Source: a candidate division WOR-1 bacterium RIFOXYB2_FULL_46_45
Lineage (GTDB): Bacteria; Margulisbacteria; WOR-1; XYC2-FULL-46-14
Length of the DNA stretch: 64,000 bases
Direction of reading: 5' to 3'
Assembly: GCA_001771585.1 (NCBI GenBank)
Contig: MEUE01000001.1
Location: 191,789-255,788, forward strand
Both the position numbers and the translations under genes were made by a program. This document shows, one piece after another, positions 1-64,000 of the stretch; the stretch's first letter is position 1; the number at the start of each line of letters is the position of its first letter. Below the pieces are notes generated by a model that worked only from the letters and a program-made list of their open reading frames with translations, had not been told where the DNA came from and did no database searches.

Positions 1-192
1 GGCTTTTTTGAGCGCCTCCGCCGTCCCGCCCGAAGAGACCAAATCGTAACCAAACTTAATCAGCCCTTTCGCCAGGCGCAGCAATCCCCTTTTATCGTAA
101 ACCGATATCAGCGCCAGCTTTCTTTTCGAAAGCTTTGCTTTTTTCGCTTTGGCTTTGACTTTTACCTTTTTAGCTTTAAACTTTTTTTTCAT
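1..192 (-). CDS. purH: Bifunctional AICAR transformylase/IMP cyclohydrolase, 5' part only (runs off the left edge), with a Lys-rich N-terminal extension
   Basis: Not in the ORF track. Manual translation from ATG at 192 gives MKKKFKAKKVKVKAKAKKAKLSKRKLALISVYDKRGLLRLAKGLIKFGYDLVSSGGTAEALKKA, matching the PurH MGS-like start (ALISVxDK...SxGGTA). GAAGGGAG SD upstream; follows purN. Confidence 0.88.
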   Translation of the reverse strand, partial: MKKKFKAKKVKVKAKAKKAKLSKRKLALISVYDKRGLLRLAKGLIKFGYDLVSSGGTAEALKKA

Positions 193-748
193 TTTTGATT
201 CTCCCTTCGCAAACTAGCTTAATCGCCTGAGGGTATATTATATGTTCCTGCTCGAGTATGCGGGCGGATAAGGTCTCTTCCGTATCATTCTCCACAACCG
301 GGACCGCCGCCTGCATAATGATCGGTCCGGTATCGCACCCCTCGTCGACAAAATGGACGGTACAGCCGGAAATTTTTACCCCATGCGCCAGCGCCTGCTT
401 CTGAGAGTGCAGACCGGGAAAAGAGGGCAAAAGAGCCGGATGGATATTTAAAATTTTATTCGGATAGTTTTGGAGCAATACTTCTCCCACTATCCTCATG
501 TAACCGGCCAGGCAGACCAAGTCTACTTTATGTTTTTGTAAAACTTTAACGATTTCAAGCTCGTAAGTGTTTTTGTCTTTATAATCTTTGTGGTTGATAA
601 TCACCGCGGGGATATTATGTTTTTTAGCCCGCTCCAGTCCAAAAGCGGAGGGATCGTTTGAGATGACCACCGCGACCGGCAAACCCGCGTCAATTATTGC
701 CTGCAGATTTGAACCGCGGCCGGATATTAGGACCCCGATTTGTTTCAT
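176..748 (-). CDS. purN: Phosphoribosylglycinamide formyltransferase
   Basis: Motifs VLISGRGSNLQAI, LAGYMRI, NIHPALLPSFPG, GCTVHFVDEGCDTGPII; pur cluster context. Confidence 0.97.
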   Translation of the reverse strand: MKQIGVLISGRGSNLQAIIDAGLPVAVVISNDPSAFGLERAKKHNIPAVIINHKDYKDKNTYELEIVKVLQKHKVDLVCLAGYMRIVGEVLLQNYPNKILNIHPALLPSFPGLHSQKQALAHGVKISGCTVHFVDEGCDTGPIIMQAAVPVVENDTEETLSARILEQEHIIYPQAIKLVCEGRIKNEKKV

Positions 749-1698
749 ATGATTTGTACGTCTTTCCCGCGTATCACTTCGCCTATGACGACCGCGTCTT
801 CCAAAACCGCCAGCGCGGCTTTAACCCGGGATTTGGGAACAACAACCGCCATCCCGATCCCCATGTTAAAAGTGCGGAACATTTCGTCCTCGGCAACGTT
901 TCCCAGCTTTTGGATTGCCGCAAAGATCGGCTGCGGTCTCCAGGCGGATTTATAAATTACGGCTCCTATCCCCTTCCTGAAAAGGCGGGGAATATTTCCG
1001 GGAAGCCCGCCGCCGGTGATATGGGCAATGCCGTTGACTTGAACATTATCGATCAGCTTTAAGATCGACTTGGCGTAAATCTTAGTCGGAGTCAAAAGTT
1101 CTTTATAGTATTTTTCCGGCAAAACTTTTCTGGCCAAACTATAACCGTTGCTGTGCAAACCGGAAGATTTCAGCCCGATTATCACATCACCCGGCTTTAT
1201 CTTCTTCCCGTCAATAACCTTTTTGCGGTCAACCTCTCCGACCGCGAAACCGGCCAAATCGTATTCTCCTTTTTTATAAAGGTCGCCCAGCTCCGCGATC
1301 TCGCCGCCGATCAAGGCACAGCCGGCCTGTTTACACCCCGCGACAATCCCTTTGATTATCTTTTCGATAATGGGCGGAGAAACATTGTAACAGCCGATAT
1401 AATCCAAAAAGAAGAGCGGTTTGGCTCCCTGGCAGACAATGTCGTCGACATTCATGGCTACCAGATCAATTCCAACCGTATCGTGTTTGTTGAGCAGGAA
1501 AGCCAGTTTTAATTTGGTACCGACCCCGTCGGTGGCGGAGACCAGAACTTTGCCGGAATCCTGCACAAAACAGCCGCCAAAAAGGCCGATATCCCCCATC
1601 ACCCCTTTGGTCCGGGTGGTTTTGGCAAGCTTCTTTATCCGCTCTACCGCTTCATCCCCGGCGTCGATATCGACACCCGATTGTTTGTATGTTGTCAT
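745..1698 (-). CDS. purM: Phosphoribosylformylglycinamidine cyclo-ligase (AIR synthetase)
   Basis: YKQSGVDIDAG, TDGVGTK, DLVAMNVDD, GLHSNGYSL, HITGGG, TFNMGIG. Start moved from 1746 to the MTTYKQ ATG at 1698. Confidence 0.97.
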   Translation of the reverse strand: MTTYKQSGVDIDAGDEAVERIKKLAKTTRTKGVMGDIGLFGGCFVQDSGKVLVSATDGVGTKLKLAFLLNKHDTVGIDLVAMNVDDIVCQGAKPLFFLDYIGCYNVSPPIIEKIIKGIVAGCKQAGCALIGGEIAELGDLYKKGEYDLAGFAVGEVDRKKVIDGKKIKPGDVIIGLKSSGLHSNGYSLARKVLPEKYYKELLTPTKIYAKSILKLIDNVQVNGIAHITGGGLPGNIPRLFRKGIGAVIYKSAWRPQPIFAAIQKLGNVAEDEMFRTFNMGIGMAVVVPKSRVKAALAVLEDAVVIGEVIRGKDVQII

Positions 1699-1705
1699 AA
1701 TATTA

Positions 1706-1903
1706 TTATCGAGCCGATTCGGCACTGGCCGTGCCGTAATAAACATCCCCGCCGCGCAAAACGATAAAGAAACGGCAATCCTGATTGGTGCAGGCCCACG
1801 CCTTGTATCTTATCGCCACCGAATTATTTGAAAAATCCGACATCGGGACCAACTGCCCGCCGCATTTTTTACATTTCGGAAAACATTCGCATGACATTTT
1901 CAT
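1706..1903 (-). CDS. Small Cys-rich putative Zn-ribbon protein, function unknown
   Basis: GGAGG SD precedes ATG at 1903 (or 1897); FPKCKKCGG...LVPMSDF...YKAWACTNQDC pattern; fills the purF-purM gap on the same strand. Confidence 0.7.
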   Translation of the reverse strand: MKMSCECFPKCKKCGGQLVPMSDFSNNSVAIRYKAWACTNQDCRFFIVLRGGDVYYGTASAESAR

Positions 1904-1933
1904 TTCACCTCCCATTTTTTATTTTAATATTTT

Positions 1934-1962
1934 GTACGGACAGATCATTGATCTGTCCCTAC
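1934..1962. repeat. REP-like palindrome (GTAC/GTAG-flanked, 10-bp stem)
   Basis: GTAC-GGACAGATCA-T-TGATCTGTCC-CTAC: perfect 10-bp stem, 1-nt loop, 5 bp beyond the purF stop. Confidence 0.75.
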
Positions 1963-1967
1963 ATTAT

Positions 1968-3344
1968 TTAAAAAATTAAATTTAATTTTCCCAATTTCTC
2001 CGGAATCTCCACCGGATAATGGTTGTTCAAACAGGCCATGCACATCGACTGCTGGGGGAGATTGACCGCTTTGACCAATCCCTCCAGGCTCAAATATCCG
2101 AGCGAATCGGCATCCAAATATTTCCGGATCCCTTCAATTGAAAGGTTCGCCGCGATTAATTCGGACTTGGTCGGAGTATCTATTCCGTAATAACAGGGGC
2201 TGATGATCGGCGGAGAAGAGACCCGAAAATGAACCTCTCTCGCCCCGCATTCTTTTATTATTTTTACGATCTGCCTGGAAGTTGTCCCCCTGACAATTGA
2301 ATCGTCAATAATCACCAGCTTGCTGTCTTGAATATACTGCTTTAAGGGATTGAGCTTGACCTTTACCCCCATGTCTCTGATATCCTGGCTTGGCTGGATA
2401 AAGGTCCGGCCAACGTAGCGGTTTTTGATCAGCGAATCGCCAAAATCAATTTTGGACTCGGAAGAAAAGCCGACCGCGGCCGGGATCCCGGAATCGGGTA
2501 CCCCCGAAATAAAATCGGCCGTCGGCGCCGGCTGTTGTTTTGCCAGCAGTTTTCCCATCGCGACCCTCGCCCCATAAACGCTCCGTCCGTTTAAGACCGA
2601 ATCGGGACGGGCAAAATAAATAAATTCAAAAATACAGAATGAACATTTTTTGGAGCGGGCAATCGTTTTTGACTGCAAGCCGTTCCGGTCAACCACCGCC
2701 ATCTCTCCGCCTTCAAGCTCCCTGACAAAAGAAGCACCAACAATATCCAATCCGCATGACTCGGACGAAAAAATGTAGCCCCCTTCAAGTTTTCCGATAC
2801 AAAGCGGGCGGATCCCCTGCGGATCCTTGACCGCAATCAATTTGTCTTTGCTCATGACCAAAAGGGCATAAGCCCCCTGGACTTTTTCGAGCGATTCGAT
2901 TAGGGCCTCTTCTAAAGTATCTTTGTTTGAAAATGAAATCAACGCGGCAATAACTTCGGAATCGGTCGTCCCGTTAAACTTGAAACCCTGGAGCCCGATC
3001 CTTAATTCTTCGGTGTTAATTAAATTACCGTTATGAGCCAGGGCGATCGGGCCGAATTTGGTGTCGACTACAATCGGCTGGGCATTGGACAAGGTGCTGG
3101 AACCGGTCGTTGAATAGCGGACATGGCCGATGCCAATACTTCCATCCAACTTTCTGATCTTCTCTTCCGAATTAAAAACGACATTGACCAGCCCCATCTC
3201 TTTGTGGCATTTGATTTCGGAACCGTTTGATACCGCTATTCCGGCCGACTCCTGGCCGCGGTGCTGGAGGGCAAACAGCCCGTAGTAGACCGTCTTGGCA
3301 ATATGGTCTTTGTCAAAAGAATATTTACCGAATATTCCGCACAT
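1968..3344 (-). CDS. purF: Amidophosphoribosyltransferase ([4Fe-4S] type, no propeptide)
   Basis: MCGIFG N-terminal catalytic Cys, [33 protein letters not shown], Fe-S Cys motifs CIFE/PCYYGID/CMAC. Confidence 0.97.
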
Positions 3345-4482
3345 GGTTTACCGCCTCGTTTATCGGAACCATCGACAGCTCTCCGCTCTTCCTCAACTTT
3401 ACCTCAACCTTTCCCTCTTTCAACCCCTTCGGCCCCACGATCACTTTGACCGGAATACCGATCAGATCGATATCTTTCAATTTAACGCCGATTCGAAGAT
3501 CCCGGTCATCCAGCAGCGCTTCGGAGCCAAGCTCCCGGTAAATTTTTTCGGCGGTCTCCAACTGCTCTTTGTCTTTGGAATCAACGGGAACGACCGCGAC
3601 TTTAAAAGGGGCAAGCGCCGTCGGCCAGATGATCCCGTCTTTATCGTGCCCCTGCTCGATCGCCGCGGCGACGATTCTGCTGATGCCGATACCGTAACAG
3701 CCCATAATCATCGGCTGTTCTTTGTTCTCTTCGTCGATATAGACGCAATTCATTTTGGCGGAATATTTGGTCCCGAGTTTAAAAATATGGCCGACTTCAA
3801 TCCCCCGTTTTCCGTTAGCCAATTCTTCTTCTCCGCTGTCGGCGATAACGTGGAATTCTTCGGAAAACTTCCCGCCCATCAAACCGGAATCGGCATCCTG
3901 GATGCAATAGTTCAAGCCCATCCGGTCAAAAATGCGGCTGTAGGCGGCGCGCATATTTTTATATTCTTCGTCAAGCGACGCTTCCGAAGTATGAAACGAA
4001 TAGGCGTCTTTCATAATAAATTCCCGGCTCCGCATGACGCCGAAGCGCGGGCGGATCTCGTCGCGGAATTTGGTTTGGATCTGGAAAAGGGTGACCGGGA
4101 GCTTTTGGTACGACTTGACCGCGTCGCGGGCAAGGGAGGTAATGATTTCTTCGTGGGTCGGGCCGAGGCAGAATTCGTGTTCGTGGCGGTCGGAAATCCT
4201 GAAAAGTTCCTTGCCGTATTCTCCCCAGCGCCCCGATTCTTCCCAGATCTCTTTTGGAAGGAGGGTCGGCATGAGGACTTCCTGCGCGCCGGAATTGAGC
4301 ATCTCTTCACGGACGATTTGGGTTACTTTTGTGATTGCACGGAATCCCAGGGGTAAGAGGTTATAGACACCGGCCGCGACCTTCCTTATCATCCCCGCCC
4401 GGAGCATCAGTTTGTGAGAGGCCACTTCCGCCTCCGCCGGATCTTCTCGAAGCGTCGGCGCCACCAACCGCGACATTCTCAT
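3325..4482 (-). CDS. proS: Proline--tRNA ligase, bacterial type lacking the INS editing domain
   Basis: [55 protein letters not shown], anticodon domain [18 protein letters not shown]; only 385 aa. Confidence 0.96.
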
Positions 4483-4490
4483 ACTAATTC

Positions 4491-4519
4491 ATTATAGCAA
4501 AATTTGAAGCGGGTTTCAA
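4491..4519 (-). promoter_or_regulatory. Sigma70-type promoter for proS-purF, probably leaderless
   Basis: Minus strand TTGAAA-N17-TATAAT with TGn extension; ATG 8 nt after the -10; no SD. Confidence 0.7.
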
Positions 4520-4520
4520 A

Positions 4521-5390
4521 TCAGTCCTTAATTGTAAATTTAAATTTCTTAAGTAATTTTCCGGAAGAAACAACGGTACCGACATAAATACCGTTCCCCA
4601 GAAGCTCCCCCGAATCGGCCTTACCGTCCCAGGGCACCTGGTTCAATCCGGCATTCCCGCCTTCCGAATTGGCGGGACAGTTTATCTTCTTTACGATATT
4701 GCCGCTAACCGCGGTGATATAAATGATGTTGCTCTGCGCTTCGGCCAGAGTATATTGGATATAGGCGGTCCCGTTTTTGGTGATTGAGAAAGGGCTCGGA
4801 TAAAAGACCACTTCGCCGACTATCCCCGATCCTTCCGCCACCGTTAGCGCGAGGACTTCAGAGGTTGTTCCTCCGCTGTTTTGCGCTTTTATCACGACGG
4901 TATTGTCTCCCGTTCCCAGTCCGGATACGGAATAGATGATGTCGCATTTGGTGACCGTTCCCTTGGCTTCCGTTTTTGAAGAAATATCTTTATCGGTTAC
5001 CTGAAAGGTTTGAGCCGGAGTCGGTCCGGTACTTTCATTGAGGGTTAGGTAAATTTGATCGGTATAAATCCCGTCGGCCGATTGAATGGTCGCTTTGATT
5101 TTTACCTCTTTGCCGACATAAATCTTTTCACCTTTGTCGATCATGCTTTTATGATAGCGATTGTTTCCGGCATAGATATCGGTAATGGTTGGAACAACAA
5201 CTGTTCCTCCAGGTCCGGATCCGGGTTGGCCTGCCGTTCCTTGGCTTTTAATTAGATACGCTTGCCCCAATTGAACCGTCGTATTTCCGGAAAGCTCCCC
5301 GATCGCCGGCTCTCCCACAAAGGTGTTATCGGCAAAAGAGGGAACGGCAATCAGAATCGACAATAATAGGAACCAAAAAATCTTTTTCAT
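4521..5390 (-). CDS. Secreted protein with C-terminal FlgD-Ig / T9SS-CTD-like domain
   Basis: Signal peptide MKKIFWFLLLSILIAVPSFA after a GGAGGAG SD; C-terminus FYPSPF...IQYTL...GNIVKKI...GLNQVPWDGK...LGNGIY typical of FlgD-Ig tails. Confidence 0.75.
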   Translation of the reverse strand: MKKIFWFLLLSILIAVPSFADNTFVGEPAIGELSGNTTVQLGQAYLIKSQGTAGQPGSGPGGTVVVPTITDIYAGNNRYHKSMIDKGEKIYVGKEVKIKATIQSADGIYTDQIYLTLNESTGPTPAQTFQVTDKDISSKTEAKGTVTKCDIIYSVSGLGTGDNTVVIKAQNSGGTTSEVLALTVAEGSGIVGEVVFYPSPFSITKNGTAYIQYTLAEAQSNIIYITAVSGNIVKKINCPANSEGGNAGLNQVPWDGKADSGELLGNGIYVGTVVSSGKLLKKFKFTIKD

Positions 5391-5391
5391 T

Positions 5392-6756
5392 TTATTCTCC
5401 TCCACTGGAAAAATATCCGCCGGTTTTACTGCTGCCTTGAAATTCTATTTTGTTTTCTTTTTTTAAATCACTTAACCAGCGCTCTATTGTTCTTTTGGGC
5501 TTAGCTAAGCTTCTAGATATCTGGGCTGACCTTTGGCCTGGATGACTTTTAATGTGTTTGAATAGAAGATTTACACCCTCACTTGCACCGCCATTTACAC
5601 CCTCACTTGCACCGCCATTTACACCCTCACTTGCACCGCCATTTACACCCTCACTTGCACCGCCATTTACACCCTCACCTTTAATTCTTTTTAAAAATAT
5701 AACTACAAATGCCCCTGTTTTTTCTTGAAAAAGAGGAACCCTGTTCCCGTTTTTTTTGCACCCCTCAACAATCCTCTGGAACCCCGTCCCCCACCCCTCC
5801 ATCATTTCGGCATCATGGAACACCTGCGCGATAATCCTGTTTTTGGGAATTGACCGGCTTTCCTGTAATAAATTTGTCACGTTTAGTTCTTTCGGTAAAA
5901 GGCCGGGGCTCCAAATCTCAAGCCGATTATCAAATATCCTGATCTGAACATTGCCCGAATCGGCATAATCGCGATGGACTACGGCATTGGTAATAGCTTC
6001 CCTCAACGAGGTTATGGAGTAATCCCAGATTTCTTCCCTGCGGGATTTCCCTCTTATGACCACCTCCATGTCGATATGTCTTTTGATAAAATCAATGGCG
6101 TCATCCACTCCCCGCAATATATTTACGTCAAAATCCTTCATGTCAATAAACTTGACCATATTGTTGCCCTTGAACCTTGCCGCTTTTATTACCGCGTTTG
6201 GCATCAAACGATTTTGCTTTACAAAACACAGGTAGCCGGCGTTGGTAATCTTATTCTTTTTCGTTAATCCGATTCTCTTTATATATCCCGCGGGCATTCG
6301 CGCAATAATTTTATCGTCCAGCTCCAACTGCTTAAGTGGATATTTAAAGCTGTGCTGATCAAAGTCCGGAATAGAATATTTTTTTATCATGTCCCGGATT
6401 TCCGCTTGCGACAATTTTTGGTTGGTTTTTCCGATACGAATATAGCCCCTGCCAAGAACAAAAACCGGCTTATTGTCGGACTCTTTAATTTCTATTTCGA
6501 CAATCTCGCCGGGACCAAAGGTTTTTAAGTTTACCGAAGGATACAAGACCGGATCGGAATGGTTTTTTATTTTATTGATTATATCTTCCAGCGTCCCTTT
6601 GCCGATTACTAATCCGGACAAGTCGCCATTGTCGTTTAAGCCGATTATAATTTTGCCGCCGTTTTTATTGGCAAAAGCCCCCAATGTTTCTATTATCTCT
6701 TTCCATTCAGCAAAAGAAGATTTTAACTCCAGTTTTTCCGATTCACGTATATTCAT
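5392..6756 (-). CDS. AlbA_2 (Schlafen-like) domain + RecG-C/HATPase_c_4-like ATP-binding domain + C-terminal winged HTH
   Basis: ESEKLELKSS...AFANKNGGKIIIG (AlbA_2); LREAITNAVVHRDY...IFDNRLEIWSPG...RNxxIAxVF...GWGTGF; C-terminal HTH RTIERWLSDLKKENKIEFQGSSKTGGY. Confidence 0.85.
   Translation of the reverse strand: MNIRESEKLELKSSFAEWKEIIETLGAFANKNGGKIIIGLNDNGDLSGLVIGKGTLEDIINKIKNHSDPVLYPSVNLKTFGPGEIVEIEIKESDNKPVFVLGRGYIRIGKTNQKLSQAEIRDMIKKYSIPDFDQHSFKYPLKQLELDDKIIARMPAGYIKRIGLTKKNKITNAGYLCFVKQNRLMPNAVIKAARFKGNNMVKFIDMKDFDVNILRGVDDAIDFIKRHIDMEVVIRGKSRREEIWDYSITSLREAITNAVVHRDYADSGNVQIRIFDNRLEIWSPGLLPKELNVTNLLQESRSIPKNRIIAQVFHDAEMMEGWGTGFQRIVEGCKKNGNRVPLFQEKTGAFVVIFLKRIKGEGVNGGASEGVNGGASEGVNGGASEGVNGGASEGVNLLFKHIKSHPGQRSAQISRSLAKPKRTIERWLSDLKKENKIEFQGSSKTGGYFSSGGE
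5569..5678. repeat. In-frame 24-bp tandem repeat, 4 full copies plus a 14-bp partial
   Basis: Unit ATTTACACCCTCACTTGCACCGCC, identical copies, no spacers; encodes (EGVNGGAS)n in the linker before the HTH. Confidence 0.95.
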
Positions 6757-6859
6757 ATATAGCTTCGCTTTAAATTGTTACTCGTTAAACACTTATTCGG
6801 CCAAACGACAAAAAACGAATACCAAAAATATAAAATGTTTTATGAACTAACAATACCTA

Positions 6860-8110
6860 TTACCATGAAGACAAAGCAACTCTTTTCCATTGATTTGCAA
6901 CAATACAAATATATAAATATTGAGAATCATAAACTATTTGTCCTTGTTCTCCAGCATGATTCACCGTTAGAGGAGCACTTCCAGGATTAACTAGATAAAG
7001 AGGGCCTGTATCAATCTTTAAGCCCTTTCCTCCACTAAAATATCCTGAAAATCCATCAACACCTTTTGCCACAGCATAAATACCAACACCATTCGTCCCC
7101 GTCGCCTCAAAAGAGCCGCCGTAAACAGCTCCTTTACCCAAGACCCCAGTACCATTAGGACTATATCCAACAACACCTAATCCATTTTCACTTCTCCCAT
7201 ATACACCTTTTCCTTCAACATGGTCGTTTTTACCATAAACACCGTTCTTTCTTGCTACCCCAACAATACTTTCTCCTGCCCAACCCAATACTCCATCTCC
7301 GGTTTTGCTATATCCATAAACCCCAATCCCACCCGTCCCCGTCGCCTCAAAAGAGCCGCCTTTTGCAGCTCCTTTCCCATAAACCCCAACACCAGTTGAT
7401 CCATTTGATTCAAAAAATCCAGCACTATCTTGTGCACTATATCCATAAACACCGCTAGCAACATCTCCCATTCCTATTACTCCGTACCCACCAGAACTCT
7501 GAAAAAACCCCCCTTGACCATTTGTACTTATTCCCTCAACGCCTTTGCCGTTTACACTTTGCCCTTTTACCCCTGTACTATAATCCATGCCTTGACCATA
7601 AATTCCAACCCCACCTTTATAAGTTGATTTAACATTTATTCCATATTGATTTGCGGTTTTTTGTTCACTCGTCGGCCCCAACTCAACAACATTCCCGGTA
7701 GTTCCACTGCTTGTTACCACACTATCCGCCACTGTGGCACGGAAGGCGTAGGGAACGGTAATCAATGCAATACGAGGAGATTTTTCTGTCGATTCATCCG
7801 CCAGTTTAATGCCCAGATATCTGGTTTTACCGTCAAATACCGTAGTAGTATCAAGGGCTGTATTTACTGAACCAATTTGAACATTGTAAATTCCATCTTT
7901 CACCGGAACACTCTGCGTTTCGGTCCACAATGGGGAACCGCCGCTTGAAGCGCTATAAATTGAAAAGACTATACTGTAAGTCTTGTTCGCCAAAAGATTC
8001 CCCGAACTATCCTTCAAAATCCCCTGGACATTGATCTGGGTCGGAACCGCGGCATGGGAGACGGAAACAAAAACCAGAAGCGCGAAAAGGGACAACAAAA
8101 ACTTTCTCAT
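6860..8110 (-). CDS. Secreted fibre/adhesin-like protein with Gly-rich GVYG repeats
   Basis: AAGGAGG SD then MRKFLLSLFALLVFVSVSHA signal peptide; N-domain VPTQINVQGILKD...PLWTETQ; many GVxG repeats; C-terminal GQIVYDSQYLYICIVANQWKRVALSSW resembling phage-fibre termini. Confidence 0.75.
   Translation of the reverse strand: MRKFLLSLFALLVFVSVSHAAVPTQINVQGILKDSSGNLLANKTYSIVFSIYSASSGGSPLWTETQSVPVKDGIYNVQIGSVNTALDTTTVFDGKTRYLGIKLADESTEKSPRIALITVPYAFRATVADSVVTSSGTTGNVVELGPTSEQKTANQYGINVKSTYKGGVGIYGQGMDYSTGVKGQSVNGKGVEGISTNGQGGFFQSSGGYGVIGMGDVASGVYGYSAQDSAGFFESNGSTGVGVYGKGAAKGGSFEATGTGGIGVYGYSKTGDGVLGWAGESIVGVARKNGVYGKNDHVEGKGVYGRSENGLGVVGYSPNGTGVLGKGAVYGGSFEATGTNGVGIYAVAKGVDGFSGYFSGGKGLKIDTGPLYLVNPGSAPLTVNHAGEQGQIVYDSQYLYICIVANQWKRVALSSW
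7094..7360. repeat. 27-bp identical direct repeat, 240 bp apart, inside the fibre-like gene
   Basis: CGTCCCCGTCGCCTCAAAAGAGCCGCC at 7094-7120 and 7334-7360; encodes GGSFEATGT twice, 80 aa apart. Confidence 0.9.
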
Positions 8111-8141
8111 GATGATTTTCCTCCTTGATTTGGTTGTGATA

Positions 8142-8170
8142 ATCATAGAACGGAAGGGGGAGATTGTCAA
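8142..8170 (-). promoter_or_regulatory. Near-consensus sigma70 promoter for the fibre-like gene
   Basis: Minus strand TTGACA (8170-8165), 17-bp spacer, TATGAT (8147-8142); SD and ATG follow at a normal distance. Confidence 0.8.
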
Positions 8171-8191
8171 TCTGTGAAAGAATAAGAAAAA

Positions 8192-8258
8192 AGTGTGAGC
8201 AATAGTGTGAGTTTGAGTATTGAGATCAAGACTAATTACTCACACTGGCACTCACACT
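8192..8258. repeat. Inverted repeat built from AGTGTGAG units
   Basis: Arms AGTGTGAGCAATAGTGTGAGT (8192-8212) and ACTCACACTGGCACTCACACT (8238-8258), 17/21 complementary, each with two AGTGTGAG units 12 nt apart. Confidence 0.8.
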
Positions 8259-8322
8259 AAAAGAAACGGCCCCCTCTTTGAAGAGAACTACCCGATGAAA
8301 GGTGTTGCGAAAGAGAGGGCCT
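8259..8322 (-). terminator. Long-loop hairpin with U-rich tail; likely intrinsic terminator of the barrel-SLH gene
   Basis: Minus strand GGCCCUCUCUUU...AAAGAGGGGGCC 12-bp stem containing a G-U pair (a C-A mismatch on the plus strand), followed by GUUUCUUUU; 31-nt loop. Confidence 0.55.
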
Positions 8323-8336
8323 TTATAATTTATATG

Positions 8337-8361
8337 TACGGGCGGGTTTCAAACCCGCCCC
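8337..8361. repeat. REP-like palindrome (GTAC + 10-bp stem)
   Basis: GTAC-GGGCGGGTTT-C-AAACCCGCCC; same architecture as 1934-1962; 14 bp beyond the SLH gene stop. Confidence 0.75.
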
Positions 8362-8375
8362 TTTAATTTAAATTA

Positions 8376-9983
8376 CTACTTCTTAACAGCTACCGCTGTT
8401 TTTTGTCCTTTTAATATTCCCTTTGCCAGCACATCCTGGACCGTCTGAGTGCGGTAGAGAATCTCAACCGCCTCCGCGCGCGTGATCCAGCTGTTCGGCG
8501 ATAATTTGTCCGAAGTTACGTATTGGAGCATTCCGGCCGTTTTCGCTCCGGCAACATAGCCCGCCGCCCAGTGGCTCGGCTTAATATCTTTGTATTCTTT
8601 GTTGTACTTCACCGGCACGACGTTCGCGAACTTGGAGACGGTCGTCACCGCCTCGGCGCGGGTAATCCCCTTTTGAGGTTTGAACCTCGCGTCGGGATAA
8701 CCGTTCACATAGCCGACACTCGCCGCCGTAAAGATCTGGTCATAGGCCCAGCTCTTGGGAGAGACATCCGAAAAAAGATGCTTCCCTTTCTGGACTTTGA
8801 CATCCGCGGTGCGAACCAAAACCGTCGCGATCTCCGAACGGTTGATCTTCCCTTCCGGCCTGAAATTGCCGTCCGGGTACCCTTTGATGATCCCCTGAGT
8901 CGCCAGGAGCGAGATCTGGTTATAGGCCCAGTGATTTTCGGGAACGTCCTTAAATCTGATTAATTCCAACGGCTTGGCCGGTTCAACCAACTCTTTCCTG
9001 GCCTCCGCAACCGGCAGTCCATATGAAATCGAGAAATAGTTGTTGCTCATCCCCGGAGCCGCTTCGAATTGATGATAGGCATAGTCGAATCTAAATCCCT
9101 TCACATTTAAACCGATACCGCCGGTCAGGTTGTTTTGGTCCAAACCGACTCTAAGCGCGATTAACGGGATCGGAGAGTATTCAATACCAAGATGTAAAGT
9201 TGACGGATTTTTTTGTGAAACACTCGAGTTGATATCACAGGCGACAATCAGCTCCTGCCCCTTAAATTCGCGCAGGCCGCGATCCCCCAGCACTTTGAAC
9301 GAAGCACCGTAAACGAGGCTGGCAGGAAAACTCTCGTCGTGTCCGCCGGGATAAGCAAGCTTTCCCCCCAAAGAGGCGGGGAGTATATTGCGGCCAACGA
9401 TACCTAATTTTAAGAAATCTCTCGGCCGGGCTTGTACGCCAAGGTCAAGATCCATACCGGACCCGTTGCCGTCGCTGATTCCGCCTCCGATCAGGTTGGT
9501 TGAGAATAATTTTAAATTCGCTCCGACCGAAACATCGCTGCGGTTAAGGTCCGAACCATAGGATAAAAGAAGGACATTGTTGGTATTCCCCATTGTCCCG
9601 GCCGCGCTATCAACTTCATAAACCGGGTCGCTTTCGGTTCCGGGCTTAATCCTGGTCACCGGAGCCCCTTCGATGCCCGAACCGGCATAACCCAAACCAA
9701 ACACGCCGTACTTGGTCGGATAAACGCCGTTAATAGATGTATATGAATAATCTTCCATAAAACGGCCGAACATAGATGATACTTGGAGCTTTTCAATATT
9801 GGCTATTCCGGCCGGGTTCGAATAGGCCGCGGCGGCATCGTCCCCAAGGCCGACATAGGCCTTACCGAGCGCTATTACGCGGGCGTTTTGGATTTGAGAG
9901 GTTGGATCGTTGGCAATAAAAGCGGAAACGCTTGAAACAAGAATTAGAACCATCAGTCCGGTTATTAATATAACTCTTTTCAT
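8376..9983 (-). CDS. Outer-membrane PorV/FadL-like beta-barrel fused to three C-terminal SLH domains
   Basis: Signal peptide after AGGAGG SD; ARVIALGKAYVGLGDDAAAAYSNPAGIA (PorV/FadL-type start); alternating beta-strands ending FRFDYAY...FSISYG; SLH motifs FKDVPENHWAY...GIIKGYPDGNFRPEGKINRSE, FSDVSPKSWA...GYPDARFKP..ITRAE, YKDIKPSHWA...ITRAE. Confidence 0.85.
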   Translation of the reverse strand: MKRVILITGLMVLILVSSVSAFIANDPTSQIQNARVIALGKAYVGLGDDAAAAYSNPAGIANIEKLQVSSMFGRFMEDYSYTSINGVYPTKYGVFGLGYAGSGIEGAPVTRIKPGTESDPVYEVDSAAGTMGNTNNVLLLSYGSDLNRSDVSVGANLKLFSTNLIGGGISDGNGSGMDLDLGVQARPRDFLKLGIVGRNILPASLGGKLAYPGGHDESFPASLVYGASFKVLGDRGLREFKGQELIVACDINSSVSQKNPSTLHLGIEYSPIPLIALRVGLDQNNLTGGIGLNVKGFRFDYAYHQFEAAPGMSNNYFSISYGLPVAEARKELVEPAKPLELIRFKDVPENHWAYNQISLLATQGIIKGYPDGNFRPEGKINRSEIATVLVRTADVKVQKGKHLFSDVSPKSWAYDQIFTAASVGYVNGYPDARFKPQKGITRAEAVTTVSKFANVVPVKYNKEYKDIKPSHWAAGYVAGAKTAGMLQYVTSDKLSPNSWITRAEAVEILYRTQTVQDVLAKGILKGQKTAVAVKK

Positions 9984-10066
9984 CGGGTTTTTCCTCCTGT
10001 CCCGTCTAGCGGGATCACCTTTCATATGTCTATCGGAGGAAGCCCTAGAAAACTTGCATGAAACTA

Positions 10067-10159
10067 ACTCACCCTAAATCCCTCTCTTTTCAAGAGAGGG
10101 ACTTTCCCCTTTGCTACTTTTCCCCCTCTCTAGAATAGAGAGGGGGTTAGGGGGTGAGT
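10067..10159. repeat. Nested CCCTCTC/GAGAGGG palindromic element overlapping the glyS 3' end
   Basis: Outer arms ACTCACCCT...GGGGTGAGT; inner hairpins TCCCTCTCTT-TTC-AAGAGAGGGA (10079-10101) and CCCCCTCTCTA-GAA-TAGAGAGGGGG (10122-10146); the glyS stop codon lies within it. Confidence 0.8.
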
Positions 10160-12054
10160 CTCCCAAAATCAGCAATTCTTAGATATAAACTCGAGATTGA
10201 TTTCAGCAAAGCCAGGCGATTCACCTTGAGGCGCTCGTCCTTATGCATCACCAGGACCTTGTCGAAAAAGAGTGTAACCGGCTCGGTTAAATCGGCCAGT
10301 TTTTTTATCGCGTCAATATAACGGTTGTTGTTGATTGCCTCTTCAACTTCCCAGTTAATTTTCATATACGCTTCGTAGAGGGCTTTTTCCTCGACATCGG
10401 TAAGATCGTGTTCCTTAACCTGTTCCCGTGAGGCCTCTTTGCTGATCCGCTTGACCCGGTCTCCCGACATCCGCACCCCCTCAAACCAGGAAGCATTCCT
10501 GGTTTTCTGAAGCGCTTCCGCGCGGAGTGAAGCATCCAGTATATCGTTGAAGCCGGACAAGGCGGCATCGACTATGTCGTGTTTGTATCCCTTCTCCAAA
10601 AGTAGATTCTTTAGCCGCACCGCGATAAAATTGAGTACCGCCGCCGGGGCGATCTCTTCAAGTCCTAATGGAATCTTATGGTCTAAAATCGTGGAAATGA
10701 CCCCCTGTGCCGCCCGCCGCAAGCCGTACGGATCGGTTGAACCGGACGGCTCGTAGCCGATTGAAAAACAGCCGACCAAAGTATCAAGCTTGTCTGCCAG
10801 GCCGACCACCGCACCTTCAATTGATTTCGGGTGGACGGAATAATGCTCCAGGATTCCTTCCGCAACGACCGGCGATTCACCGCCTAAAAGAGCGTATTCG
10901 CGCCCCATCACTCCCTGCAGTTCGGGAAATTCAAAGACCATCTTGGTCGTTAAATCGGCCTTGCAAAGGGCGGCGATCCGATTAATCGCGGGGATTTTCC
11001 CATGATCTATTTTTGTTGATTTTACGATAAATTCGGCAAGTTTTTTAATCCTTTCGGTCTTCTCTTCCATGTTCCCCAGTTTTTCAAAAAAAGAGATCTT
11101 TTTCAGGTCGGCAATCCGGTCTTTTAACGGTATCTTGAGATCTTCCTCAAAAAAGAAACGGGCATCTTCCAGGCGTGCCGAGAGGACTTTTTCATTCCCC
11201 GCCCGGATATTCTTGTGATATTTTTTAGCGGCCCCGTCGGTTACAACGACAAAGCGCGGTTCCAACGACAGGTCGCGACCTATCGTTACCGGAAAGTACC
11301 TTTGGTTTTTTTTCATTGAAGTGATCAGCACTTCACGGGGCAATTTGAGATATTCCGCCTTAAACTTTCCGACCAGAACCGAAGGATACTCAACCAGGTA
11401 ATTTACTTCATTTAAAAGTTCTTCGTCTATTAAGACGTGCTTTTCGGCTTTTTGTATTAATTTTCTAATCAATTCTTTTCGATTGTTTTGATCTACAATT
11501 ATTTTTGCACTTTGCACTTTACGCTTTGCGCTCTCCGATTTGACCCCTGCCAGCTCAAACCTAACCGCCTTTTTTCCATAAAAAGCCGTAATCCGGTGGA
11601 TCGGACGGATGAAACGGAAATCCAAATCCCCCCAGCGCATTGAGATCGGAAGATAAAGGGAAGAGATGATATGAGGGAGAAGCTGCTTTAAAACCCCCTC
11701 CGTTGCCTCCCCCTTCCTGCTGATCTTTGCGACCAGATATTTTTTGCCGTTAAAATCTTTGGTGACCAGCTTGTTTACATCAACCCCGGCCGATCTGGCA
11801 AAACCGGCCGCCGCGCGCTCGGCAAGCTCAAAGGGAGGACCTTTCATTTCGGAGACCAGATCTTCCTGTTTTGGGGCTAAAGCCTCAACGGATAAGACCA
11901 GCCGGCGGCAGGTGCCGAAAGTTTCTATTTTGGAATACGCTATCCGCGCGGCTGAAAGCTCCTGCGCGCTTTTATTCTTCAAATCCTCAATCAACGCCGG
12001 CATAAACCTGGCCGGAATTTCTTCACATACTATTTCGAGAAGTAGGTTGTTCAT
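10147..12054 (-). CDS. glyS: Glycine--tRNA ligase beta subunit
   Basis: LLLEIVCEEIPARF, MRWG...FIRPIH, EVNYLVEYP, GNEKVLSARLEDARFFF, CKADLTTKMVFEFPELQGVMG, DPYGLRRAA, FFDKVLVM...NRLALL; start at MNNLL (12054). Confidence 0.96.
   Translation of the reverse strand: MNNLLLEIVCEEIPARFMPALIEDLKNKSAQELSAARIAYSKIETFGTCRRLVLSVEALAPKQEDLVSEMKGPPFELAERAAAGFARSAGVDVNKLVTKDFNGKKYLVAKISRKGEATEGVLKQLLPHIISSLYLPISMRWGDLDFRFIRPIHRITAFYGKKAVRFELAGVKSESAKRKVQSAKIIVDQNNRKELIRKLIQKAEKHVLIDEELLNEVNYLVEYPSVLVGKFKAEYLKLPREVLITSMKKNQRYFPVTIGRDLSLEPRFVVVTDGAAKKYHKNIRAGNEKVLSARLEDARFFFEEDLKIPLKDRIADLKKISFFEKLGNMEEKTERIKKLAEFIVKSTKIDHGKIPAINRIAALCKADLTTKMVFEFPELQGVMGREYALLGGESPVVAEGILEHYSVHPKSIEGAVVGLADKLDTLVGCFSIGYEPSGSTDPYGLRRAAQGVISTILDHKIPLGLEEIAPAAVLNFIAVRLKNLLLEKGYKHDIVDAALSGFNDILDASLRAEALQKTRNASWFEGVRMSGDRVKRISKEASREQVKEHDLTDVEEKALYEAYMKINWEVEEAINNNRYIDAIKKLADLTEPVTLFFDKVLVMHKDERLKVNRLALLKSISSLYLRIADFGRLTP
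11264..11289. repeat. REP-like palindrome embedded in frame in glyS
   Basis: Minus strand GT-AACGATAGGTCGCGACCTGTCGTT; 11 of 12 positions complementary plus one G-T pair; encodes TIGRDLSL. Confidence 0.65.
11505..11532. repeat. Four 7-nt tandem units inside glyS
   Basis: TTGCACT TTGCACT TTACGCT TTGCGCT; encodes SAKRKVQSAK. The same AGTGCAA unit recurs at about 14405-14425 on the opposite strand. Confidence 0.75.
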
Positions 12055-12065
12055 TTTTTTGTTGC

Positions 12066-12345
12066 GAACCTGCGAATAAATTCGCGGTTCCATTAACGGG
12101 CTCCCGCCCCGATTGAAATCGGGGCACCCTGGGAATACCTTTTGTCTTCTCCTTCCCTATTTGACGGATACTCCTGAAAAAAGCGCCTCGCGGATATCCC
12201 CTTAATGAATTTCTTCATTTCACCATCCAGTGAGTTTTTTCTTTTATACGTATTAAAAACATAATGATATAACATATTTACCTCGGGTGCGAAAATTTAT
12301 TTTCGCGGGCCCCCGACAGGAACCGAGACTTCAGTCTCAGGTTCC
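12066..12345 (-). mobile_element. Degenerate IS200/IS605-type or REP-associated Y1 transposase element with terminal hairpins
   Basis: Four hairpins (12066-12090, 12106-12125, 12289-12306, 12319-12345) bracket a tnpA fragment between glyQ and glyS. Confidence 0.7.
12093..12275 (-). pseudogene. tnpA: Internally deleted Y1 (HUH) transposase remnant
   Basis: N-terminal YHYVFNTYKRK joined directly to KFIKGISARRFFQEYP; both resemble IS200 TnpA motifs, but the HUH motif and the C-terminal catalytic Tyr region are absent. Confidence 0.72.
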
Positions 12346-12364
12346 GATTCCATTTCTTCCTTTC

Positions 12365-13252
12365 CTATGCCTTACCTGTGCCTATGCCTGCGCCTACGCC
12401 TTGGATCCCCTCTCCCAAGTAAACTTTGGCGGCCCATTTGGCCATCTTCCTAATCTTCAAAAGATGCTGCATCCGCTCCGCCACCGAAAGAGCCCCGCGA
12501 GCATCCAGGATGTTAAAATAGTGGGAGCATTTTAGAATATAATCATAGGCGGGAAGAACCAGATTCTTCTTCAAAAGCCGAATCGCCTCCGTTTCAAAAA
12601 TAGCAAACAGATTCTGCAAAGCGGCGATATCCGCCTCTTCAAAATTATATTTCGAATGTTCCTGCTCCTGCCGCAAATAAATATCGCCGTATTTGACCCC
12701 CTTCGTCCACTCAATATCATAAACCGAATTGACCTTTTGGATAAACATCGCCAGCCGCTCCAGCCCGTAGGTCAATTCGACGGAAACCGGCTTGCAGGGG
12801 AAGCCGCCGCACTCCTGAAAATAGGTAAACTGGGTAACTTCCATCCCCTCCGCCCAGACCTCCCATCCGGTCCCCCATGCTCCCAAGGCGGGCGATTCCC
12901 AGTTATCTTCGACAAAACGGACATCGTGATGGGAGGGCTCAATCCCAATCGCGCGAAGTGAATTCAAATATAACTCCTGAACATTAAGCGGCGACGGTTT
13001 TAGAAGGACCTGGTACTGAAAATAATGGAAGAGGCGGTTCGGATTCTCTCCATATCTCCCGTCGGTCGGCCGGCGGACCGGGTCGATATAGGCAACCTTG
13101 GTCGGCTTGGGACCGAGCGCCCCGAAAAAAGTGGCGGGAGACATCGTCGCCGCCCCTTTTTCCACATCGTACGGCTGGCGGATGACACAACCCTCGCCGG
13201 ACCAATAGCGATTTAAGGTTGCTATAATATCCTGAAAAGATATCTTTTTCAT
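12365..13252 (-). CDS. glyQ: Glycine--tRNA ligase alpha subunit
   Basis: [75 protein letters not shown]. Confidence 0.98.
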
Positions 13253-14379
13253 TTTCTCTGCAAAGCCTTCATCAATACTTGCGGGCGCTTCAAAACTCCC
13301 ATAATCAGTGTCCCGATTGTCGAATAGGTTTTAAAATTGGACATCAAGCTCCAGGCGATTGACGAGTGGTTCTCAAAATCTCCGATCTTCTCAACCAGGT
13401 GCACATTGTCTTTGAGATAATTAAAAAGCTTGAGCAGAACATCCTCCCCCAGTCCCTCGGTTAGGCTCCTCAGCATAAGGCAGAATTTTACCTCCTGCCC
13501 GTACGCTTCCTGCCAGTCGGTCTCATATTGCTTCAGGTTCCCGTCCTTGATCGCCCGCGCAAGATGCTCCGCCCCGCGCATGCCGTAATAGATCCCGCCG
13601 GAGGTGATCGGCTTGAGCTGACAGCCGGCGTCGCCGACCAAGGCGGCGTTGTTTTCAAAAACCAGGTCCGAGGTCCCGATCGGGATCGGTCCGGCATTCC
13701 TTTCAATTATCTCTCCATCGATCCGGCGTTCTTTGATAAAATTCTCCAGTTCTTGATATGGGTTCTCCGCCATCGTCCCAACCCTGATTACCCCGTTCCC
13801 TTCCGGGATAACCCAAGTGAAGAGGGAAAAGGGCTTGCTGTAAATTACTTCAACTCGATCGCGATCCGGGATCTCTTTTTTTATCCTGTATTGCAGTCCG
13901 CGGTAAATTTTGAGGGCGGAAGAGAACCCGAGCTGATTCCTGACTTTGGAGTGCGGTCCGTCCGCTCCGATTAAAAGATCGGTATAATATTCTCCGTTAT
14001 TGGTTTTGACATTGTAGCCGGGGCCGTTTTTTTCCGCACCCTCGAAGCGGGTGTTAAATTCGATGTTTAACCCGTGACTCAATTCCTGGTCAAAGATATC
14101 CCGCTTGACGATATAGGCGACCCCGTCGCGTTTCAAAAGAAAGGCGGAGTTTTTAAACTGCACTTTGGCGCCGTCGATGACATTGATGATCGATTTTTTT
14201 GAGAGCGGAATTTGGGAATGCTTGAAGACATCTTTCCCCAAAATCCCGGCGCAAGCGACCGGACGGCCGACTTCGGCGTGTTCTTCAAGCAATAGAGGAG
14301 AAAATCCGTAGGATTTTAAGAGTTGTCCGAGGTAGCATCCGATCGGCCCGGCGCCGACGATGATAATTTTTCTGTGCAT
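13249..14379 (-). CDS. Geranylgeranyl-reductase-family FAD-dependent oxidoreductase
   Basis: IIVGAGPIG Rossmann motif, [43 protein letters not shown]. Confidence 0.85.
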
Positions 14380-14388
14380 TATTTGTTA

Positions 14389-14397
14389 ATTATAGCA
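14389..14397 (-). promoter_or_regulatory. Extended -10 promoter (TGcTATAAT), likely leaderless, for the reductase-glyQ transcript
   Basis: TGCTATAAT 9 nt upstream of ATG at 14379; no SD. Confidence 0.6.
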
Positions 14398-14427
14398 TGG
14401 AAAAAGTGCAAAACTCAAAGTGCAAAG

Positions 14428-15456
14428 CTACGTATAGACCTTGACCCGCAGTAGAAAAACGCAAGCGAAGACGGCCAATGTTATTACAATAATAATCAAA
14501 GAAAAAAACTGGACCAGGCTGGCGGTAACCATCGACAAGGCGATCGCGCCCAGAACAATCTGGACGGCGTAAAGGGTTAGAACGGTCATCTTTTGGGATA
14601 GTCCCATCAGATGGATCCGGTGATGAGAATGGTCCTTTCCCGGAGTGCTCATTTTTAAATTATGCAAAAGGCGATTGGAAAAGACAAAAAAAGTATCAAA
14701 AATTGGAATCCCCAGAATTATCAGGGGAACAATAAAAGAGACAAATTGGAGGCGGGGAATATTCAAGACCAGCGCAATATTCCATAGGCTGAAGATTTTT
14801 AATTTCATGGCAATGGTCGCCAGGATAAAGCCGATAAAGGTGGAGCCCTCTTCCCCCAGAAATATGGAGGCGGGGTTGAAATTATATTTTAAAAATCCCA
14901 GACAAGCTCCGGCAAGGGCAATTGAAAGAATCGCGACATCGGACAAGTTGTTGCTTAGACCCAGAACAAAAAAAGATAAGCCGGCAAAAAAGGCGACCCC
15001 GGATACAAGACCGTCCATGCCGTCAAGCATATTAAAAGAATTGGTCATAAAGGTGATAAAGCAGGCGGAAAGGATTAAATTAAACCACCACCAGGGAAAC
15101 AAAAAGACCCCGATTCCGGTCAAGTGAACAAACAAGAGCGCAAACACCAAATGCGACCAGATCTTGATCCTGGCTCTAATTTTTATTCCGGCATCGTCCA
15201 AAAAACCAAAGAGGATAAAGATCAGGCCAAAAAACAAGATCCAAAGCAACTCCGGTGTTTTGGGGGCAAAAAACAACAAGGACAAGGACGAGGACAAGAA
15301 GATGGCCATACCACCCATTAGCGGGATCGGTTTATCATGGATCTTGCGGTGGTTGGGGTGGTCGAGGACATTTATCCTTCTGGCCAGCAATTTAGCCAAT
15401 GGGGTTAAGGAGAGAGACAAGATTAGGGCTATAAAAAAGCAAATTAATTGTTCCAT
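14428..15456 (-). CDS. MraY/WecA/TagO-family undecaprenyl-phosphate HexNAc-1-phosphate transferase
   Basis: DHPNHRKIHDKPIPLMGG, FGFLDD, NSFNMLDGMDGL, FLKYNFNPASIFLG, PIFDT, KDHSHHR; multi-TM. Confidence 0.92.
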   Translation of the reverse strand: MEQLICFFIALILSLSLTPLAKLLARRINVLDHPNHRKIHDKPIPLMGGMAIFLSSSLSLLFFAPKTPELLWILFFGLIFILFGFLDDAGIKIRARIKIWSHLVFALLFVHLTGIGVFLFPWWWFNLILSACFITFMTNSFNMLDGMDGLVSGVAFFAGLSFFVLGLSNNLSDVAILSIALAGACLGFLKYNFNPASIFLGEEGSTFIGFILATIAMKLKIFSLWNIALVLNIPRLQFVSFIVPLIILGIPIFDTFFVFSNRLLHNLKMSTPGKDHSHHRIHLMGLSQKMTVLTLYAVQIVLGAIALSMVTASLVQFFSLIIIVITLAVFACVFLLRVKVYT

Positions 15457-16409
15457 TATTTTAATTTTTTAAACACGCGAATATTATAAAATTCGTCTTT
15501 TTCATAATCACCGTAAGAATCCCGATGGTTATAAAGATCAAGAACAATATCTTTGATGGAATAGCGCGGATCAAAGCCCAGCTCTATTTTGGCTTTTTCA
15601 ATTGAAACTTTGTAGTTGCGAAAATCATCGATATTTTTTATCTCAATTTGAATTTTTTTGCCGGACAACGCTTCTACCTCCTCCTTGACCAGATCGGCCA
15701 CCGCGCCAACGGTAAAATTTCCGGAACAAACATTAAAGATGCCGCTTATGCCGTCATCCGCCTGGATCGCCCGCAAATAGGCCTCAACGCAATCCCTGAC
15801 ATCATAGACCGGCCGCCAGATCGCAGCGTTGTTTACCGTGATTTTACCCGAGGTCATGGCCGATTTGAACATGGTATTGACGATTAAATCCATCCGCATG
15901 CGGGGGCTATGTCCGGAGACCGTCCCCTGGCGCAAGGCGATTACCGAAAAACCGTCCCTGATCATTTGAAGCGCCCCCCGCTCTCCCTGAAGTTTTGAAA
16001 TGCCGTAAGGATAATCGCAGGTGACCGGATCGGTTTCGAGGTACAGGTGATCCTGAGCATACCCATAGACCGAACAGGAAGAGGCGTAAATAAATCTTTT
16101 TACTCCCGCGTTTTTGGCCCGGTAGGCAAGATAAGAAGGGAGTGCCCCGTTGTCAATAAAATTTCTAACCGGATTAAATTCGGCCATAGGGTCGTTTGAA
16201 AGACCGGCCAGAAAAATAACCCGGTCATAATCTTTCAAATCCGCTTCATGGCAATCGAAAAGATTCTTTTTGATTATTTTGACCTGTTTTGGGAGATGGT
16301 TCCCAAACCAAAAAAGATCAATGACATCGACTTCATAATTGTGTTCCAAAAGAGCTGGGACAAGGACGGAACCGATGTAGCCCGCGCCGCCGGCGATTAG
16401 AAGTTTCAT
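15456..16409 (-). CDS. NAD-dependent epimerase/dehydratase (extended SDR, LSNDP subtype)
   Basis: GGAGYIGS, FLAGLSNDP, YASSCSVYG, YGISK; start at MKLLI after GGAGG. Confidence 0.9.
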   Translation of the reverse strand: MKLLIAGGAGYIGSVLVPALLEHNYEVDVIDLFWFGNHLPKQVKIIKKNLFDCHEADLKDYDRVIFLAGLSNDPMAEFNPVRNFIDNGALPSYLAYRAKNAGVKRFIYASSCSVYGYAQDHLYLETDPVTCDYPYGISKLQGERGALQMIRDGFSVIALRQGTVSGHSPRMRMDLIVNTMFKSAMTSGKITVNNAAIWRPVYDVRDCVEAYLRAIQADDGISGIFNVCSGNFTVGAVADLVKEEVEALSGKKIQIEIKNIDDFRNYKVSIEKAKIELGFDPRYSIKDIVLDLYNHRDSYGDYEKDEFYNIRVFKKLK

Positions 16410-16411
16410 TC

Positions 16412-17320
16412 CTACCTCCGCTTGCATGTTATCTTAATGCTATTTAATATTATTTTCAAGCTTGTTAAGACAATAAATCCAAAAAAAGTAACGGTGGTCA
16501 TTGGATTCAGCCAAGATTTCAAATAATGTTTTCTGAAATAATTATAGGCCGATTTATGCATCTGATAAATCATCAAATTTGATAAAAACAAGCCCCTTTT
16601 TCCGCCGCCTTTACCGGTAAAATGTATAATTTCGGCCTCGGGGATAAAACAGATTTTCCAACCCGCGTCATGGATCCTTTTACACCAGTCGGTGTCTTCC
16701 CAATAGATAAAAAAGTTTTTATCGTCCAACATCCCTACTTGATCAATTACGGATTTTCTAACCATCAATGCCGCACCGGAAGCCCAGTCGATTTCACGGA
16801 TAGAATCATAATTCCAATTTGAAAGCAGGTTTTTGGAAGACCAAGGGTTATTTGGGAATAATTTAGTTAAAAGAGAAGCCCTGCCAAACATGGTCCCCCA
16901 GGGAGTTGGGAAAGTACGGCAATTACGTTGAATTGTTTTTCCATCGGCATCATAAAGTTTACAAGTAAGCGCGCCAACTTTGGGATTAGCCTCCATAAAG
17001 GCAACCATTTTATCCAAAGCATCGTTTTTTAAGATGGTATCGTTATTTAGTAAAATTACGTATTTACCCACAGCCATTCTTATTGCCTGATTATTGGCAT
17101 AAGCAAAGCCTTTGTTTTGTTTATTCGCAATGATTTTTACTTGGGAAAATGCCTTTTTAATCGACTCACGACTACCGTCGGTAGAATTGTTGTCGACTAG
17201 GATTATCTCAAATGATAACAACTTTGTTTTGTCGTAGATGGAGCGGAGGCAGTTGGTGGTTAATTCTTGAGAGTTGTGGTTGATAAGACAAATGGATAAA
17301 TGTTTCGCATTAGTATACAT
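16412..17320 (-). CDS. GT2 glycosyltransferase (WbbL/rhamnosyltransferase-like)
   Basis: [49 protein letters not shown]. Confidence 0.9.
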
Positions 17321-18338
17321 CTTTTTTGTTTTCTATTAATTTTAAGTCTTCTCGAACCATTATCCTTACCAATTCGTCAAATTTTACCTTGGGCTTCCAA
17401 CCTAGCTTACTATTTGCTTTACTTGAATCACCCAATAAAAAATCAACTTCAGATGGTCGAAAATATTGCGGATCAATTTCAACTAAAACCTTTCCATTTG
17501 CGCAATTAACCCCTTTTTCATCTACCCCCTTACCCTTCCAGACTAATTCTATTCCAATCTCGGCAAAAGCCCTCTCACAAAACTCTTTAACTGTATGAGT
17601 TTCCCCTGTTGCAATCACATAATCATCAGGCCGATCTGCTTGCAACATCAACCACATAGCCTCCACATAATCAGGCGCGTATCCCCAATCGCGTTTGGCA
17701 TTGAGATTTCCTAAAAGAAGCTTTTCCTGAAGGCCATTTTTTATTTTTGAAACAGCTTCTGTAATCTTGCGTGTAACAAAAGTCCGGCCTCTTCTGGGAG
17801 ATTCATGGTTAAATAGAATGCCGCTACACGCAAAAAGCTTATAAGCTTCGCGATAATTAACGGTAATCCAATGCGCGTAAAGCTTGGCCACACCATAAGG
17901 GCTGCGAGGGTGAAAGGGAGTTTTTTCGTTTTGCGGAACAGTTTCGGAAAATCCTCCAAACATTTCACTGGTGGATGCCTGATAAAATTTTGTTTTAACC
18001 CCAGATTCTTTGATCGCGTCAAGCAAACGAAGTGTTCCAATCGCATCAGTTTCCGCGGTATATTCCGGCACATCAAATGAAACCTTAACATGTGATTGGG
18101 CGCCTAAATTATAAATCTCATCCGGCCGTATTTTTTCTATCAAACGGCTAAGACAAGAAGAATCTGTTAAGTCTGCATGATAAACCTTAATTTGATGCAG
18201 AATATGATCAATCCTTTCTGTGTTAAAAACCGAAGCCCGCCGCATAGCACCGTAAACCTCGTACCCCTTGACTAATAAAAACTCAGCCAGATAAGAACCA
18301 TCCTGACCAGTGATCCCAGTAATAAATGCTTTTTTCAT
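17310..18338 (-). CDS. gmd: GDP-mannose 4,6-dehydratase
   Basis: [61 protein letters not shown]. Confidence 0.96.
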
Positions 18339-18706
18339 TTTGCCGATTGCTGCTCCTTTTTATTCTGATTTTCAGACGCCACCGCTTTAAATATTGCGAA
18401 TTCTTGTGCAATATCTTTGATTTGTATGGATAAAACAGATATTTTCATCGAAAAATATATCAACATTACCAGGATAAAGCACGAGCTAAACAAAAGCAAT
18501 ACCGAGAATGGCAAAGCTACTCCAAAAACATCTTTGATCCTACTTAAAAAGTCCTGATTGAGTGTAAGAAAGATCATCAATATTATAATAAATAACCACC
18601 ATAAAGTAATAGCTTCGCTGATCTTTTTGCGCCTTAGAAGATCAAATATAAATCCTAAAAGCAATAGCGCAAGTACCACAATTGCCAATTGAACTCGGAT
18701 TGACAT
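18335..18706 (-). CDS. DUF2304-family small membrane protein (GacJ-like)
   Basis: Three TM segments, RRKKI near the N-terminus, YFSMKISVL...IKDIAQEFA tail; adjacent to a DPM1-like GT2. Confidence 0.8.
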
Positions 18707-18710
18707 TTTT

Positions 18711-19436
18711 CTATTTTCTCCTTTCTAAAAAAGATTTCAACAAAACAGCTAAAATAGCAATAGTAAGCTTAAACGGATAATAAACAGATCTTAATCCGGA
18801 ATACATTGAGCGACCACCTATTCGCTCTCGCATATTTACTGGCACCTCGATTATCTTAAAGCCGGCAAAAATCAATGACAAAAGCATATCCGCATCGGGA
18901 AAATCGGCCGGCATTTCATGTGCCAAAAATTTAATCGCTCTCTTATTAAAAGCTCTAAATCCTGAAGTGGTATCGGTTATTTTAGAGCGAACAATCAGCG
19001 ACAAAAGAACAGAAAATATTTTTATTCCTATTTGCCGCGCCCAATGGATTTTCTGCTTACCACTTTGTCCATTTGTTAAAAACCTTGATCCAACCGCCAC
19101 ATCAGCAAGGTTTTCTTTCAGTGCAACAACCATTTTCGGTATTTCTTTCGGATCATGCTGGCCATCCCCGTCAACAACAACCATTAAATCATAATTGTTT
19201 ATTTGTGCGTATTTCAAGCCAGTCTGGATAGCTGCGCCAGCACCTAAGTTAACCGGATGCGATACGATATTAATCTCCAGATTTCTTATTAACTCTTCGG
19301 TCTTGTCAGTTGAACAATCGTTAATAACTACAAGGTCATTGGACAAACCAACATTTTTTACTTCCTCAATTACCCTGATAATGCTTTCTTCCTCGTTAAA
19401 AGCGGGGACAATAATTAACAGTTTATCCATTGGCAA
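18711..19436 (-). CDS. DPM1-like GT2 polyprenol-phosphate glycosyltransferase (GacI-like)
   Basis: IVPAFNEEESI, INDCSTD, NLGAGAAIQTG, VDGDGQHDP, GSRF, DTTSGFRA, EVPVNMRER. Confidence 0.9.
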   Translation of the reverse strand: MPMDKLLIIVPAFNEEESIIRVIEEVKNVGLSNDLVVINDCSTDKTEELIRNLEINIVSHPVNLGAGAAIQTGLKYAQINNYDLMVVVDGDGQHDPKEIPKMVVALKENLADVAVGSRFLTNGQSGKQKIHWARQIGIKIFSVLLSLIVRSKITDTTSGFRAFNKRAIKFLAHEMPADFPDADMLLSLIFAGFKIIEVPVNMRERIGGRSMYSGLRSVYYPFKLTIAILAVLLKSFLERRK

Positions 19437-19512
19437 ATTCCTCTCAATTTGTTACAACAATACCATAAAATTACTTAACTCTCCACCACAAGCGGGCAGC
19501 AACATCCTTCCA

Positions 19513-20316
19513 TTATTTGGCTTGTTTAACAGGATTTCTTTTGATGACATATATAACTTGAAACAGCAAATTTCTTTTTTTTAATATATTAAAATTCTTT
19601 CCAAGATGGTTTTCCAGTTTCTTATGATTGAATCCTTCATGTTCCCCCTTCCATTGTCTCTCCAAATCCGATGTGTTATTAAAAAAGGAAGCTTTAACTA
19701 TATTGCTTATTGACATTGGCGATCGATATAAGCCAAACAACGCCAATGCAATACGCTGCATCAAGAAAGCAATCCCAACCATTTTAGGCACAGAAATCAC
19801 TATAATACCCTCTTCATCAATCAAAGCAAAAAGTTGTTCAATGAATTCAACTTTTGATGCATACAAATCCTCTTTTCTGCCTACATGTTCTATGATTTCC
19901 AAAAGAAATAATAAATTATATTTCTCATCGGCTAATTGCCTTTTTATTTCGACGATATTATGCTTTTCATTGCAAATTAATTTGACATTGCTAAGGGCCG
20001 ACATATCAACTAGTTTTTGCGCGATTTTAATAAAGTTTGGATTTTTATCAACCCCACAAACGAGATTAAAATACTTTGACAGCGAAGGCAAAAAGACCCC
20101 ATCAGCACAACCAAAATCAATCACATTACAGCGATAAAAGAATTGTCGCACAAGTTTAAGGGCCACATCAAAATGGATTGATTTAACATAAGAAGCAATC
20201 CCTGGTCGAAGATAATTGTACTCGGCGTAGGTTTTGCTTGTTATTTTTGGTTCCTGGTAGCAATTTCCACTCTCGCCTACGTATATTTCTAGGGGGGGAG
20301 CAATATAATACTTTAT
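19513..20316 (-). CDS. Class I SAM-dependent methyltransferase, apparent ATA start
   Basis: VIDFGCADG motif I, LEIIEHV. The track ORF (to 20511) overlaps the opposite-strand radical SAM gene; AGGAG lies 7 nt before an in-frame ATA at 20316. Confidence 0.75.
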   Translation of the reverse strand: MKYYIAPPLEIYVGESGNCYQEPKITSKTYAEYNYLRPGIASYVKSIHFDVALKLVRQFFYRCNVIDFGCADGVFLPSLSKYFNLVCGVDKNPNFIKIAQKLVDMSALSNVKLICNEKHNIVEIKRQLADEKYNLLFLLEIIEHVGRKEDLYASKVEFIEQLFALIDEEGIIVISVPKMVGIAFLMQRIALALFGLYRSPMSISNIVKASFFNNTSDLERQWKGEHEGFNHKKLENHLGKNFNILKKRNLLFQVIYVIKRNPVKQAK

Positions 20317-20339
20317 TTTAAATCTCCTATAAGCTAGTA

Positions 20340-20349
20340 TATAATTATA
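20340..20349. promoter_or_regulatory. Palindromic bidirectional -10 core TATAATTATA
   Basis: TATAAT on the plus strand (20340-20345) and on the minus strand (20349-20344) in the 37-bp gap between divergent genes. Confidence 0.55.
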
Positions 20350-20353
20350 ACAT

Positions 20354-21766
20354 ATGAAAGTATTGTTAGTTCGGGTATTTGTTGTCCCTGCGGAAGGCAT
20401 ATCTCCACCTATGTCTCTTATGTATCTTTCTTCATATCTAAAGTCAAAATATATAGATGTTAAAATACTCGACAAATGCATTAATAAAATACTAATTAAA
20501 AACATATGCAAAGAAAACCCGTATATTCAAGAGTTGTTACAAGATATAAAAAACCATGCTCCCGATATTATCGGAATGACACTTTTCAGTTGCGAGATAA
20601 AAGAAACAGCTATATTATGCAAATTATTCAAAATGGCCTTTAATTCGGCACTTATCGTTTTAGGGGGACCTCATCCCACAGCAATGCCCCAAGAAACTCT
20701 GGAACAAATCCCTGATTGCGACATTATTACCCGCGGTGAAAGTGAATTGATTTTTTATGAACTTATTCAAGGTTTATTGAAAAATAAAGACTTACATAAA
20801 GTTAAAGGTATTTCTTTTAGATCGGGAGGAAAAATTTACCACTGTGAAAATGGAGATATTGTTACTAATTTAGACTCCCTTCCTTTTCCAGACAGAGAAA
20901 ATGTTATACAAAACTATCGCAATGGCACATACGGCGATCTGTTTTATGGCTCCCCCCTCGATATTGTAATGACCAGCAGAGGATGTCCCTTTCAATGCAA
21001 TTTTTGTTTTAAGGTATGCAATAAATATAGAGCAAGGTCGCCCGAAAACGTTTTAAAAGAAATTGATTGGGTCATCAAAAACATTGCCCCTGTAAATATT
21101 CAGATAATGGATGATTCTTTTACAATTGAAAGAAGCCGATGTGTTGAAGTTTTGGATGCATTGATTAAAAAGAATTATCGCTGTAATTTTAGGGTGCGTA
21201 GCCGGGTCAATGTTGTTGACGATGAATTGCTGAAGAAGATGAAACAAGCCGGAGTCACCACTATCGTCTATGGGCTGGAATCGGGCTCACAAAAAATGCT
21301 TAATGCCTTTAACAAGCAAACTACGGTGGAGCAAAACCTGGCCGCCTGCGAAATGGCGAAAAGAGCCGGCTTGAACTGTTTTGCCGACATTGTTCTCTTC
21401 TATCCCGGTGAAACGAAAACGACACTAAAGGAAACTGAAAAATTTGTGCAAAAAGCAAAGCCGACCGCGATTCGCTTCCACTTATTCACGCCGCTACCGA
21501 ACACCAAAGCATACAACGAAGCGAAAAAATCCGGCCAGCTGGTTGGCAATTGGGATGGCAGCGGGCCAACGCCCTGGGTCAAGATTGATAGTTTTACCGG
21601 CCTTGACGAAATGGAACGGTATGTCAAACGATTATTTATAAGGAATATGGTGGACCCGATGAGGATCGTCTGGTTGATCCGTTCTTTTGGGTTAGCCTTT
21701 ATCAGGAATCCAAACCGTTTCATTAAGACTGTCTTTTTAAATCTGTTCCTTAAAGCAAAATACTGA
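20354..21766 (+). CDS. B12-binding radical SAM protein (only plus-strand gene)
   Basis: PPMSLMYLSSYL, IVLGGPHPT (B12 domain), SRGCPFQCNFC (CxxxCxxC), GLESGSQKML. Confidence 0.92.
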   Translation: MKVLLVRVFVVPAEGISPPMSLMYLSSYLKSKYIDVKILDKCINKILIKNICKENPYIQELLQDIKNHAPDIIGMTLFSCEIKETAILCKLFKMAFNSALIVLGGPHPTAMPQETLEQIPDCDIITRGESELIFYELIQGLLKNKDLHKVKGISFRSGGKIYHCENGDIVTNLDSLPFPDRENVIQNYRNGTYGDLFYGSPLDIVMTSRGCPFQCNFCFKVCNKYRARSPENVLKEIDWVIKNIAPVNIQIMDDSFTIERSRCVEVLDALIKKNYRCNFRVRSRVNVVDDELLKKMKQAGVTTIVYGLESGSQKMLNAFNKQTTVEQNLAACEMAKRAGLNCFADIVLFYPGETKTTLKETEKFVQKAKPTAIRFHLFTPLPNTKAYNEAKKSGQLVGNWDGSGPTPWVKIDSFTGLDEMERYVKRLFIRNMVDPMRIVWLIRSFGLAFIRNPNRFIKTVFLNLFLKAKY

Positions 21767-21803
21767 CTATTTGTAAGTTTTTTCCTTATTTCTGCCAAAG
21801 AAT

Positions 21804-21995
21804 TTATTTTCTAATGAAGCAATTCGTCGCTTTAAGGCAATGGGAGTTGAGTCCAGTCTGAATCTCCGCTCCGATGCCAAAATTGATCAGATGGGAAATA
21901 ATTCCCCTCCCAATAGTCCTTACGATCTCCGCGGTCGTATTCATCGAGCCATCGTTTACCACATAGGCAGGCACGATCACCAGTGTTCTAGGCAT
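21804..21995 (-). pseudogene. Deleted remnant of a DPM1-like GT2
   Basis: LVIVPAY|VVNDGSMNTTAEI...ISHLINFGIGAEIQTGL aligns with the first ~75 aa of 18711-19436, lacks the NEEESI segment and stops after QTGL. Confidence 0.8.
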
Positions 21996-23442
21996 GACTC
22001 TCCATTTTCCCTGACCGGCCTCTGGACCAATTAAATATTTGGCCGAATAAACTTATTCCACCTTTGAGATAGTTGCCAAATTCGTAGAATGTCCTGATCT
22101 TGAGTAATATTCTTAAAACTCTTAAGGGATCGATATAATATTGAAAATATGCCTTGCCAATAAGTTTTTTAATGTCATATGAAGGGGATGAGGATTGTTC
22201 AATCACGCAATTATCCCCGATGGCGACAAAATCATCCCATTTGATTCTCGCAAGATCGGCAGACGGGAAATAACGCTCAAAATCCTTAGTGCCAGGATAA
22301 GGAACTAGCATATTATAAAAGGCCAAGGTTGACGACACCTTTTTTGAGAATTCGATTGTACTTTCAGCCTGCGCTTCGGTCTCATTCAACGCGCCAAGGA
22401 CATAGAACGCCTGGGTCTTGAACCCAAGCTTATTGGCCAGTTTAATGGTCTTGGCCGCTTCTTCCGGATTAATCGGTTTGCCCATAGAGGCCAGGGTTTC
22501 CTTGTTGGCTGATTCAACCCCGAAACCAATATTATAACAGCCCGCTTTTTTCATTAAAACAAGCGTTTCTTTATCAACAGTATTGACCTGTGAAAAACAG
22601 AACCATTTCAGGCCGAGCCTCTTATCGATCATCCCCCGACAGATTTTTTCGAGCCGCACCCGGTTCATGGTAAAGGTATCGTCAGTGATTAGCAATTGTT
22701 TCGCTCCGTAATCTTTTTTTAGCATTTCTATTTCAGACAGGACATATTCCGCGGAGTGCGTCCGATATTTCCGGCCTGAGATGATCCGCGAAGCGCAAAA
22801 ACTACAGTTGAACGGGCAGCCACGACTAGTCAAGACAGAAAAAGATTCCTTATACCTGGCGTTGTGCATATTGGGCCAAAAAAGAGACGGGTCTATCAGC
22901 TCTCGCGCCGGAAAAGGAAGGATATCTAGGTCTTCGATAAAAGGGCGCTCTTCATTGCAAACGGCAGTTTCACCCGGTTTAAAAATAACTCCGGGTATGC
23001 CTTTGATCGGCTTATTGTTCTGGCAAGCGTCAACCAGCTCGAGCATGGTTATCTCGCCCTCCCCTTTGACTAGGCAGTCAAAACAGTCCGAATATTTTTC
23101 GATAATATATTGCGGCAGAGCCGAAGCGTGAACTCCGCCCAGGACTATCTTGGCGTTTGACACCGCTTTTATCCGCCGGGCGAGCTCGACCGCTCTGACA
23201 AAATTAGGCGTTGAACAGGTCAGTCCAATGATGTCGGGTTTGGCGGTTTGAATATTCCTTACCATCCCGTCGCAACTTAATTGTTGGGCGTCCATCTCAA
23301 ATAAACTGACATCGTGGCCGCCGTATTTTTGTAAATAAGAGGCAATATAACCAAGACCCAAAGGGAAATAACGTCCGGCTGCCCCGTTTAATCCCCCATA
23401 GAGGTCAATATATGGTGGAGAGATAAGCATTACCTTTGCCAT
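21988..23442 (-). CDS. B12-binding radical SAM protein
   Basis: PLGLGYIASYL, VLGGVHAS, SRGCPFNCSFC, GFGVESAN. Confidence 0.93.
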   Translation of the reverse strand: MAKVMLISPPYIDLYGGLNGAAGRYFPLGLGYIASYLQKYGGHDVSLFEMDAQQLSCDGMVRNIQTAKPDIIGLTCSTPNFVRAVELARRIKAVSNAKIVLGGVHASALPQYIIEKYSDCFDCLVKGEGEITMLELVDACQNNKPIKGIPGVIFKPGETAVCNEERPFIEDLDILPFPARELIDPSLFWPNMHNARYKESFSVLTSRGCPFNCSFCASRIISGRKYRTHSAEYVLSEIEMLKKDYGAKQLLITDDTFTMNRVRLEKICRGMIDKRLGLKWFCFSQVNTVDKETLVLMKKAGCYNIGFGVESANKETLASMGKPINPEEAAKTIKLANKLGFKTQAFYVLGALNETEAQAESTIEFSKKVSSTLAFYNMLVPYPGTKDFERYFPSADLARIKWDDFVAIGDNCVIEQSSSPSYDIKKLIGKAYFQYYIDPLRVLRILLKIRTFYEFGNYLKGGISLFGQIFNWSRGRSGKMESHA

Positions 23443-23444
23443 AA

Positions 23445-24248
23445 TTAACTCTTATCCTTAGGACCAGCGGCCAGGAAATAATGCAGATTTGCCAACAAAA
23501 CCGCCAGCGGCCGCGGCCAGAGGCCTGCCAGTAGTTCCTGCTCTTCATGGTGCCGCGTTCTGTCCCTAGTCAGCATAGACGATTGCGACCTTTCATATAT
23601 CCGATGCCATAATAGTTTTTTATTGACATAGCTAAAACCGCCCTCAATCCTGCTTAGCCTGATCCAGGATTCCCAATCCAAACTACATAGATATTTATCA
23701 TTAAACCTGAACTTACCGATCTTGCCTTTATTATACATCACAGTTGGGCAAGCGATCGGATTGCCGAAGGCCAAAATCGATCTTTTAAGAAAGCCGGCGG
23801 TGATTGTCTGCCCGACCAAAAAAGGAAGGAGACCTATTCTTTTTAGGATAAAGACCGGTCCCCAGCTTCGGATCTTTCCGTTAGTCGGTAATTCAGCATA
23901 ATCGGTAAAGGTGATCAGATTGACTCCTTCCCTCCCTTTGACCGCCCGTAAACATGATTCAGTGTACCGGTTCAGATAGATATCGTCCTGGTGCGCCAAA
24001 GTGATAAAATCGGTCGCGCATTGATCATAGGCGAAAGACCAGTCGGCAGCGATCCCCCCTCCAAAACTATTGACCAATAAAGGGAGGCCGTATTTTGCCG
24101 TGATCAGTTTTAAATAATCGGAAGAAACTGCCGCACAGACATAAATCTCGCTTTTAACCGTTTGTTTGAGCAGAGACTGTATGCAATCTTCCAAGAAAGG
24201 GGAATCATTGTAAGCGACGATCGCGAAGGTATGCGCTTTGGTAATCAT
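23445..24248 (-). CDS. GT2-family glycosyltransferase
   Basis: IVAYNDSPFLEDCIQSL, TLAHQDDIY, PIACPTVMY, DWESWIRL. Confidence 0.8.
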   Translation of the reverse strand: MITKAHTFAIVAYNDSPFLEDCIQSLLKQTVKSEIYVCAAVSSDYLKLITAKYGLPLLVNSFGGGIAADWSFAYDQCATDFITLAHQDDIYLNRYTESCLRAVKGREGVNLITFTDYAELPTNGKIRSWGPVFILKRIGLLPFLVGQTITAGFLKRSILAFGNPIACPTVMYNKGKIGKFRFNDKYLCSLDWESWIRLSRIEGGFSYVNKKLLWHRIYERSQSSMLTRDRTRHHEEQELLAGLWPRPLAVLLANLHYFLAAGPKDKS

Positions 24249-24249
24249 C

Positions 24250-25644
24250 TCATTTGCTGTCCTTGTTCAGGATATTACGAAACAATTTTAATCCATTCCT
24301 AACCAAGCCAAGATCTTCCAAGGACCGGATACGCATTAAACGCTTCAACAAATAACTGGGCCGGAAATAAAAGCGACGATATGCTTCGCGGTACTTGGCA
24401 TTGATCTGGTTATTGGTGAGATTTTTGTGCCGGAAGATCGGTTTAGAGTTTAGGAAGGGGTCGTAATTATCCCAGGATCCGGCGATGATCCGCCCCTCTT
24501 TTTTCAATTGTTCGTACATTTTTGTCCCAGGGTAAGGGATCGCTTTGGCAAACTGCACATAGTCTGTGTCGAGTTCAATGGCCAATTTTATCGTCTGTTC
24601 GACAGCCGCTTCGGTCTCTTCGAGGTTGCCGATCATATAATTAGCGACCGACTCCAGTCCGGCTTCTTTAAATAATTTAACGGCTTTGCGGACTTGTTCA
24701 AGAGTGATTCCCTTATTAATCGAATTAAGGATCTGTTGGTTTCCCGATTCCACACCAAGGGCAACACGATAACAGCCGGCGGCCTTTAGTTTTTTTAGCA
24801 GTTCGAGCGAAACATTGGGAACCCTGATGCCGGCCGGCAAGGACCAGGGTATCTTTATCTTCTTCGCCATGATCAGGTCACAGATCGCTATCGCTCTTTT
24901 GGGCTCCGCAGTAAAATTGTCGTCGATGATCGCAAACTCCTCGATCCGGAACCTATCGATCAGGTAGTTGATCTCCGCGACGACATTTTGCGGACTGCGG
25001 GCCCGGAAACGGCTGCCAAAAATCCCTTTATAGCAAAAAGCGCAGCAGGCCGGGCAACCCCGGGAAGAAACAATCGGCAAAATAAAAACGTTTTTCCGGA
25101 AATCGTTCTTGAAACGCTCAAGATGAAATAGTTCCCAGACGGGGAATGGGAGGGAATCGAGGTTTGCAATCAGCTCTTGGTCAGAGCGATGGACAGTCCG
25201 CCCCTCATTTTTATAGGATATCCCATTGATCGCGGCCAGGCTGCCGCCGCCCTCAAAAGCCGTATAGAGCACTGCAAATGTTTTTTCCCCTTCGCCCCGG
25301 ACGACAACATCGGCTCCGTGATCGAGGAACTCATCGGGAAACAAGGTTGGGTGTGGCCCGCCAACAATGATCTTAATGCCGTTGTTTTTGCTAATTATAT
25401 CTTTAATGATCTTAAGCGAATTATTAACAGCCGGCGTTGAGATCGAAAAACCCAAGATATCCGGCCGCGCAGAAAGCACTTTTGCGGCTGTGGCCTTTGC
25501 GTCCAGGCCTTCCGCTGCGGACGAGATGATCTCAACTTCCGCACCAAGTTGCAACAAAACCGCAGCCAAATAAGCCAATCCGACAGACGGTGAATTACTG
25601 GTCGTTATGGTCGGAATCGGCGGGGCAACCAGCACTACTTTCAT
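24250..25644 (-). CDS. B12-binding radical SAM protein
   Basis: SVGLAYLAAVL, IVGGPHPT, SRGCPACCAFC, LGVESGNQQIL; start at MKVVL via ATGA overlap. Confidence 0.93.
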   Translation of the reverse strand: MKVVLVAPPIPTITTSNSPSVGLAYLAAVLLQLGAEVEIISSAAEGLDAKATAAKVLSARPDILGFSISTPAVNNSLKIIKDIISKNNGIKIIVGGPHPTLFPDEFLDHGADVVVRGEGEKTFAVLYTAFEGGGSLAAINGISYKNEGRTVHRSDQELIANLDSLPFPVWELFHLERFKNDFRKNVFILPIVSSRGCPACCAFCYKGIFGSRFRARSPQNVVAEINYLIDRFRIEEFAIIDDNFTAEPKRAIAICDLIMAKKIKIPWSLPAGIRVPNVSLELLKKLKAAGCYRVALGVESGNQQILNSINKGITLEQVRKAVKLFKEAGLESVANYMIGNLEETEAAVEQTIKLAIELDTDYVQFAKAIPYPGTKMYEQLKKEGRIIAGSWDNYDPFLNSKPIFRHKNLTNNQINAKYREAYRRFYFRPSYLLKRLMRIRSLEDLGLVRNGLKLFRNILNKDSK

Positions 25645-26699
25645 TGGCTGTACCTGACCACGCCGCAATCATGACAAACTGTTTTTAGTCCCGAAGCTCT
25701 CTTGTCACCGGTAAAAAGTTGCCGGGCCGCTTGGTAGTGAGGATTGTTCCAAACCCTTTTAAAATCTTGGTCAAACAGCGCGAAATCGGTGGTTTTATCC
25801 GCGATCGTACAGCACGGGGAGATCGCCCCATCCCAGTTGACCACCACCCCCCGCCAGAGCCACCAACAGCCGCCGATCAATTCGTTGGGTTTATCAAACA
25901 CTTTCTGGTTGCCCAAATGCTTGTCAACCGGCAACCACTTTTCTTTGGTTGCGTTGTCGATCGGGTCACGCAGGAAGACGCTGGCAAAAACGATAGAGTC
26001 GGTACCCAGTTCTTTGGACAGCTCCTTGGCCGCCTCGACTTGATGGGAGTTCTGCCTGGTAACGATAAAATGCCACTTGATGTACGGCGTCTTGCTTCCT
26101 AACTCTTTTTTAAGCCGGGCGAATAATTTTATATTGACAATTACCTGATCAAAATTGCCCCCTACCCGATAGCGATTGTAGACTTCGGCCGTAACTCCGT
26201 CGAGCCCGACGACCAGGACATCCAGTCCCGATCTAATAATATCTTTGGCTCGCCGCTCTTCCAGCTGGAAAGAGAGATTACTGCTGACAGTCGTGCTTAA
26301 ATTGGCATTATGCGAGTATTGGATAAAACGGTTAAGGTCCCGGTGCAGGAACGATTCGCCCCAGAGGTGCAGGTAGACGTGAAAAGCGTAAGGGCCAAGG
26401 GTGTCGATCATCTTTTGAAAGGCCGCCAGCCCCATAAAGCCTTTTTCCCGGCCGGCGCTACCGGTCCCAGTAAAACAGAGTGGGCACTTAAGCTGGCAGA
26501 TGTTCGTCGGCTCTATAACAATCTCATACGGATAGCCGTTGACGATCGTTTTTTTCTTAAAAAAAGCGTACTCAATTTTAGCCAGATTGACCAATCTCTT
26601 TAACGTCAGCCGTTTCAGCCTGATATACGCGGCATAATAATAGTGCTTAAATAAGGAAAGATATTTTATCAGCAGTACGCGAAAGACAATCGTGCTCAT
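25641..26699 (-). CDS. Radical SAM protein with SPASM/Twitch C-terminal domain
   Basis: IEPTNICQLKCPLC, LWGESFL, GCWWLWRGVVVNWDGAISPCC, VCHDC. Confidence 0.9.
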   Translation of the reverse strand: MSTIVFRVLLIKYLSLFKHYYYAAYIRLKRLTLKRLVNLAKIEYAFFKKKTIVNGYPYEIVIEPTNICQLKCPLCFTGTGSAGREKGFMGLAAFQKMIDTLGPYAFHVYLHLWGESFLHRDLNRFIQYSHNANLSTTVSSNLSFQLEERRAKDIIRSGLDVLVVGLDGVTAEVYNRYRVGGNFDQVIVNIKLFARLKKELGSKTPYIKWHFIVTRQNSHQVEAAKELSKELGTDSIVFASVFLRDPIDNATKEKWLPVDKHLGNQKVFDKPNELIGGCWWLWRGVVVNWDGAISPCCTIADKTTDFALFDQDFKRVWNNPHYQAARQLFTGDKRASGLKTVCHDCGVVRYSQ

Positions 26700-28036
26700 T
26701 CTAACCGTTCCCTAAACTTATTAAAAATCAAATAATACCCATAAGCCGCAAAAATACAAAGAAAAGGTTGAATAGGATAACGATAAACCAAGCCATCATC
26801 AACAACGGTAAAACCATGAAAAATAATATAATATACAATAAAAGCAATCAACAAACCTGAGGCTTGCCATTGTTTCTTTAAAGCTAAAAACATTCCACAA
26901 AAAGATGCCGGAAAAATAAATAGCCAAGTTAATGTTTTATATATTTTTGCTTGTGGTTGCATTTGCGATGTAAAAGGAGATAAATACTTAATAAACCGGA
27001 TTGAACTCTTAATGATAAATTCTTTAGGGTTACGAGCAACAAAACCGACAAATGTCGTTAGATAAGGCAAAGAGGATGAATTAGACATTATGATTGGATA
27101 AATATGAGAATTAGGGTAGTCAACAAATATTGCACCTGCCTCATCGGTTAAAACGGTAAAATCATTAAATACAACAGCATTACGTATAGCCCAAGCCGAT
27201 AAAATTATTGCAAAAGAAAACAACAATACCAACAACCATAGAACGATGCTTCTTTTTTCTTGTTCCCAACAAAATAATTTCCAAACAATAATAAGTGGCA
27301 CAAAAAAAAGCAAGGTCAACCGAGTTAAACATGCCATTCCTAAAAATACTCCAATTAGCAGGGCAAAGGTTTTCTTTTGATTAGAATCTTTTTTTAATAA
27401 AAACCAAAAACTCAAAGTTAATAAAAAAATAAAAAGGGTTTCTACTCGCATTTTATTGGTCCAAAGTATTAATTCTGGGTATAAAGCAACCATAAAAGCA
27501 GATGCAACTGCAACCTTATCATTAAATATCCCCTTTGCGATAGAATATATCAAACAACAAGTTAGACTGCTTAACAATATTTGCGGCAAAAACCAAGCTA
27601 ATGTGTTTAGCCCAAAAGCATAAATGCATAATGCTAAAAATATTGGGTATAAGGGGGGGACTAATTTATGCTTAAAAAAATCGCCCTTATAAAGCTCTTT
27701 TTTGTGTGCCCTTCCGGTAAAAACATGTTTTGAGTTAATTTGCCCAAGCTCCGGAGAACTATTGTCATATTTTTCGAATTCTTGAATATTAACTGCGTAT
27801 CCATGCCCCTCAATTAATGATTTTGCGGTAAGAACATATGTTAACTCATCGCTATCAGCATTTTTAAAGAAATCATCTCCATAACGAATAAAAACCCTTG
27901 ATTCGTTGCTATCCGTTATATATGGCTGATCAAAACATGTTGTTCTAATAATAGGTAAAACAACCCGAATTAACATTGAAAACACAAAAATTATCAATAA
28001 AATTTTTATTTGGTTACTATTTGTTTTACTTATCAT
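26696..28036 (-). CDS. GT-C (ArnT/PMT-like) membrane glycosyltransferase
   Basis: Multi-TM; DSDELTY acidic loop, PPLYPIFLA, ALYPELI, ETLFIFL, LTR, YRYPIQPFL. Confidence 0.75.
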   Translation of the reverse strand: MISKTNSNQIKILLIIFVFSMLIRVVLPIIRTTCFDQPYITDSNESRVFIRYGDDFFKNADSDELTYVLTAKSLIEGHGYAVNIQEFEKYDNSSPELGQINSKHVFTGRAHKKELYKGDFFKHKLVPPLYPIFLALCIYAFGLNTLAWFLPQILLSSLTCCLIYSIAKGIFNDKVAVASAFMVALYPELILWTNKMRVETLFIFLLTLSFWFLLKKDSNQKKTFALLIGVFLGMACLTRLTLLFFVPLIIVWKLFCWEQEKRSIVLWLLVLLFSFAIILSAWAIRNAVVFNDFTVLTDEAGAIFVDYPNSHIYPIIMSNSSSLPYLTTFVGFVARNPKEFIIKSSIRFIKYLSPFTSQMQPQAKIYKTLTWLFIFPASFCGMFLALKKQWQASGLLIAFIVYYIIFHGFTVVDDGLVYRYPIQPFLCIFAAYGYYLIFNKFRERLE

Positions 28037-28043
28037 TTCAAAC

Positions 28044-29093
28044 TTAATGTCGCTTTAATAAAAATTTTTTATGGGCGTCTAAAGTTGCTAAGACGCGGCT
28101 CTTGATAATCTTGCGCTTCATTGTTACAGCCATAGAAACAAGAGGTTTAAATCTCCCCAAAACATAACAGATATTCAAGATTCTTTGACCATATCCGAAT
28201 TTAAGCGCTTTATCCTTAAATGTGGCCCATTGTTTATCATTATCAATAAAAGAAGTGGCATTAATAATCGTGTACCAGGGATGTTCACGCATCATAACCC
28301 CAAAAAAAGAATCTTTCATCTTAAGATCGTCAGATAAATATTTATTTGCCAAATGCCAATAACCATCAAAGTCAAGCAGGAATTTTCCTACTAGTCCGTT
28401 GGCATTTTGAAAACTTACATTATCACTACGCCATAACGCCAGAGAATCTCTAATATATTTCAGTCTGCATTTTCGTTTAATAAAAGAGAGCAACACCGAA
28501 GCGCTTGCATACGCCGATCCATCAAATTCTTCAAGGAATCCAGTCTTGTTCCATTCTTCGCGGCGAAATACAATTGAGCTCCAAAAACTAAAAAGCGCAC
28601 CGATAGAATTCGCCTTATTACAATATTCTACAAAGTCACTTTTATTGTGAAGATTAAAAATTCTATCGCGAATTTTCCTCGAAAGCCAAAAACGTTGCCT
28701 AATAGGACGCATCTGCAAATCACAAGCAGTTATATTGCAAAGATATATCTCGCAACCGGTTTTAATCTCTTTGAGCATCCTCTCGATCGCTCCCGTCTTA
28801 AGCATGTCGTCATCTGAAAACAACCAACAATACTCGCCTCGTGCCAGTTCAACCGCCGTTGCCATATCCCTATCCACGCCGCCGTTTTTCTCAAGCCGAC
28901 GATAAACTATATTGTTGAATTTTTTTTGATATTGCCCTACCACCTCCGTCGTATTATCAGTTGACGCTCCATCCACAACAACTATTTCAACATTATCACC
29001 CGCCTGAGAAATTATGCTATCGAGAGCTTCACCAATAAAATCAGCACGATTGCGAGTAGTGATACAAAATGACAATTGTATTTTATTCTGCAT
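28044..29093 (-). CDS. GT2, RfbV/abequosyltransferase-like
   Basis: CITTRNRADFIGEALDSI, VDGASTDNT, NGGVDRD, GEYCWLFSDDD, SIGALFSFWSSIVF. Confidence 0.8.
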   Translation of the reverse strand: MQNKIQLSFCITTRNRADFIGEALDSIISQAGDNVEIVVVDGASTDNTTEVVGQYQKKFNNIVYRRLEKNGGVDRDMATAVELARGEYCWLFSDDDMLKTGAIERMLKEIKTGCEIYLCNITACDLQMRPIRQRFWLSRKIRDRIFNLHNKSDFVEYCNKANSIGALFSFWSSIVFRREEWNKTGFLEEFDGSAYASASVLLSFIKRKCRLKYIRDSLALWRSDNVSFQNANGLVGKFLLDFDGYWHLANKYLSDDLKMKDSFFGVMMREHPWYTIINATSFIDNDKQWATFKDKALKFGYGQRILNICYVLGRFKPLVSMAVTMKRKIIKSRVLATLDAHKKFLLKRH

Positions 29094-30063
29094 TTTTTTC
29101 TAGGTCGGCCTCAACCATAAGCTTAACCAATTTATCGATTTTGAATTTTGGATCAAATCCAAATGTCTTTCTAGCCTTAGTTATATCGCCAACTAGCGAT
29201 GATGTTTTTGTCGGCCGCAAAAGTTTTTGATCCGTTACAACATAATTATCCGGTTTAAGATTTACAACCGCAAAGGCCTTCTCAACCCATTCCCCAACAG
29301 AATGTGCCTCACCAGTAGCAATTACAAAATCATCGGGCTTATCCAACTGCAATATCCGCCAGGCCGTTTCCATATATTCCCGCGCGTATCCCCAATCAAT
29401 ACAAGCCGACATGTCCCCCAAAATAAGTTTGTCTTGTTTCCCACAGGCTATTTTTGCAACAGCTCGGGTAACCTTGCGGGTTAAATACTCCGGGGTACGC
29501 CGGGGAGACTCGTGGTTATATAAAATAGCAGTTGAAGCAAATATTCCAAAGGCCTGACGGTAATAACGAGTCAGGTAAAAAGCCATGGCTTTTGCACAAG
29601 CATAAGGGCTTTGAGGATTAAACGGAGTATTCTCATTTTGTTTGATACTATCTGTTAAGCCAAACATATTTGACGTGCAGGGCTGAAAATACCGGATTGT
29701 ACGATCAATCTGACGGATAATCTCTAAAATTCGACCAACCGCCGCTCCGGTAATATCCGCCGAATAACCGACCATGTCATAACTCCAGCTCACATGATCC
29801 TGATCTGCCTCATTGTATATTTCCTGCGGCCTGACAGCATTAATAATCCGATAAAGAGAGGTAGGATCAGCCAAATCTCCCCGTTGAAGAAAAAAATTCT
29901 TGCCAAAAATTTTGGGGTCTTCAATAAGATGATCGATATTACGAGTGTTTCCAGTTGCTGATCGGCGTATCATCCCGTGTACTTCATACCCCTTTTCAAG
30001 CAATATCTCTGCCAAATAACTGCCATCCTGCCCCGTAACACCTAAAACCAATGCTCTCTTCAT
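29083..30063 (-). CDS. GMD-like SDR paralogue with a divergent active site
   Basis: [38 protein letters not shown] are retained, but QPCTSNMFG replaces QASTSEMFG. Confidence 0.85.
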   Translation of the reverse strand: MKRALVLGVTGQDGSYLAEILLEKGYEVHGMIRRSATGNTRNIDHLIEDPKIFGKNFFLQRGDLADPTSLYRIINAVRPQEIYNEADQDHVSWSYDMVGYSADITGAAVGRILEIIRQIDRTIRYFQPCTSNMFGLTDSIKQNENTPFNPQSPYACAKAMAFYLTRYYRQAFGIFASTAILYNHESPRRTPEYLTRKVTRAVAKIACGKQDKLILGDMSACIDWGYAREYMETAWRILQLDKPDDFVIATGEAHSVGEWVEKAFAVVNLKPDNYVVTDQKLLRPTKTSSLVGDITKARKTFGFDPKFKIDKLVKLMVEADLEKNAE

Positions 30064-30494
30064 TATCTGCCCCCAAAAGACTTGATATTAAATCCGGAAG
30101 GGAGCTCTTTTGCAAATTGGAACGCCCCACTCTGATTATCCAATTTAATCGGCTGTTTGTCATTAATAACTGCTTCAAAAACAACGCTGACGGAATGATA
30201 GCCAAAAGGCAAACCAAAAGGATTTACCCCTTCTACCAACTCAAAACAACCGATGGGCCGCACGTTGTTGATCTGTAGCCCTGTTTCTTGCTTAACCTTG
30301 CGGACTGCCGCTTCTTCCAACGTTTCTCCTTTGAGTACCCTGCCGCCAATAACCCACCATTCATCTTTTTTCGGCTCATTATTGCGTTTAACCAACAAGT
30401 ATTCTCCCTGGAGATTTTTAATAACTATGTCCGCGCAAAGAATCGGCAAATTTCTTAAAATATCGATATACTTATCGGTCGGAATTAAACTCAC
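30063..30494 (-). CDS. GDP-mannose mannosyl hydrolase-like NUDIX protein
   Basis: LPILCADIVI, LLVKRNNEPKKDEWWVIGGRVLKGETLEEAAVRKVKQETG; GTG start overlapping the upstream stop (GTGA). Confidence 0.85.
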   Translation of the reverse strand: MSLIPTDKYIDILRNLPILCADIVIKNLQGEYLLVKRNNEPKKDEWWVIGGRVLKGETLEEAAVRKVKQETGLQINNVRPIGCFELVEGVNPFGLPFGYHSVSVVFEAVINDKQPIKLDNQSGAFQFAKELPSGFNIKSFGGR

Positions 30495-31699
30495 GACACC
30501 ACCCGAAATTCCGGAAGAGGAACAATAAATTTTCCTCCACGAGAACGCCACTCCGCTTCACGCTTATAGAATTCATCAAAAAAAGCCCAAGGCAACACCA
30601 GGAAGTAATCCGGATTGGCTTTTCGTGCCTCTTCTTCGGAGACGATCGGGATCCACGACCCAATGGTATATTTCCCCCATTTCTCCGGGCTGCGCTCGGC
30701 AGCTGCTGCAATCAACTTATTGTCTAATCCATAATATTGAAGAATTACGTTTCCTTTTGTAGAAGCGCCGTAAACATATATTTTTTTGCCTTTTGCGGCT
30801 TCCTCTTTAATAAAGTCAACGCATTTCTTGCGGTTATCCTCAAGACGCTTGGCAAAAGCCAGCAAATCATCACGCGTAAATTTTTCTTTATATTTTATAC
30901 CGGTTCCTTTATAATGACGGCAAAAAATCCTGTAACTCCCCCCATTAACGTTGTTTTCTTCAATCTTGAACATCTCAAGGCCATTGGTTTCAAACAGATA
31001 TTTTAGTGAATCAAGCGAATAATATTCCAGATGTTCATGGCAGATATTTCCCAAGTCGTTCTTTTCGATCATCGGTGCCAGACACATCAGCTGGGCGACA
31101 AAAACGCCGTCATCCGTCAATGCGCGGGCCGCATCCTTAATGAATTTATTGGGATCTTCCAAATCGTAAAACATGCCGATAGCGGTAATAACTTTAGCTT
31201 TTCCAAAACCCCACCCCTTCGCCAATTCCATATAGCGCTCATAATTCCAAAAATCGTGCATCACATATTTGGTTTTTTGCTTTAACGCGTCTACCAGATT
31301 ATTGGCCGGTTCACATCCTACACGATGAATTCCGGTCGCGGTATATGTTTCTAACATTGTTCCGTCATTCGCGCCGATATCCAATACAACATCCCCGGAT
31401 TTAAGGGACACAATAGATTCAATTTCTTTAGTAATATCCCTCAACGCGAGACGCATTGTGTCTGTCACCCCGGATCTATACCAATAATACCGCGAATACA
31501 ATAATTCTTGCGGAGCGGTGTGACGAAGCTGTAAGAGGGAGCATTTGCCGCACATTACCAGATCAAGCGGTGCCTTTAATCCTTTCCCCACTCTTTCTAA
31601 AGGTACAAAATCATTAATATATTGGTCGCCAACCGAAAAAACATCCTGCAAATCGTTCGATCCGCACAAGCGGCAGGTTTTGCGAGTAATTGTTTCCAC
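30491..31699 (-). CDS. NDP-hexose C-methyltransferase (Zn-binding, TylC3/NovU-like)
   Basis: CRLCG...CGKCSLLQL Zn site, DIGANDG, CHEHLEYYS, YGASTKG, LVLPWAF, GGKFIVPLP. Confidence 0.88.
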   Translation of the reverse strand: METITRKTCRLCGSNDLQDVFSVGDQYINDFVPLERVGKGLKAPLDLVMCGKCSLLQLRHTAPQELLYSRYYWYRSGVTDTMRLALRDITKEIESIVSLKSGDVVLDIGANDGTMLETYTATGIHRVGCEPANNLVDALKQKTKYVMHDFWNYERYMELAKGWGFGKAKVITAIGMFYDLEDPNKFIKDAARALTDDGVFVAQLMCLAPMIEKNDLGNICHEHLEYYSLDSLKYLFETNGLEMFKIEENNVNGGSYRIFCRHYKGTGIKYKEKFTRDDLLAFAKRLEDNRKKCVDFIKEEAAKGKKIYVYGASTKGNVILQYYGLDNKLIAAAAERSPEKWGKYTIGSWIPIVSEEEARKANPDYFLVLPWAFFDEFYKREAEWRSRGGKFIVPLPEFRVVS

Positions 31700-31719
31700 G
31701 TCAGATCTCCTTACCTGTT

Positions 31720-32826
31720 TTATCCTATAATTTTATTCACCGCGGCCACAACTTCGTCAATTTGTCGTTCGGTTAAAGTCATACCCGAAGGCAAATACAA
31801 TCCCTGTCTTGCTATCCGTTCGGTAACAGGATAACTCTCTCCCTTAAATAAATCCAAATCATGTAAAGCCGGCTGTTCGTGCAATCCCAGAAAAAATGGG
31901 CGTGTTCCTATTCCCTCTTTACCCAGTTCTCGCATCATTGTTTCGGCATCTATTCCTAGCGCATTATCCAACTCGATACAATACATCCAATATACCATTT
32001 TTGCCCACGGTTTTTCAATTTGATATTTGATCCCTTTAATCTTACTTAGCCCCTCACGATAATATTCACCCAGTCGTCGCTTAATCCGTACAAACTCTTC
32101 AATCCGCTCCATCTGCGCAACTCCGATAGCGGCCTGCAGATTGGTCATTCGAAAATTATATCCCAACTCGGTGTGGTAAAACCTTTTTTCCGGACGAAAA
32201 CAGAGATTACGATAAGATGCCGCCCGTTCAGCCATTTTGGGATCGGAGGTAAGCACCATCCCTCCTTCACCGGTTGTAATTATTTTGTTGGCATAAAACG
32301 ACCAGGCACTGACATGGCCGATACTTCCGCATTTCTGCCCCTTATACTCTGCCCCGTGAACTTCAGCCGCATCTTCAACAATAACAAGGTTATGTTTCTT
32401 GGCAATCGCCAAGACGGGATCCATGTTTACTGGATGTCCATAGATGTGAACCGGCATAATGGCTTTGGTCTTTGAAGTCAAACGAGATTCAATCTGATTC
32501 ACATCCATATTCCAAGTTTCAGGCTCACAATCAACCAAAACCGGCACTGCACCAAGCCGAATAGCCGCCAAAGCACAGGAGATAATTGTAAAAGACGGCA
32601 TTATCACTTCATCGCCCTTTCCTACCCCAGCAGCAAACAAGGCTGTTTCTAAAGCCGCCGTCCCATTACATACCGCAATGCCATATTTAACTCCAATATA
32701 ATCAGCAAATTTCCGCTCAAATTCGATGACAAACGGCCCATCTGAAGAGATCCAGCCGGTTTCAATGCATTGCGCTAATAATTCCTTTTCGTGGCCATTT
32801 AATAATGGTTGATTAACAGGAATCAT
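31720..32826 (-). CDS. DegT/DnrJ/EryC1/StrS aminotransferase, perosamine-synthase-like
   Basis: GWISSDGPFV, NGTAAL, EDAAEVHG, SFYANKIITTGEGG, GYNFRMTNLQAA; start at MIPVNQP. Confidence 0.9.
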   Translation of the reverse strand: MIPVNQPLLNGHEKELLAQCIETGWISSDGPFVIEFERKFADYIGVKYGIAVCNGTAALETALFAAGVGKGDEVIMPSFTIISCALAAIRLGAVPVLVDCEPETWNMDVNQIESRLTSKTKAIMPVHIYGHPVNMDPVLAIAKKHNLVIVEDAAEVHGAEYKGQKCGSIGHVSAWSFYANKIITTGEGGMVLTSDPKMAERAASYRNLCFRPEKRFYHTELGYNFRMTNLQAAIGVAQMERIEEFVRIKRRLGEYYREGLSKIKGIKYQIEKPWAKMVYWMYCIELDNALGIDAETMMRELGKEGIGTRPFFLGLHEQPALHDLDLFKGESYPVTERIARQGLYLPSGMTLTERQIDEVVAAVNKIIG

Positions 32827-33238
32827 CGGTGCTCCTTTTGCCCTCAAATCTGCCTTTATCTGCTCCTTCAATATACGGACCATTTTTTACTTCGATGATT
32901 TCGGCTTCTTGAAGAACCTCAATTCCATGACCTGCACCGGCAAGCAGAATAGTATCACCCGCAGACAACTTACGGCTCTCTAAAAATTCTTGCTCAAAAG
33001 AGTAAAAATCAATGCGAATTTCTCCGCTTTTTATAAATAAAACTTCTTGTGTGCCTATAGTATTTCTATGGACAGGGTTATGAATATGAGGTGAAATTCG
33101 ATAACCATTAGGACGTGTCATATAACCAAGTTGCAAGGGATATTTATTGGGTGACAAGAACTGAATTCCTTCCTGTTTATGGTCCTTATAAACAATAATA
33201 GCGATAACTGTATCGTTATGAATTATGTTTTCAAGCAT
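32813..33238 (-). CDS. Cupin-fold protein
   Basis: PHIHN...QEVLFIKSG...GAGHG...EVKNGPY metal-binding cupin pattern. Confidence 0.7.
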   Translation of the reverse strand: MLENIIHNDTVIAIIVYKDHKQEGIQFLSPNKYPLQLGYMTRPNGYRISPHIHNPVHRNTIGTQEVLFIKSGEIRIDFYSFEQEFLESRKLSAGDTILLAGAGHGIEVLQEAEIIEVKNGPYIEGADKGRFEGKRSTDDSC

Positions 33239-33246
33239 AAATATAT

Positions 33247-34158
33247 TTAGGCTCGGACAAATCCATGCTCATTTTTTTTATAATCTCTCATCCCATCAAA
33301 TGTCCCTTTTATCACTAAATCATAATGATATTTTTTATTCATCTCGATATAGCGCCCCTTAAATAATATTTTTTGCACTACCCTTATGAGAGCTCTTGTC
33401 ATTATTTGTAAAACAAGGTAGCTGTAGGTAATAAAATTAGCTTTATCATTATTACAACTTTTTGCAAGTACCGCCCCCACCGCATATGCGTATTTATATA
33501 CATAATCAGAAGGAGTAGTGGGAATAGGATGAAAAAACACTAAATCAGGCAAATATAATACTTGTTCCTTTGCCATTATCAATCTAAAAAAAATATCGCT
33601 TTCTTCAGAACCAAAATATTTCGCACCCACCCCAAAATCCTCATCATAATATCCTATTTTTTCAATCACTTTTCTGCTTAATACATGCGCGCTTCCCATA
33701 AAATTCTGAAAATCAATTCGAGTTAAGCTTTTAACGTTGGTGTTGCAAAAAAGGCGCGAGAACGGAACGTTTCGAATAGGATCAATAAGCCGGCCGCAAA
33801 AAGCTCCAACCTTATTATGCGTCATGGTATTCTTTAATAATACGGCAATAAAGTCCTCTTTAACAAAAGCGTCATCATCAATAAAAACAAGATAGTCCCC
33901 CGTGCTTTTTGCAATCGCAAAATTCCTTGCCGCCGATAATCCCACCTTATCAATATAATAAAACCTGGTTATTGCCGGATAGTTAAGTCCTATGTTTTTC
34001 TTTTGCTTTGTTTTTTGGATTACCACTAAAATTTCAATGGGAATATCTTGCTGATGCTCATGCGCTTTCTCGATAGAAGATATGCATTTTTGCAATTCTT
34101 GGTCTCTATCAATTGATGCGATAATAAATGATATTCTCCAAACCGCTTCTTTTATCAT
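33247..34158 (-). CDS. GT2 glycosyltransferase
   Basis: GLSAARNFAI, FIDDDA, GYYDEDFGVG, GSEESD. Confidence 0.85.
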   Translation of the reverse strand: MIKEAVWRISFIIASIDRDQELQKCISSIEKAHEHQQDIPIEILVVIQKTKQKKNIGLNYPAITRFYYIDKVGLSAARNFAIAKSTGDYLVFIDDDAFVKEDFIAVLLKNTMTHNKVGAFCGRLIDPIRNVPFSRLFCNTNVKSLTRIDFQNFMGSAHVLSRKVIEKIGYYDEDFGVGAKYFGSEESDIFFRLIMAKEQVLYLPDLVFFHPIPTTPSDYVYKYAYAVGAVLAKSCNNDKANFITYSYLVLQIMTRALIRVVQKILFKGRYIEMNKKYHYDLVIKGTFDGMRDYKKNEHGFVRA

Positions 34159-35657
34159 TAAGAGCTAACCCTTCTATCCCGTAATCGCTTTTGCCGGTCC
34201 GCTCGTTCCTGAACGTAATAAACCAAAAAAGCAAAAACCAGATCATTAAACACAAAAGTCTTAAAATACTTTTTTATCCCGAGAAATATTCCTTTTGGGT
34301 ATTGCATAAAAAGCGATGAAAGTTTGATTAGATTATGCGGGGAACATATCGGAATAAAAAAATTACGAAGAATATATTTTCGCAAGAATCGCGAGCGTAT
34401 TTTATATAATTCATTTTCAGAAAAATGGATTTGCAGCATCGGCCGCTTTTTTAGGCCCATTTCATCCCTATCGAGATTTTTTATCCAATTGTTTTCTTGA
34501 GACATTTTCATAAGTTCGGTCCCGGGATAGGGAGTAAGAAAATAAGCGCTGACAAAGCTTGGCCTTATTTCTTTCGTTAGTTTTATAGTTGCCTCCACAT
34601 CTTCTTCGGTTTCCGATGGTGATCCGAACATAAAGGTTCCCAGAGTCCTTAATCCTGCTGATTTTGCGCAAGAAAACGCCTTTTTTATTGATACCGCATC
34701 CGAATTTTTCTTTAACGCTTTTAAGACTTTGTCTGAGCCGCTTTCAACGCCAAAGTCCACCTGTACAAACCCTGCTTTTTTCATTAATTTAAACATTGCC
34801 TCGTCGGCGGTCTTAACATGGGCCTGGCATCCAAAAATCAGTTTTATATTATTGCTAATCACTTTTTCACAAAACTCAATGACTCTTTCCTTGTTAAGGG
34901 TAAATGTGTCGTCAATAAACCACACTGCATCTACATGAAAATCTCTAATTAATTGGATAATTTCTTGGATTACATTATCAATGCTTCGATATCTTACTTT
35001 TCGGCCAAAGGTGCATTGGCTTCCGCACCAAATGCATTGAAATGGGCATCCCCGTCCAGTCATAACCGTTGTTGATCTTTCGGTCCATCTTCCGCGAATG
35101 ATCCCGGGAGGCATCAAATAATCGTCAAAATTTAATAGATGCCTTGCGGGAAAAGGTATTTCGTCTAAATTTGATATATAAGGCCTCCCCGGTGTAGCTA
35201 TAAAATTCCGATCTTCATCCCTATAAATTATTCCTTTTGTCCCCTTCCAATCCGTGCCATTGTTAAGATGGACGCATAATTCAAGGAAAGTATATTCCCC
35301 TTCACCAATAACCGCCGCATCTGCGTTTAATTCTAAAATACTTTCTTCGGGAAGCGCGGTAACATGCACTCCTCCAACAACAAAAAAGCTATTTGGTAGT
35401 TTTTCTTTGATTGTTTTTGAAATATACTTGGCTCTTGGCCAATAGTCGGTCAAAACGGTCATGCCAATTATTTCCGGTTGATAATCCAGCATCGCGGGGA
35501 TGCTACGGTCATCATAGGGATAAATATCGAATATTTTTACCTCATATCCGTTCTTCTCGAGTATGGCAGCAATATAAAGGATCCCCAGAGGGGGCATGTT
35601 GCCGGAAAAAGACTCGACACGAGGATTTATCAATGCTATTCTTTTACCGTTTTTCAT
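34158..35657 (-). CDS. B12-binding radical SAM protein
   Basis: PPLGILYIAAIL, VVGGVHVT, GRGCPFQCIWC, DFGVESGSDKVL. Confidence 0.93.
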   Translation of the reverse strand: MKNGKRIALINPRVESFSGNMPPLGILYIAAILEKNGYEVKIFDIYPYDDRSIPAMLDYQPEIIGMTVLTDYWPRAKYISKTIKEKLPNSFFVVGGVHVTALPEESILELNADAAVIGEGEYTFLELCVHLNNGTDWKGTKGIIYRDEDRNFIATPGRPYISNLDEIPFPARHLLNFDDYLMPPGIIRGRWTERSTTVMTGRGCPFQCIWCGSQCTFGRKVRYRSIDNVIQEIIQLIRDFHVDAVWFIDDTFTLNKERVIEFCEKVISNNIKLIFGCQAHVKTADEAMFKLMKKAGFVQVDFGVESGSDKVLKALKKNSDAVSIKKAFSCAKSAGLRTLGTFMFGSPSETEEDVEATIKLTKEIRPSFVSAYFLTPYPGTELMKMSQENNWIKNLDRDEMGLKKRPMLQIHFSENELYKIRSRFLRKYILRNFFIPICSPHNLIKLSSLFMQYPKGIFLGIKKYFKTFVFNDLVFAFLVYYVQERADRQKRLRDRRVSS

Positions 35658-35660
35658 GGT

Positions 35661-36800
35661 TTATCTTTTTAGTAACTCCAGATATTTTGCGACCCATTCT
35701 TCGGGAGAAGGAAATTTTGCAAATTGTTGCCCACTCTTTTCTGAATATATCTCCCAATTATGCTCATTACAAATATAGCATATTTTTCTAAAAGCATCTT
35801 CATAATTATCTAAATTATAATATAAGGCCGAATCATCACACATGCTATAAGCATATGGCAAATTCGGCAAAATTATCGGCAATTCAAAAAACATCGCCTC
35901 CACCAATGGAATACCAAAGGTTTCTGAGCTTGAAGGAAAGAACAAACACAATGATTTTTGATAATATGGGGCTAGCTTTTCGTGAGATAATTCCCCCAGG
36001 TTTTTAATAATATGGCCGAGTTTTTTTGTTTTAATGTCATCTATCAGTTTGTTCGCTTCCCTATTTAAATTAATGTCTATGGTGATGCAAAACTCCAATT
36101 GCATTTTTTCAATGTCTTTTCGGTATTTATCGGCCAAATCCAGCAAAAAACCATAGTTTTTATGCAACGAAAATCGGCTGACATATAAAATCGATTTCCT
36201 TTCCTTAAAAGGAATGCTTGCCTCCCCACCTGATTTCATTGCTAACAACGATTCGCTTATTGAGTTTCTTATTACACGGATAGATTCTTCGGAAACGTTA
36301 TATTTTTTAATGAGCGCGTTTTTCATGAAAAGACTTTCCACCACCACATTGCCGCAACTTAGCGTGGTTAAAAAAAACAATAACCGTTTTATTCTTTCCA
36401 ACATCCTGGATTTAAAACCATATTTTGACAAAAGGACATCGTCCACCAAATGCGGGTGATGACAAAGCACAACTTTTTTGAATAATAACGGGACAACGGA
36501 AAAATTCCCAAAAACCAGAACACCACGAGGCCGCAAGAAAAGCGTTATCATTGGGAATATAATAATATCGTAGAAAAACCTGAATACAATCTTCTTTACG
36601 CCGCGGAAAAATGGAACATAAAAGATTTTTATCCCGTCTTTTTGCTGCGGCTTTAAATCGCCATAAAAAGGTGCCCGGGGCAATATGATTGTAAATTCGT
36701 CATTGACATCTTTCACTTTATGCAAATAAGCAATAAAGGTTTTTGCCAGCATACCGGTACCGGCAGAAGATTGGTTGTAAAAGTTTAATATGTATTTCAT
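35661..36800 (-). CDS. GT4 glycosyltransferase
   Basis: LYVSRFSLHKN, FPSSSETFGIPLVEAM. Confidence 0.88.
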   Translation of the reverse strand: MKYILNFYNQSSAGTGMLAKTFIAYLHKVKDVNDEFTIILPRAPFYGDLKPQQKDGIKIFYVPFFRGVKKIVFRFFYDIIIFPMITLFLRPRGVLVFGNFSVVPLLFKKVVLCHHPHLVDDVLLSKYGFKSRMLERIKRLLFFLTTLSCGNVVVESLFMKNALIKKYNVSEESIRVIRNSISESLLAMKSGGEASIPFKERKSILYVSRFSLHKNYGFLLDLADKYRKDIEKMQLEFCITIDINLNREANKLIDDIKTKKLGHIIKNLGELSHEKLAPYYQKSLCLFFPSSSETFGIPLVEAMFFELPIILPNLPYAYSMCDDSALYYNLDNYEDAFRKICYICNEHNWEIYSEKSGQQFAKFPSPEEWVAKYLELLKR

Positions 36801-36804
36801 ATTT

Positions 36805-38061
36805 TTATCGCATTATTGGCACTCTATCCACAGATTTAGACATTGCGCTTATCAACGCAAATATAAAAAAGATATATACAGAATTAATTCCTCCAACATT
36901 GATCCAGCTAAACACTATCGAAAGAAAAGCGAGCCCCAAGCCCAAATATAATATCCTTTCTTCCGTATTTTCTTTAAAACAACTTATTTGATAAGATAAT
37001 TTATTCCAAAAACTTTTTAAAAAAAATAGCCAGAGAGCCAAACCGATAATTCCAGTTTCCGCAGCTAGGCCCAAATAAAAATTGTAGGGGTAGCCCGCAC
37101 CGCCACCCTCTAATCGCATCCCTTCAAAACCATACTCCATTGATCTATTTCTATATCCCCCAATCCCGACCCCAAACAAAGGATTGGAGACAAACATCCT
37201 GGAAGCAATAATCATTCCGGTTGCTCTTTCTATCCTGGACCAATCCCTGCCTCCCAGCAATAAGATATCTGCAAATAATCCATAAAAAATGCTAGAACTA
37301 ATAACAAACACCACAAACAGAACATACCATCTTCTTTTATTACCTTTTAAAATGAAACAAGGAAACGAAATAGCGGCCAAAAAAACAGAATAAAAACCTG
37401 TGCGTCCAAACGTAAATAAAAAACCGAGTAATATTCCAAAAAAACAATAAAAGTCCCTGCGTTCAAATTTATAATATAAACGAGGCAAAAGCAGGCACAA
37501 CGGAACCGCCAAAAAACCGGCCCACATTGATGGTTCAGCTGCCAGTCCGGTTACCCTATACAGGCCAAACCAGCCGACACGATGGCCTTCGTTTGTTGGA
37601 TCCCATAATGCGAAAGAGCTATTTGCATTTCTAAACAATTTAAACACTATTGAACCGGTAGGCAGAAAAGCCTGCAAAACAGAGTAAAGCGAAAAAACAA
37701 CACAAATTAAAATAAATAAGTTAACATATCTAATTAGCTGCTTTTTACTTTGTAAAACAAAGACATTGACAAGCAAAACATAAAAAAAGAAATATATAGT
37801 ATATGTTGCCAGTTGGCTAATATGCTTTTCATTAATCATTCCCGAAAAAGAAAAATATCCTACTGTCATAAGCAAATAAACAAAAAAAACGAGAAAAAAC
37901 ACCGCTTGCACAGGAAAGTAAATTTTTGCGTTTTTTTTGCGTAGGAAAAAATATAAAATCAGCAAAGAAGTGGTGGCATACGAAATCAAAATATCCTTGC
38001 CCCCTATTTGGGCTATCGACAACACTAAAAGCGGAAGAGATAATATGAATATTACAAACAT
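36805..38061 (-). CDS. O-antigen ligase / Wzy polymerase-like membrane protein
   Basis: About 11 TM; RVTGLAAEPS, TFGRTG, ER...NPLFGVGIG, YNFYLGLAAETGIIG. Confidence 0.82.
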   Translation of the reverse strand: MFVIFILSLPLLVLSIAQIGGKDILISYATTSLLILYFFLRKKNAKIYFPVQAVFFLVFFVYLLMTVGYFSFSGMINEKHISQLATYTIYFFFYVLLVNVFVLQSKKQLIRYVNLFILICVVFSLYSVLQAFLPTGSIVFKLFRNANSSFALWDPTNEGHRVGWFGLYRVTGLAAEPSMWAGFLAVPLCLLLPRLYYKFERRDFYCFFGILLGFLFTFGRTGFYSVFLAAISFPCFILKGNKRRWYVLFVVFVISSSIFYGLFADILLLGGRDWSRIERATGMIIASRMFVSNPLFGVGIGGYRNRSMEYGFEGMRLEGGGAGYPYNFYLGLAAETGIIGLALWLFFLKSFWNKLSYQISCFKENTEERILYLGLGLAFLSIVFSWINVGGINSVYIFFIFALISAMSKSVDRVPIMR

Positions 38062-38063
38062 AT

Positions 38064-39512
38064 TTACACCTTGTTAAATCCAGGCGCAGGGATACGCCTA
38101 ACCATTTTATATAATTTAAACAAATACGAATTAGACCTTATTATTAACCCAACCGATTTTCTTAATAAAGATATCCGTGGCCGATGTCGCTTATAAACAT
38201 TGTACTCAAACCAGACACAACCGCGTTGTATCTGCCTCCTGCTAAAGCCGGGTAAGTTTAAAATGGCTTTTTCTCTTTCGTTCTCGGTATCAATTTGGCC
38301 TTTTATTAGTCCTTTTTTTTCGCAAAGGGCAAACAAATCGGTTCCCGGATAAGGATAGAAAATAGAAACAGACGTCCAATCCGGCTGGCAAAGCCGATTC
38401 ATTCTAACTGTTTCTTTGAAATCATTAATGGTTTCTCCCGGCAATCCCATCATATTTAGAAAACATACCTGTAGGCCATATTTTCTTGCCCGCTTTACAG
38501 TTCTGATAATATCATCGTTAGAATAATTGCGTTTTAAGATTTCACGGCGCACTCTTTCGCTACCGGATTCCAGCCCAATATTAACAAACCTGAAATTTGC
38601 CCTTTTAAATGCGCTAAAAATCGGTTCCACATCCAAATTGGGAGTAACCCTCAAATTAGTCCCAAAAGACCATGGACAACTAAGTCCTTTGTTAAAGTTT
38701 TCCAGTTTAGAACATAAATCGATCACCCAGTCCGCATTTGTCCCAATTGTTTCTACTTCCAAATAAATTTCCCTCTTGCTTTTCTTTTTTACATGTTTTT
38801 TTGTAAGCTCTTCTATTTCACTTAAAATATTGTCAGGAGATCGATATCTGGTATAAGTTCCACTCGCCAGCTTTCTCAATGCATGATTGCAACAATAAGT
38901 ACAATTAAATGGGCAGCCGCGCCCCAATAAAACCGCATATACGGAGTTTGGTTCTTCCTCTATCCATTCCTGCCACATTTCTCTGTCGGGAAAGGGCAAT
39001 TCATCAAGATTCTGCAAAAAAGGACGCGGCTTATTCTTTTCAATCTTATCCTCATGTTTGATCCATAGATTTGGGATTGACAAAGGAATTCTCCCTTTTT
39101 CTAATTGTGAAACTAATTCCAAAACAGGATACTCTCCCTCTCCAACACATAACGCATCAAAATCATCTAAAACCCCTTCCGGATTAAGTGAAACATGCGC
39201 TCCCCCAACCAATAAATATATGTGGGGGTATTTTTTCTTAACATATCTTGCCAAGCTGGCAACAAAAGAATATTCACTGCTTACAGCGGTAAAACATATC
39301 AAATGTGGATGATTATTGTTTATATATTCATCAAGGATTTCCTCGTTTTTATTTCCTGAAATTCGACTTAAAACCACCAGCCTTGTAGAATGTCCGTGTT
39401 TTTTCAATAAGGAAGATATGTATGATATGCCAAATTGTATTGACTCCAAAGCCCTCAATGGCTTGCGCGGTGTTACTATATTATATAATGAATAGATAAA
39501 AAGAATTTTCAT
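38064..39512 (-). CDS. B12-binding radical SAM protein
   Basis: QFGISYISSLL, VGGAHVS, GRGCPFNCTYC, IGLESGSERVR. Confidence 0.92.
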   Translation of the reverse strand: MKILFIYSLYNIVTPRKPLRALESIQFGISYISSLLKKHGHSTRLVVLSRISGNKNEEILDEYINNNHPHLICFTAVSSEYSFVASLARYVKKKYPHIYLLVGGAHVSLNPEGVLDDFDALCVGEGEYPVLELVSQLEKGRIPLSIPNLWIKHEDKIEKNKPRPFLQNLDELPFPDREMWQEWIEEEPNSVYAVLLGRGCPFNCTYCCNHALRKLASGTYTRYRSPDNILSEIEELTKKHVKKKSKREIYLEVETIGTNADWVIDLCSKLENFNKGLSCPWSFGTNLRVTPNLDVEPIFSAFKRANFRFVNIGLESGSERVRREILKRNYSNDDIIRTVKRARKYGLQVCFLNMMGLPGETINDFKETVRMNRLCQPDWTSVSIFYPYPGTDLFALCEKKGLIKGQIDTENEREKAILNLPGFSRRQIQRGCVWFEYNVYKRHRPRISLLRKSVGLIIRSNSYLFKLYKMVRRIPAPGFNKV

Positions 39513-39516
39513 AAAA

Positions 39517-40551
39517 CTATAAAGTGATAACTCTCTTAAATCGATTACGCAGGCAATGGGTGAGGCCGCTTGTTAAAAACTGTAGCTCTTTGTGCCCAAT
39601 CCCTTCTGCCATATCAAATCTTGGCAAACACTCCAAATGATTGCGATGCTCCAAAAATACATTGGCAGATCTTGTTGTGGTCGCCGTTATAAATCCGGAT
39701 TCTTTGGCGATTTCGAATTCCCTTTTCTCTACTTCTCCCCTCCCTCCATTTGGATAAGCGAAATGCTTAATCTCGTAGTTGAGTTGCGATTCAAGCATTG
39801 TCTTTGAACCAAGTATCTCTTTTTTTACATCAGCCCCTGACAAGTTTTTAAGAACCAAATGATTTATTGTGTGAGCCCCAATCGTTACTAACGGATCTTT
39901 ATTTAGCTTCTTGATCTGATCCCAAGAAAGCACTAGCTCGTCTGTTTTTTTATACGCATCGATTTTAAATAAATTAAAAATCTTTCCGGCTTTATCCGCA
40001 AGCTCACTTTCGTTGCAGCCCCTTAGCAAAAACCCAATGTTTAAATAGGCCCTTTCTTTTCCTTCTATTGTAGAACAATCAAAGTCATATTTTTTATTGT
40101 CTAGCTCAAAAGAAATTTTTTTGTTATCAAACAACAAATCACTTAGCGAATGCCACCACATGATTGCTTGTCTGTCTATGAAACCGCTTGTTATATATAT
40201 AGTGAAAGGTATATTGTATTTTTTAAAGATCGGATAAGCAAAAGTAAAGTTGTCAACGTATCCATCATCAAAAGTAAAAACAACATATTTCTTATCAACC
40301 TTTTTGCTGTTCAAAACCATGACTAATTGATCCAATGATACAACTTCATATTTTTGATCAAGGAAATATTTAATGACCATTTCCAGATAAGCGGGAGTTA
40401 CTTCAATCCCCTTACACCAAATCGACTTCTCAATCCCATTATCCGGGCACACCCTGTGGAATATCAAAATATGTCCTATACCAGAATAAAATGGTTTGGC
40501 CAAAGTATAAAATCTGCTCTTATCCAATAACTTCAACAATAATTTTCTCAA
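39517..40551 (-). CDS. Polysaccharide deacetylase (CE4/NodB-like)
   Basis: ILIFHRV, FTFDDGYVDN, IGAHTINH, HFAYPNG; TTG start overlapping the upstream stop. Confidence 0.87.
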   Translation of the reverse strand: MRKLLLKLLDKSRFYTLAKPFYSGIGHILIFHRVCPDNGIEKSIWCKGIEVTPAYLEMVIKYFLDQKYEVVSLDQLVMVLNSKKVDKKYVVFTFDDGYVDNFTFAYPIFKKYNIPFTIYITSGFIDRQAIMWWHSLSDLLFDNKKISFELDNKKYDFDCSTIEGKERAYLNIGFLLRGCNESELADKAGKIFNLFKIDAYKKTDELVLSWDQIKKLNKDPLVTIGAHTINHLVLKNLSGADVKKEILGSKTMLESQLNYEIKHFAYPNGGRGEVEKREFEIAKESGFITATTTRSANVFLEHRNHLECLPRFDMAEGIGHKELQFLTSGLTHCLRNRFKRVITL

Positions 40552-41309
40552 GATAAACTTGCACCGCCATCTACAACAAAACACTGGCCCGTAATCCACC
40601 GAGCATTATTTGAAAGCAAAAAACAAGTAATATTGGCAATATCTTCAGGTTTCCCTAACCCCAAAATATGTTTATTTAATATTTCATTTAAGCGTTCTGG
40701 CGGGATATTATCACCCACCTCCCCCTTCATCTCCGTATCAACAAGTCCGGGTAATATGGAATTAACCCTTATTCCATTCCTAGCCACTTCAACCGCCATA
40801 GCTTTTACCGCCGAATCTATCGCCCCTTTTGAGGCACTATAATTAATTACCCCGGACCGCCCCCTTATTGAACTTATTGAGGAAATAAAAACTATCCCCC
40901 CACCCTCATTCACCACCACCTTTTTATTGCAAAAACCCTTACACAACGCAATATCTGAAAAATAATTAATATCAAACAATTGTTTTGCTCTCTCAACATC
41001 AAAGGCCCGAAGGGATACCATCTGCATAATTCCTGCTGACAATATCAGTCCCCTCATCTTTCCATATTTTTGAGCTAATCCTAATACCCAATTTGGCAAA
41101 TTTTCAATATCTTCAGTTAAATCCTTGACCTCAAAAAACATTTTTTGGGGAGTGTTTGATAAATCTTTTATTTTCTCCAGTTTTTCTTTGTTTCTGGCAA
41201 CAGCTATAACTGTACCCCCCAATTCATTTATCTTCAGCGCAATAGCTTTCCCCAAACCGGAACTACCACCAGTTACAAGAAATATCTCATTCTCGCTAAA
41301 TTTAATCAT
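40548..41309 (-). CDS. FabG-like 3-oxoacyl-ACP reductase (classical SDR)
   Basis: VTGGSSGLG, ISSIS, YSASKGA, RVNSILPG, WITGQCFVVDGG. Confidence 0.85.
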   Translation of the reverse strand: MIKFSENEIFLVTGGSSGLGKAIALKINELGGTVIAVARNKEKLEKIKDLSNTPQKMFFEVKDLTEDIENLPNWVLGLAQKYGKMRGLILSAGIMQMVSLRAFDVERAKQLFDINYFSDIALCKGFCNKKVVVNEGGGIVFISSISSIRGRSGVINYSASKGAIDSAVKAMAVEVARNGIRVNSILPGLVDTEMKGEVGDNIPPERLNEILNKHILGLGKPEDIANITCFLLSNNARWITGQCFVVDGGASLS

Positions 41310-41312
41310 TGT

Positions 41313-41540
41313 TTACTCCAATTTGCCATTTGCAAGCTTTATTAAATCACCAATATTATATAATTTACTAATATCATTATACTTATACTTAATAGAAAAA
41401 TACTTATCGAAGATCGCGATTATTGACAAAGCAGCCAAAGAGTCCCATTCTTCCAATTCTGCTAAAACCATGTCTTCTGTTAATTCGCCGTCTCGCTGAA
41501 GTGCTTCTTTAATTGTATTTATAAACTCATCTTTTTTCAT
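41313..41540 (-). CDS. Acyl carrier protein
   Basis: 75 aa, acidic, EWDSLAALSI phosphopantetheine motif. Confidence 0.88.
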   Translation of the reverse strand: MKKDEFINTIKEALQRDGELTEDMVLAELEEWDSLAALSIIAIFDKYFSIKYKYNDISKLYNIGDLIKLANGKLE

Positions 41541-42621
41541 TATTTTGCTCACCCCCCTTATAAAACTCAATTGTTGAATATATTTGATCTAAAGATAAAA
41601 CAGCCGTTCCCCAAGATAAACCAACCCCAAATCCGGCCAATATAACCATTTTGTTTTCAGCAATTTTACCGCAAACAGAATCACAAATTGTTACAGGAAT
41701 TGAGGCGCAACTTTGATTGCCATACTTTGTTATAATATCCGAAGGTATTTTCTCCATAGGAAAATCTATTTTCCTGGCGATATTTTCGATAATATATTTA
41801 TTCGCCTGATGAAAAATAACATGGTCAATATCTTCTGGTTTCTTATCGGAAAAGCTCAATATTTCGCTTATCGCGGAAGGGATCTCATTTATTGCAAAAG
41901 AAAATATGTCTGAACCATTTATATACAAATCTTCTTGGCTTCTAACATTATTCTCATCATCCCTAATTTCTTTTGCGGTGGTAGCACTCTTTGGCATTCT
42001 AAAACCACCAGCCGGCAGTATAATTGAATCATATCCTCTTCCATCCGAATGCAAGATAAAATGCGCCGGTTTATTCTCTTCGGACCTTTGGATTAAAGTA
42101 GCACTTCCAGCATCACCAAACAAAGGAGCAGCAGATCGATCTTTTGGGTTAACACATTTACTTATGGTGTCTCCTGCCAGCAATAACACATTTCTACAAC
42201 TGCCGGCCTCTATCATCAAATGGGATAACCAAAGCCCGTAAACATATCCGGAACATCCTAAATTCACATCAAAAGCCGCGCAATCTTTAGACAATTTTAA
42301 CTTGCCATGCAAATAACAAGAGGTCGAAGGAATAAAATAATCTGGGGTTTGTGAAACAAATATCAGAGCATCTATATCTTCAGGGTTAAAAGACAAAGAC
42401 TTAAACATTATATTGGCCGCATATTCACACAAATCCGAAGAAGTTGTTCTTTCGTCAACCACAAATCTGACATCAAGCCCTATCCGCCTTCTTATTCTTT
42501 CAATCTGTTTTATGTCGCCACCATAAAGATCTATTTCATCTACAATTGACTTTCTGATGGGAGGAATAATAGAAGCAATTCCCGAGATTTTTACATTGGA
42601 AAACTTAGATTTTGCCGACAT
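41527..42621 (-). CDS. FabH-like ketoacyl-ACP synthase III (long)
   Basis: Catalytic triad motifs NLGCSGYVYG, FHQAN, YGNQSCASIP; GFGVGLSWG. Confidence 0.9.
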   Translation of the reverse strand: MSAKSKFSNVKISGIASIIPPIRKSIVDEIDLYGGDIKQIERIRRRIGLDVRFVVDERTTSSDLCEYAANIMFKSLSFNPEDIDALIFVSQTPDYFIPSTSCYLHGKLKLSKDCAAFDVNLGCSGYVYGLWLSHLMIEAGSCRNVLLLAGDTISKCVNPKDRSAAPLFGDAGSATLIQRSEENKPAHFILHSDGRGYDSIILPAGGFRMPKSATTAKEIRDDENNVRSQEDLYINGSDIFSFAINEIPSAISEILSFSDKKPEDIDHVIFHQANKYIIENIARKIDFPMEKIPSDIITKYGNQSCASIPVTICDSVCGKIAENKMVILAGFGVGLSWGTAVLSLDQIYSTIEFYKGGEQNNEKR

Positions 42622-42626
42622 ATTTT

Positions 42627-43550
42627 TTATACCCTTCCTAATATATTCCCAGACCAAGATAGCCCAACACCAAAACCAGAAATCAATATCGTTTTATTGT
42701 TTTCTTTCTGAATCTCCTTTGATAATATAATCGGTATCGATGAAGAAATCGTATTGCCATATTCCTCCGCATCAAATACAACTTTTTCATTAGGAAGTCC
42801 CAGTATGCGTGCTATACTATCGACAATATATTTGCTCCCCTGATGAAACACGAACTTATCGACTTCGTGAATTTTAATATTATTTTTTTTCAACAGCAAT
42901 TCAATATCCCGAGGGACATATTCCAAGGCAAAATCAAAAACAGCATGGCCATCCATAAACAGCTCACCGTTTTCGCATTTTAGTTCTTGGCAACGCTTGC
43001 CAACAGTACCAAAGGTGCACTTGCCGGATTGATATATTGGTTTGTTTGAAATGATTGTAACTGTTGCGGCATCGCCAAAAAGCAATGAAGTAACCTTATC
43101 TTTCCTGTTTATTATTTTTGAATATGGATCCGCAGTAAACAACAGCCCTTTCGTAAAATTATTTTCCTTCATAAAAGACTCAATTATTGATAGGCCATAA
43201 ACATAACCAGAACATCCAAGTGAAATATCAAAACAAGCGCAATTCTCGGATAAATCCAGCTTCCCATGAACAATTGCGGAAGTGTGCGGTATATTCATAT
43301 CGGGATTTTGAGTTATTACGACAAGAACCTCTACGTCTCCGATATTAACATCGCCCTTTTTATTAATAACATTCTTGTATGCTTTAATGCATAGATCAGA
43401 GGTCTCATCGGCAGCATTTTTAATGAGTGTTTTTTTTATCCCCAGTTTTTTTTCAATAAAATGGTCATTGATCCCAAACATTTCTTTTTGATCATAATTT
43501 GAAATGCTGTTTTCAGGCAAATAAAATGATATGTCTTCTATTCCAATCAT
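42627..43550 (-). CDS. FabH-like ketoacyl-ACP synthase III (short)
   Basis: SLGCSGYVYG, FHQGS, YGNTISSSIP, GFGVGLSWS. Confidence 0.9.
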   Translation of the reverse strand: MIGIEDISFYLPENSISNYDQKEMFGINDHFIEKKLGIKKTLIKNAADETSDLCIKAYKNVINKKGDVNIGDVEVLVVITQNPDMNIPHTSAIVHGKLDLSENCACFDISLGCSGYVYGLSIIESFMKENNFTKGLLFTADPYSKIINRKDKVTSLLFGDAATVTIISNKPIYQSGKCTFGTVGKRCQELKCENGELFMDGHAVFDFALEYVPRDIELLLKKNNIKIHEVDKFVFHQGSKYIVDSIARILGLPNEKVVFDAEEYGNTISSSIPIILSKEIQKENNKTILISGFGVGLSWSGNILGRV

Positions 43551-43564
43551 AAGCTCTCTCCGTT

Positions 43565-44428
43565 TTAAAAAACAGGCAAAATCAACAACTCCGTATAAAG
43601 ATTATCTGTGATATCATTTCGACCTAAAGTATTAGACAGAAATATTCTTCGGACACTACAATTTATAGAATATTTGATATTATGACCCATTAAAAATCTT
43701 TCGTCCATCAATAAGCCCAATATCCCCAAGCGCAGGCAAACTAAAAACCTTATTTGGGGCATAAACTCAAAAAACACATCAAAATTGCTAATATAATGTA
43801 TTTCTGCCAATGGCATGTTTTTTCTTTTTGTTTTCTTAGCAATAAAATAACAATAGTTGTCTTTTGTTTTAATCACAAAATGTAAGCACCTAAATTTTAG
43901 GTGGTCATGGTAAAATTTTAAATCCTTATCATTCAAACACCTTCTTACAATATCTGGATTTAGCTCAATAGAACATTTATTAAATAATAAGCTTAATGTT
44001 GGTACTGGCAATAGAATTTTAGAGATCGTATCAAGTTCTTTATATCCAAAAGACTTGTATGCGGACAAAACCGCTTTATTCCCAGGATTCAGTCCTGTTA
44101 TTGTATAATTATTTGCTAAGCTGACAACCTCGGAAAGGATTGAAAGCCCCACCCCTTCTTTTCTATATTCCTTTTTCACAATCCAGGTTGACATATTGCA
44201 AATCTTCTCTGGTTTTCCCCTTATTAATCTTTCACTAAAAATCAAGCCCATAAATCCTACCGCTCTGTTTTGATCAAATGCTGCATATCCAAAATAATCT
44301 TCACTCCCACCATAATGAGTTACAAACAATTGTTGCCAATCGGATTTAGCCAAAGAACTATCCATTTCTTGCAATAATGGATAAATTGCCTCAAAATCTT
44401 CTGCCTTAGCCTTTCTTACTGTCAACAA
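43565..44428 (-). CDS. GNAT-family acyltransferase
   Basis: VRKAKAEDFEAI, AVGFMG, NMSTWIVKKEYRKEGVG motif A. Confidence 0.8.
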   Translation of the reverse strand: MLTVRKAKAEDFEAIYPLLQEMDSSLAKSDWQQLFVTHYGGSEDYFGYAAFDQNRAVGFMGLIFSERLIRGKPEKICNMSTWIVKKEYRKEGVGLSILSEVVSLANNYTITGLNPGNKAVLSAYKSFGYKELDTISKILLPVPTLSLLFNKCSIELNPDIVRRCLNDKDLKFYHDHLKFRCLHFVIKTKDNYCYFIAKKTKRKNMPLAEIHYISNFDVFFEFMPQIRFLVCLRLGILGLLMDERFLMGHNIKYSINCSVRRIFLSNTLGRNDITDNLYTELLILPVF

Positions 44429-44445
44429 CTTAAACTCCTTCGTTT

Positions 44446-45372
44446 TTATTTCTGAACACAGTTCCCTATAATTCCGCTTCTTTTTTCAATTCTTCTAGCG
44501 TAAATCATTTTAAAAAAATGAACAGGAGATAACAAAAAAGATTTAGCAAGACTAACTAAAAATTGAATGTATTTTTTTTGCGAATGGTGTTTCGCTGCAG
44601 TAATAAAATGCACTCCACTTAAGGATTTATTGCGAAGAATGATCCTATCAATAGGATTCCGAACATTAAATTTTTTATAATATTTGTTCAGAACATTGAT
44701 CCAATTTTTACAAACCAATCCAAAATCATTGCTCAAATTAGATTCATGCATCCTCCATTTACCAAGTGTTTCATTAATGAAATAAAAATTGTATCCATGA
44801 TAGGCAATCCTTAACCATGCCTCATAGTCTTCCGCATGGACAAAATCTTTACTTTCATCAAATCCTCCTATTTTAGCAAACACCCTTTTTGCTACTACAG
44901 TTGCACTTCCGTTTAAGCAATTGCCAACTGTTAGAAGCTGTCTAAACATATTTTCACTCAACGGTCCAACCCTGTCTACAATATTAAGATCTGACTTGCC
45001 CTTTTCAAATATCGACACATCATGAGAAAGAATATCAATTTCAGGTTTTTCCATAAAAACCCGCATAACCTTCTCCAGTTTATCCTCATGCCATATATCA
45101 TCTGAATCTAAAAAAGCCACATAGTCGCCCTCTGCCAGTTTGATTCCCGTATTTCTCGGTCCGGCAACAGATCCTGTATCACTTTGGTAGTGATATCTTA
45201 ATTTGTCCCAGGCAAGGTTCCTTACAACCTCTTCCGTATTATCAATTGAACCATTATTAACCACGATCACCTCATAATTCTGATAGGTTTGAGCCTTAAC
45301 TGAAGCTAAACACTCCGGCAAAAAGTGCGCGTGGTTATGGGTAGCAATTACTACGGATACTTTGGGTATCAT
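44446..45372 (-). CDS. GT2 glycosyltransferase
   Basis: VSVVIATHN, PRNTGI, AFLDSDDIW, AEDYEAWLR. Confidence 0.9.
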   Translation of the reverse strand: MIPKVSVVIATHNHAHFLPECLASVKAQTYQNYEVIVVNNGSIDNTEEVVRNLAWDKLRYHYQSDTGSVAGPRNTGIKLAEGDYVAFLDSDDIWHEDKLEKVMRVFMEKPEIDILSHDVSIFEKGKSDLNIVDRVGPLSENMFRQLLTVGNCLNGSATVVAKRVFAKIGGFDESKDFVHAEDYEAWLRIAYHGYNFYFINETLGKWRMHESNLSNDFGLVCKNWINVLNKYYKKFNVRNPIDRIILRNKSLSGVHFITAAKHHSQKKYIQFLVSLAKSFLLSPVHFFKMIYARRIEKRSGIIGNCVQK

Positions 45373-46242
45373 TTATTCACTTTTTAACTCCTCAAGCATT
45401 GTTTTGCAATATCTTTCTATTGCGTCTTCCCAATTCGGCATGGGAGACAACCCAATAAACTTCAGATTCCAATTATGAAGCATTTCACAGTCAGGGACAT
45501 TCGCTTTACGGGGAAAAAGTCCGGAATCCACCGGCACAACCTTAGTTTTTAATCCGCAATTCTCAACAATTTTTTTAACATAGTCGGCTCGGCTTCCTCC
45601 TCCATTACCTGTAACATGATATAATCCCGGACGATCAGCCATAAGAATTTCATCAATCTTCATAACAAGATCACCAATATAGGTAGGAGAACCAAATTTA
45701 TCCCCTGCAGTTTTGATCTCACCCCCCTTTGAAGCCTCTAAATAACGCTGATAAACAAAGTTTTTAGGCTGTTTAACGCTTCCTCCAAACAACCATCCCG
45801 GACGTATAGCAAAAGTTCTCTCGCACTCTTTTATTGCAAGGACTTCGCCCTGGTGCTTAGCCCGCGCATACACTGTTTTTAAAACAACCGGATCATATTC
45901 TGAATAATATTTTACCTCATCGCCAAAATAGCCGCAGGAACTAATATAGACAAATCCTGAGTTATTTTTTTGGCAAATCCTGGCCAAATTACTGGTTGCC
46001 CAGGAATTGAGCTTAAAAGCCATTTCCGGATGTTCTTCACAATCATTCACGTGTAATGCGGCCGTATGCAAAACGTAATCTGGCTTGAAATGCAAAATGG
46101 CATCTTCAACCTTACCTATTTCAAGTATATTTAGCTGGCCAATAGTCGGAGCAAAAACATCGTCCCCTCTTTTGGAATAAAAAAACTCCATTTCTGATGC
46201 AAGCATCCCTCCTCCGCCAGTTATAAATATTTTCCTTTTCAT
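45373..46242 (-). CDS. RmlD-like NDP-4-keto-6-deoxyhexose reductase
   Basis: ITGGGGMLA, HTAA, YISS, YARAK, GSPTY, R....LHN. Confidence 0.85.
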   Translation of the reverse strand: MKRKIFITGGGGMLASEMEFFYSKRGDDVFAPTIGQLNILEIGKVEDAILHFKPDYVLHTAALHVNDCEEHPEMAFKLNSWATSNLARICQKNNSGFVYISSCGYFGDEVKYYSEYDPVVLKTVYARAKHQGEVLAIKECERTFAIRPGWLFGGSVKQPKNFVYQRYLEASKGGEIKTAGDKFGSPTYIGDLVMKIDEILMADRPGLYHVTGNGGGSRADYVKKIVENCGLKTKVVPVDSGLFPRKANVPDCEMLHNWNLKFIGLSPMPNWEDAIERYCKTMLEELKSE

Positions 46243-46688
46243 TTGTGTTTTAAGCCCCAATCATATTTAATATGATTTTTAAGCGGATCATAGCGCAGCA
46301 TTTCATCGGGTTCATGCGGCAGGTCAGCACAATTTGCAACTATAGCCGGTTTGACCCCAATTGTTTTGTAACCATTAACTACCCCAACCGGAATTCGGAT
46401 CAATTGATAATTATCTTCTCCGGTAAATATCTCCATCAATTCGCCCTTTGTCTTTGAGTCTTTTCTCTCATCAAACAAAACCAGCTTGATCATTCCGGAA
46501 ATTACGGCATAAAATTGGGTTTGTTTTGTATGCAGGTGCCAACCTTTGATCACTCCCGGGTAAGCCACGGAAAAATATACTTCCCCAAATTTCTCAAAAT
46601 GCGGATCCGTAGACTTCAGCATATGCATAATCATTCCGCGTTCATCCGGGATTTTCCTTAATTGAATAATTTTTACTCCGTCTATCAT
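46239..46688 (-). CDS. RmlC-like 3,5-epimerase (cupin)
   Basis: DERG, GEVYFSVAYPGVIKGWHLH, IPVGVVNGY. Confidence 0.87.
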   Translation of the reverse strand: MIDGVKIIQLRKIPDERGMIMHMLKSTDPHFEKFGEVYFSVAYPGVIKGWHLHTKQTQFYAVISGMIKLVLFDERKDSKTKGELMEIFTGEDNYQLIRIPVGVVNGYKTIGVKPAIVANCADLPHEPDEMLRYDPLKNHIKYDWGLKHK

Positions 46689-46700
46689 AATAACTCCTTT

Positions 46701-47732
46701 TTACTTTACCCAATAAAATTTTTCGTTTAGTCGGCCTTCGCCTTGCAAAAAATTCAATTGCTTCAATCTGATATATTTTCTTCCTTGAAAAGCAGCAAAA
46801 TCAAGCCTATATTTTTTAAAATCATCCAGCAACTCTTCCACTCCCTTTTTAACGTTCCAACTAGGTTTAAAATAATCCTTCAAAATAGTATTTACTTTTG
46901 TAAAATCAACTCGATATGTTCTTGTGTCTGCGCCATGCTCACCAGTAAACTCTAAAATGCAATTAGGAATAACCTCTTTTACCGCTTCGGCTAATTCGCG
47001 GACCTGGTAATTTTCACTGTTCCGTCCAATATTGAAAACCTGATTATGAATCAACTCTTTTGGTGCCTTCAAAACTGCAATAAAAGCCAGACTAAAATCT
47101 CTTACATGGATAAGCGGCCGCCAAGGACTTCCATCGCTCATCAATTTTAATTTTCCAGTTGTATGTCCCCAGGCAGAAAGATTATTTACCACCAGATCAA
47201 GCCGAAGAAGAGGAGAACTGCCGTAAACCGTAGAATTCCTCATAATAACAGGCGAAAAATTATCGTCCGCCAGAGGATGCAATGTTTTTTCTGTGCCTAT
47301 TTTTGATTTTGCATACGCAGTAACCGGATTCAATTCCCCGTTTTCATCAACTGCCAACCCATCTTTTGCAACCCCATAAACACTGCAGGAAGAGGCAAAG
47401 ACAAAGCGCTTTACTCCAGCCTGCTTTGCAAGTTTAGCACAGTTTTCTGAAGCAGCAAGATTGATCTCTTCTGTTATGCCTGGATTTAATGCCCCAATTG
47501 GATCATTTGATAATCCAGCCAAATGAATTACTGCATCAATTCCATCGAAATCATTAATATCAACTTGTCTTATATCTTTAATAATTTGTTTTCCGCTATA
47601 TTTTTTATCTTGAAAGAGGCAGCCATCAAAATAGTTTGTATCCAGCCCAACAACTTCAAATCCGGCTTCTATCAACATCGGACACATAACATTCCCTATA
47701 TATCCATTGTTTCCCGTTACTAACACCTTCAT
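46701..47732 (-). CDS. NAD-dependent epimerase/dehydratase (LSNDP subtype)
   Basis: VTGNNGYIG, HLAGLSNDP, FASSCSVYG, YAKSK, RLDLVVN, SDGSPWRPLIHV. Confidence 0.9.
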   Translation of the reverse strand: MKVLVTGNNGYIGNVMCPMLIEAGFEVVGLDTNYFDGCLFQDKKYSGKQIIKDIRQVDINDFDGIDAVIHLAGLSNDPIGALNPGITEEINLAASENCAKLAKQAGVKRFVFASSCSVYGVAKDGLAVDENGELNPVTAYAKSKIGTEKTLHPLADDNFSPVIMRNSTVYGSSPLLRLDLVVNNLSAWGHTTGKLKLMSDGSPWRPLIHVRDFSLAFIAVLKAPKELIHNQVFNIGRNSENYQVRELAEAVKEVIPNCILEFTGEHGADTRTYRVDFTKVNTILKDYFKPSWNVKKGVEELLDDFKKYRLDFAAFQGRKYIRLKQLNFLQGEGRLNEKFYWVK

Positions 47733-48529
47733 TTCCACACCTTCCAAAATGCCTTGTTTTGATTCCATAATTCATCCAAATGTTTGGTTTCGCGAAAAGT
47801 ATCCATACATTCCCAGGAACCCTTATGAGGATAAACCATCAACTCTCCGGCTTCTGCCAATCTCTCTAGTGCGCCCAATTCAAAATCGCATTCCTTATCC
47901 GCACTTAAATACTCAAACAACTTCCTATTTAGCACAAAAAAACCACCATTGATCATTCCGGCAGAGGCTTGCGGCTTTTCAGTAAAATTGGTCACCCTGC
48001 CATTGTCAATAATCAAATCCCCAAAACGCGAAGGGGGTCTGACTCCGGTTAATGTTCCAACCTTGCCGTGTTTGTTGTGAAAATCTATCAGTTCGGCAAT
48101 ATTAACATTTGCTACACCATCACCATAAGTCAACAAAAAATTGTCCCCATCAATATATTTTTCTATTTTCTTAATCCTGGCACCTTTGAGTGAATCAAGC
48201 CCTGTATCCACAAGAGTTATTTTCCAATTGATTTCATCGCTAAAATTATGAAGTATCATATCTCTTTTGCCATCCAAATTAATTGTAAAATCATTCATTA
48301 AAATATGATAATTGTAGAAATATTCCTTTATCATCTGCCCTTTGTATCCTAAACAAAGAATAAAATCATTGTAACCAAAATGGGCGTAAATTTTCATAAT
48401 ATGCCAAAGAATAGGACGCCCGCCGATTTCTACAAGCGGCTTGGGCTTAATTTCTGTTTCCTCCCGCAATCTCGTACCTTTTCCGCCACATAAAATTACT
48501 ACTTTGGGCCTACTCATGGTTGTCTCCAT
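47729..48529 (-). CDS. rfbF: Glucose-1-phosphate cytidylyltransferase
   Basis: ILCGGKGTRLREET..KPKPLVEIGG, CLGYKG, VDTG, TYGDGV, INGGFFV, WECMDT. Confidence 0.9.
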   Translation of the reverse strand: METTMSRPKVVILCGGKGTRLREETEIKPKPLVEIGGRPILWHIMKIYAHFGYNDFILCLGYKGQMIKEYFYNYHILMNDFTINLDGKRDMILHNFSDEINWKITLVDTGLDSLKGARIKKIEKYIDGDNFLLTYGDGVANVNIAELIDFHNKHGKVGTLTGVRPPSRFGDLIIDNGRVTNFTEKPQASAGMINGGFFVLNRKLFEYLSADKECDFELGALERLAEAGELMVYPHKGSWECMDTFRETKHLDELWNQNKAFWKVWK

Positions 48530-48560
48530 TTATTTTGGTCAATCATATAGTTACATCAAT

Positions 48561-50396
48561 CTATAAAAAAGTCGCCATAGTTTGCTCATTTACAGGCGAG
48601 AAACACGCTTGAATTATTTGCCCGCCCTTATCTTTTAAATGACTATATTTGACATCACTTAAATTAAGTATTTTATCAATTTCTTCATCAAGCTCATTTA
48701 GTGTCCTCGCCACAAAATGCATGTCATCTTTAGGAAACCAGTCCATTGGATCAAAATTTAAATCGAGATCGCTTCTCACTCTAATTACTGGAATACCATA
48801 AGCTATAGCATCAAATATTGTAGCAGATGCCATTGCTATCAACATTGATACTTTTGGTAAAACATCAGCCATTGTCTCATCAACGATATCGTATGAATCC
48901 TTACTCATTTCAACCTTATTGATTATAGCATCCAGCTCTAACGATGACATCATTGGATGTGGTTTAAGCCAAATTCTCAATCTTTTTTGGGCCTGGAGCA
49001 CATTCCATGCTTTCGACAATAATTCCAAAGCACTTGATCTTGCCAGAGGCAAAGTTATAAGCACAATATCGTTTTGGCTTCGGTTTTGTCTATTACTATC
49101 TAGTTTTAACAAATACTGAAATCTCAAGGCCGGTCCAACAACCATTTTAGCAAGAGGGAACCCCTCATCAATCAAAGTCTGCTTAAAAAAATTCCCGGAA
49201 CAAATTATTTTATCTGGCATGGGAAGAATATCAATTTCATCCTTAGATGTATACAAACACAATGATAAAGGAAACAAAGAAGCATGCTGAAAACCATATA
49301 ATTTTGTGTCTGGTGAAAACCTAGCCTTTCCAAGTATTAAGGATTTTTCCGGAAGCATGTTTTCAAAAGTATATATTATTTGTTTAATCTTAATTCCCTG
49401 ATCCCGAAGCCTTTTAATAAGAAAATAATGCATTATTACCTGGCCTGATTCCCAAAGGAGCATATACCTCATATTCTCATTCTTAAATAAAAGTGATATG
49501 TCCATTCCAGCAAACACAAATTTTCTAAACATCAAAACTACAGAGCGGAAGGCAAGTATAATTGTCTGCAAATAATCATTGGGCCTATAATAATCCTCTG
49601 GAATTATAAAAACCTGATCAGATTTTCTGATCCGACACATAGCATTAACATACGTTAATTTGCTATTAGTATTTATTATCGGCAGAATAGCAGCACTAAC
49701 TCCTTTCTCCAATAAATAATTGTAGAGATTTGGGAAATATAAATCCCTAAATTCCCCCTCACTGCTAAAGTTTTTTTCGCCCACCCAAGTTCTTATAATC
49801 GTCAACTCTCCATTTGTGTGTTCTATTGATTTTTTTTTGTTCTGACGTGTTATGAAGGCATAAATCTTTCTGTAAATACTCTTTAAAACAAACCTTGAAG
49901 TTCTATATAATATTCGAAGGATATCCTTGGCCACATAGAGCTGATAATCATATTTTCTCACAATTCTATAATCAGTAGTAAAATCAGATCTTTTTATTAT
50001 CTCTAACAATACTGCACTTTCGGAGACAATACAGACATTCTTATTTTTAAACTTCGCACTTAAGAGCTCTTTCATGATCTTAAGATAACAAATATAAAGA
50101 AAAGCCGGGCTTCCCATTACATTTTTTTCTGCAACATCGGATATCCACCAAGGCAAAGAATTAAACTTTGTACTTAATGATGCAATATAATCAATGTAAG
50201 GCCGACGCAACTTATACGATATGTCATTTAAAAGATCTCCCAGATCAATATAAAGAGACCCCGCCGGCGCACTTACTTTAAGCTTTAAAAGCCGCTCATA
50301 ATCTCTGCCAAGGAAAAGCCAATAAAAGTCCTTCCCATCTCGAAGATTTTTTGGAAAATCATTTTCAGCTAAGATTAAAACTGGCTGTTTAAGCAT
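48561..50396 (-). CDS. 611-aa surface-carbohydrate biosynthesis protein of unknown function (possible GT-B ulosonate transferase)
   Basis: C-terminal half GFQHA...PDKIICSG...GPALRF...KPHP...AIAYGIPVI resembles GT-B/capsule-synthesis proteins; translationally coupled to the KdsB-like gene. Confidence 0.6.
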   Translation of the reverse strand: MLKQPVLILAENDFPKNLRDGKDFYWLFLGRDYERLLKLKVSAPAGSLYIDLGDLLNDISYKLRRPYIDYIASLSTKFNSLPWWISDVAEKNVMGSPAFLYICYLKIMKELLSAKFKNKNVCIVSESAVLLEIIKRSDFTTDYRIVRKYDYQLYVAKDILRILYRTSRFVLKSIYRKIYAFITRQNKKKSIEHTNGELTIIRTWVGEKNFSSEGEFRDLYFPNLYNYLLEKGVSAAILPIINTNSKLTYVNAMCRIRKSDQVFIIPEDYYRPNDYLQTIILAFRSVVLMFRKFVFAGMDISLLFKNENMRYMLLWESGQVIMHYFLIKRLRDQGIKIKQIIYTFENMLPEKSLILGKARFSPDTKLYGFQHASLFPLSLCLYTSKDEIDILPMPDKIICSGNFFKQTLIDEGFPLAKMVVGPALRFQYLLKLDSNRQNRSQNDIVLITLPLARSSALELLSKAWNVLQAQKRLRIWLKPHPMMSSLELDAIINKVEMSKDSYDIVDETMADVLPKVSMLIAMASATIFDAIAYGIPVIRVRSDLDLNFDPMDWFPKDDMHFVARTLNELDEEIDKILNLSDVKYSHLKDKGGQIIQACFSPVNEQTMATFL

Positions 50397-51147
50397 ATTG
50401 TTTCCTGATTTTATCTTTTTTCATTAATTCTTTCACAATCTTTAAATCATCTGGGGTATCAACACTAATTTTTGCATCATCAATCAATACCGCCCGCATT
50501 TTTATTCCATGTTCTATTACCCTTAAATACTCGTTAAATTCGATACTCTCCAAAGGAGTCGGGCTCCAAGATGCATATTGCAATAAAAAACCCTTGCGAA
50601 AAGGAACAATAAAACACATCTTTAATTGTTCTTTTACTAGAACCCTAGCATCACTGGGTAAATCAGACCGAGAACAATAAAGGACATTTGATTTAAGATC
50701 TAAAACAGCCTTAATGTCTGACGTCCTGGCTTTTTCATTATATCTCGTCACACCCACCGCTATCTGTAGTTTTGGATCCTTTATTAATGGGGCAACAATT
50801 TCATCTATATGCCTGGGATTAACTAATGGCTCATCCCCCTGAACATTAACAACTATATCGCATTCTACCCCCTGACAAGCCTCTGCCAATCTATCAGATC
50901 CGGTTTTATGGTGTTTGCCAGTCATAATAACAGCAATATTATGTTTCTCGCCGGCTTTTCTAATCTCCTCGCTATCAGTGACCAAATAAACATCATCAAG
51001 GCTCTTGGATAGCTTAGCCCGCCTACAGGTATGGATGGCCATAGGAAGACCTTCAATTTCAATTAGTGCCTTACCTGGCAGACGGCTGGATTCCAGCCTG
51101 GCGGGTACCATGCCGACAACCTTAGTTTTTTTGGTTTTGCTTACCAT
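50389..51147 (-). CDS. KdsB-like CMP-ulosonate synthetase (cytidylyltransferase)
   Basis: PARLESSRLPGKAL, TGSDR, VNVQGDEP, LESIEFNEYLR, SVDTPDDL. Confidence 0.9.
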   Translation of the reverse strand: MVSKTKKTKVVGMVPARLESSRLPGKALIEIEGLPMAIHTCRRAKLSKSLDDVYLVTDSEEIRKAGEKHNIAVIMTGKHHKTGSDRLAEACQGVECDIVVNVQGDEPLVNPRHIDEIVAPLIKDPKLQIAVGVTRYNEKARTSDIKAVLDLKSNVLYCSRSDLPSDARVLVKEQLKMCFIVPFRKGFLLQYASWSPTPLESIEFNEYLRVIEHGIKMRAVLIDDAKISVDTPDDLKIVKELMKKDKIRKQYA

Positions 51148-51911
51148 GAGCTAAATTCTGACTTGATCTTTTTGAACGTTCGACAAAGTTCAGTTGAATC
51201 AAGTGAATAAGTGATAAATTGGATTCCTATTTCTTTGAACCAGCGGAGCATCTTCATATCAGCAGTAAAGGCGCCGACCGTAACTTTCTTCTTCTGCGCC
51301 CTAGCAACACAATCCTTAACAAAATTTTTTAGTTTTGGATTATCCAATTGCCCCGGCATGTCTAAAGCTTGAGATAAATCACACAGCCCAAAATAAACAA
51401 CATCAACATTAGAATCATCCATGATTTTCTCAAGATTTTTAACCCCTTCCTGCCCCTCAACGATCAGCACGCTCATCGTTTTAGTGTTAGCTTTTTCAGC
51501 ATGCTTTGAAGTATCCTCTGGATCGTATCCTCCCGCCCGGGTAAAAGGAGATAGCCCTCGCTCTCCAATCGGGTGATATTTAATAGCCCTGATTGCATTT
51601 TCTCGATCAGCCACTGTTTCAATATGAGGGACAACAACACCATGCGCACCAACATCTAATGCTCGCAAAATATCGGCCTCGTCATTTCGAGGAACTCTGA
51701 TCAAAGGAGTACAATTTTCAACTTCGGCGGCTCTGACCATATTTTCAGCAGTTTCAAAACTAATCGGACCATGCTCCATATCAATGATAATAAAATCCAT
51801 GCCGGAAGCTGCCAGGACATTAACGGTTGAAGCTGATGGCAGGATACACCAGGTGCCCAAAACCTTCTCTCCTTTATGTAATTTTTCCTTCAAAACATTG
51901 TTTTTAATCAT
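51141..51911 (-). CDS. HpcH/HpaI-family class II pyruvate aldolase
   Basis: IIDMEHG, LIRVP, ALDVGAHGVVVPHI, RGLSP, VE, FGLCDLS. Confidence 0.88.
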   Translation of the reverse strand: MIKNNVLKEKLHKGEKVLGTWCILPSASTVNVLAASGMDFIIIDMEHGPISFETAENMVRAAEVENCTPLIRVPRNDEADILRALDVGAHGVVVPHIETVADRENAIRAIKYHPIGERGLSPFTRAGGYDPEDTSKHAEKANTKTMSVLIVEGQEGVKNLEKIMDDSNVDVVYFGLCDLSQALDMPGQLDNPKLKNFVKDCVARAQKKKVTVGAFTADMKMLRWFKEIGIQFITYSLDSTELCRTFKKIKSEFSSW

Positions 51912-51920
51912 GTTATCCTC

Positions 51921-52676
51921 CTAACTCACCAATATTTTAGAAATATCTTCAACCACTAATTCGGTCAATTCAGCCAGGCGCGACCGCGACGAGATCCCGG
52001 TACAAACGGCAATACAGGCCTTAAGTCCAGCATTGTTTCCCATTTGGATATCTGTTTCAGCATCACCAACCATGACTGCAGCCAATTTATCAGCTTTCAA
52101 TTCCTTTAATATCAAATTAATCATGTCAGGAGCTGGCTTTGATTTTTTAACTGAATCAGCACCAACAATATAATCCAACTTATCAGTTAATGCTAAGAAA
52201 TCCATTGATATCTTAGCTCTCTCTTCTCTATCTGTGGTAGCAATAGCAATCTTGCAATCTCTACTTAGTAAAACATCTATCAACTCTTTTGCTCCAGGCA
52301 ACGGTTTGATCAGTTCTCCCAGCATATCGGTTGACCATTGATCAACCTCTTTGAATATTTCAAAACAGACCAGCCCGGCATCGATTATTCCCCAAACAGC
52401 TAACTGATCAACCGCCGCTTGCATCACAATCTCCCGTTTTTTGATCCCAACCGGCCCCTCGGAACGCAACTGCCCGGCTTTAACATCAACCCCCATCGCG
52501 AACATCAAAGCAGTTTTATCCTCCTCATTCAGTTTGAATCGATTGCAGATAAGCTCTGCCCGCTTGGCGATCATCTGTGACCAGTAATGATAGAGGTCAA
52601 TGAGTGTGCCATCTCTATCGAAAATGACCAAATTAATATTTTCAATAATATTGTCGTTAATTTTTAAATCAACCAC
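51921..52676 (-). CDS. HAD-superfamily phosphatase
   Basis: IFDRDGTLID (DxD), IATT, SKPAPDM, MVGDAETD; GTG start overlapping the upstream gene end. Confidence 0.88.
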   Translation of the reverse strand: MVDLKINDNIIENINLVIFDRDGTLIDLYHYWSQMIAKRAELICNRFKLNEEDKTALMFAMGVDVKAGQLRSEGPVGIKKREIVMQAAVDQLAVWGIIDAGLVCFEIFKEVDQWSTDMLGELIKPLPGAKELIDVLLSRDCKIAIATTDREERAKISMDFLALTDKLDYIVGADSVKKSKPAPDMINLILKELKADKLAAVMVGDAETDIQMGNNAGLKACIAVCTGISSRSRLAELTELVVEDISKILVS

Positions 52677-53673
52677 GTAAAGGCTCCATATTTGCATCAA
52701 CCAGTTTTTTAGCGACATTTACCGCCTGTTTCAACAAAGCTAAATCATTATCAAAGTCTTTTTGATTAATAATTGTCACCACGATCTTTCTAGCAAAAGT
52801 CCCAATTGATATGCCATGAACTTTAACGCCACAAAGTTTAAGCAACTCCCCTGTTTTGCTGTTTGTCCCTCCAGAAGCTAATATTTTTACTGGTAATTTA
52901 TGCTTAATAATTATATCTGAAATAGCAACTGTTTGCAGTGTGGTATTAAAATCATCGCTTCCCCCGCTCATAGGCACTCCATCTGCCTGAACAATCAGGC
53001 GATCAGGAGTTACGGCCAAAGCCGATTTAATCCTTTTTATCAGATGGTGATCGCTAAGCTGCGAGCGGTCCATACACATGCTGATAAAATTATCTTTCAA
53101 AAAACCGGCCATAAGCTGCCAATCTTTTTCAACAGACTCATCATCAGGGATAATTGCGTGTAATTCAAAGGTTTCAACTCCGTTTTTCAAACACTCCGGC
53201 AGAATAGTTTTAAGCTCACTCCTTTTATCAAAAAAAGTTACCGCATTAACGGGACAAACCCTGGCACAATCACCACAACCAATACACTTTTTTTCAATAA
53301 CCTGATGCTGATCTGCGATAGCTTTTTGGATACAATCTTTTCGGCAAGCGTCACAATGGGTACAAAGTGAAGCGTCAATTTTTGCTTTGCGGATATGCGG
53401 ATCGCCGCGCATGCCAATACTCACGTTTATAAAGGGCCTCGTTTTAAGTTTGATCCCAAGTTTTGGAGCCAGCTCAAAAGCTTGATCAACACCAAGGGAT
53501 GAGCTTTTGACCACTTCTACATTAGCTGAAATATCAATTCCTAAAGCTCCGGCTAAAGTATAAATTAACGAAAGCTTCCGCACCTCTTCCGCATCTTCGT
53601 TGCCTGCGCCGCAAACTATTTTAAAATACTCGCGCCGCTCAAATATCTCTTTTAATTCTTCATACCTGCTCAT
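52669..53673 (-). CDS. LdpA-like iron-sulfur protein with two ferredoxin-type [4Fe-4S] motifs
   Basis: FKIVCGAG...IYTLAGA..ID N-terminus recalls cyanobacterial LdpA; CTHCDACRKDC and CIGCGDCARVCP; ELH, QADGVPMSGG, SGGTNSKT. Confidence 0.8.
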   Translation of the reverse strand: MSRYEELKEIFERREYFKIVCGAGNEDAEEVRKLSLIYTLAGALGIDISANVEVVKSSSLGVDQAFELAPKLGIKLKTRPFINVSIGMRGDPHIRKAKIDASLCTHCDACRKDCIQKAIADQHQVIEKKCIGCGDCARVCPVNAVTFFDKRSELKTILPECLKNGVETFELHAIIPDDESVEKDWQLMAGFLKDNFISMCMDRSQLSDHHLIKRIKSALAVTPDRLIVQADGVPMSGGSDDFNTTLQTVAISDIIIKHKLPVKILASGGTNSKTGELLKLCGVKVHGISIGTFARKIVVTIINQKDFDNDLALLKQAVNVAKKLVDANMEPLRG

Positions 53674-55391
53674 AAATAGTTTTTTAACCCCTTATAAAAT
53701 TCCTTGTAATTAGTTGGCGTTATTATATGCAAACCCTCGCCACCTTGTTCCACCATGTAGGAATCGATTTGCTTAAGGTAGTTCAGGTTCCAGTTATGTT
53801 TTTCTTTTAGGTCATCAATCTGTTCCGCCTCGTTCTTTTCATTGTAAAAGTGATATATCCCTTTGGGAGAGGTCGCCATATAGCCGTCCATCCCAACAAT
53901 AAATATCCGTTTCGCCCCCATGACCAAAGCAACACCGGCCAGGAGAACCGCCACAGTACGACAATTGGCTGAAATAACTCCGTCTTGGATAGCAAAGGCA
54001 TTCTCCATTGAGTCTTCATAATAAATAAGCTCATAATCACGATTCACGTAATCGGCGATCATCTCTTTGGGCAAATGCTGGCTAATCATCAGTTTAGATT
54101 TTTTTGCTACACTCCCCACATAATCAACAAAGCGGCGTTTGTTGGTAAAGACGTGATAATCGGGCATAAACATCCCTCCCAAATAATTTCCGCCCATCAC
54201 AACCGGCTTATATTTGTCGATAAAAGCCTGGATATCCGATTGGAATTGTTTCAGCGTTGGCCCATTGGCCAAGATCAGGAAATCTTTTTCTTTATGGCGG
54301 TTTATATAGCTGACCCGAGGCCGATCTCCATTGAACAAACGGCTGTTAGCATTGGCGCCCGCATTGACCTTTTTGCCAAAAATCCCTTTTCTCAAGACAT
54401 TATCAACCAGCTCTTTTTTAAAGCCAATCGGATTCTGGACCGTGATCGCTTCCATAATATTCCAGATATCTTCGATATCGTATTCTTTACGCTCGACCAG
54501 GTTGCTGGCATAGTTGGGATGACAGCCGTAGGTACCGGAGAGCATATACGGCAAATTATAACCCCAACCGCATTGCTTATGCAGATCGTTATAATAATGA
54601 TCGATCAGATTCAGGACGGGAATGACATTATATTTATCCGGCTGCTGCCGGTGCAGATAAGCCAGCATAACCTCGGTCGGCAGGTTCCCCGCCCCTCTAC
54701 CCATGCCAAAGACCGAACTATCAATTATTTGCGCACCGGCTTTGATTGCAGCCAAAGAATTGGCAAAAGCCATCTGTAAATTATTATGAGGATGAAATCC
54801 CCACCTAACGTGCTTAATCTCAAGTAATGGCTCAAAAATAACCGCCAGCTGATCGGGAAACATAGATCCATAGGTATCAGCAACATAGGCGTAATCTATC
54901 GGCAGATCTTTTAATGTGGACAATAATTCCTTTATTTCTTTTTTGCTGTAAGAAACAAAACCCATAAAATTAGCCGATACTTCAAATCCCATTTTCTTTA
55001 TTTTAATTAAATTTTCCAAAGCCTCTTTAAAATTATTCTTATGAAAAGCAGATCGAATAAGTTTTACAGGAGACCCAACATATCCGAATAAATCCCCTAG
55101 TTCATATTTACCATGATCTACCATTAGGGCAACCCTTGCACCATTGATGCCAGAACAAATATCAGAAATAAGCCTAGTTTGGCAGAAGCGAAATGCTCCA
55201 TATTTATTCTTGTCGAAATATTTTTCTGTTCCGTGATAGCCAAGTTCAACATAATCCACGCCCGATTTCGACAGCGCACGGTATGTCTCTCTGGCAAGCA
55301 TAAAATCAAAGTCCCAGCAATTTACATAGCCGCCATCGCGAATTGTGCAATCTAATATTTCGATTTTTGTTTTTTTCTCACTATTTTTCAT
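53670..55391 (-). CDS. DRE-TIM (HOA/DmpG-like) aldolase domain fused to a C-terminal Maf/MptE/GT42-like domain
   Basis: ILDCTIRDGGY, ADTYG, GFHPHNNLQMA, SVFGMGRGAGNLPTE; C-domain ILANGPTL...GGN...PDYHVF...RIFIVGMDGY. Confidence 0.85.
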   Translation of the reverse strand: MKNSEKKTKIEILDCTIRDGGYVNCWDFDFMLARETYRALSKSGVDYVELGYHGTEKYFDKNKYGAFRFCQTRLISDICSGINGARVALMVDHGKYELGDLFGYVGSPVKLIRSAFHKNNFKEALENLIKIKKMGFEVSANFMGFVSYSKKEIKELLSTLKDLPIDYAYVADTYGSMFPDQLAVIFEPLLEIKHVRWGFHPHNNLQMAFANSLAAIKAGAQIIDSSVFGMGRGAGNLPTEVMLAYLHRQQPDKYNVIPVLNLIDHYYNDLHKQCGWGYNLPYMLSGTYGCHPNYASNLVERKEYDIEDIWNIMEAITVQNPIGFKKELVDNVLRKGIFGKKVNAGANANSRLFNGDRPRVSYINRHKEKDFLILANGPTLKQFQSDIQAFIDKYKPVVMGGNYLGGMFMPDYHVFTNKRRFVDYVGSVAKKSKLMISQHLPKEMIADYVNRDYELIYYEDSMENAFAIQDGVISANCRTVAVLLAGVALVMGAKRIFIVGMDGYMATSPKGIYHFYNEKNEAEQIDDLKEKHNWNLNYLKQIDSYMVEQGGEGLHIITPTNYKEFYKGLKNYL

Positions 55392-55392
55392 T

Positions 55393-57036
55393 TTATTGAC
55401 TCTCCGTAATTTCAACATTAACAAGACTCTTCAGAAATCCCTCCAACTTATCTTTTTTGATCCATTTAAAATAATAATATTTAGAAACATCAATAGTTTT
55501 AATGCGTTGCGTTATTAGCTTATTTTTATTTGGATAAAATATCTTCATATCCGCAATTGGACCTGAAGGATCATAATCCGCTAAATTATAACGATGTATA
55601 AAACATTTCCTATCTTTAAGAAACCTATTCTCTTCTACACTGTCCCGATCATATCCAATCCATTTTTCTCCCTTCCACACCTTATTAAATATGCCGCTCC
55701 ATTCGTAATAACTGTAGTTATATATTGCTGTTTCGATGGATGAACTGGCTTTATTAGTATCATTTTCAATGAAAAATGTGGAATACTTCTTAGAATAAGG
55801 CATCTCTTTCAGCTGAAGCATTATAGATTCATCTTTTATAAACCGATATTGCCAATTAATATAATTTTCTATTCCCACATAAGAAAACAACAATATCAAG
55901 GAAATAAACATAATATTTACTGCCTTTATCCCCAATTGCAACTCCTTTTCAATAAACCTAATAAAGCAAAACAAGATTAATGCGAGAGGCAAGCCGACCA
56001 GAAGCAAATGCCGTGACGCATAGGAAGAATCAGGGAATTTACCGACGGCTGCATAAGGAAATATTGCCAAAATCAGAAGCATCCAACTAAAAACATATGT
56101 AATAAGTTTATTTGATATCTCCTTGGAATCAATCGCTTCTTTAATTAGCCGATAAAAAAGGTAGCACGCAAAAAATACAAAAGCAGGAATACTGATAAAT
56201 AATGGGATATTAATAATTGACAGAGAAGCCCTAATCGCAACATAAATTCCCTTCCAAAATGCAGCAAACACTCTCAGCAGCTTTCCGGTAGAGGCGAATT
56301 GAAGTTCGTTCTGATTTGCGTAAAATCCGTAAGCAGGAAAATATGTTTTTTCAACAAAGAAAAATAACATTGGAATTATCCAATAATCGAGATACTTAAA
56401 TAATGAGGATATCATTATCTTAATACTATTCCTACCAATCATATCTTTTGTAATAATAAAAAATAAAACACCACAATAAAACACCAATATTGAACTTGTA
56501 AAAAATGATAAAACAAACAGTAAAATCGAGAGTCCACGCCAAAACAATTGCGACAATCCAAGTGAAAATTCATTGTTTTTAACTTTATAAACAAAAATAT
56601 ATACTCCTAAAATAAAAACAAAATAGCAAAAAATGTAGTGGGCATGAATAGCAATAAAAGCAGCTTTAAAAGCAGGATAAATGGATGCCAAAGAAGCGAT
56701 AAAGAAGCTGTCCAAATCCTTAAATTTTAGTTTTTTAAATATTTTATATACCAAGATTCCACTCAGGACAATCCAAATAAAGGCAAAAAATCTATACCCA
56801 AACACCAGATTGCTTCCGAATAGAAAAGAATATGCTATATGCAAATAGGCAGGGCCACCAAGGATATATCCCGACTCACTATATATAGAAATTACCTCAT
56901 TATAATTTCCCGATAAAAGCTGGGGGATCAAGACATAGTCATCCCAACAAATTCCATTCATAATAAGAAAAAAGCCATGGCACAGAAGTATCACTAAAAA
57001 CAACCAAATTATTTTGTTCTTAAAAAGAGGAATCAT
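55393..57036 (-). CDS. Multi-TM GT-C / GtrII-like membrane glycosyltransferase
   Basis: CWDDY acidic loop after TM1, about 11 TM, SRHLLL, soluble C-terminal tail. Confidence 0.6.
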   Translation of the reverse strand: MIPLFKNKIIWLFLVILLCHGFFLIMNGICWDDYVLIPQLLSGNYNEVISIYSESGYILGGPAYLHIAYSFLFGSNLVFGYRFFAFIWIVLSGILVYKIFKKLKFKDLDSFFIASLASIYPAFKAAFIAIHAHYIFCYFVFILGVYIFVYKVKNNEFSLGLSQLFWRGLSILLFVLSFFTSSILVFYCGVLFFIITKDMIGRNSIKIMISSLFKYLDYWIIPMLFFFVEKTYFPAYGFYANQNELQFASTGKLLRVFAAFWKGIYVAIRASLSIINIPLFISIPAFVFFACYLFYRLIKEAIDSKEISNKLITYVFSWMLLILAIFPYAAVGKFPDSSYASRHLLLVGLPLALILFCFIRFIEKELQLGIKAVNIMFISLILLFSYVGIENYINWQYRFIKDESIMLQLKEMPYSKKYSTFFIENDTNKASSSIETAIYNYSYYEWSGIFNKVWKGEKWIGYDRDSVEENRFLKDRKCFIHRYNLADYDPSGPIADMKIFYPNKNKLITQRIKTIDVSKYYYFKWIKKDKLEGFLKSLVNVEITESQ

Positions 57037-57791
57037 ATCTTTTTAGCCACTACAAACAATGACGAACCGAACGGTTTCCATTTACAAATAAAATTTTCAA
57101 AAGAAACAATTTTGTAGAGCAAATTATTCGTCCAGGCCGATGGCAAATCAATGTCTGATTTTATTTCCATGTTTTTTAATAAGCGCAATTTAATTTTTTG
57201 CAAACTTCTTATAATAAATATTGCGGGAGAAAGAAAAAGCGGCCAGTAGATACAGGTTTGAACCTGAAAAGAACTGCTGTCAAAAAGATGTTTTATGTCC
57301 CTTTTTGTAAAACGGTATTTGCCGCCAACCGCAATATCATGTATTCCACCAAACAAATTAAACGCGGGAAGATTCAAAACCAAGATACCCCCTTTCCTTA
57401 AAACCTCACAAAATCCCCACACAATCTTCCTGTGCTCTGCTGGATCTGCATAAAAATAAAGTGTGTCATTAGAAACCACTACATCATAGTCATGTTTTGA
57501 AACTATGACGGAGGTCTGTTTTATATCTCCAAGGGTAACATTTAATCCCCTGGCTGTGCAAAACGATACCGCAACTTCTGCCAGATCAAAACCCTCTACA
57601 TTTTTATATCCTTTTTTTAGAAGATGTTTCAGTAATCCGCCCGTACCGCAGCCAGCATCCAATACACTAATATTTTTTTCTTTAAAATGATTTTCAATTG
57701 CCGTTATAGTCAATCGCCGTAATATCCTATACCACCAATGGCAAATCTCAACCTCCGCCATTCTTTTATATTCCGATGAATTAATAAACAT
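57033..57791 (-). CDS. Class I SAM-dependent methyltransferase
   Basis: EYKRMAEVE..HWWY, VLDAGCGTGG, LNLPAF..FGGIHD. Confidence 0.87.
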   Translation of the reverse strand: MFINSSEYKRMAEVEICHWWYRILRRLTITAIENHFKEKNISVLDAGCGTGGLLKHLLKKGYKNVEGFDLAEVAVSFCTARGLNVTLGDIKQTSVIVSKHDYDVVVSNDTLYFYADPAEHRKIVWGFCEVLRKGGILVLNLPAFNLFGGIHDIAVGGKYRFTKRDIKHLFDSSSFQVQTCIYWPLFLSPAIFIIRSLQKIKLRLLKNMEIKSDIDLPSAWTNNLLYKIVSFENFICKWKPFGSSLFVVAKKI

Positions 57792-58927
57792 TATAGTTTG
57801 GCAAAAGCCTTTATCTCCTCCACAACACAAACCATATCCCGATCTGATAATTCGGGGTATATTGGTAAGGATAGTATTTTATTCGCATAATCCTCTGCAA
57901 CAGGAAAAGACCCCTTAGTATAACCCAGTCCCTGATAACTTTCTTGCAGATGAACAGGAATTGGATAATGAATAAGCGTTTCCACCCCTTTCTCAGTAAG
58001 AAAGGTTTGCAACTTATCCCTTTGGACATATCTTACAACAAATAGGTGATATACGTGTTTCGCATAAATTGCCTCGGTGGGAGTAATAATTCCATCCATA
58101 TCTTTTATTAGAAAATCATAGAGTCCAGCTTTATTTCTTCTAAGCTCATTCCAAGCATCAAGATATTTCAATTTCACTCTCAAAATTGCTGCTTGTATCT
58201 CATCAAGCCTACTATTATATCCCTTAATTTTATGATGATATCTCTTAATTTGACCATAATTTCTTAAAAGTTTGACCTTCTCAGCAAGCTCGAGATTAGA
58301 AGTAACTACCATGCCCCCATCTCCGAGCGCACCTAGATTTTTACTAGGATAAAAACTAAAACAACCCATTTCTCCTATACTCCCAGCTTTCTTCCCTTTA
58401 TATAAAGCTCCATGTGCCTGACAAGCATCCTCAATCACTATCAGGCCATGCCTTTTGGCAATATCCAAAATAGGATCCATGTCAGTACATTGACCGTATA
58501 AATGAACAGGAATTATCGCCTTGGTCTTTGATGTGATCGCTGATTCAAGCTTTTGCGGATCCATAGTGTAGGTATTGGGATCAATATCAACAAATCTTGG
58601 AACAGCTCCTGCAAATGAAATCGCTGATACCGTCGGAACCGCTGTGTTAGGAACAGTTATCACCTCATCTCCCGGATTGATCCCAGCCGCTACCAAAGAA
58701 AGATGAAGGGCTTCGGTTCCCGAACCCACACCAATAGCATACAAACTCTCACAATACTCTGCAAATTCCTTTTCAAAAACCGCAAGTTCTTCTCCTAAAA
58801 TATACCAACCCCGCTTCAATACCCGCTGAACAGCATCATCAACTTCTTGCTGGATCTGAAGATATTGAGCTCTTAAATCACCAAAAGGGATATTTTTAGT
58901 TCTATTGCCAGTAATGTTCTTTTCCAT
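57791..58927 (-). CDS. DegT/DnrJ-family aminotransferase (FdtB/WbpE-like)
   Basis: [52 protein letters not shown]. Confidence 0.92.
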
Positions 58928-59906
58928 ATTTTTTATAATACTCGATTGTATTGGCCAATCCATCTTTAACCAAAACCTTCGGCTCCCATCCTAATATTTT
59001 CTTAGCTTTTCTGTGATCTGAATAATAATGCCCAATATCAATTTTTTTTAACTTTTCAGGAAAAGGAATAAGCGAATATTTACCTGCTCCATTAACTTCT
59101 ATCATTATTTTGACAATATCCTCCAGAGAGACGACCTGGGAATCCCCTAAATTCATTATTTGACCTTCAGCCTTTTTTTCTGCACCACTCATCAGCAGAG
59201 CTGCAACAGCATCGTCAACATAATTCAGATCTCTCAACTGCTGCCCATCCCCAAATATCTTAATTTCCTTGTTGTCCAGCAACAGGTGAATAAACCAACC
59301 AAGAAAACCCTGTCGGTTATGCTTTATTAACAAACGCGGTCCATAAGTATTCGTTAAACGAAGAACAACTGTTTTGATTCCATAAACCTCATGATAAAGA
59401 ATATGATAATATTCGCCTGCTATCTTGTTTATTCCATTCACATCCGTCGGCTTTAAAGGATGAACCTCATCTACGGGAAGATATTGCGGTTTACCATAGA
59501 TCTGCCTAGTACTGGCATAAATAATTTTTATGTCTGGATTATTTCGGCGACAGGATTCGAGAATTGATAGCTGGCTCTTAGCATTGATCTCCAAATCAGT
59601 ATAAGGATCCTCCATGCTGTCTATATGACTAACCTGGCCTGCCAGATTAAACATTATGTCTTGACCTCTAACAAGATAATTCATGCCATGTCCATCTCTA
59701 ACGTCTGCAATATTTATTTTTACCAAATCCTTAACCGGATCAATATTAAAAAGATTTCCACCATAGTCGGGTATCAGTGAATCAATTAAGGTAACTTTGG
59801 CTCCCAACTCTACTAATCGAATAGCTAAATTGCTGCCGATAAAACCCAAACCACCCGTAATCACTACCGGTCGATCTTTATAGTAAGAGAATAAATCGTT
59901 ATCCAT
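58902..59906 (-). CDS. NAD-dependent epimerase/dehydratase
   Basis: [42 protein letters not shown]. Confidence 0.9.
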
Positions 59907-60861
59907 CTTTTTCGCTGACTCCTCGGGACTCGCGTATTACATATTGGGGTGTTCCATTTTCAGTCAAAAACAATCTGCCAATGTATTCACCCACTAAACC
60001 AATGAACATGAGCTGCGCTCCGGAGAAAACAACAACCGAAGTTATTAGCGAAAACCAACCGGCCGGCCATGGCCCCTGAGAATGAAACACATACATATCA
60101 AGTAGAAAATAAAAAATCATAAACATACCCAAAATAGCCATCAAAAAACCGGTCAAAAAACTTACTCTTAAAGGAACAACCGAAAAATTTATAAACATAT
60201 TCAGCCATAATGCCATCAATTTTCTTAGAGTATAATTTGAGTGGCCATGTTTTCTGCTTTGATGAAGCACTGCAATTGTGCCAAAATTTCCAGTGGCACG
60301 CATAATCAGTCCGTCAATGTATGGATAAGGTCCTCGATACTTTATTATTTCATTTATAATGAACCGGTTAATACATTTAAAACTGGACAAATAAAGACCT
60401 TTGGGTAATTTTAATAAAAAAGCAGCAACCTTATTGTTAAACCAACTGCCAAAGTTCCTAAACCAGTTATGTTTCTTCTCTTCGTAGTAAGTATACAAAA
60501 CATCAAATCTATTATTAATCATGCTTTCAATCATTCGCGGTATTTCTTCCGGAGGATTCTGAAAATCATCGTCCATTATGACAGCATAATCTCCCTCAGC
60601 ACAATTAAGCCCCGCAATCACGGCATTATGTTCACTAAAATTTTTTGAGAGCATGTGGTATTTAACCCGTCCGGCATATTTCTTGCATTTACTCAAGCAT
60701 ATTTCACGGCTTTTATCTTTGCTATAATCATCAATTAAAATAATTTCATAATCGTATTTGATAAGAATTTCAGTCAACTGATCTATTAAGGCACCAATCG
60801 TTTCTTGGCTGTTATAAACAGGGATTACCACACTTAACTTATACTTTATTGCTTTATCCAT
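59899..60861 (-). CDS. GtrB/ArnC-like GT2 undecaprenyl-phosphate glycosyltransferase
   Basis: SVVIPVYN, IDDYSKD, SKNFSEHNA, MDDDFQNPP, two C-terminal TMs, GLVGEYIGR. Confidence 0.9.
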   Translation of the reverse strand: MDKAIKYKLSVVIPVYNSQETIGALIDQLTEILIKYDYEIILIDDYSKDKSREICLSKCKKYAGRVKYHMLSKNFSEHNAVIAGLNCAEGDYAVIMDDDFQNPPEEIPRMIESMINNRFDVLYTYYEEKKHNWFRNFGSWFNNKVAAFLLKLPKGLYLSSFKCINRFIINEIIKYRGPYPYIDGLIMRATGNFGTIAVLHQSRKHGHSNYTLRKLMALWLNMFINFSVVPLRVSFLTGFLMAILGMFMIFYFLLDMYVFHSQGPWPAGWFSLITSVVVFSGAQLMFIGLVGEYIGRLFLTENGTPQYVIRESRGVSEKDG

Positions 60862-62405
60862 AAACTTTCCCCCCCTGTATAGTTCGCTCCAGATAATCGA
60901 ATATTCCTGTTATTTACTATTTCAGTCGCTCTGGCGTAAATCCCTATAGCTAAAAACAGAATAAAACTCACTAAAGCTAGCCACTTTAATGTTTTTATTC
61001 TGTTTTCCTTTACAATTTGCACTATTCCAAAAGAGGTAAATAAGGTCATTATAGATGAAATTGGCAAAAGATAATGATGTGGAGTATGAGTAACGAACAC
61101 CACCAACACCAACATTAAGGCCATTATATAAATCCAGAGTATTCCCCGTTGCATTAAAAATTGCTGATCCTGATGCCAATTTTTCTTTAAAAAAACAAGT
61201 TCATATATCAAGTAGCAAAAAAACAAGCATCCAATCCAAATCCCCAAAAGCTGCTGTTCAAAAACCATTTTCAGCCAAACAAATCTACCCGAGTTAACCA
61301 AGGGTTCATTAATACCGATGTCAGGACCAGTCCCCACTGTTGTTGCTAGAAATTGGGAGAATAAGACTTTGGCGGTCACCAAAGGAAACAACCAATATGT
61401 CGGAGTTAGAACTAAAAACATGGTCGACACCAAACAAACCATATAAAACATAGATAAAAGGCCATCATTAGCAATAAATAAAGGACGGTATCTCTGATTC
61501 ATTCCTTCTTCTTTAATCTGTTTCATCAGGAGATTATTAATTATTAGCCAAGTAATACCAGCCAACAATAATATCCCAACCAAAATCATAATCATCCGCA
61601 CATTTCTAATTTGCAAAAAATCCCCAACGCCATGGATTTTATTTCTATAAAACAGCCCCTGGTACTTAACAAGCACAAAAACACCTAAGGCAAAAAACGA
61701 AATGGCGGCAACAACAATAAATGAAGCAATTAAATTAATAAGTTTATATTTTGATTTTAAATTCTCAACAAGTTGCATGGTTTGAAGTTTGCTAGAGTTA
61801 TATAGACTAGCTACCCATATCGCCGGAATTGCAACAACCCCAAACAACAGATTGGTTGAGACAGCAAAAGCAGAAAACAAAACTGCACCCCAAAAATTCT
61901 TAGGCTTATTTTCTTCCACCATCTTTAGGCAGAAAGAAAGTCCCACCAAAGCGAAAAGAAGTGCCAATATGTGGGGTCGGGAATTAAGTGTCCATGTTAA
62001 ATAGTTCGGGGTAGATATTAATAAAAAACAACATAAAATAGCTATCCAGGTTTTTTTAAAATATTTGAGAGTAAAGAAATAAAAAAAGATTACGGTAAAA
62101 AGAGCTATCAAAACATTAAAACCTCTTAGACCAATAACTATTACCTGATAATTAACCCCCTTTAATAAAGTAAAAGGGACAAGAACGACACCAGCTATGT
62201 AATAAAAAAGTTGTGGATAAGCCGCGCCATCCTCCATTGGTATTAATCCTTGCGAATAAGTTTTACCTGCAAATTTCACTAGAATAGACTCATCATTATC
62301 AAAATATTTAATTGTGTCCAGATTATCTGTTCCAATAGAAATTGCCGGAAACACAAACCATAAGATAGGCAGAATCAGCAATAAAATGATCAGAATATTT
62401 TTCAT
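60846..62405 (-). CDS. GT-C (ArnT/PMT-like) membrane glycosyltransferase
   Basis: FDNDES acidic loop after TM1, YPQLFYY, RPH, many TMs, HHYLLP; start moved to MKNILII. Confidence 0.7.
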   Translation of the reverse strand: MKNILIILLLILPILWFVFPAISIGTDNLDTIKYFDNDESILVKFAGKTYSQGLIPMEDGAAYPQLFYYIAGVVLVPFTLLKGVNYQVIVIGLRGFNVLIALFTVIFFYFFTLKYFKKTWIAILCCFLLISTPNYLTWTLNSRPHILALLFALVGLSFCLKMVEENKPKNFWGAVLFSAFAVSTNLLFGVVAIPAIWVASLYNSSKLQTMQLVENLKSKYKLINLIASFIVVAAISFFALGVFVLVKYQGLFYRNKIHGVGDFLQIRNVRMIMILVGILLLAGITWLIINNLLMKQIKEEGMNQRYRPLFIANDGLLSMFYMVCLVSTMFLVLTPTYWLFPLVTAKVLFSQFLATTVGTGPDIGINEPLVNSGRFVWLKMVFEQQLLGIWIGCLFFCYLIYELVFLKKNWHQDQQFLMQRGILWIYIMALMLVLVVFVTHTPHHYLLPISSIMTLFTSFGIVQIVKENRIKTLKWLALVSFILFLAIGIYARATEIVNNRNIRLSGANYTGGESLWIKQ

Positions 62406-62421
62406 CCAATAATTACAATAA

Positions 62422-63378
62422 TTATTTATTATATTCATTTGAAAAACCAAAAGTTTCAGAGACAACATATAATGGCCGGCCACGCGCCTCATCCAAAGCT
62501 CGCCAAGTATATTCGCCAATCATACCAGTGACAACCAATTGTAAACCTGATAAAAATAAAATCGTAATCATCAGAGTGGCCCATCCTTGAACCTGAATCC
62601 ACCCCAAAGCTACTCCAACAATAATAAAAAGACCGTACAGAAAACTTAGAAAAGATATTAAAATTCCCATAGCTGAGACTATTCTGATAGGCATAAACGA
62701 AAAAGAAGTAAAGGTATCTATAGCCAATTGTATTCGTTTGGCTAAAGTCCAACGAGACTTTCCGCGTTCACGCAAGCCGAATGAACACGGTATTTGGGTC
62801 TGACGAAAACCTAACCAGGCCAGCATTCCCCAAACCATTCTATTCCTTTCTGGCAACTTTAATATTGCATTGATTACTTTACGATCCATAAAAGCAAATG
62901 CCACCTGTTTTGGCAAAGCATCAAGGCTACCAATCCAATCAAACAACTTATGAAAGATTCCAGCAAATATGCTGGTTAATAATGGATCTTTACGACTTGA
63001 ACGAACCCCCCAGATAAGCTCATATCCTTCCCCCCATTTCTTAATAAATTCAGGCAATTGATCAATTGGCTCTTGAAGATCAGCCCCAACCGCAAATGCA
63101 AAATTTCCCTGACTAACTTTTAGCCCGGAGGTCAAACAAGCATGCGGACCAAAATTGCGCGACATGCGAATTACTCGCACTCTCTGATCGGAATTTGCAA
63201 TATTTTTTGTCTTTTCGTAGGTGGAATCCATGCTTCCATCGTCGATGCAAATCAATTCCCAAGAATAGCCCAATTTGTCCATCAGATCACGTATTCTCTC
63301 ATATGCCGGAATAATGTTGTCTTCTTCATTGAGCATTGGCATGATCACCGAAGCTTTTATTTTTTGTCTTTCACTCAT
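62422..63378 (-). CDS. GtrB/ArnC-like GT2 undecaprenyl-phosphate glycosyltransferase
   Basis: IMPMLNEEDNI, IDDGSMD, SRNFGPHA, ADLQEP, LPERNR, GMIGEY. Confidence 0.9.
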   Translation of the reverse strand: MSERQKIKASVIMPMLNEEDNIIPAYERIRDLMDKLGYSWELICIDDGSMDSTYEKTKNIANSDQRVRVIRMSRNFGPHACLTSGLKVSQGNFAFAVGADLQEPIDQLPEFIKKWGEGYELIWGVRSSRKDPLLTSIFAGIFHKLFDWIGSLDALPKQVAFAFMDRKVINAILKLPERNRMVWGMLAWLGFRQTQIPCSFGLRERGKSRWTLAKRIQLAIDTFTSFSFMPIRIVSAMGILISFLSFLYGLFIIVGVALGWIQVQGWATLMITILFLSGLQLVVTGMIGEYTWRALDEARGRPLYVVSETFGFSNEYNK

Positions 63379-63396
63379 ATCTTTGTTTTCCCTTTT

Positions 63397-64000
63397 TTAC
63401 GGGTCAATCATTCTTTTTGCATGTTCATAAATAAATTTTTTATGCTCAATAGCAAAATTACCTGTTACTTTTTGATTTGCCGGGACGGAACGAACAACAA
63501 CTGAACCAATACTAACGACTGCCCCCTCCCCAACTGTAATTTGATCTTTTATAACTGCTCCCGGATTAATCCTTACATTATCATGAATAACCGCACTCCC
63601 ACAGATTTTACAAGCACAAATTAGACAACCATTACCCACATGAACACTATGAGCGATATATGCGGTATTAGCAATTTTTGTACCATTACCAATCACCGTA
63701 TTCTTATATGAAAATCCTTTATCAATCGTACAATTTGCCCCGATCTCGGTCTGATCACCAATAATTAACATTCCATCATGAAAAATATGAAGCAGTCCTC
63801 TGGAAGTTCTTTTTTCTTCAGCATCATCACAACCCAACACAGTTCCCGCTTTAACAACACAATTATTTCCAACGATCACATCTGATAATATGGCTACATG
63901 CGGTCCAATAACTACATTCTCTCCTATTTGAACATTATAATCAGAGATAAAAGCACTAGGATGTATAGTTGCAGACGGATGAATTAAAGAAGGTTTTTTC
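63397..64000 (-). CDS. LpxD-like hexapeptide-repeat acyltransferase, 5' end outside the window
   Basis: Frame open to the right edge (KKPSLIHPSATIHPSAFISDYNVQIGENVVIGPHV...); IIGDQTEIGANCTIDKG, IAHSVHVG hexapeptide repeats. Confidence 0.82.
   Translation of the reverse strand, partial: KKPSLIHPSATIHPSAFISDYNVQIGENVVIGPHVAILSDVIVGNNCVVKAGTVLGCDDAEEKRTSRGLLHIFHDGMLIIGDQTEIGANCTIDKGFSYKNTVIGNGTKIANTAYIAHSVHVGNGCLICACKICGSAVIHDNVRINPGAVIKDQITVGEGAVVSIGSVVVRSVPANQKVTGNFAIEHKKFIYEHAKRMIDP

Follow-up and report, generated by a model that had tools for sequence, protein, structure and literature searches.

A translated GTAG-type REP hairpin, as judged by sequence comparison, in glyS of a candidate division WOR-1 bacterium

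Palindromic repeats inside bacterial genes

GTAG REPs are palindromic stem-loops of 20–40 bp that recur in a genome and have at one end a foot of GTAG or a degenerate form of it (GTRG / GTMG); they fall into subfamilies with alternative complementary stem bases. Copies inside uvrA, truB and tRNA synthetase ORFs have already been reported, some lying wholly within the ORF and some supplying a stop codon with one end of the REP (Di Nocera, De Gregorio and Rocco 2013, BMC Genomics 14:522, PMC3733652). In that survey, which did not cover a Margulisiibacteriota/Saganbacteria-like phylum, REPs were mostly extragenic with an intragenic minority, and over half of the inserts were dimers, at 20–30 aa. 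In-frame REPs are also known within tnpA_REP genes themselves (Quentin, Siguier, Chandler and Fichant 2018, BMC Genomics 19:475, PMC6006769). In subclass 2.4 of these HUH nucleases the enzymes carry the motifs NH[IFV]H, WQ and YIxNNP, the associated REPs have a 5' GT[AG]G and a 3' C[TC]AC, and an in-frame REP can be found between the HUH and Tyr motifs (PMC6006769). The canonical REP/REPIN–RAYT systems (E. coli TnpA_REP/YafM, Pseudomonas REPINs) share the GTAG feet. Each genome has a single RAYT gene or a small number of them, inheritance is mostly vertical, the distribution is patchy, and the hairpin co-varies with the enzyme; the repeats of these systems are extragenic, often paired (REPINs/BIMEs), present in hundreds of copies and accompanied by a flanking RAYT gene.

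The RPEs of Rickettsia are in-frame palindromic repeats in functional, often essential genes, where they are tolerated at the surface and maintained at the DNA level. RPE-1 is far longer than the element described here and adds tens of residues. RPE-4 and RPE-6 are short, with a CGTC tag rather than GTAG and without an associated transposase (PMC3733652).

Here we consider a palindrome translated within glyS of a candidate division WOR-1 bacterium, in a window (the whole stretch of DNA that was analysed) of 64,000 nucleotides (Table 1). Comparison with the rest of the 1.7-Mb genome (G000) of this uncultured, Saganbacteria-like organism and with its relatives (G001 onward, of which G002 and G003 represent sister genera) confirms the palindrome as a genuine copy, with slight decay, of a GTAG-type REP, a short hairpin of a probably mobile kind. 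It is a further instance of a type of event already described in other bacteria, and not a new class of system. The preliminary description of this DNA had taken the phenomenon to be known from few lineages; given the intragenic GTAG REPs (PMC3733652) and in-frame tnpA_REP REPs (PMC6006769) above, it is less rare than that. The hosts of in-frame GTAG REPs now include a candidate phylum related to Cyanobacteria (Margulisiibacteriota/Saganbacteria-like).

Table 1. Positions of the glyS palindrome, its host gene and related features; positions are those of the window, except for the RAYT-like gene, which is given by locus.
Feature	Position	Strand	Details
Putative in-frame REP copy in glyS, GTAACGATAGGTCGCGACCTGTCGTTGG	11262..11289	-	Covariance model 27.8 bits, E 3.7e-4 (somewhat flattered, see text); folding; DNA alignment with glyS of G002 and G003
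glyS, glycine--tRNA ligase beta subunit (host gene), 648 aa	10147..12093	-	PF02092, PF05746; PDB 7LU4, 8IE2, 7YSE
glyQ, adjoining glyS	12365-13252		
Intergenic family copy GTACGGACAGATCATTGATCTGTCCCTAC, both feet, between two minus-strand genes	1934..1962		44.5 bits, E 4.8e-9; -17.3 kcal/mol, z -5.8
Intergenic family copy GTACGGGCGGGTTTCAAACCCGCCCCTTT, 12 nt past the stop codon of ORF 8376-10025 (-)	8336..8364		31.6 bits
RAYT-like gene, the only one in the genome	L037 1438-1995	-	NF047646

The glyS palindrome and its family

No second, alpha2-type GlyRS scored above the cut-off in the genome, leaving glyS/glyQ as the only GlyRS type found, and the idea that glyS is dispensable through such an enzyme was rejected on that ground. 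Among 5.8 billion proteins, the closest GlyS shares 55% identity with this one, and its 90% cluster contains this organism's protein alone. Positions 11264–11289 read AACGACAGGTCGCGACCTATCGTTAC on the plus strand (reverse complement GTAACGATAGGTCGCGACCTGTCGTT), just as first written down, and the match of 9 of 13 nucleotides then noted with the intergenic copy at 1934–1962 (GTAGGGACAGATC on the minus strand) is correct on direct comparison. The 24-nt palindrome AACGAYAGGTCGCGACCTRTCGTT forms 11 of 12 possible pairs, the sole mismatch being a G-U wobble on the mRNA strand (G-T in the DNA stem), and as sense RNA the hairpin has a folding energy of -15.6 kcal/mol (z = -2.8). Its 5' foot is GTAA, while the 3' foot has been lost (TTGG instead of nTAC). 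Translation of GTAACGATAGGTCGCGACCTGTCGTTGG yields V-T-I-G-R-D-L-S plus the first bases of L-E, and the peptide that follows QRYFP is V-T-I-G-R-D-L-S-L. A surface loop had been expected here, and the AlphaFold2 model, which is confident at this site (pLDDT about 85), bears this out in placing the peptide at the tip of a predicted beta-hairpin (strand 267–271, turn 272–275 with the residues GRDL, strand 276–286).

Could such a palindrome have arisen by chance in a variable loop, unrelated to the intergenic hairpins? By our own simple count, about 0.14 palindromes of 24 nt with a single mismatch would be expected in a window of 64 kb, and the missing 3' foot would also suit this reading. The preliminary description had tied its interpretation to the existence of further genomic copies, and a whole-genome pattern search found these: the 18-nt core of the glyS copy is one base off GACAGGTCGCGACCTGTC, which itself has four exact copies elsewhere in the genome, and variants of GACAGGTCGCGACCTGTC with compensatory stem changes are present as well. 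The reversed control pattern gave no hits in the whole-genome search, and we estimate the chance of such a core match in 1.7 Mb at about 0.003. In addition, the 5' GTA foot lies at the right distance, the copy shares its reading frame with every one of the eight other CGCG-loop copies, and glyS of 19 aligned relatives has no such hairpin, other than an unrelated one at the same loop in G028. The pattern search with its reversed control, together with the common reading frame, led us to reject a chance origin, which is effectively refuted.

A covariance model detects 41 distinct loci of one hairpin family in the genome (E < 0.005). The family unit is 28–29 nt long with 13 pairs, and runs from GTA[G/C/A]GG through a 7–8-bp variable stem, a 3–4-nt loop and the complementary stem to CC[N]TAC; alignment columns 1–3 are an invariant GTA, followed by G, C or A in column 4. 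Both feet belong to the family consensus (e.g. GTAGGGACAGGTCGCGACCTGTCCCTAC at C3:476796), whereas the glyS copy has the 5' foot only. Nine of the 13 stem pairs covary, with changes on both sides. Paired cells amount to 88% in the family versus 74% in shuffles and 32–40% in slid controls, and the covariation score reaches 0.456, against 0.169 for shuffles and no more than 0.109 for slid controls. The glyS copy scores 27.8 bits against this model, with a genome-wide E of 3.7e-4 that is somewhat flattered because the copy is among the 35 seed sequences. The proposal that the palindrome in glyS is translated and belongs to one REP-like family with the intergenic copy at 1934–1962 has thus been borne out.

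The supposition that the family is mainly extragenic fared less well. Some 25–26 of the 41 loci (about 61%) are internal to long ORFs (>=150 aa) and read in frame, as are all nine copies with a CGCG-type loop, which share one frame and encode x-[TA]-x-R-D-L-[SP], mostly T-G-R-D-L-S. This differs from the largely extragenic picture of the earlier survey (PMC3733652), as does the form of the inserts, which here are single 28–29-nt units with a net effect of about 0 to +5 aa. The stem-loop structure, the foot, the alternative complementary stem bases and the kinds of host gene are all alike, and in gltX the end of the REP supplies the stop codon. Ten hosts were confirmed (GlyS, UvrA, TruB, IspD, TsaC, CysS, MetG, QueA, LpxB and RsmE); nine hosts lie above NCBIfam cut-offs (TruB, IspD, TsaC, CysS, LarC, MetG, QueA, LpxB and RsmE), UvrA was identified by a PDB match, and further host genes were named by eye. 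As an example of a REP family translated for the most part within housekeeping genes, four aminoacyl-tRNA synthetases among them, this genome is unusually clear. In annotation, peptides such as x-T-G-R-D-L-S-x, VRAEQCSART and YGQxxxLP point to loop segments derived from REPs and are not protein motifs.

Empty and filled sites in relatives

The same peptide might have been present in relatives that lack the hairpin, but glyS of G002 and G003 has neither. In the DNA alignment, 24 element bases stand in place of 18 ancestral bases, turning the TLSDGK of the sister genera into VTIGRDLS (six codons into eight), with a net change of +2 aa relative to G002/G003 and +1 aa relative to PDB 7LU4; the tip of the predicted beta-hairpin is two residues longer with the element. 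By this comparison the glyS copy is shown to have arisen after the split from the sister genera. Empty sites are likewise seen in uvrA of G001 and G003, and in lpxB of G003 and four order-level relatives, so that empty and filled alleles are available for three host genes.

The parallel with Rickettsia that had been drawn stands in part. An in-frame palindrome in an essential gene is common to both; a simple insertion of the RPE-1 kind is not, because element bases replace ancestral loop codons, and unlike the RPEs the glyS element has 28 nt, a GTA foot and two residues net. Across 18 host genes compared with 10 relatives (concatenated-window search), the net length change is centred on 0 to +2 aa between well-conserved flanks: +2 in uvrA, mostly +1 to +2 (0 to +3) in lpxB and a radical SAM gene, and 0 in five of nine relatives for metG (range -23 to +7). 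Simple insertion of 9–10 codons was rejected on these lengths and on DNA alignments in which ancestral codons are replaced.

Such near-isometric replacement of loop codons is what would result if hairpins were made or renewed in place without transposition, either by gene conversion or template switching, with other copies as the source and proto-sites already similar to the element as the target, or by a molecular drive like that of uptake sequences. The small length changes in uvrA, lpxB, metG and the radical SAM gene fit this, as do partial similarities at empty sites (GTA CGA TCG GAC GTT TCA in lpxB of G003 against GTA AGG ACA GGT CGC GAC CTG TCC; GGA ACA AGG CTG in uvrA of G003 against CGG ACA GGT CGC GAC CTG; G-K-L in glyS against G-R-D-L) and the occurrence of different REP variants at one rsmE site in different genomes. 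The proto-site similarities are short, however, and could be chance. DNA uptake sequences (USS/DUS) have hundreds to thousands of copies with an invariant core and no covariation, unlike the 41 loci with variable, covarying stems seen here. In tsaC, the element comes with a net gain of 4 aa in G002 and with a 5-codon loss beside it in G000, which fits insertion followed by trimming. On balance we regard renewal in place as improbable.

At orthologous sites in uvrA, lpxB, tsaC and rsmE, perfect hairpins are retained across genera at 70–80% protein identity, and they outlast the drifting peptide by compensatory stem changes. The rsmE copy of G000 is GTAGGGACAGGTCGCGACCTGTCCCTAC (VGTGRDLSL) versus GTAGAGACATGCCATGGCATGTCTCTAC (VETCHGMSL) in G002/G003, with four compensatory pair changes, and one compensatory pair separates lpxB of G000 from that of G002. 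This persistence at the same codons as the peptide changes could indicate that the in-gene hairpins, the one in glyS included, are functional elements under host selection and not selfish DNA, whether as RNA stem-loops (mRNA decay or translation pausing) or as DNA bound by a host factor; the sole glyS mismatch, a G-U on the sense strand, would agree with the former. However, the gltB copy has its wobble on the antisense strand, which leaves no consistent sense-strand signal, and as glyS speaks for it and gltB against it, the argument from G-U wobbles was dropped. The host genes are unrelated in function, the 3' foot is missing from the glyS copy, and G001 and G003 have normal genes with empty orthologous sites. 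The distribution of the family is patchy, with 29 of 40 relatives lacking copies, as expected for REP/RAYT systems and against a need of the host. Furthermore, the variant at a given site tracks the hairpin within a RAYT gene (see below), which points to the mobile system and away from the host gene. Host selection is therefore also an unlikely explanation, if marginally less so than renewal in place.

RAYT genes and the proposed origin

The reading that we favour, with a probability of roughly 0.7, is that the palindrome in glyS is an old copy, decayed in part, of a 28–29-nt 'double-foot' GTAG REP, a kind of element tied to TnpA_REP/RAYT HUH nucleases of subclass 2.4. The link to RAYTs draws on PF01797 hits, among other evidence. 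The RAYT-like protein of G000 matches NF047646 (REP-associated tyrosine transposase) at E 1.3e-14 and 54 bits, below the NCBIfam cut-off of 80, and its motifs NHLH, WQ and YIVNNP fit that subclass (PMC6006769). In-frame GTAG...CTAC hairpins lie 3' of the HUH motif in RAYT genes of G000, G002 (C10, C23), G003, G021 and G040; all have GTAG and sit between the HUH and Tyr motifs, as in subclass 2.4. The internal hairpin of G002 RAYT-C10 is GTAGGGACAGGTCGCGACCTGTCCCTAC, an exact family 28-mer identical to the rsmE copy of G000.

Unlike subclass 2.4, the RAYT-like gene of G000 is unflanked and its own internal hairpin (GAAACGCCCC stem) differs from the family and is single-copy in the genome, while the abundant family matches the hairpin of the G002 RAYT. 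The family copies of G000 are probably relics, since its only RAYT-like gene carries a different hairpin, and the family is probably no longer mobile in this genome. No family copies were found flanking either Y1 gene of G000, and a REPtron layout was therefore rejected. Across the 40 relatives, the association between the presence of a RAYT and the hairpin count is weak (odds ratio about 6, our own count), in part since a single portion of the hairpin diversity is covered by the model: G017 and G038 have 10–16 strand-hits of the hairpin model but no RAYT hit, and in eleven relatives a RAYT hit is accompanied by few hairpin-model hits or none.

Under the REP/RAYT origin, the element would have been spread by a RAYT acting on single-stranded DNA hairpins, and copies in essential genes would have survived only where the frame and the approximate loop length were kept, with neighbouring codons trimmed at or after insertion. 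The encoded peptide may have no role in GlyRS, and would be tolerated because the hairpin is only lengthened by one residue per strand.

Several observations weigh against this origin. At 28–29 nt the element is not a multiple of three, the net change is 0 to +5 aa, and this origin does not account for an insertion chemistry with in-frame products. Perfect hairpins kept at orthologous sites are not obviously expected of a purely neutral relic. The unflanked RAYT genes of G000, the NF047646 score under the cut-off and the weak RAYT–hairpin association count on the same side.

A more speculative suggestion, which we hold to be doubtful, is that certain loops of housekeeping genes serve as reusable docking sites, at which hairpins of different RAYT lineages swap in frame at near-constant length. 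If true, cassette exchange by RAYTs would regularly bring about peptide turnover in the essential proteins of uncultured lineages, Saganbacteria among them. Candidate sites are the rsmE loop before GPEGG, the tip of the glyS beta-hairpin, the uvrA loop after QIVDQI and the post-HUH loop of RAYT. The rsmE site holds a RAYT-C10-type hairpin in G000 and a RAYT-C23-type hairpin in G002/G003, and the glyS loop holds hairpins in both G000 and G028 that are unrelated to one another.

The palindrome in glyS and the GTAG-type repeat family

On the plus strand, the window reads AACGACAGGTCGCGACCTATCGTTAC at 11264–11289, and its reverse complement, GTAACGATAGGTCGCGACCTGTCGTT, is the palindrome that the preliminary description had placed in glyS, where the peptide is QRYFP-VTIGRDLS-LEPRF. 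Its match to the intergenic hairpin at 1934–1962 at 9 of 13 positions was reproduced by direct comparison. Eleven of the 12 pairs are formed, the sole mismatch being a G-U on the mRNA strand, and the mRNA-strand hairpin folds at -15.6 kcal/mol. The window is C1:191789–255788 of a genome of 1.70 Mb in 4 contigs (46% G+C, 99.5% complete). As no alpha2-type GlyRS was found above the cut-off in this genome, glyQS is presumably essential. Homologues of the protein carry Candidatus Margulisiibacteriota/Saganbacteria names, with none more than 55% identical in the searched collections.

The same description had depended on other genomic copies, and these exist. The core GACAGGTCGCGACCTGTC, to which the glyS copy has one mismatch, is present in exact form at four other places, and stem variants with compensatory changes (GACAAGTCGCGACTTGTC, GACAGATCGCGATCTGTC, GGCAGGTCGTGACCTGCC) are found elsewhere, while a reversed control pattern gave 0 matches in the genome-wide search. 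Flanks are common to all copies, which are units of 28–29 nt, the consensus being GTA[G/C/A]GG-[A/G]CAG-NNN-loop-NNN-CTG[T/C]-CC[N]TAC. Across 35 aligned copies (alignment A6), 88% of cells were paired vs 74% in shuffles and 32–40% in slid controls, and 9 of 13 stem pairs had changed on both sides. The alignment served to build a covariance model (R1), which recovered 41 distinct loci at E < 0.005, three of them in the window. The glyS copy was among the seed sequences, so its E-value is somewhat generous; the independent argument for its family membership is the 18-mer match.

Genes, family copies and hairpins inside RAYT (REP-associated tyrosine transposase) genes; positions are those of the window unless a contig (C3) or extracted locus (L037) is named
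Feature	Position or sequence	Strand	Evidence or remark
Family copy, intergenic	1934-1962		R1
Family copy, intergenic	8336-8364		R1
glyS, glycine--tRNA ligase beta subunit, 648 codons	10147-12093	minus	PF02092, PF05746; GlyS-named homologues; PDB 7LU4, 8IE2, 7YSE
Family copy in glyS	11262-11289	minus	R1, 27.8 bits
GlyRS alpha subunit gene, adjoins glyS	12365-13252
RAYT-like gene, 185 aa	C3:101418-101972 (L037 1438-1995)	minus	NHLH, WQ, YIVNNP motifs
Hairpin in RAYT-C10 of G002	GTAGGGACAGGTCGCGACCTGTCCCTAC		identical to rsmE copy of source genome
Hairpin in RAYT-C23 of G002 and in RAYT of G003	GTAGAGCCATGCCATGGCATGGCTCTAC		close to rsmE copy of G002/G003
Hairpin in RAYT of G021	GTAGAGACGCCCCGCCGGGGCGTCTCTAC
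Hairpin in RAYT of G040	GTAGGGGCGGGTTTnAAACCCGCCCCTAC

Host genes and the replacement of loop codons

The scan of coding sequences proposed earlier placed 25–26 of the 41 loci inside ORFs of at least 150 codons, an internal copy having to lie 15 or more codons beyond the first start and 12 or more ahead of the stop; the figure for random windows was 82%. Hosts confirmed by NCBIfam cut-offs are TruB, IspD, TsaC, CysS, LarC, MetG, QueA, LpxB and RsmE. UvrA and GlyS are also confirmed, and GltB, GltD, MutS, a HemW-like radical SAM enzyme, an FAD oxidoreductase and others were recognised by eye from translations. The CGCG-type loop occurs in nine copies, every one of them in a gene and read in a single frame (x-[TA]-x-R-D-L-[SP], mostly T-G-R-D-L-S), for which the chance is about 1.5e-4 if each frame has the same probability. 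Among copies with odd loops, all three frames are represented. Protein ends are also REP-encoded, namely the final ten residues (LGAGFKPART) and TAG stop of GltX (C1:962241–962269) and the C-terminal tail of RecA (ERAEQGSART). The recA region (C1:934413–935532) has family copies just upstream of the start, at the tail and just downstream. Three copies lie in the HemW-like gene (C4:49646, C4:49751, C4:50091) and two in the oxidoreductase gene (C1:290771, C1:290936), a clustering which points to hopping over short distances or to proteins that are unusually tolerant.

In an alignment of GlyS with 19 relatives (A1), the loop after FP exceeds the usual length by one or two residues, and it exceeds that of PDB 7LU4 by one. 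At DNA level (A4), G002 and G003, from sister genera, read ACT TTA TCA GAT GGA AAG then CTC GAA TCT AAG, and ACT GTC TCA AGG GGA AAA then CTT GAA TCA AAG, respectively, and the source genome reads GTA ACG ATA GGT CGC GAC CTG TCG then TTG GAA CCG CGC. Thus 24 element bases (VTIGRDLS) stand where the ancestral sequence had 18 (TLSDGK in G002). The L-E-x-[KR]-F that follows is homologous, and the 3' foot is missing from the glyS copy. Plain insertion is ruled out here, since element bases substitute for ancestral codons. The surface loop expected from sequence was narrowed by structure mapping to a predicted beta-hairpin tip, lengthened by one residue per side, because AlphaFold2 (mean pLDDT 87) puts GRDL (272–275) in a turn between a strand at 267–271 and a returning strand at 276–286. 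The model has low confidence at 149–162 and 181–200. Elsewhere, GlyS is without three segments found in relatives, at residues about 185–195, 418 and 485: about 24 residues with the conserved G-H-R that follows ELAG (a segment shared by the five relatives aligned at that point), a nearly invariant LPRFxxD after EHY, and about 20 residues after LEEI. Even so, it is the only GlyRS in the genome.

When 18 host-gene windows were concatenated and searched against ten relatives, net length changes were small in uvrA (+2 in 8/10), the radical SAM gene and lpxB (each mostly +1 to +2, range 0 to +3); metG gave 0 in 5/9 (range -23 to +7), and gltB and rsmE 0 or +1 in the closest relatives and a wider spread elsewhere. 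The +9 to +10 residues expected of clean insertion were seen in none of these. The uvrA loop (A2, A3) reads QI-LKHKEGTRL-QIL in G001 and G003, QI-MMVRTGRDLSV-QIL in the source genome, and QI-VRTGRDLSQQKI-QIL, with the element offset by two codons, in G002; PDB UvrA has a loop two residues shorter than that of the source. In tsaC, G002 has a full element and four more residues than G001, and the source genome has the same left junction and has lost five codons on the right. This comparison indicates that codons adjoining an element get trimmed, at or after insertion. Trimming would be the simplest route to a near-isometric outcome, with loop-length selection as a filter.

Turnover at fixed sites and the probable link to RAYT genes

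At one codon of lpxB (A5), the source genome has GACAAGTC...GACTTGTC and G002 GACAGGTC...GACCTGTC, one compensatory pair apart; G003 and four order-level relatives keep an ancestral K-K-x-x-P-D-x-x-F loop (A7). In rsmE (A5), GTAGGGACAGGTCGCGACCTGTCCCTAC (VGTGRDLSL) of the source genome differs by four compensatory pairs from GTAGAGACATGCCATGGCATGTCTCTAC (VETCHGMSL) at the same position in G002 and G003, and G001 has a third, imperfect hairpin. At this beta-hairpin tip of glyS, a class-level relative (G028, locus L011 1750–1790) has a hairpin of an unrelated type, GAACCGCGAAGTTCATTCGCGGGTTC (EPRSSFAGSN). These comparisons show that the nucleic-acid hairpin is conserved and the peptide is not, and that some loops are hit repeatedly. 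The GAACCGCGAAGTTCATTCGCGGGTTC type also occurs in rsmE of G001. The rare stem variant GACAGATCGCGATCTGTC lies at two different positions of gltD in the source genome (C3:264268) and G003 (L049), and truB copies also differ in position between these genomes.

GTAG-tagged REPs inside ORFs of known proteins have been reported from several species, with uvrA, truB and tRNA synthetase genes among the hosts and with stop codons supplied by REP termini (Di Nocera et al., 2013; PMC3733652), and the in-frame glyS REP therefore belongs to an already described kind. Three points go somewhat beyond that paper and Quentin et al. (PMC6006769): in-gene copies dominate, loop codons are replaced near-isometrically, and at orthologous codons the elements persist and switch variant.

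There are two Y1 (PF01797) genes in the source genome, an IS200-like tnpA and its only RAYT-like gene, whose protein matches NCBIfam NF047646 (REP-associated tyrosine transposase) at E 1.3e-14, its score being below the curated cut-off. No family copies were found flanking either. The RAYT-like gene contains an in-frame double-foot GTAG...CTAC hairpin, GTAGAAACGCCCCGTCGGGGCGTTTCTAC (VVETPRRGVST), right after the HUH motif, single-copy in the genome, and homologues in relatives have internal hairpins at the same position, the layout described by Quentin et al. (PMC6006769). That of RAYT-C10 is the GACAGGTC...GACCTGTC form of the source genome's family, with feet GTAG and CTAC; that of G021 is nearly the same as GTAGAAACGCCCCGTCGGGGCGTTTCTAC, though G021 is a class-level relative. 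With only one RAYT-like gene, its hairpin single-copy, we infer that the source genome no longer has the enzyme of its main family and that relic copies are left. Such a loss would agree with the decayed state of the glyS copy and with G002 having more exact copies (ten vs four in the source genome). The family is patchy, being absent from 29 of 40 relatives, and across all 40 RAYT presence and family presence are only weakly correlated. Just past the 3' end of the IS200-like tnpA (L036 1477–1995, minus) lies a perfect 13-bp hairpin, GAAATACCCCACA...TGTGGGGTATTTC (C1:696596–696627), unrelated to the REP family and probably the subterminal hairpin of that element.

What the first reader, a model, noticed from the sequence alone, without database searches (positions are those of the whole stretch)
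29083..30063. Second GMD paralogue has Asn in place of the catalytic Glu
The canonical copy has QASTSEMFG; this one has QPCTSNMFG (codon AAT) and NEADQDHV for NLGAQSHV, while YxxxK is intact. The Thr-x-Glu glutamate is the established acid/base for the dehydration step of GMD. The enzyme may therefore be a reductase or epimerase acting after the neighbouring C-methyltransferase (inference).
Basis: partly seen in the sequence, partly recalled or inferred. Interest (0 to 1): 0.55.

Follow-up and report, generated by a model that had tools for sequence, protein, structure and literature searches.

The report
Dehydration-dead GMD paralogue partnering a C-methyltransferase
The second "GDP-mannose dehydratase" gene really lacks the residue that does the dehydration. 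It belongs to a widespread, untested sister group of that enzyme that is almost always encoded with a sugar C-methyltransferase, so it most likely does a C4 redox step in making a methyl-branched surface sugar.

Summary
Observation confirmed. The gene (29083-30063, minus strand, 326 aa) reads FQPCTSNMFG (Asn132, codon AAT at 29668-29670), YNEADQDHV and YACAK. The canonical copy (17310-18338) reads QASTSEMFG and NLGAQSHV.

The change is not an error. All 120 nearest protein clusters and all 47 genomic loci at 55% identity or more lack the Glu. They form one clade with six co-varying changes: L85E, A87D, S89D, A128P, E132 to N/T/H/M/L, and R222 to I/V/L.

The partner is a TylC3/MtmC-type sugar C-methyltransferase:
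- It is present in 46 of 47 genomes that carry the Glu-less copy.
- It is fused to the Glu-less copy in four archaeal loci.
- Within this phylum the two occur in exactly the same 3 of 146 genomes.

Other co-occurring genes across the 47 genomes:
- a canonical Glu-bearing GMD in at least 40, plus 2 truncated copies;
- a perosamine-synthase-like aminotransferase in 44;
- a small cupin in 36.

So the paralogue works after, not instead of, the true dehydratase. The best reading is an NADPH-dependent 4-ketoreductase acting on the methyltransferase product. A redox-neutral "oxidise, methylate, re-reduce" role on an amino sugar is a serious rival, because the aminotransferase would otherwise make a reductase unnecessary.

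The subfamily is uncharacterised and is annotated as an ordinary GMD. This scan has already noted the same subfamily on other DNA.

The parts
29083..30063 (-). Glu-less GMD-family paralogue (326 aa, P0001)
   Evidence: Full-length PF16363 match, E 4e-103. TIGR01472 381.6 bits, below the 415 cut-off. 44-46% identical to solved GMDs, E 1e-95. AF2 model pLDDT 96.2, TM 0.95 to GMD structures.
29668..29676 (-). Thr130-Ser131-Asn132 (ACG TCA AAT) in place of the GMD signature [ST]-S-Glu
   Evidence: The GMD signature [ST]SE..Yx3K, with Glu as the only extra catalytic residue, is taken from the review PMC8987622.
29791..29814 (-). NEADQDHV loop (residues 84-91) replacing NLAAQSHV. Glu85, Asp87 and Asp89 are clade-invariant.
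29590..29604 (-). Tyr154-x3-Lys158 (YACAK), the SDR catalytic dyad, retained
   Evidence: Y154 and K158 are conserved in both clades.
30022..30042 (-). GxxGxxG dinucleotide-binding motif (GVTGQDG), retained
   Evidence: G8, G11, Q12, D13 and G14 are conserved in both clades.
29398..29400 (-). Ile222 in place of the Arg of the RDWG motif (ACIDWG)
   Evidence: canonical sequences have R in 98%; the Glu-less clade has V/I/L/F. Searches show RDWG in canonical copies.
30063..30551 (-). Gmm-like NUDIX protein. Its stop codon overlaps the paralogue's start codon.
   Evidence: PF00293 E 2e-17. Best NCBIfam hit is GDP-mannose mannosyl hydrolase at 57 bits, below its cut-off. Present in 22 of 47 loci, so it is optional.
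30491..31699 (-). Zn-finger sugar 3-C-methyltransferase (TylC3/MtmC/TcaB9 type), the obligate partner
   Evidence: Pfam Methyltransf_13/23/14. Best PDB hit is MtmC 4RV9, E 1e-45, then KijD1 and TcaB9. An orthologue is present in 46 of 47 genomes. Fusions are seen in P0122, L028, L034, L035 and L044.
31720..32883 (-). GDP-perosamine-synthase-like PLP aminotransferase with the catalytic Lys kept
   Evidence: PDB 3BN1 E 2e-99; motif SFYANKIITTGEGG. Present in 44 of 47 genomes.
32813..33238 (-). Small cupin (141 aa) with invariant His51, His53, Glu65 and His104
   Evidence: Weak WbuC-family hit. Alignment A1. AF2 pLDDT 92.5. Nearest solved folds are sugar 3,4-ketoisomerases and RmlC-type epimerases, Z 7-9. 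One copy in 36 of 47 genomes.
28044..29093 (-). GT2 glycosyltransferase whose start overlaps the paralogue's end by 11 nt
   Evidence: Orthologues at 59-71% identity sit directly downstream in L001-L004 and L009.
17310..18338 (-). Canonical Glu-bearing GDP-mannose 4,6-dehydratase, the presumed supplier of the 4-keto-6-deoxy intermediate
   Evidence: TIGR01472 549.1 bits, above the cut-off. Motifs.

Best explanation
The gene encodes a GMD-derived extended SDR. It has kept the NADP(H) site, the GDP-sugar site and the Thr/Tyr/Lys redox triad, but has lost the single residue (Glu) that lets GMD eliminate water. It therefore cannot make GDP-4-keto-6-deoxymannose itself; the canonical GMD 11 kb away does that.

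The proposed sequence is:
1. The canonical GMD makes GDP-4-keto-6-deoxymannose.
2. The adjacent 3-C-methyltransferase methylates C3 of this 4-keto sugar.
3. The Glu-less paralogue uses NADPH to reduce the C4 carbonyl of the methylated product, giving a GDP-6-deoxy-3-C-methylhexose (evalose/virenose-like).
4. The downstream GT2 and polyprenyl-phosphate machinery put the sugar on a surface glycan.

Shown here: loss of the Glu, retention of the redox and nucleotide motifs, clade-wide conservation, the obligate genomic partnership with the methyltransferase, and coexistence with a true GMD.

Inferred: the substrate, the direction of the redox step and the cofactor turnover.
For: - Sequence and fold. 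The GMD fold is intact, with pLDDT 96 and TM 0.95 to GMDs. G8, G11, G14, R33, Y154, K158, N183, H184, S186 and R189 are conserved in both clades.
- Role of the Glu. It is the sole extra catalytic residue of GMD (review PMC8987622). The human E157Q variant was crystallised with unreacted GDP-Man (6GPK title).
- Clade. The Glu-less sequences are monophyletic and share six changes.
- Partnership with the C-methyltransferase. An orthologue is present in 46 of 47 genomes. It is adjacent or fused in 38 of 47 loci, and P0122 is a methyltransferase-paralogue fusion. In this phylum both occur in exactly G000, G136 and G190 out of 146 genomes.
- Canonical GMD. It is present in at least 40 of 47 genomes, plus 2 copies truncated at contig ends, and lies within 8 kb in 16 loci.
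- Only conserved SDR. The paralogue is the only SDR conserved in the cassette. Some loci contain only GT2, methyltransferase and paralogue (L071, L024, L043). This is the slot a 4-ketoreductase fills in known C-methyl sugar pathways.
- Precedent. Some GMDs are reported to reduce their own product to GDP-rhamnose (cited in PMC3539893), so the scaffold can do the reduction.
Against: - A perosamine-synthase-like aminotransferase co-occurs in 44 of 47 genomes. It could aminate the same C4 carbonyl, so GMD, methyltransferase and aminotransferase already form a complete route without a reductase.
- CPR and DPANN operons of the form cupin, aminotransferase, GtrB-like GT2, GtrA, methyltransferase, paralogue carry only one polyprenyl-phosphate transferase. 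That argues for one sugar product that is both aminated and methylated.
- The clade-specific changes add three acidic residues and remove an arginine. That is not what an extra methyl group on a neutral sugar would predict.
- No biochemical data exist for any member; none was found in the held literature.
Confidence: 0.4

Rival explanations
1. Redox-neutral helper of the methyltransferase ("borrowed hydride").
1. GMD, the cupin (acting as a 3,4-ketoisomerase) and the aminotransferase first make a GDP-3-amino-3,6-dideoxyhexose.
2. The Glu-less paralogue, holding NADP+ as GMD does, oxidises C4-OH to the ketone.
3. The methyltransferase methylates C3, as TcaB9 and KijD1 do on 3-amino-4-keto sugars.
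4. The paralogue returns the hydride to C4.
A mirror version would act on GDP-perosamine through a 3-keto intermediate.
For: - It uses every conserved gene once and gives one product. GMD, methyltransferase, aminotransferase and paralogue co-occur in about 90% or more of 47 genomes, and the cupin in 36 of 47.
- There is a single GtrB-like transferase per CPR or DPANN operon.
- Methyltransferase-paralogue fusions fit hand-to-hand transfer of an intermediate.
- The cupin's nearest solved folds include the sugar 3,4-ketoisomerases FdtD, QdtA and WlaRB, with an HxH pair at residues 51 and 53.
- The pocket gains Glu85, Asp87 and Asp89 and loses Arg222, which fits an ammonium-bearing substrate.
- Gene modules are shuffled between genomes. 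G002 has GMD, cupin and methyltransferase on one contig and NUDIX, paralogue and aminotransferase on another. This suggests one pathway rather than two.
Against: - No precedent is known to me for a two-enzyme oxidise-methylate-reduce cycle on a nucleotide sugar.
- The methyltransferase is closer to MtmC (a 3-hydroxy substrate, 159 bits) than to TcaB9 or KijD1 (3-amino substrates, 119-122 bits).
- The aminotransferase's best match is a C4 aminotransferase.
- Eleven genomes have no cupin.
- The acidic loop aligns, from memory, with the cofactor-contacting Lys84 region of GalE. It may therefore touch NADP rather than the sugar.
Confidence: 0.25
2. C4 dehydrogenase without dehydration. The paralogue oxidises GDP-mannose (or another GDP-hexose) to the 4-keto sugar while keeping the 6-OH. 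That sugar feeds the methyltransferase and/or the aminotransferase. The reduced cofactor would be recycled as in Cj1427 (by alpha-ketoglutarate, a co-product of the aminotransferase), or by re-reducing C4 after methylation to give GDP-3-C-methylmannose.
For: - Loss of the Glu with an otherwise GMD-like substrate site.
- Precedent: Cj1427, a GDP-heptose C4 dehydrogenase SDR recycled by alpha-ketoglutarate (PMC10680097).
- 3-C-methyl-D-mannose exists in nature (PMC12961483 abstract).
- G012 and G015 have the paralogue but no canonical GMD was found.
Against: - A canonical GMD is present in at least 40 of 47 genomes, including 0.6-1.2 Mb CPR and DPANN genomes, and often lies within 8 kb. This reading leaves that unexplained.
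- G012 and G015 are MAGs of unknown completeness.
Confidence: 0.12
3. Still a 4,6-dehydratase, with the general acid/base moved to another residue, for example the invariant Asp89 of the QDHV motif.
For: Asp89, Asp87 and Glu85 are invariant new carboxylates in a loop next to the active-site strand. Other NDP-sugar dehydratases use different acid/base pairs (PMC8987622).
Against: - It would duplicate the canonical GMD, which is retained in nearly all genomes, even the smallest ones.
- It scores below the curated GMD cut-off.
Confidence: 0.05
4. Non-redox role. It could be an epimerase acting on the 4-keto sugar, or a non-catalytic subunit that binds the unstable 4-keto GDP-sugar and hands it to the methyltransferase.
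For: The fusion and adjacency with the methyltransferase. SDR scaffolds can epimerise 4-keto sugars; GMER is an example (cited in PMC3539893).
Against: - Tyr154, Lys158, Thr/Ser130 and the full dinucleotide motif are under clade-wide conservation, which points to hydride chemistry.
- No Cys/His acid-base pair is conserved. Cys129 varies to V, L or A.
Confidence: 0.08

Closest known systems
[quoted passage not shown]
   Same: Same fold and length, 44-50% identity. Same GxxGxxG, RR loop, Thr/Ser-Tyr-Lys triad and [10 protein letters not shown]-sugar motif.
   Different: Lacks the defining Glu of [ST]SE and the Arg of RDWG, and carries the NEADQDHV loop. Scores below the curated cut-off. Forms a separate clade. 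Is always accompanied by a true GMD and a C-methyltransferase.
Human GMD E157Q variant (PDB 6GPK)
   Same: A GMD with the Glu neutralised to an amide. It binds GDP-mannose without turning it over, according to the entry title. This is the laboratory analogue of the natural Asn.
   Different: It is an engineered single change. The natural clade has five further fixed changes and a variable residue at this position.
[quoted passage not shown]
   Same: The proposed chemistry is the same: NADPH reduction of C4 of a GDP-4-keto-6-deoxyhexose on an extended SDR fold. TM to 2PK3 is 0.88.
   Different: Only 21% identity and E 1e-20 to 2PK3, so this is not an RMD family member. The presumed substrate carries a 3-C-methyl group.
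4-ketoreductases that follow TylC3/EvaC/MtmC-type C-methyltransferases in dTDP pathways (TylC2, EvaE, MtmTIII), and the proposed GDP routes to virenose and evalose
   Same: The pathway logic is the same: 4,6-dehydratase, then 3-C-methyltransferase, then C4 reduction (PMC3539893).
   Different: Those reductases are RmlD/GMER-type or aldo-keto reductases acting mostly on dTDP sugars. Here the slot is filled by a disabled dehydratase paralogue on a GDP sugar.
[quoted passage not shown]
   Same: A GDP-sugar SDR that oxidises C4 without dehydrating (PMC10680097).
   Different: It did not appear among PDB sequence hits at E 1e-3 or better. It uses NAD and alpha-ketoglutarate. It has no methyltransferase partner.

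Membership tests
GDP-mannose 4,6-dehydratase (TIGR01472 / EC 4.2.1.47) | Extended SDR fold with a full-length GDP_Man_Dehyd domain | tested here: met
   PF16363 covers residues 5-316 of 326, E 4e-103. The AF2 model has TM 0.95 to 6GPK and 1N7G.
GDP-mannose 4,6-dehydratase (TIGR01472 / EC 4.2.1.47) | Catalytic [ST]..Yx3K triad and the GxxGxxG NADP site | tested here: met
   T130, Y154, K158 and G8/G11/G14 are present.
GDP-mannose 4,6-dehydratase (TIGR01472 / EC 4.2.1.47) | Glu of the [ST]-S-E motif, the only additional acid/base for dehydration (PMC8987622) | tested here: not met
   Asn132, codon AAT. The clade has N/T/H/M/L at this position and never E or D.
GDP-mannose 4,6-dehydratase (TIGR01472 / EC 4.2.1.47) | Score above the curated equivalog cut-off (415 bits) | tested here: not met
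   381.6 bits, against 549.1 bits for the canonical copy in the same window.
GDP-mannose 4,6-dehydratase (TIGR01472 / EC 4.2.1.47) | Arg of the RDWG motif, conserved in 98% of canonical sequences | tested here: not met
   Ile222; the clade has V/I/L/F here.
GDP-mannose 4,6-dehydratase (TIGR01472 / EC 4.2.1.47) | Conversion of GDP-mannose to GDP-4-keto-6-deoxymannose | not testable with these tools
   This needs an enzyme assay.
Glu-less GMD-like clade (unnamed, uncharacterised) | Six shared substitutions: E85, D87, D89, P128, non-acidic 132, hydrophobic 222 | tested here: met
   P0001 reads E, D, D, P, N, I at these positions. It sits inside the monophyletic clade.
Glu-less GMD-like clade (unnamed, uncharacterised) | Encoded with a TylC3-type C-methyltransferase orthologue | tested here: met
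   The methyltransferase at 30491-31699 is separated only by the NUDIX gene. 46 of 47 genomes have it.
GDP-4-keto-6-deoxymannose reductase (RMD) | Sequence membership in the RMD family (2PK3, 6X3B) | tested here: not met
   E 1.3e-20 and 9e-4, against 1e-95 for GMDs. 21% identity.
GDP-4-keto-6-deoxymannose reductase (RMD) | NADPH-dependent reduction of a GDP-4-keto-6-deoxyhexose | not testable with these tools
   This is the proposed activity; it needs an assay.
Cj1427-type GDP-sugar C4 dehydrogenase | Sequence relationship to Cj1427 | tested here: inconclusive
   No chain with that name appears among the 38 PDB hits at E 1e-3 or better. A direct alignment was not possible.

The most novel reading that the evidence does not exclude
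The Glu-less paralogue and the C-methyltransferase form a two-enzyme "borrowed-hydride" machine. The paralogue transiently oxidises C4 of a finished GDP-amino-deoxysugar (or of GDP-mannose itself) and keeps the hydride on its bound NADPH. Its partner methylates the activated neighbouring carbon, and the paralogue then puts the hydride back. This would be a previously undescribed way to C-methylate nucleotide sugars, and a route to 2-hydroxy 3-amino-3-C-methyl sugars on a GDP carrier in CPR bacteria, DPANN archaea and many other phyla.
Probability: 0.25. Interest if true: 0.8.

Novelty: new variant of a known kind. Interest (0 to 1): 0.58.

Why it matters
- Annotation. Every source name seen for these proteins is "GDP-mannose 4,6-dehydratase", although they lack the residue that defines that activity. 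Pathway reconstructions that count them as Gmd are wrong.
- Biology. The clade marks a conserved, horizontally mobile cassette for a methyl-branched, probably aminated, GDP-sugar. It occurs in at least a dozen bacterial and archaeal lineages, including genome-reduced CPR and DPANN organisms, whose surface glycans are essentially unknown.
- Enzyme evolution. It is a clean natural example of a dehydratase converted to a plain C4 redox enzyme by loss of one catalytic residue plus a fixed set of second-shell changes. If the redox-neutral rival is right, it is also new enzymology.
- Practical use. The pair could be a tool for making branched GDP-sugars.

Tried and rejected
Contexts therefore came from the search for related loci and the genome search.
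- The one metagenome scan, seeded with P0146 to get contexts for the sister Glu-less subclade (FQPxSATMFG and FQPCTAMMFG types), returned six loci. Four are canonical GMDs, one showed no GMD motif, and one is a 42-residue fragment at a contig end. The context of that subclade remains unknown.
- The listing of cluster members gave no organism names for that subclade.
- Phylum-level hits at 49-51% identity looked like possible further Glu-less copies. They were fetched and are all canonical (SSE, RDWG).
- Three structural papers could not be read because they are not held: RMD/GMD PMC4381037, Cj1427 PMC7509852 and P. aeruginosa GMD PMC2286695. Residue-contact statements for Ser89 and Arg222 therefore rest on my memory of GalE (K84, R231) and are marked as such.
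- I tried to see the RMD active-site motif by querying PDB with another SDR of this genome. That protein turned out to be RmlB.
- Sequencing error or pseudogene: rejected on clade-wide conservation.
- NUDIX as an essential EvaA-like 2,3-dehydratase: rejected. It is absent from 25 of 47 loci, including L002, whose paralogue is 83% identical.
- Aminotransferase as a ColD-type 3-dehydratase: rejected because the PLP lysine is present.
- Model coordinates are not returned, so distances from Asp89 or Ile222 to the substrate could not be measured.
Full report
**1. The observation**

The ORF is on the minus strand at 29083-30063 and encodes 326 aa (P0001). It reads FQPCTSNMFG, with the Asn132 codon AAT at 29668-29670, YNEADQDHV and PYACAK.

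The canonical paralogue lies at 17310-18338, also on the minus strand, and reads [10 protein letters not shown] and YNLGAQSHV. Against NCBIfam TIGR01472 (gmd, cut-off 415 bits) the canonical copy scores 549.1 bits and the paralogue 381.6 bits. Pfam GDP_Man_Dehyd covers the whole paralogue at E 4e-103. Its best solved relatives are true GMDs at E 1e-95 to 1e-77.

The window's genome is 1.70 Mb in 4 contigs and 99.5% complete. It holds only these two GMD-family genes among 14 SDR matches.

**2. It is a conserved clade, not an accident**

- All 120 nearest 90%-identity clusters (78-86% identical) carry YNEADQDHV, and none has Glu. 113 read PCTSNMFG.
- A scan of one genome per prokaryotic species returned 80 loci. 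All 47 loci at 55% identity or more have [TS]S[N/H/T], and all 33 loci at 51% or less have [ST]SE.
- The 47 carriers span Planctomycetota, Omnitrophota, Ratteibacteria, Deltaproteobacteria, Spirochaetota, Gemmatimonadota, Acidobacteriota, Chloroflexota, CPR lineages (Peribacteria, Saccharibacteria, Liptonbacteria), DPANN archaea and Methanosarcinales.
- In a FastTree of 117 family members drawn from 50%-identity representatives, the Glu-less sequences form one clade under midpoint rooting.
- A group-specific conservation analysis (29 Glu-less against 85 canonical sequences) finds six fixed differences: L85E, A87D, S89D, A128P, E132 to N/T/H/M/L, and R222 to V/I/L/F. It also finds T7L, Y126F, F193Y and M234A. 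By contrast G8, G11, Q12, D13, G14, R33, Y154, K158, N183, H184, S186 and R189 are conserved in both groups.

- The former Glu position is variable. Asn is therefore not a new catalytic residue; the requirement seems to be "not acidic".
- The invariant novelties are three carboxylates in the loop after strand 4 and the loss of the RDWG arginine.

From memory, Ser89 aligns with Lys84 of GalE (a cofactor contact) and Arg222 with Arg231 of GalE and RmlB (an NDP-phosphate contact). The RDW arginine is visibly present in this genome's RmlB and its PDB relatives. I could not measure distances because model coordinates are not returned.

The AF2 model is confident (pLDDT 96.2) and superposes on GMD structures at TM 0.95. 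These include human E157Q bound to unreacted GDP-mannose, 6GPK.

**3. Why the Glu matters**

The review PMC8987622 gives the GMD signature as [ST]SE..Yx3K. It states that GMD uses this single Glu as its only additional catalytic residue for dehydration. The paralogue fails that defining feature.

**4. Context in the window**

All genes are on the minus strand and tightly packed. In order:
- cupin, 32813-33238;
- perosamine-synthase-like aminotransferase, 31720-32883 (PDB 3BN1 E 2e-99, PLP lysine present);
- Zn-finger sugar 3-C-methyltransferase, 30491-31699 (best PDB hit MtmC 4RV9, then KijD1 and TcaB9);
- Gmm-like NUDIX, 30063-30551;
- the paralogue;
- GT2, 28044-29093;
- a PMT_2/ArnT-like GT-C, 26696-28036.

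The paralogue's start codon overlaps the NUDIX stop codon. Its end overlaps the GT2 start by 11 nt.

**5. Context elsewhere**

I called ORFs within 8 kb of the 47 Glu-less genes and clustered them. The conserved neighbours are:

| Neighbour | Loci (of 47) |
|---|---|
| C-methyltransferase | 38 (34 separate, 4 fused methyltransferase-paralogue proteins in archaeal loci L028, L034, L035, L044) |
| aminotransferase | 30 |
| cupin | 24 |
| NUDIX | 22 |
| ~250-aa GtrB-type GT2 | 19, often with a GtrA-like protein |
| second, Glu-bearing GMD | 16 |

A 732-aa representative, P0122, has the same fusion by Pfam.

Whole-genome searches over the 47 genomes give:

| Gene | Genomes (of 47) |
|---|---|
| methyltransferase orthologue (54% identity or more) | 46 |
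| aminotransferase (42% identity or more) | 44 |
| canonical GMD | at least 40, plus 2 truncated at contig ends with RDWG intact |
| cupin | 36, always a single copy |

In the window's own phylum (146 genomes), the Glu-less copy and the orthologous methyltransferase occur in exactly the same three genomes: G000, G136 and G190. By contrast 74 genomes have some GMD. Hits at 49-51% identity there were fetched and are all canonical.

The canonical GMD is kept even in 0.6-1.2 Mb CPR and DPANN genomes. The paralogue therefore does not replace the dehydratase; it works with it. The methyltransferase is its tightest partner.

**6. What it most likely does**

The retained dinucleotide motif, RR loop, Thr/Tyr/Lys triad and GDP-sugar motif argue for hydride chemistry at C4 of a GDP-sugar. 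The lost Glu argues against dehydration.

The simplest scheme is: GMD makes GDP-4-keto-6-deoxymannose, the methyltransferase methylates C3, and the paralogue reduces C4 with NADPH. This matches the dehydratase, C-methyltransferase, 4-ketoreductase logic of known pathways, and the GDP routes proposed for virenose (PMC3539893). The paralogue is the only conserved SDR in the cassette. Some loci contain just GT2, methyltransferase and paralogue (L071, L024, L043). Some GMDs are reported to reduce their own product (cited), which gives an easy evolutionary path. I give this reading 0.40.

**7. The complication**

The aminotransferase is nearly universal, and GMD, methyltransferase and aminotransferase already suffice for a 4-amino-3-C-methyl sugar. 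CPR and DPANN operons of the form cupin, aminotransferase, GtrB-like GT2, GtrA, methyltransferase, paralogue carry a single polyprenyl-phosphate transferase, which suggests one product.

Gene modules are also shuffled between genomes:
- G002 has GMD, cupin and methyltransferase on one contig, and NUDIX, paralogue and aminotransferase on another.
- G011 and G013 have GMD with the aminotransferase apart from the methyltransferase with the paralogue.

A scheme that uses every gene once is the following:
1. GMD makes the 4-keto sugar.
2. The cupin acts as a 3,4-ketoisomerase.
3. The aminotransferase aminates C3.
4. The paralogue oxidises C4.
5. The methyltransferase methylates C3.
6. The paralogue returns the hydride.

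The cupin model (pLDDT 92.5) has sugar 3,4-ketoisomerases (FdtD Z 8.8, HCAN_0198, QdtA, WlaRB) and RmlC-type epimerases as its nearest folds. It also has an invariant HxH pair. However, Z values of 7-9 are modest. The more acidic pocket would suit an ammonium substrate.

Against this scheme: the methyltransferase is nearer to MtmC than to TcaB9 or KijD1, 11 genomes lack the cupin, and there is no precedent. I give it 0.25.

The other rivals are:
- a Cj1427-like C4 dehydrogenase (PMC10680097), 0.12;
- a dehydratase with a relocated base, 0.05;
- an epimerase or non-catalytic partner, 0.08.

**8. Comparison with what is known**

By fold and descent it is a GMD-family protein. By the defining catalytic Glu, the curated score and the RDWG arginine it is not a GMD. 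It is not an RMD by sequence (E 1e-20, 21% identity).

I found no paper on a Glu-less GMD paralogue in the held library. Sources name these proteins "GDP-mannose 4,6-dehydratase".

After I had reached this reading, the scan's own index showed that the same subfamily had been noted and followed up on other genomes with concordant conclusions. I list those notes as agreeing.

**9. Verdict**

This is a real, conserved, mis-annotated subfamily: a new variant of a known enzyme kind. Its partnership with a C-methyltransferase is well supported. Its exact reaction is still undetermined.

Noticed in passing
window 32813-33238 (-): The 141-aa cupin upstream of the aminotransferase has invariant His51, His53, Glu65 and His104 across 22 orthologues. 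Its confident model is nearest to the sugar 3,4-ketoisomerases FdtD, QdtA and WlaRB and to RmlC-type epimerases (Z 7-9). It matches no Pfam family and only weakly matches the WbuC cupin family. It occurs as a single copy in 36 of 47 genomes that carry the Glu-less GMD.
   Followed up: partly
G037:C3:80419-82719 and G028:C2:7825-10119 (genomes of L030 and L016); protein P0215: The C-methyltransferase orthologue matches in two halves inside one uninterrupted 824-aa or 792-aa frame, which suggests an intein or other in-frame insertion. A 631-aa Glu-less GMD-like representative, P0215, has a Pfam Intein_splicing match in its middle.
   Followed up: no
window 18335-19436 (-) and 26696-28036 (-): A GtrB-type GT2 (241 aa) and a DUF2304 protein sit directly upstream of the canonical GMD. 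A PMT_2/ArnT-like GT-C lies two genes downstream of the Glu-less paralogue. In CPR and DPANN loci a homologous ~250-aa GT2 and a GtrA-like protein sit between the aminotransferase and the methyltransferase. This hints that the sugar travels on a polyprenyl phosphate, as in the Arn pathway.
   Followed up: partly
proteins P0265 and P0268 (50%-identity representatives): Two sequences inside the canonical part of the GMD tree have also lost the Glu, apparently independently. P0265 has Glu to Trp; P0268 has Glu to His together with Arg222 to Met. Neither has the NEADQDHV loop.
   Followed up: no
L017 / genome G002 (Gemmatimonadota MAG): C3:290571-293321 and C2:202237-204353: The cassette is split differently from the other genomes. 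Canonical GMD, cupin and C-methyltransferase are on one contig; NUDIX, the Glu-less paralogue and the aminotransferase are on another.
   Followed up: partly
L061 and L064 (Acidobacteriota): A canonical GMD is found with a related aminotransferase (47% identity) and cupin (29% identity), but without the methyltransferase or the Glu-less paralogue. The GMD, cupin and aminotransferase module therefore also exists on its own.
   Followed up: no
window 24250-26699 (-): A B12-binding radical SAM enzyme and a radical SAM/SPASM enzyme follow the GT-C gene in the same strand run. Orthologues at 49% identity lie downstream in L003. Their role relative to the sugar cassette is unknown.
   Followed up: no

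Follow-up and report, generated by a model that had tools for sequence, protein, structure and literature searches.

We propose that six adjacent genes in the window (the whole 64,000-nucleotide stretch of DNA that was analyzed) form an acyl-editing set for a surface-glycan sugar. In this scheme, the sugar would be deacetylated and then reacylated with a short 3-hydroxyacyl group, which would be delivered from a private acyl carrier protein (ACP) by a tandem-GNAT acyltransferase that we call GNATw. We assign this reading a probability of roughly 0.55. The genes concerned, and two neighbors given for context, are as follows.

43565..44428, minus strand: GNATw, tandem-GNAT acyltransferase, 287 aa (PF00583 match)
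42627..43550, minus strand: FabH-B, KAS III condensing enzyme, 307 aa (PF08545 and PF08541)
41527..42621, minus strand: FabH-A, KAS III, 364 aa from ATG (PF08545 and PF08541; NF009519)
41313..41540, minus strand: putative dedicated ACP, 75 aa (attachment Ser in EWDSL; alignment with cassette ACPs)
40548..41309, minus strand: putative FabG-type 3-ketoacyl-ACP reductase (KR), 253 aa (adh_short_C2; SDR motifs)
39517..40551, minus strand: CE4 metal-dependent deacetylase, 344 aa from TTG 40551 (PF01522)
44446..45372, minus strand: GT2 glycosyltransferase, context (PF00535, E 2e-31)
38064..39512, minus strand: B12-binding radical SAM enzyme, context (PF04055 and PF02310)

The six minus-strand genes fill positions 39517–44428 with intergenic distances of +14 to -14 nt, and they are translationally coupled. 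All of the genes named in the preliminary description (a GNAT, two FabH proteins, an ACP, a FabG, and a CE4 deacetylase) were recovered at these coordinates from open reading frames and Pfam/NCBIfam matches, and the B12 radical SAM gene that it placed next to them is present. The FabH-A reading frame reaches further upstream, to TTG 42657, and the CE4 gene likely starts at TTG 40551, where its overlap with the KR stop reads TTGA. The cassette sits in a surface-sugar locus of an uncultured groundwater bacterium.

Both KAS III proteins match PF08545 and PF08541, and alignment to solved FabH structures (5bqs for FabH-B; 4efi, the best solved relative, for FabH-A) confirms the intact triads described earlier, with Cys in GCSGY, His in FHQ(A/G), and Asn in YGN. 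The two proteins are 32% identical to each other, and neither reaches the 292.1-bit cut-off of the housekeeping FabH model TIGR00747 (207 bits for FabH-A and 187.6 bits for FabH-B). FabH-A scores 323 bits against NF009519, which is likewise under that model's cut-off. Relatives of FabH-A at 51–62% identity always have a small ACP and then an SDR downstream, and we regard FabH-A as the core ketosynthase of a FabH-A/ACP/KR triad. Another Saganbacteria genome carries the same four-gene block, with a FabH-B counterpart of 63% identity, and the FabH-B family elsewhere usually occurs in the order hotdog-fold protein, FabH-B, ACP, and LbH acyltransferase, without a KR. The expectation that FabH-B travels with FabH-A failed: FabH-A, KR, or a window-type ACP occurs close to FabH-B in just one of its best 80 genome loci, that of the other Saganbacteria genome, which means that FabH-B is no dedicated FabH-A partner. 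Since FabH-B relatives normally function with no ketoreductase, we can only guess that it acts as a second elongating ketosynthase.

The cassette ACP falls short of the PF00550 gathering score (14.3 bits, E 0.049, versus 20.8). It is 57, 48, 40, and 35% identical to the ACPs of homologous cassettes (57% being the ACP of locus L183), and the Asp33-Ser34 attachment site is invariant when these ACPs are aligned with canonical AcpP. KR matches adh_short_C2 (E 3e-44), and the TGxxxGxG and YxxxK motifs are seen on direct reading. Its scores of 130–145 bits against FabG models fall below the equivalog cut-offs (TIGR01830, 141.5 versus 297.75). KR orthologs come after the ACP in L011, L008, L183–L185, and L196, and we call KR FabG-like on positional grounds, since it comes behind the ACP in every homologous block. 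As previously noted, neither a dehydratase nor an enoyl reductase family is matched among the open reading frames scanned from 26.7 to 64 kb of the window, three of which are without any family. The product is thus expected to stay at the 3-hydroxyacyl stage.

On the acceptor side, the CE4 protein scores 76.3 bits against PF01522 (E 2.6e-21; cut-off 23.1), and its motifs TFDDG, HTINH, and AYPNG align to PgaB (4u10) and PplD (6dq3). It carries no signal peptide or membrane segment (maximum 19-residue hydropathy 0.84) and is predicted to be cytoplasmic. It is the sole PF01522 gene of the genome. Close CE4 orthologs lie directly downstream of GNATw homologs, and within the phylum this close subfamily is found only where GNATw occurs (genomes G000 and G089).

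Co-occurrence statistics across gene neighborhoods, proposed in the preliminary description as a check, bear out the association of GNAT and deacetylase. In 27 informative loci from metagenomes or genomes, each with flanks of at least 1.1 kb on either side, a deacetylase lies within two genes of the GNATw homolog in 20–22 cases, comprising CE4 in 10, the unrelated PIG-L family in 10, and two more found by tblastn. ACP genes flank GNATw homologs in 29 of 80 loci, and the loaders differ, as in PIG-L/GNATw/ACP/FkbH-like (L155), AMP-ligase/GNATw/ACP/PIG-L (L114), FabH/ACP/KR/GNATw (L164), and ACP/KR/FabH/GNATw'/GNATw/CE4 (L102). This recurrent pairing with a deacetylase, often together with an ACP and a FabH/KR, AMP-ligase, or FkbH-like loader, supports a deacetylate-then-reacylate function.

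The two halves of the cassette are also found apart. In L092, L093, L094, and L181 (a same-class relative), CE4 directly follows the GNATw homolog and no acyl genes intervene; L093 and L181 are syntenic with the window, and L092 has the sugar-nucleotide genes in another order. In the window, the four-gene KAS III/KAS III/ACP/KR block sits between GNAT and CE4. The other Saganbacteria genome has this block with unchanged gene order, and its neighbors there are a PIG-L deacetylase and a different GNAT. A BLAST comparison of the window GNAT with the Acetyltransf_3 GNATs flanking this block elsewhere gave no match; the transferases are not orthologous. We view the GNAT-deacetylase pair as a conserved acceptor-side module and the KAS III/KAS III/ACP/KR block as an exchangeable donor-side module.

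GT2 homologs with 28–60% identity adjoin the GNATw-CE4 pair in L093, L095, L096, L181, L142, and L102. An Arn/Gtr-like lipid-carrier route through GT2 was considered and set aside, as GT2 has no clear C-terminal membrane helices (maximum hydropathy 1.39). Likewise, a PEP-CTERM FemAB-like/deacetylase pair was rejected, given no NCBIfam match to those models.

Judging from family chemistry, the private ACP would be activated by the genome's single AcpS, which is located elsewhere, and the single housekeeping FabD would load malonate onto it. From there, both KAS III enzymes and KR could build a short 3-hydroxyacyl-ACP: one condensation would give 3-hydroxybutanoyl-ACP, and two condensations, with a reduction after each, would give 3,5-dihydroxyhexanoyl-ACP. 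The probable acyl product is 3-hydroxybutanoyl, or 3,5-dihydroxyhexanoyl if two ketosynthases take part. Motifs and context suggest that the cytoplasmic CE4 enzyme acts on a HexNAc-type residue of a nucleotide- or lipid-linked intermediate and takes off an acetyl group, which is most likely N-linked, and the gene neighborhoods suggest that the tandem GNAT moves the acyl group from the ACP onto the freed amine. Counting against this explanation, the conserved neighbors of the cassette make a 6-deoxyhexose, not an amino sugar.

The statement that ACP/FabH/FabG sets occur in glycan islands is borne out by two published loci whose enzyme sets match that of the cassette (PMC3927599, PMC6519341). 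In Pseudomonas syringae pv. tabaci 6605, the viosamine island comprises vioA, vioS, acp, vioR, vioB, vioM, and vioT, of which vioS, acp, vioR, and vioB make N-(3-hydroxybutanoyl)viosamine, with a vioR deletion mutant checked by mass spectrometry (PMC3927599). Like the cassette, this island places a private KAS III, ACP, and 3-ketoacyl-ACP reductase beside an acyltransferase in a glycan locus. However, it has one ketosynthase, its acyltransferase VioB is of the LbH type rather than a tandem GNAT, and its amine comes from an aminotransferase with no deacetylase. In Flavobacterium psychrophilum, wfpC–wfpG have been assigned, by prediction and not from mutants, to the 3,5-dihydroxyhexanoyl N-acyl group of the O-polysaccharide (PMC6519341). 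Like the cassette, these genes comprise a ketoreductase, an ACP (76 aa there), and two different KAS III enzymes (33% identical to each other, versus 32% in the cassette), but they differ in gene order, in using a PglD-like LbH acyltransferase, in lacking a deacetylase, and in having a partner ketosynthase outside the FabH-B family. Flavobacteriaceae loci with the wfp-type KS-ACP-KS-KR order carry a FabH-A relative with 39% identity. Thus, the cassette has the KAS III/ACP/KR set of the vio/wfp type, but its adjacent transferase is a GNAT and its amine-generating candidate is a deacetylase. A second cassette just past the window end does fit the vio/wfp-type definition (KAS III, ACP, and KR with an LbH acyltransferase and an aminotransferase).

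Other systems resemble the cassette in logic. For rhizobial Nod factors, the CE4 enzyme NodB exposes an amine on the sugar, NodF and NodE serve as private ACP and ketosynthase for a special acyl chain, and NodA carries out acyl-ACP-dependent reacylation. The likeness to the cassette (CE4 deacetylase, private ACP and ketosynthase, reacylating transferase) is one of logic only: NodA does not belong to the GNAT enzymes, NodE is of the KAS I/II type, and a long, unsaturated acyl chain is attached to a chito-oligosaccharide. The six cassette proteins show no NodA or KAS I/II family match in Pfam/NCBIfam. In lipid A synthesis (LpxC/LpxD) and in the teicoplanin-type pairing of a PIG-L deacetylase with an acyltransferase, a GlcNAc unit is likewise deacetylated before it is N-acylated. 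The donor of LpxD is a 3-hydroxyacyl-ACP, as proposed here, and the teicoplanin-type variant parallels the PIG-L-linked GNATw loci. Unlike the cassette, these systems rely on unrelated families (the LpxC fold, LbH LpxD) and on housekeeping acyl-ACP or acyl-CoA donors.

One alternative is that the acyl block feeds GNATw, but that the acceptor amine comes from a DegT aminotransferase of the island. CE4 would then serve another purpose, such as freeing an amine for the HpnJ-like radical SAM enzyme (following the logic of HpnK to HpnJ) or for the finished glycan. The window contains two DegT aminotransferases (31720–32883 and 57791–58963), and the known 3-hydroxyacyl modules take aminotransferase-derived amines (PMC3927599, PMC6519341). 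Moreover, the radical SAM gene, whose best NCBIfam match is HpnJ (131 bits, far under the cut-off), begins 4 nt downstream of CE4, and the GNATw-CE4-radical SAM order is repeated in L125. However, this is the only one of 83 related loci with a radical SAM gene directly after the pair (it lies within 1.5–6 kb in L092, L127, and L181), and the deacetylases of two unrelated families beside GNATw are mostly without one. In addition, the DegT genes are 7–14 kb from the cassette, inside other sub-clusters, and within the phylum the close CE4 subfamily is restricted to GNATw-carrying genomes. We therefore consider this alternative unlikely. The earlier suggestion of a methyl-branched acyl group made by the B12 radical SAM enzyme fares poorly, given the scarcity of that gene order and the lack of such a neighbor beside homologous FabH/ACP/KR blocks elsewhere.

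A quite improbable alternative is that GNATw and CE4 form an acyl-CoA-dependent pair independent of the inserted block, running an acetylate/deacetylate cycle or O-acyl editing, with the 3-hydroxyacyl group passed on by a KAS III protein or a distant acyltransferase. The CE4 family also includes O-acetyl esterases, and KAS III-like acyltransferases exist. GNATw belongs to the GNAT superfamily, as indicated by PF00583 (27.5 bits versus a cut-off of 20.7, matching only the N-terminal half, residues 17–129), by an R-x-x-G-x-G motif present as RKEGVG, and by two GNAT folds in its AlphaFold model (pLDDT 89.3). The best Foldseek matches to this model are tandem GNATs (TMq 0.52–0.59), namely Eis (3sxn), N-myristoyltransferase (4cav), and a Clostridium acetobutylicum glucosamine N-acetyltransferase (5kf1). 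These proteins share with GNATw a predicted fold of two fused GNAT domains, at an identity of only 8–15% and TMq of 0.5–0.6; the substrates acylated by 5kf1 are glucosamine amines, and N-myristoyltransferase takes its acyl group from a non-acetyl donor. All three use acyl-CoA, and we know of none that is paired with a deacetylase or an ACP. In our literature searches, no paper described a tandem GNAT together with both a deacetylase and an ACP.

The GNATw family is small (34 clusters), and W31, G47, G58, G61, H176, S214, Y278, and E280 are invariant within it. R-x-x-G-x-G is typical of CoA users. RKEGVG is kept in the window's subclade, the G-x-G is missing from most relatives, and all ACP-linked members have a two-residue deletion at this site. 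Furthermore, no ACP genes lie near the closest relatives of the GNATw-CE4 pair (L092, L093, L095–L098, and L181), and so this subclade may instead use acyl-CoA, even acetyl-CoA, as its donor. The retention of the CoA-type motif is the main caveat to the acyl-ACP reading, and we accordingly describe GNATw as a proposed acyl-ACP (or acyl-CoA) to sugar-amine N-acyltransferase. Against an independent acyl-CoA pair, more distant GNATw members are ACP-linked, and an acyltransferase (GNAT or LbH) lies no more than a few genes from each of the homologous FabH-A/ACP/KR blocks that we examined; in the window, GNATw is the only one that adjoins the block. Both KAS III proteins also keep the triad of decarboxylating condensing enzymes, which, together with the presence of a dedicated acyltransferase candidate, argues against the earlier idea that one FabH acts as the transferase.

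That the cassette initiates the organism's primary fatty-acid synthesis, as the family names FabH, ACP, and FabG alone might suggest, has a negligible chance of being correct, because the genome has its own FabH (contig 4, 94545–95471; 426 bits against the 292.1 cut-off), AcpP (85271–85474), and FabD (86265–87095) together on another contig, the cassette proteins fall under the FabH and FabG equivalog cut-offs, and GNATw and FabH-A-like proteins (E <= 1e-60) occur in just 3 and 9, respectively, of 146 genomes of the phylum. These are thus not the genome's only such genes, the finding by which the preliminary description would have been overturned. Its acyl-swap interpretation stands with regard to separation from primary synthesis, the published-module enzyme set, and the GNAT-deacetylase link, but not with regard to the methyl branch or FabH as transferase.

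Among the antigenic features of O-antigens, capsules, and glycosylated flagellins, non-acetyl N-acyl groups such as 3-hydroxybutanoyl, dihydroxyhexanoyl, and glyceroyl are common, and to our knowledge the genes for most of them are only guessed or not known. More tentatively, we suggest that the GNATw family comprises general ACP-dependent sugar N-acyltransferases with an obligatory CE4 or PIG-L partner, forming a portable N-acyl editing unit with interchangeable donors (FabH/KR, AMP-ligase/SDR, or FkbH-like), which here would install a 3,5-dihydroxyhexanoyl group that two ketosynthases have built. If the transferase family were defined, such decorations could be predicted from genomes by a sequence signature, strengthened by the constant deacetylase partner and the swappable carrier-protein donor modules, and parts of the cassette could serve glyco-engineering. 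If our reading is true, cells would have a second route to the acceptor amine, by editing an existing N-acetyl sugar rather than by transaminating a keto sugar.

Six minus-strand open reading frames occupy 39517-44428 in the order given by the preliminary description (GNAT, two FabH, ACP, FabG, and CE4). These genes were assigned with Pfam and NCBIfam profiles as follows.

Cassette genes in window coordinates
43565-44428, minus strand, GNAT protein (GNATw)
42627-43550, minus strand, KAS III protein FabH-B
41527-42621, minus strand, KAS III protein FabH-A
41313-41540, minus strand, small carrier protein (ACP), below the Pfam threshold
40548-41309, minus strand, FabG-like SDR ketoreductase (KR)
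39517-40551, minus strand, CE4 deacetylase

The spacing is operon-like, with gaps of 14, 5, 3, and 4 nt and overlaps of 14 nt (FabH-A/ACP) and 4 nt, the latter being a TTGA common to the KR stop codon and the likely CE4 start (TTG 40551). A B12-binding radical SAM gene begins 4 nt past the CE4 gene. Its proposed tie to the cassette is not supported, given that homologous FabH-A/ACP/KR donor blocks occur without radical SAM genes and that in only one compared locus (L125) does such a gene come directly after a GNAT-CE4 pair. The cassette ACP falls under the Pfam threshold (E 0.049) and is 35-57% identical to carrier proteins of homologous cassettes; its Asp-Ser attachment site is invariant in an alignment with these proteins and with the housekeeping AcpP.

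The possibility that these are the genome's only FabH, FabG, and ACP genes, and thus serve primary fatty-acid synthesis, is ruled out by separate genes on contig 4 of the source genome (1.70 Mb, 4 contigs, 99.5% complete). This contig encodes a canonical ACP, the only FabD, and a housekeeping FabH whose score exceeds the equivalog cut-off, and the cassette proteins score under the FabH and FabG equivalog cut-offs. AcpS is present in a single copy. The ORFs scanned between 26.7 and 64 kb of the window gave no match to a dehydratase or enoyl reductase family, in agreement with the preliminary description. Its claim that the Cys, His, and Asn residues are intact in both FabH-A and FabH-B also holds upon alignment to solved FabH structures. 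These condensing triads, together with the presence of a dedicated transferase candidate, argue against its suggestion that one FabH acts as the transferase.

GNATw (287 aa) is one of a small family whose members are 285-309 aa long and conserved over their full length; 34 clusters of it were retrieved when 5.8 billion proteins were searched with a word index. Its AlphaFold model is a tandem GNAT (pLDDT 89.3), which among solved structures comes closest in fold to Eis, N-myristoyltransferase, and a glucosamine N-acetyltransferase. In three compared loci (L092, L093, and L094), a GNATw homologue directly adjoins a CE4 gene, with no gene between. One of these (L093) is syntenic with the window over an HMGL-like gene, a 611-aa protein, an NTP-transferase, an epimerase, a cupin, an RmlD-like gene, and a GT2; the same synteny, again with adjacent GNAT and CE4 genes, is seen in a genome of the same class (G089). 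The pair is adjacent in all four, so the four-gene donor block of the window (FabH-B/FabH-A/ACP/KR) lies between the two members of a conserved GNAT-CE4 pair.

A metagenome scan provided 80 further GNATw loci. Of the 27 loci with 1.1 kb or more of sequence on each side, 10 carry CE4 within two genes of the GNATw homologue and another 10 carry the unrelated deacetylase PIG-L at such a distance; tblastn revealed two more deacetylase neighbours. Within the phylum, the GNAT is found in 3 of 146 genomes, and the close CE4 subfamily is restricted to the two of them with a close GNAT. The cassette CE4 is the only PF01522 (Polysacc_deac_1) match in the 1.7-Mb genome searched (window 39739-40305) and keeps TFDDG, HTINH, and AYPNG. 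Its sequence carries no hydrophobic segment, so the enzyme is expected to be cytoplasmic.

In 29 of the 80 loci, ACP genes are found no more than four genes from the GNATw homologue, and the genes for loading the carrier differ. The arrangements include FabH/ACP/KR/GNAT, ACP/KR/FabH/GNAT'/GNAT/CE4, ACP-like/SDR/AMP-ligase/GNAT/CE4, AMP-ligase/decarboxylase/GNAT/ACP/PIG-L, and PIG-L/GNAT/ACP followed by a 560-aa protein homologous to one with weak FkbH and HAD matches. ORFs of this last kind recur after GNATw-ACP pairs (L155:8216-9898, L113:4714-6399, and similar), and weak FkbH_N and HAD-phosphatase matches are seen in one of them. These matches hint at a loader that makes glyceryl-ACP and, in turn, at an N-glyceroyl product.

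One alternative is that GNATw itself might use acyl-CoA, because its subclade keeps the CoA-type donor motif and ACP genes are absent near the closest relatives of the GNATw-CE4 pair. Residues 89-94 (RKEGVG) conform to R/Q-x-x-G-x-G/A, which in the homologue alignment is kept only in this subclade; in the remaining members, among them all those linked to ACP or PIG-L, the site reads YRxxS(L/F) and is shortened by a two-residue deletion. The change could reflect a move from CoA to ACP as donor. The functional link between GNATw and the inserted donor block is drawn from position only.

The GNATw family is paired with two non-homologous deacetylases and with several carrier-loading routes that are likewise non-homologous. 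This is most simply explained if the transferase and its deacetylase form a unit that first deacetylates and then reacylates, with the acyl donor borne on an ACP. NodB/NodA/NodF/NodE and LpxC/LpxD follow the same logic, but with protein families different from those of the window's cassette. ACP/KAS III/KR cassettes for N-acyl sugars are already known; our literature search found no paper on a deacetylase-coupled tandem-GNAT unit with modular donors.

The cassette is part of a glycan island, 45 kb or more in length, that includes glycosyltransferases, a Wzy, sugar-nucleotide genes, several B12 radical SAM genes, and a CMP-sugar-acid set. This island holds another acyl cassette, independent of the first and also on the minus strand, which begins at window 63397 and extends about 8 kb past the window end (L007:186-9038, equal to G000:C1:255185-264037 of the source genome). 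It comprises Wzx, an LbH acyltransferase, a methyltransferase, an 86-aa ACP-like ORF, a third KAS III (325 aa), an SDR, a 4,6-dehydratase, a DegT aminotransferase, a 356-aa protein, and an LpxD-like LbH protein. Its design is of the classical vio type.

FabH-A is a member of a large family, with relatives of 51-62% identity in Vibrio parahaemolyticus, V. vulnificus, Pseudoalteromonas, Thiomargarita, and many metagenomes. Wherever its surroundings were examined, a 72-77 aa ACP and an SDR come after FabH-A, and within a few genes there is an acyltransferase, whose family varies: an Acetyltransf_3 GNAT in Vibrio and another Saganbacteria genome, a PglD-like or LpxD-like LbH protein in loci L185 and L183, and an Acetyltransf_9 protein in L184. 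This pattern agrees with the viosamine island, wherein vioS, acp, vioR, and vioB are experimentally supported to yield N-(3-hydroxybutanoyl)viosamine (PMC3927599).

Only some FabH-A loci have a second KAS III, and its kind differs. In the window and another Saganbacteria genome it is FabH-B (63% identical, same four-gene order), whereas L184 and genome G093 carry a FabH-A paralogue. In this version (L184:1659-11318 and G093:C115:7828-9995; L195, L203), the tandem paralogues are 54% identical to each other; an FkbH-like protein and a glyoxalase-fold protein precede them, and ACP, KR, and an Acetyltransf_9 protein follow, with CE4 three genes on. In Flavobacteriaceae loci, ordered KS-ACP-KS-KR, it is a WfpC-like enzyme, and the second ketosynthase in this order is 39% identical to FabH-A. 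For the F. psychrophilum O-polysaccharide, Cisar et al. assigned this last architecture to the 3,5-dihydroxyhexanoyl group (PMC6519341). Two condensations and ketoreduction without dehydration would give this group, and a C4 acyl product is equally possible.

The usual cassette of the FabH-B family comprises a ~200-aa protein of predicted hotdog fold, FabH-B, a 76-78 aa ACP, and in many cases an LbH acyltransferase; it lacks a reductase. The ~200-aa family (L031:9381-9995 and equivalent ORFs before FabH-B relatives in about 30 of L012-L091) has no Pfam match; Atlas searches by structure and by feature suggest a hotdog fold of thioesterase, AfsA, or AvrD-like type (TM 0.69, feature score <0.9).

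A FabH-A relative (57%) also resides in a capsule/O-antigen locus of Vibrio parahaemolyticus GCA_030263115.1 (L008:7518-16637), ordered RmlB, RmlA, GNAT, FabH-A relative, ACP, KR, 95-aa ORF, SDR, AMP-ligase, DegT, and GT56 (WecF-like). This species is a cultivable carrier of the FabH-A/ACP/KR triad.
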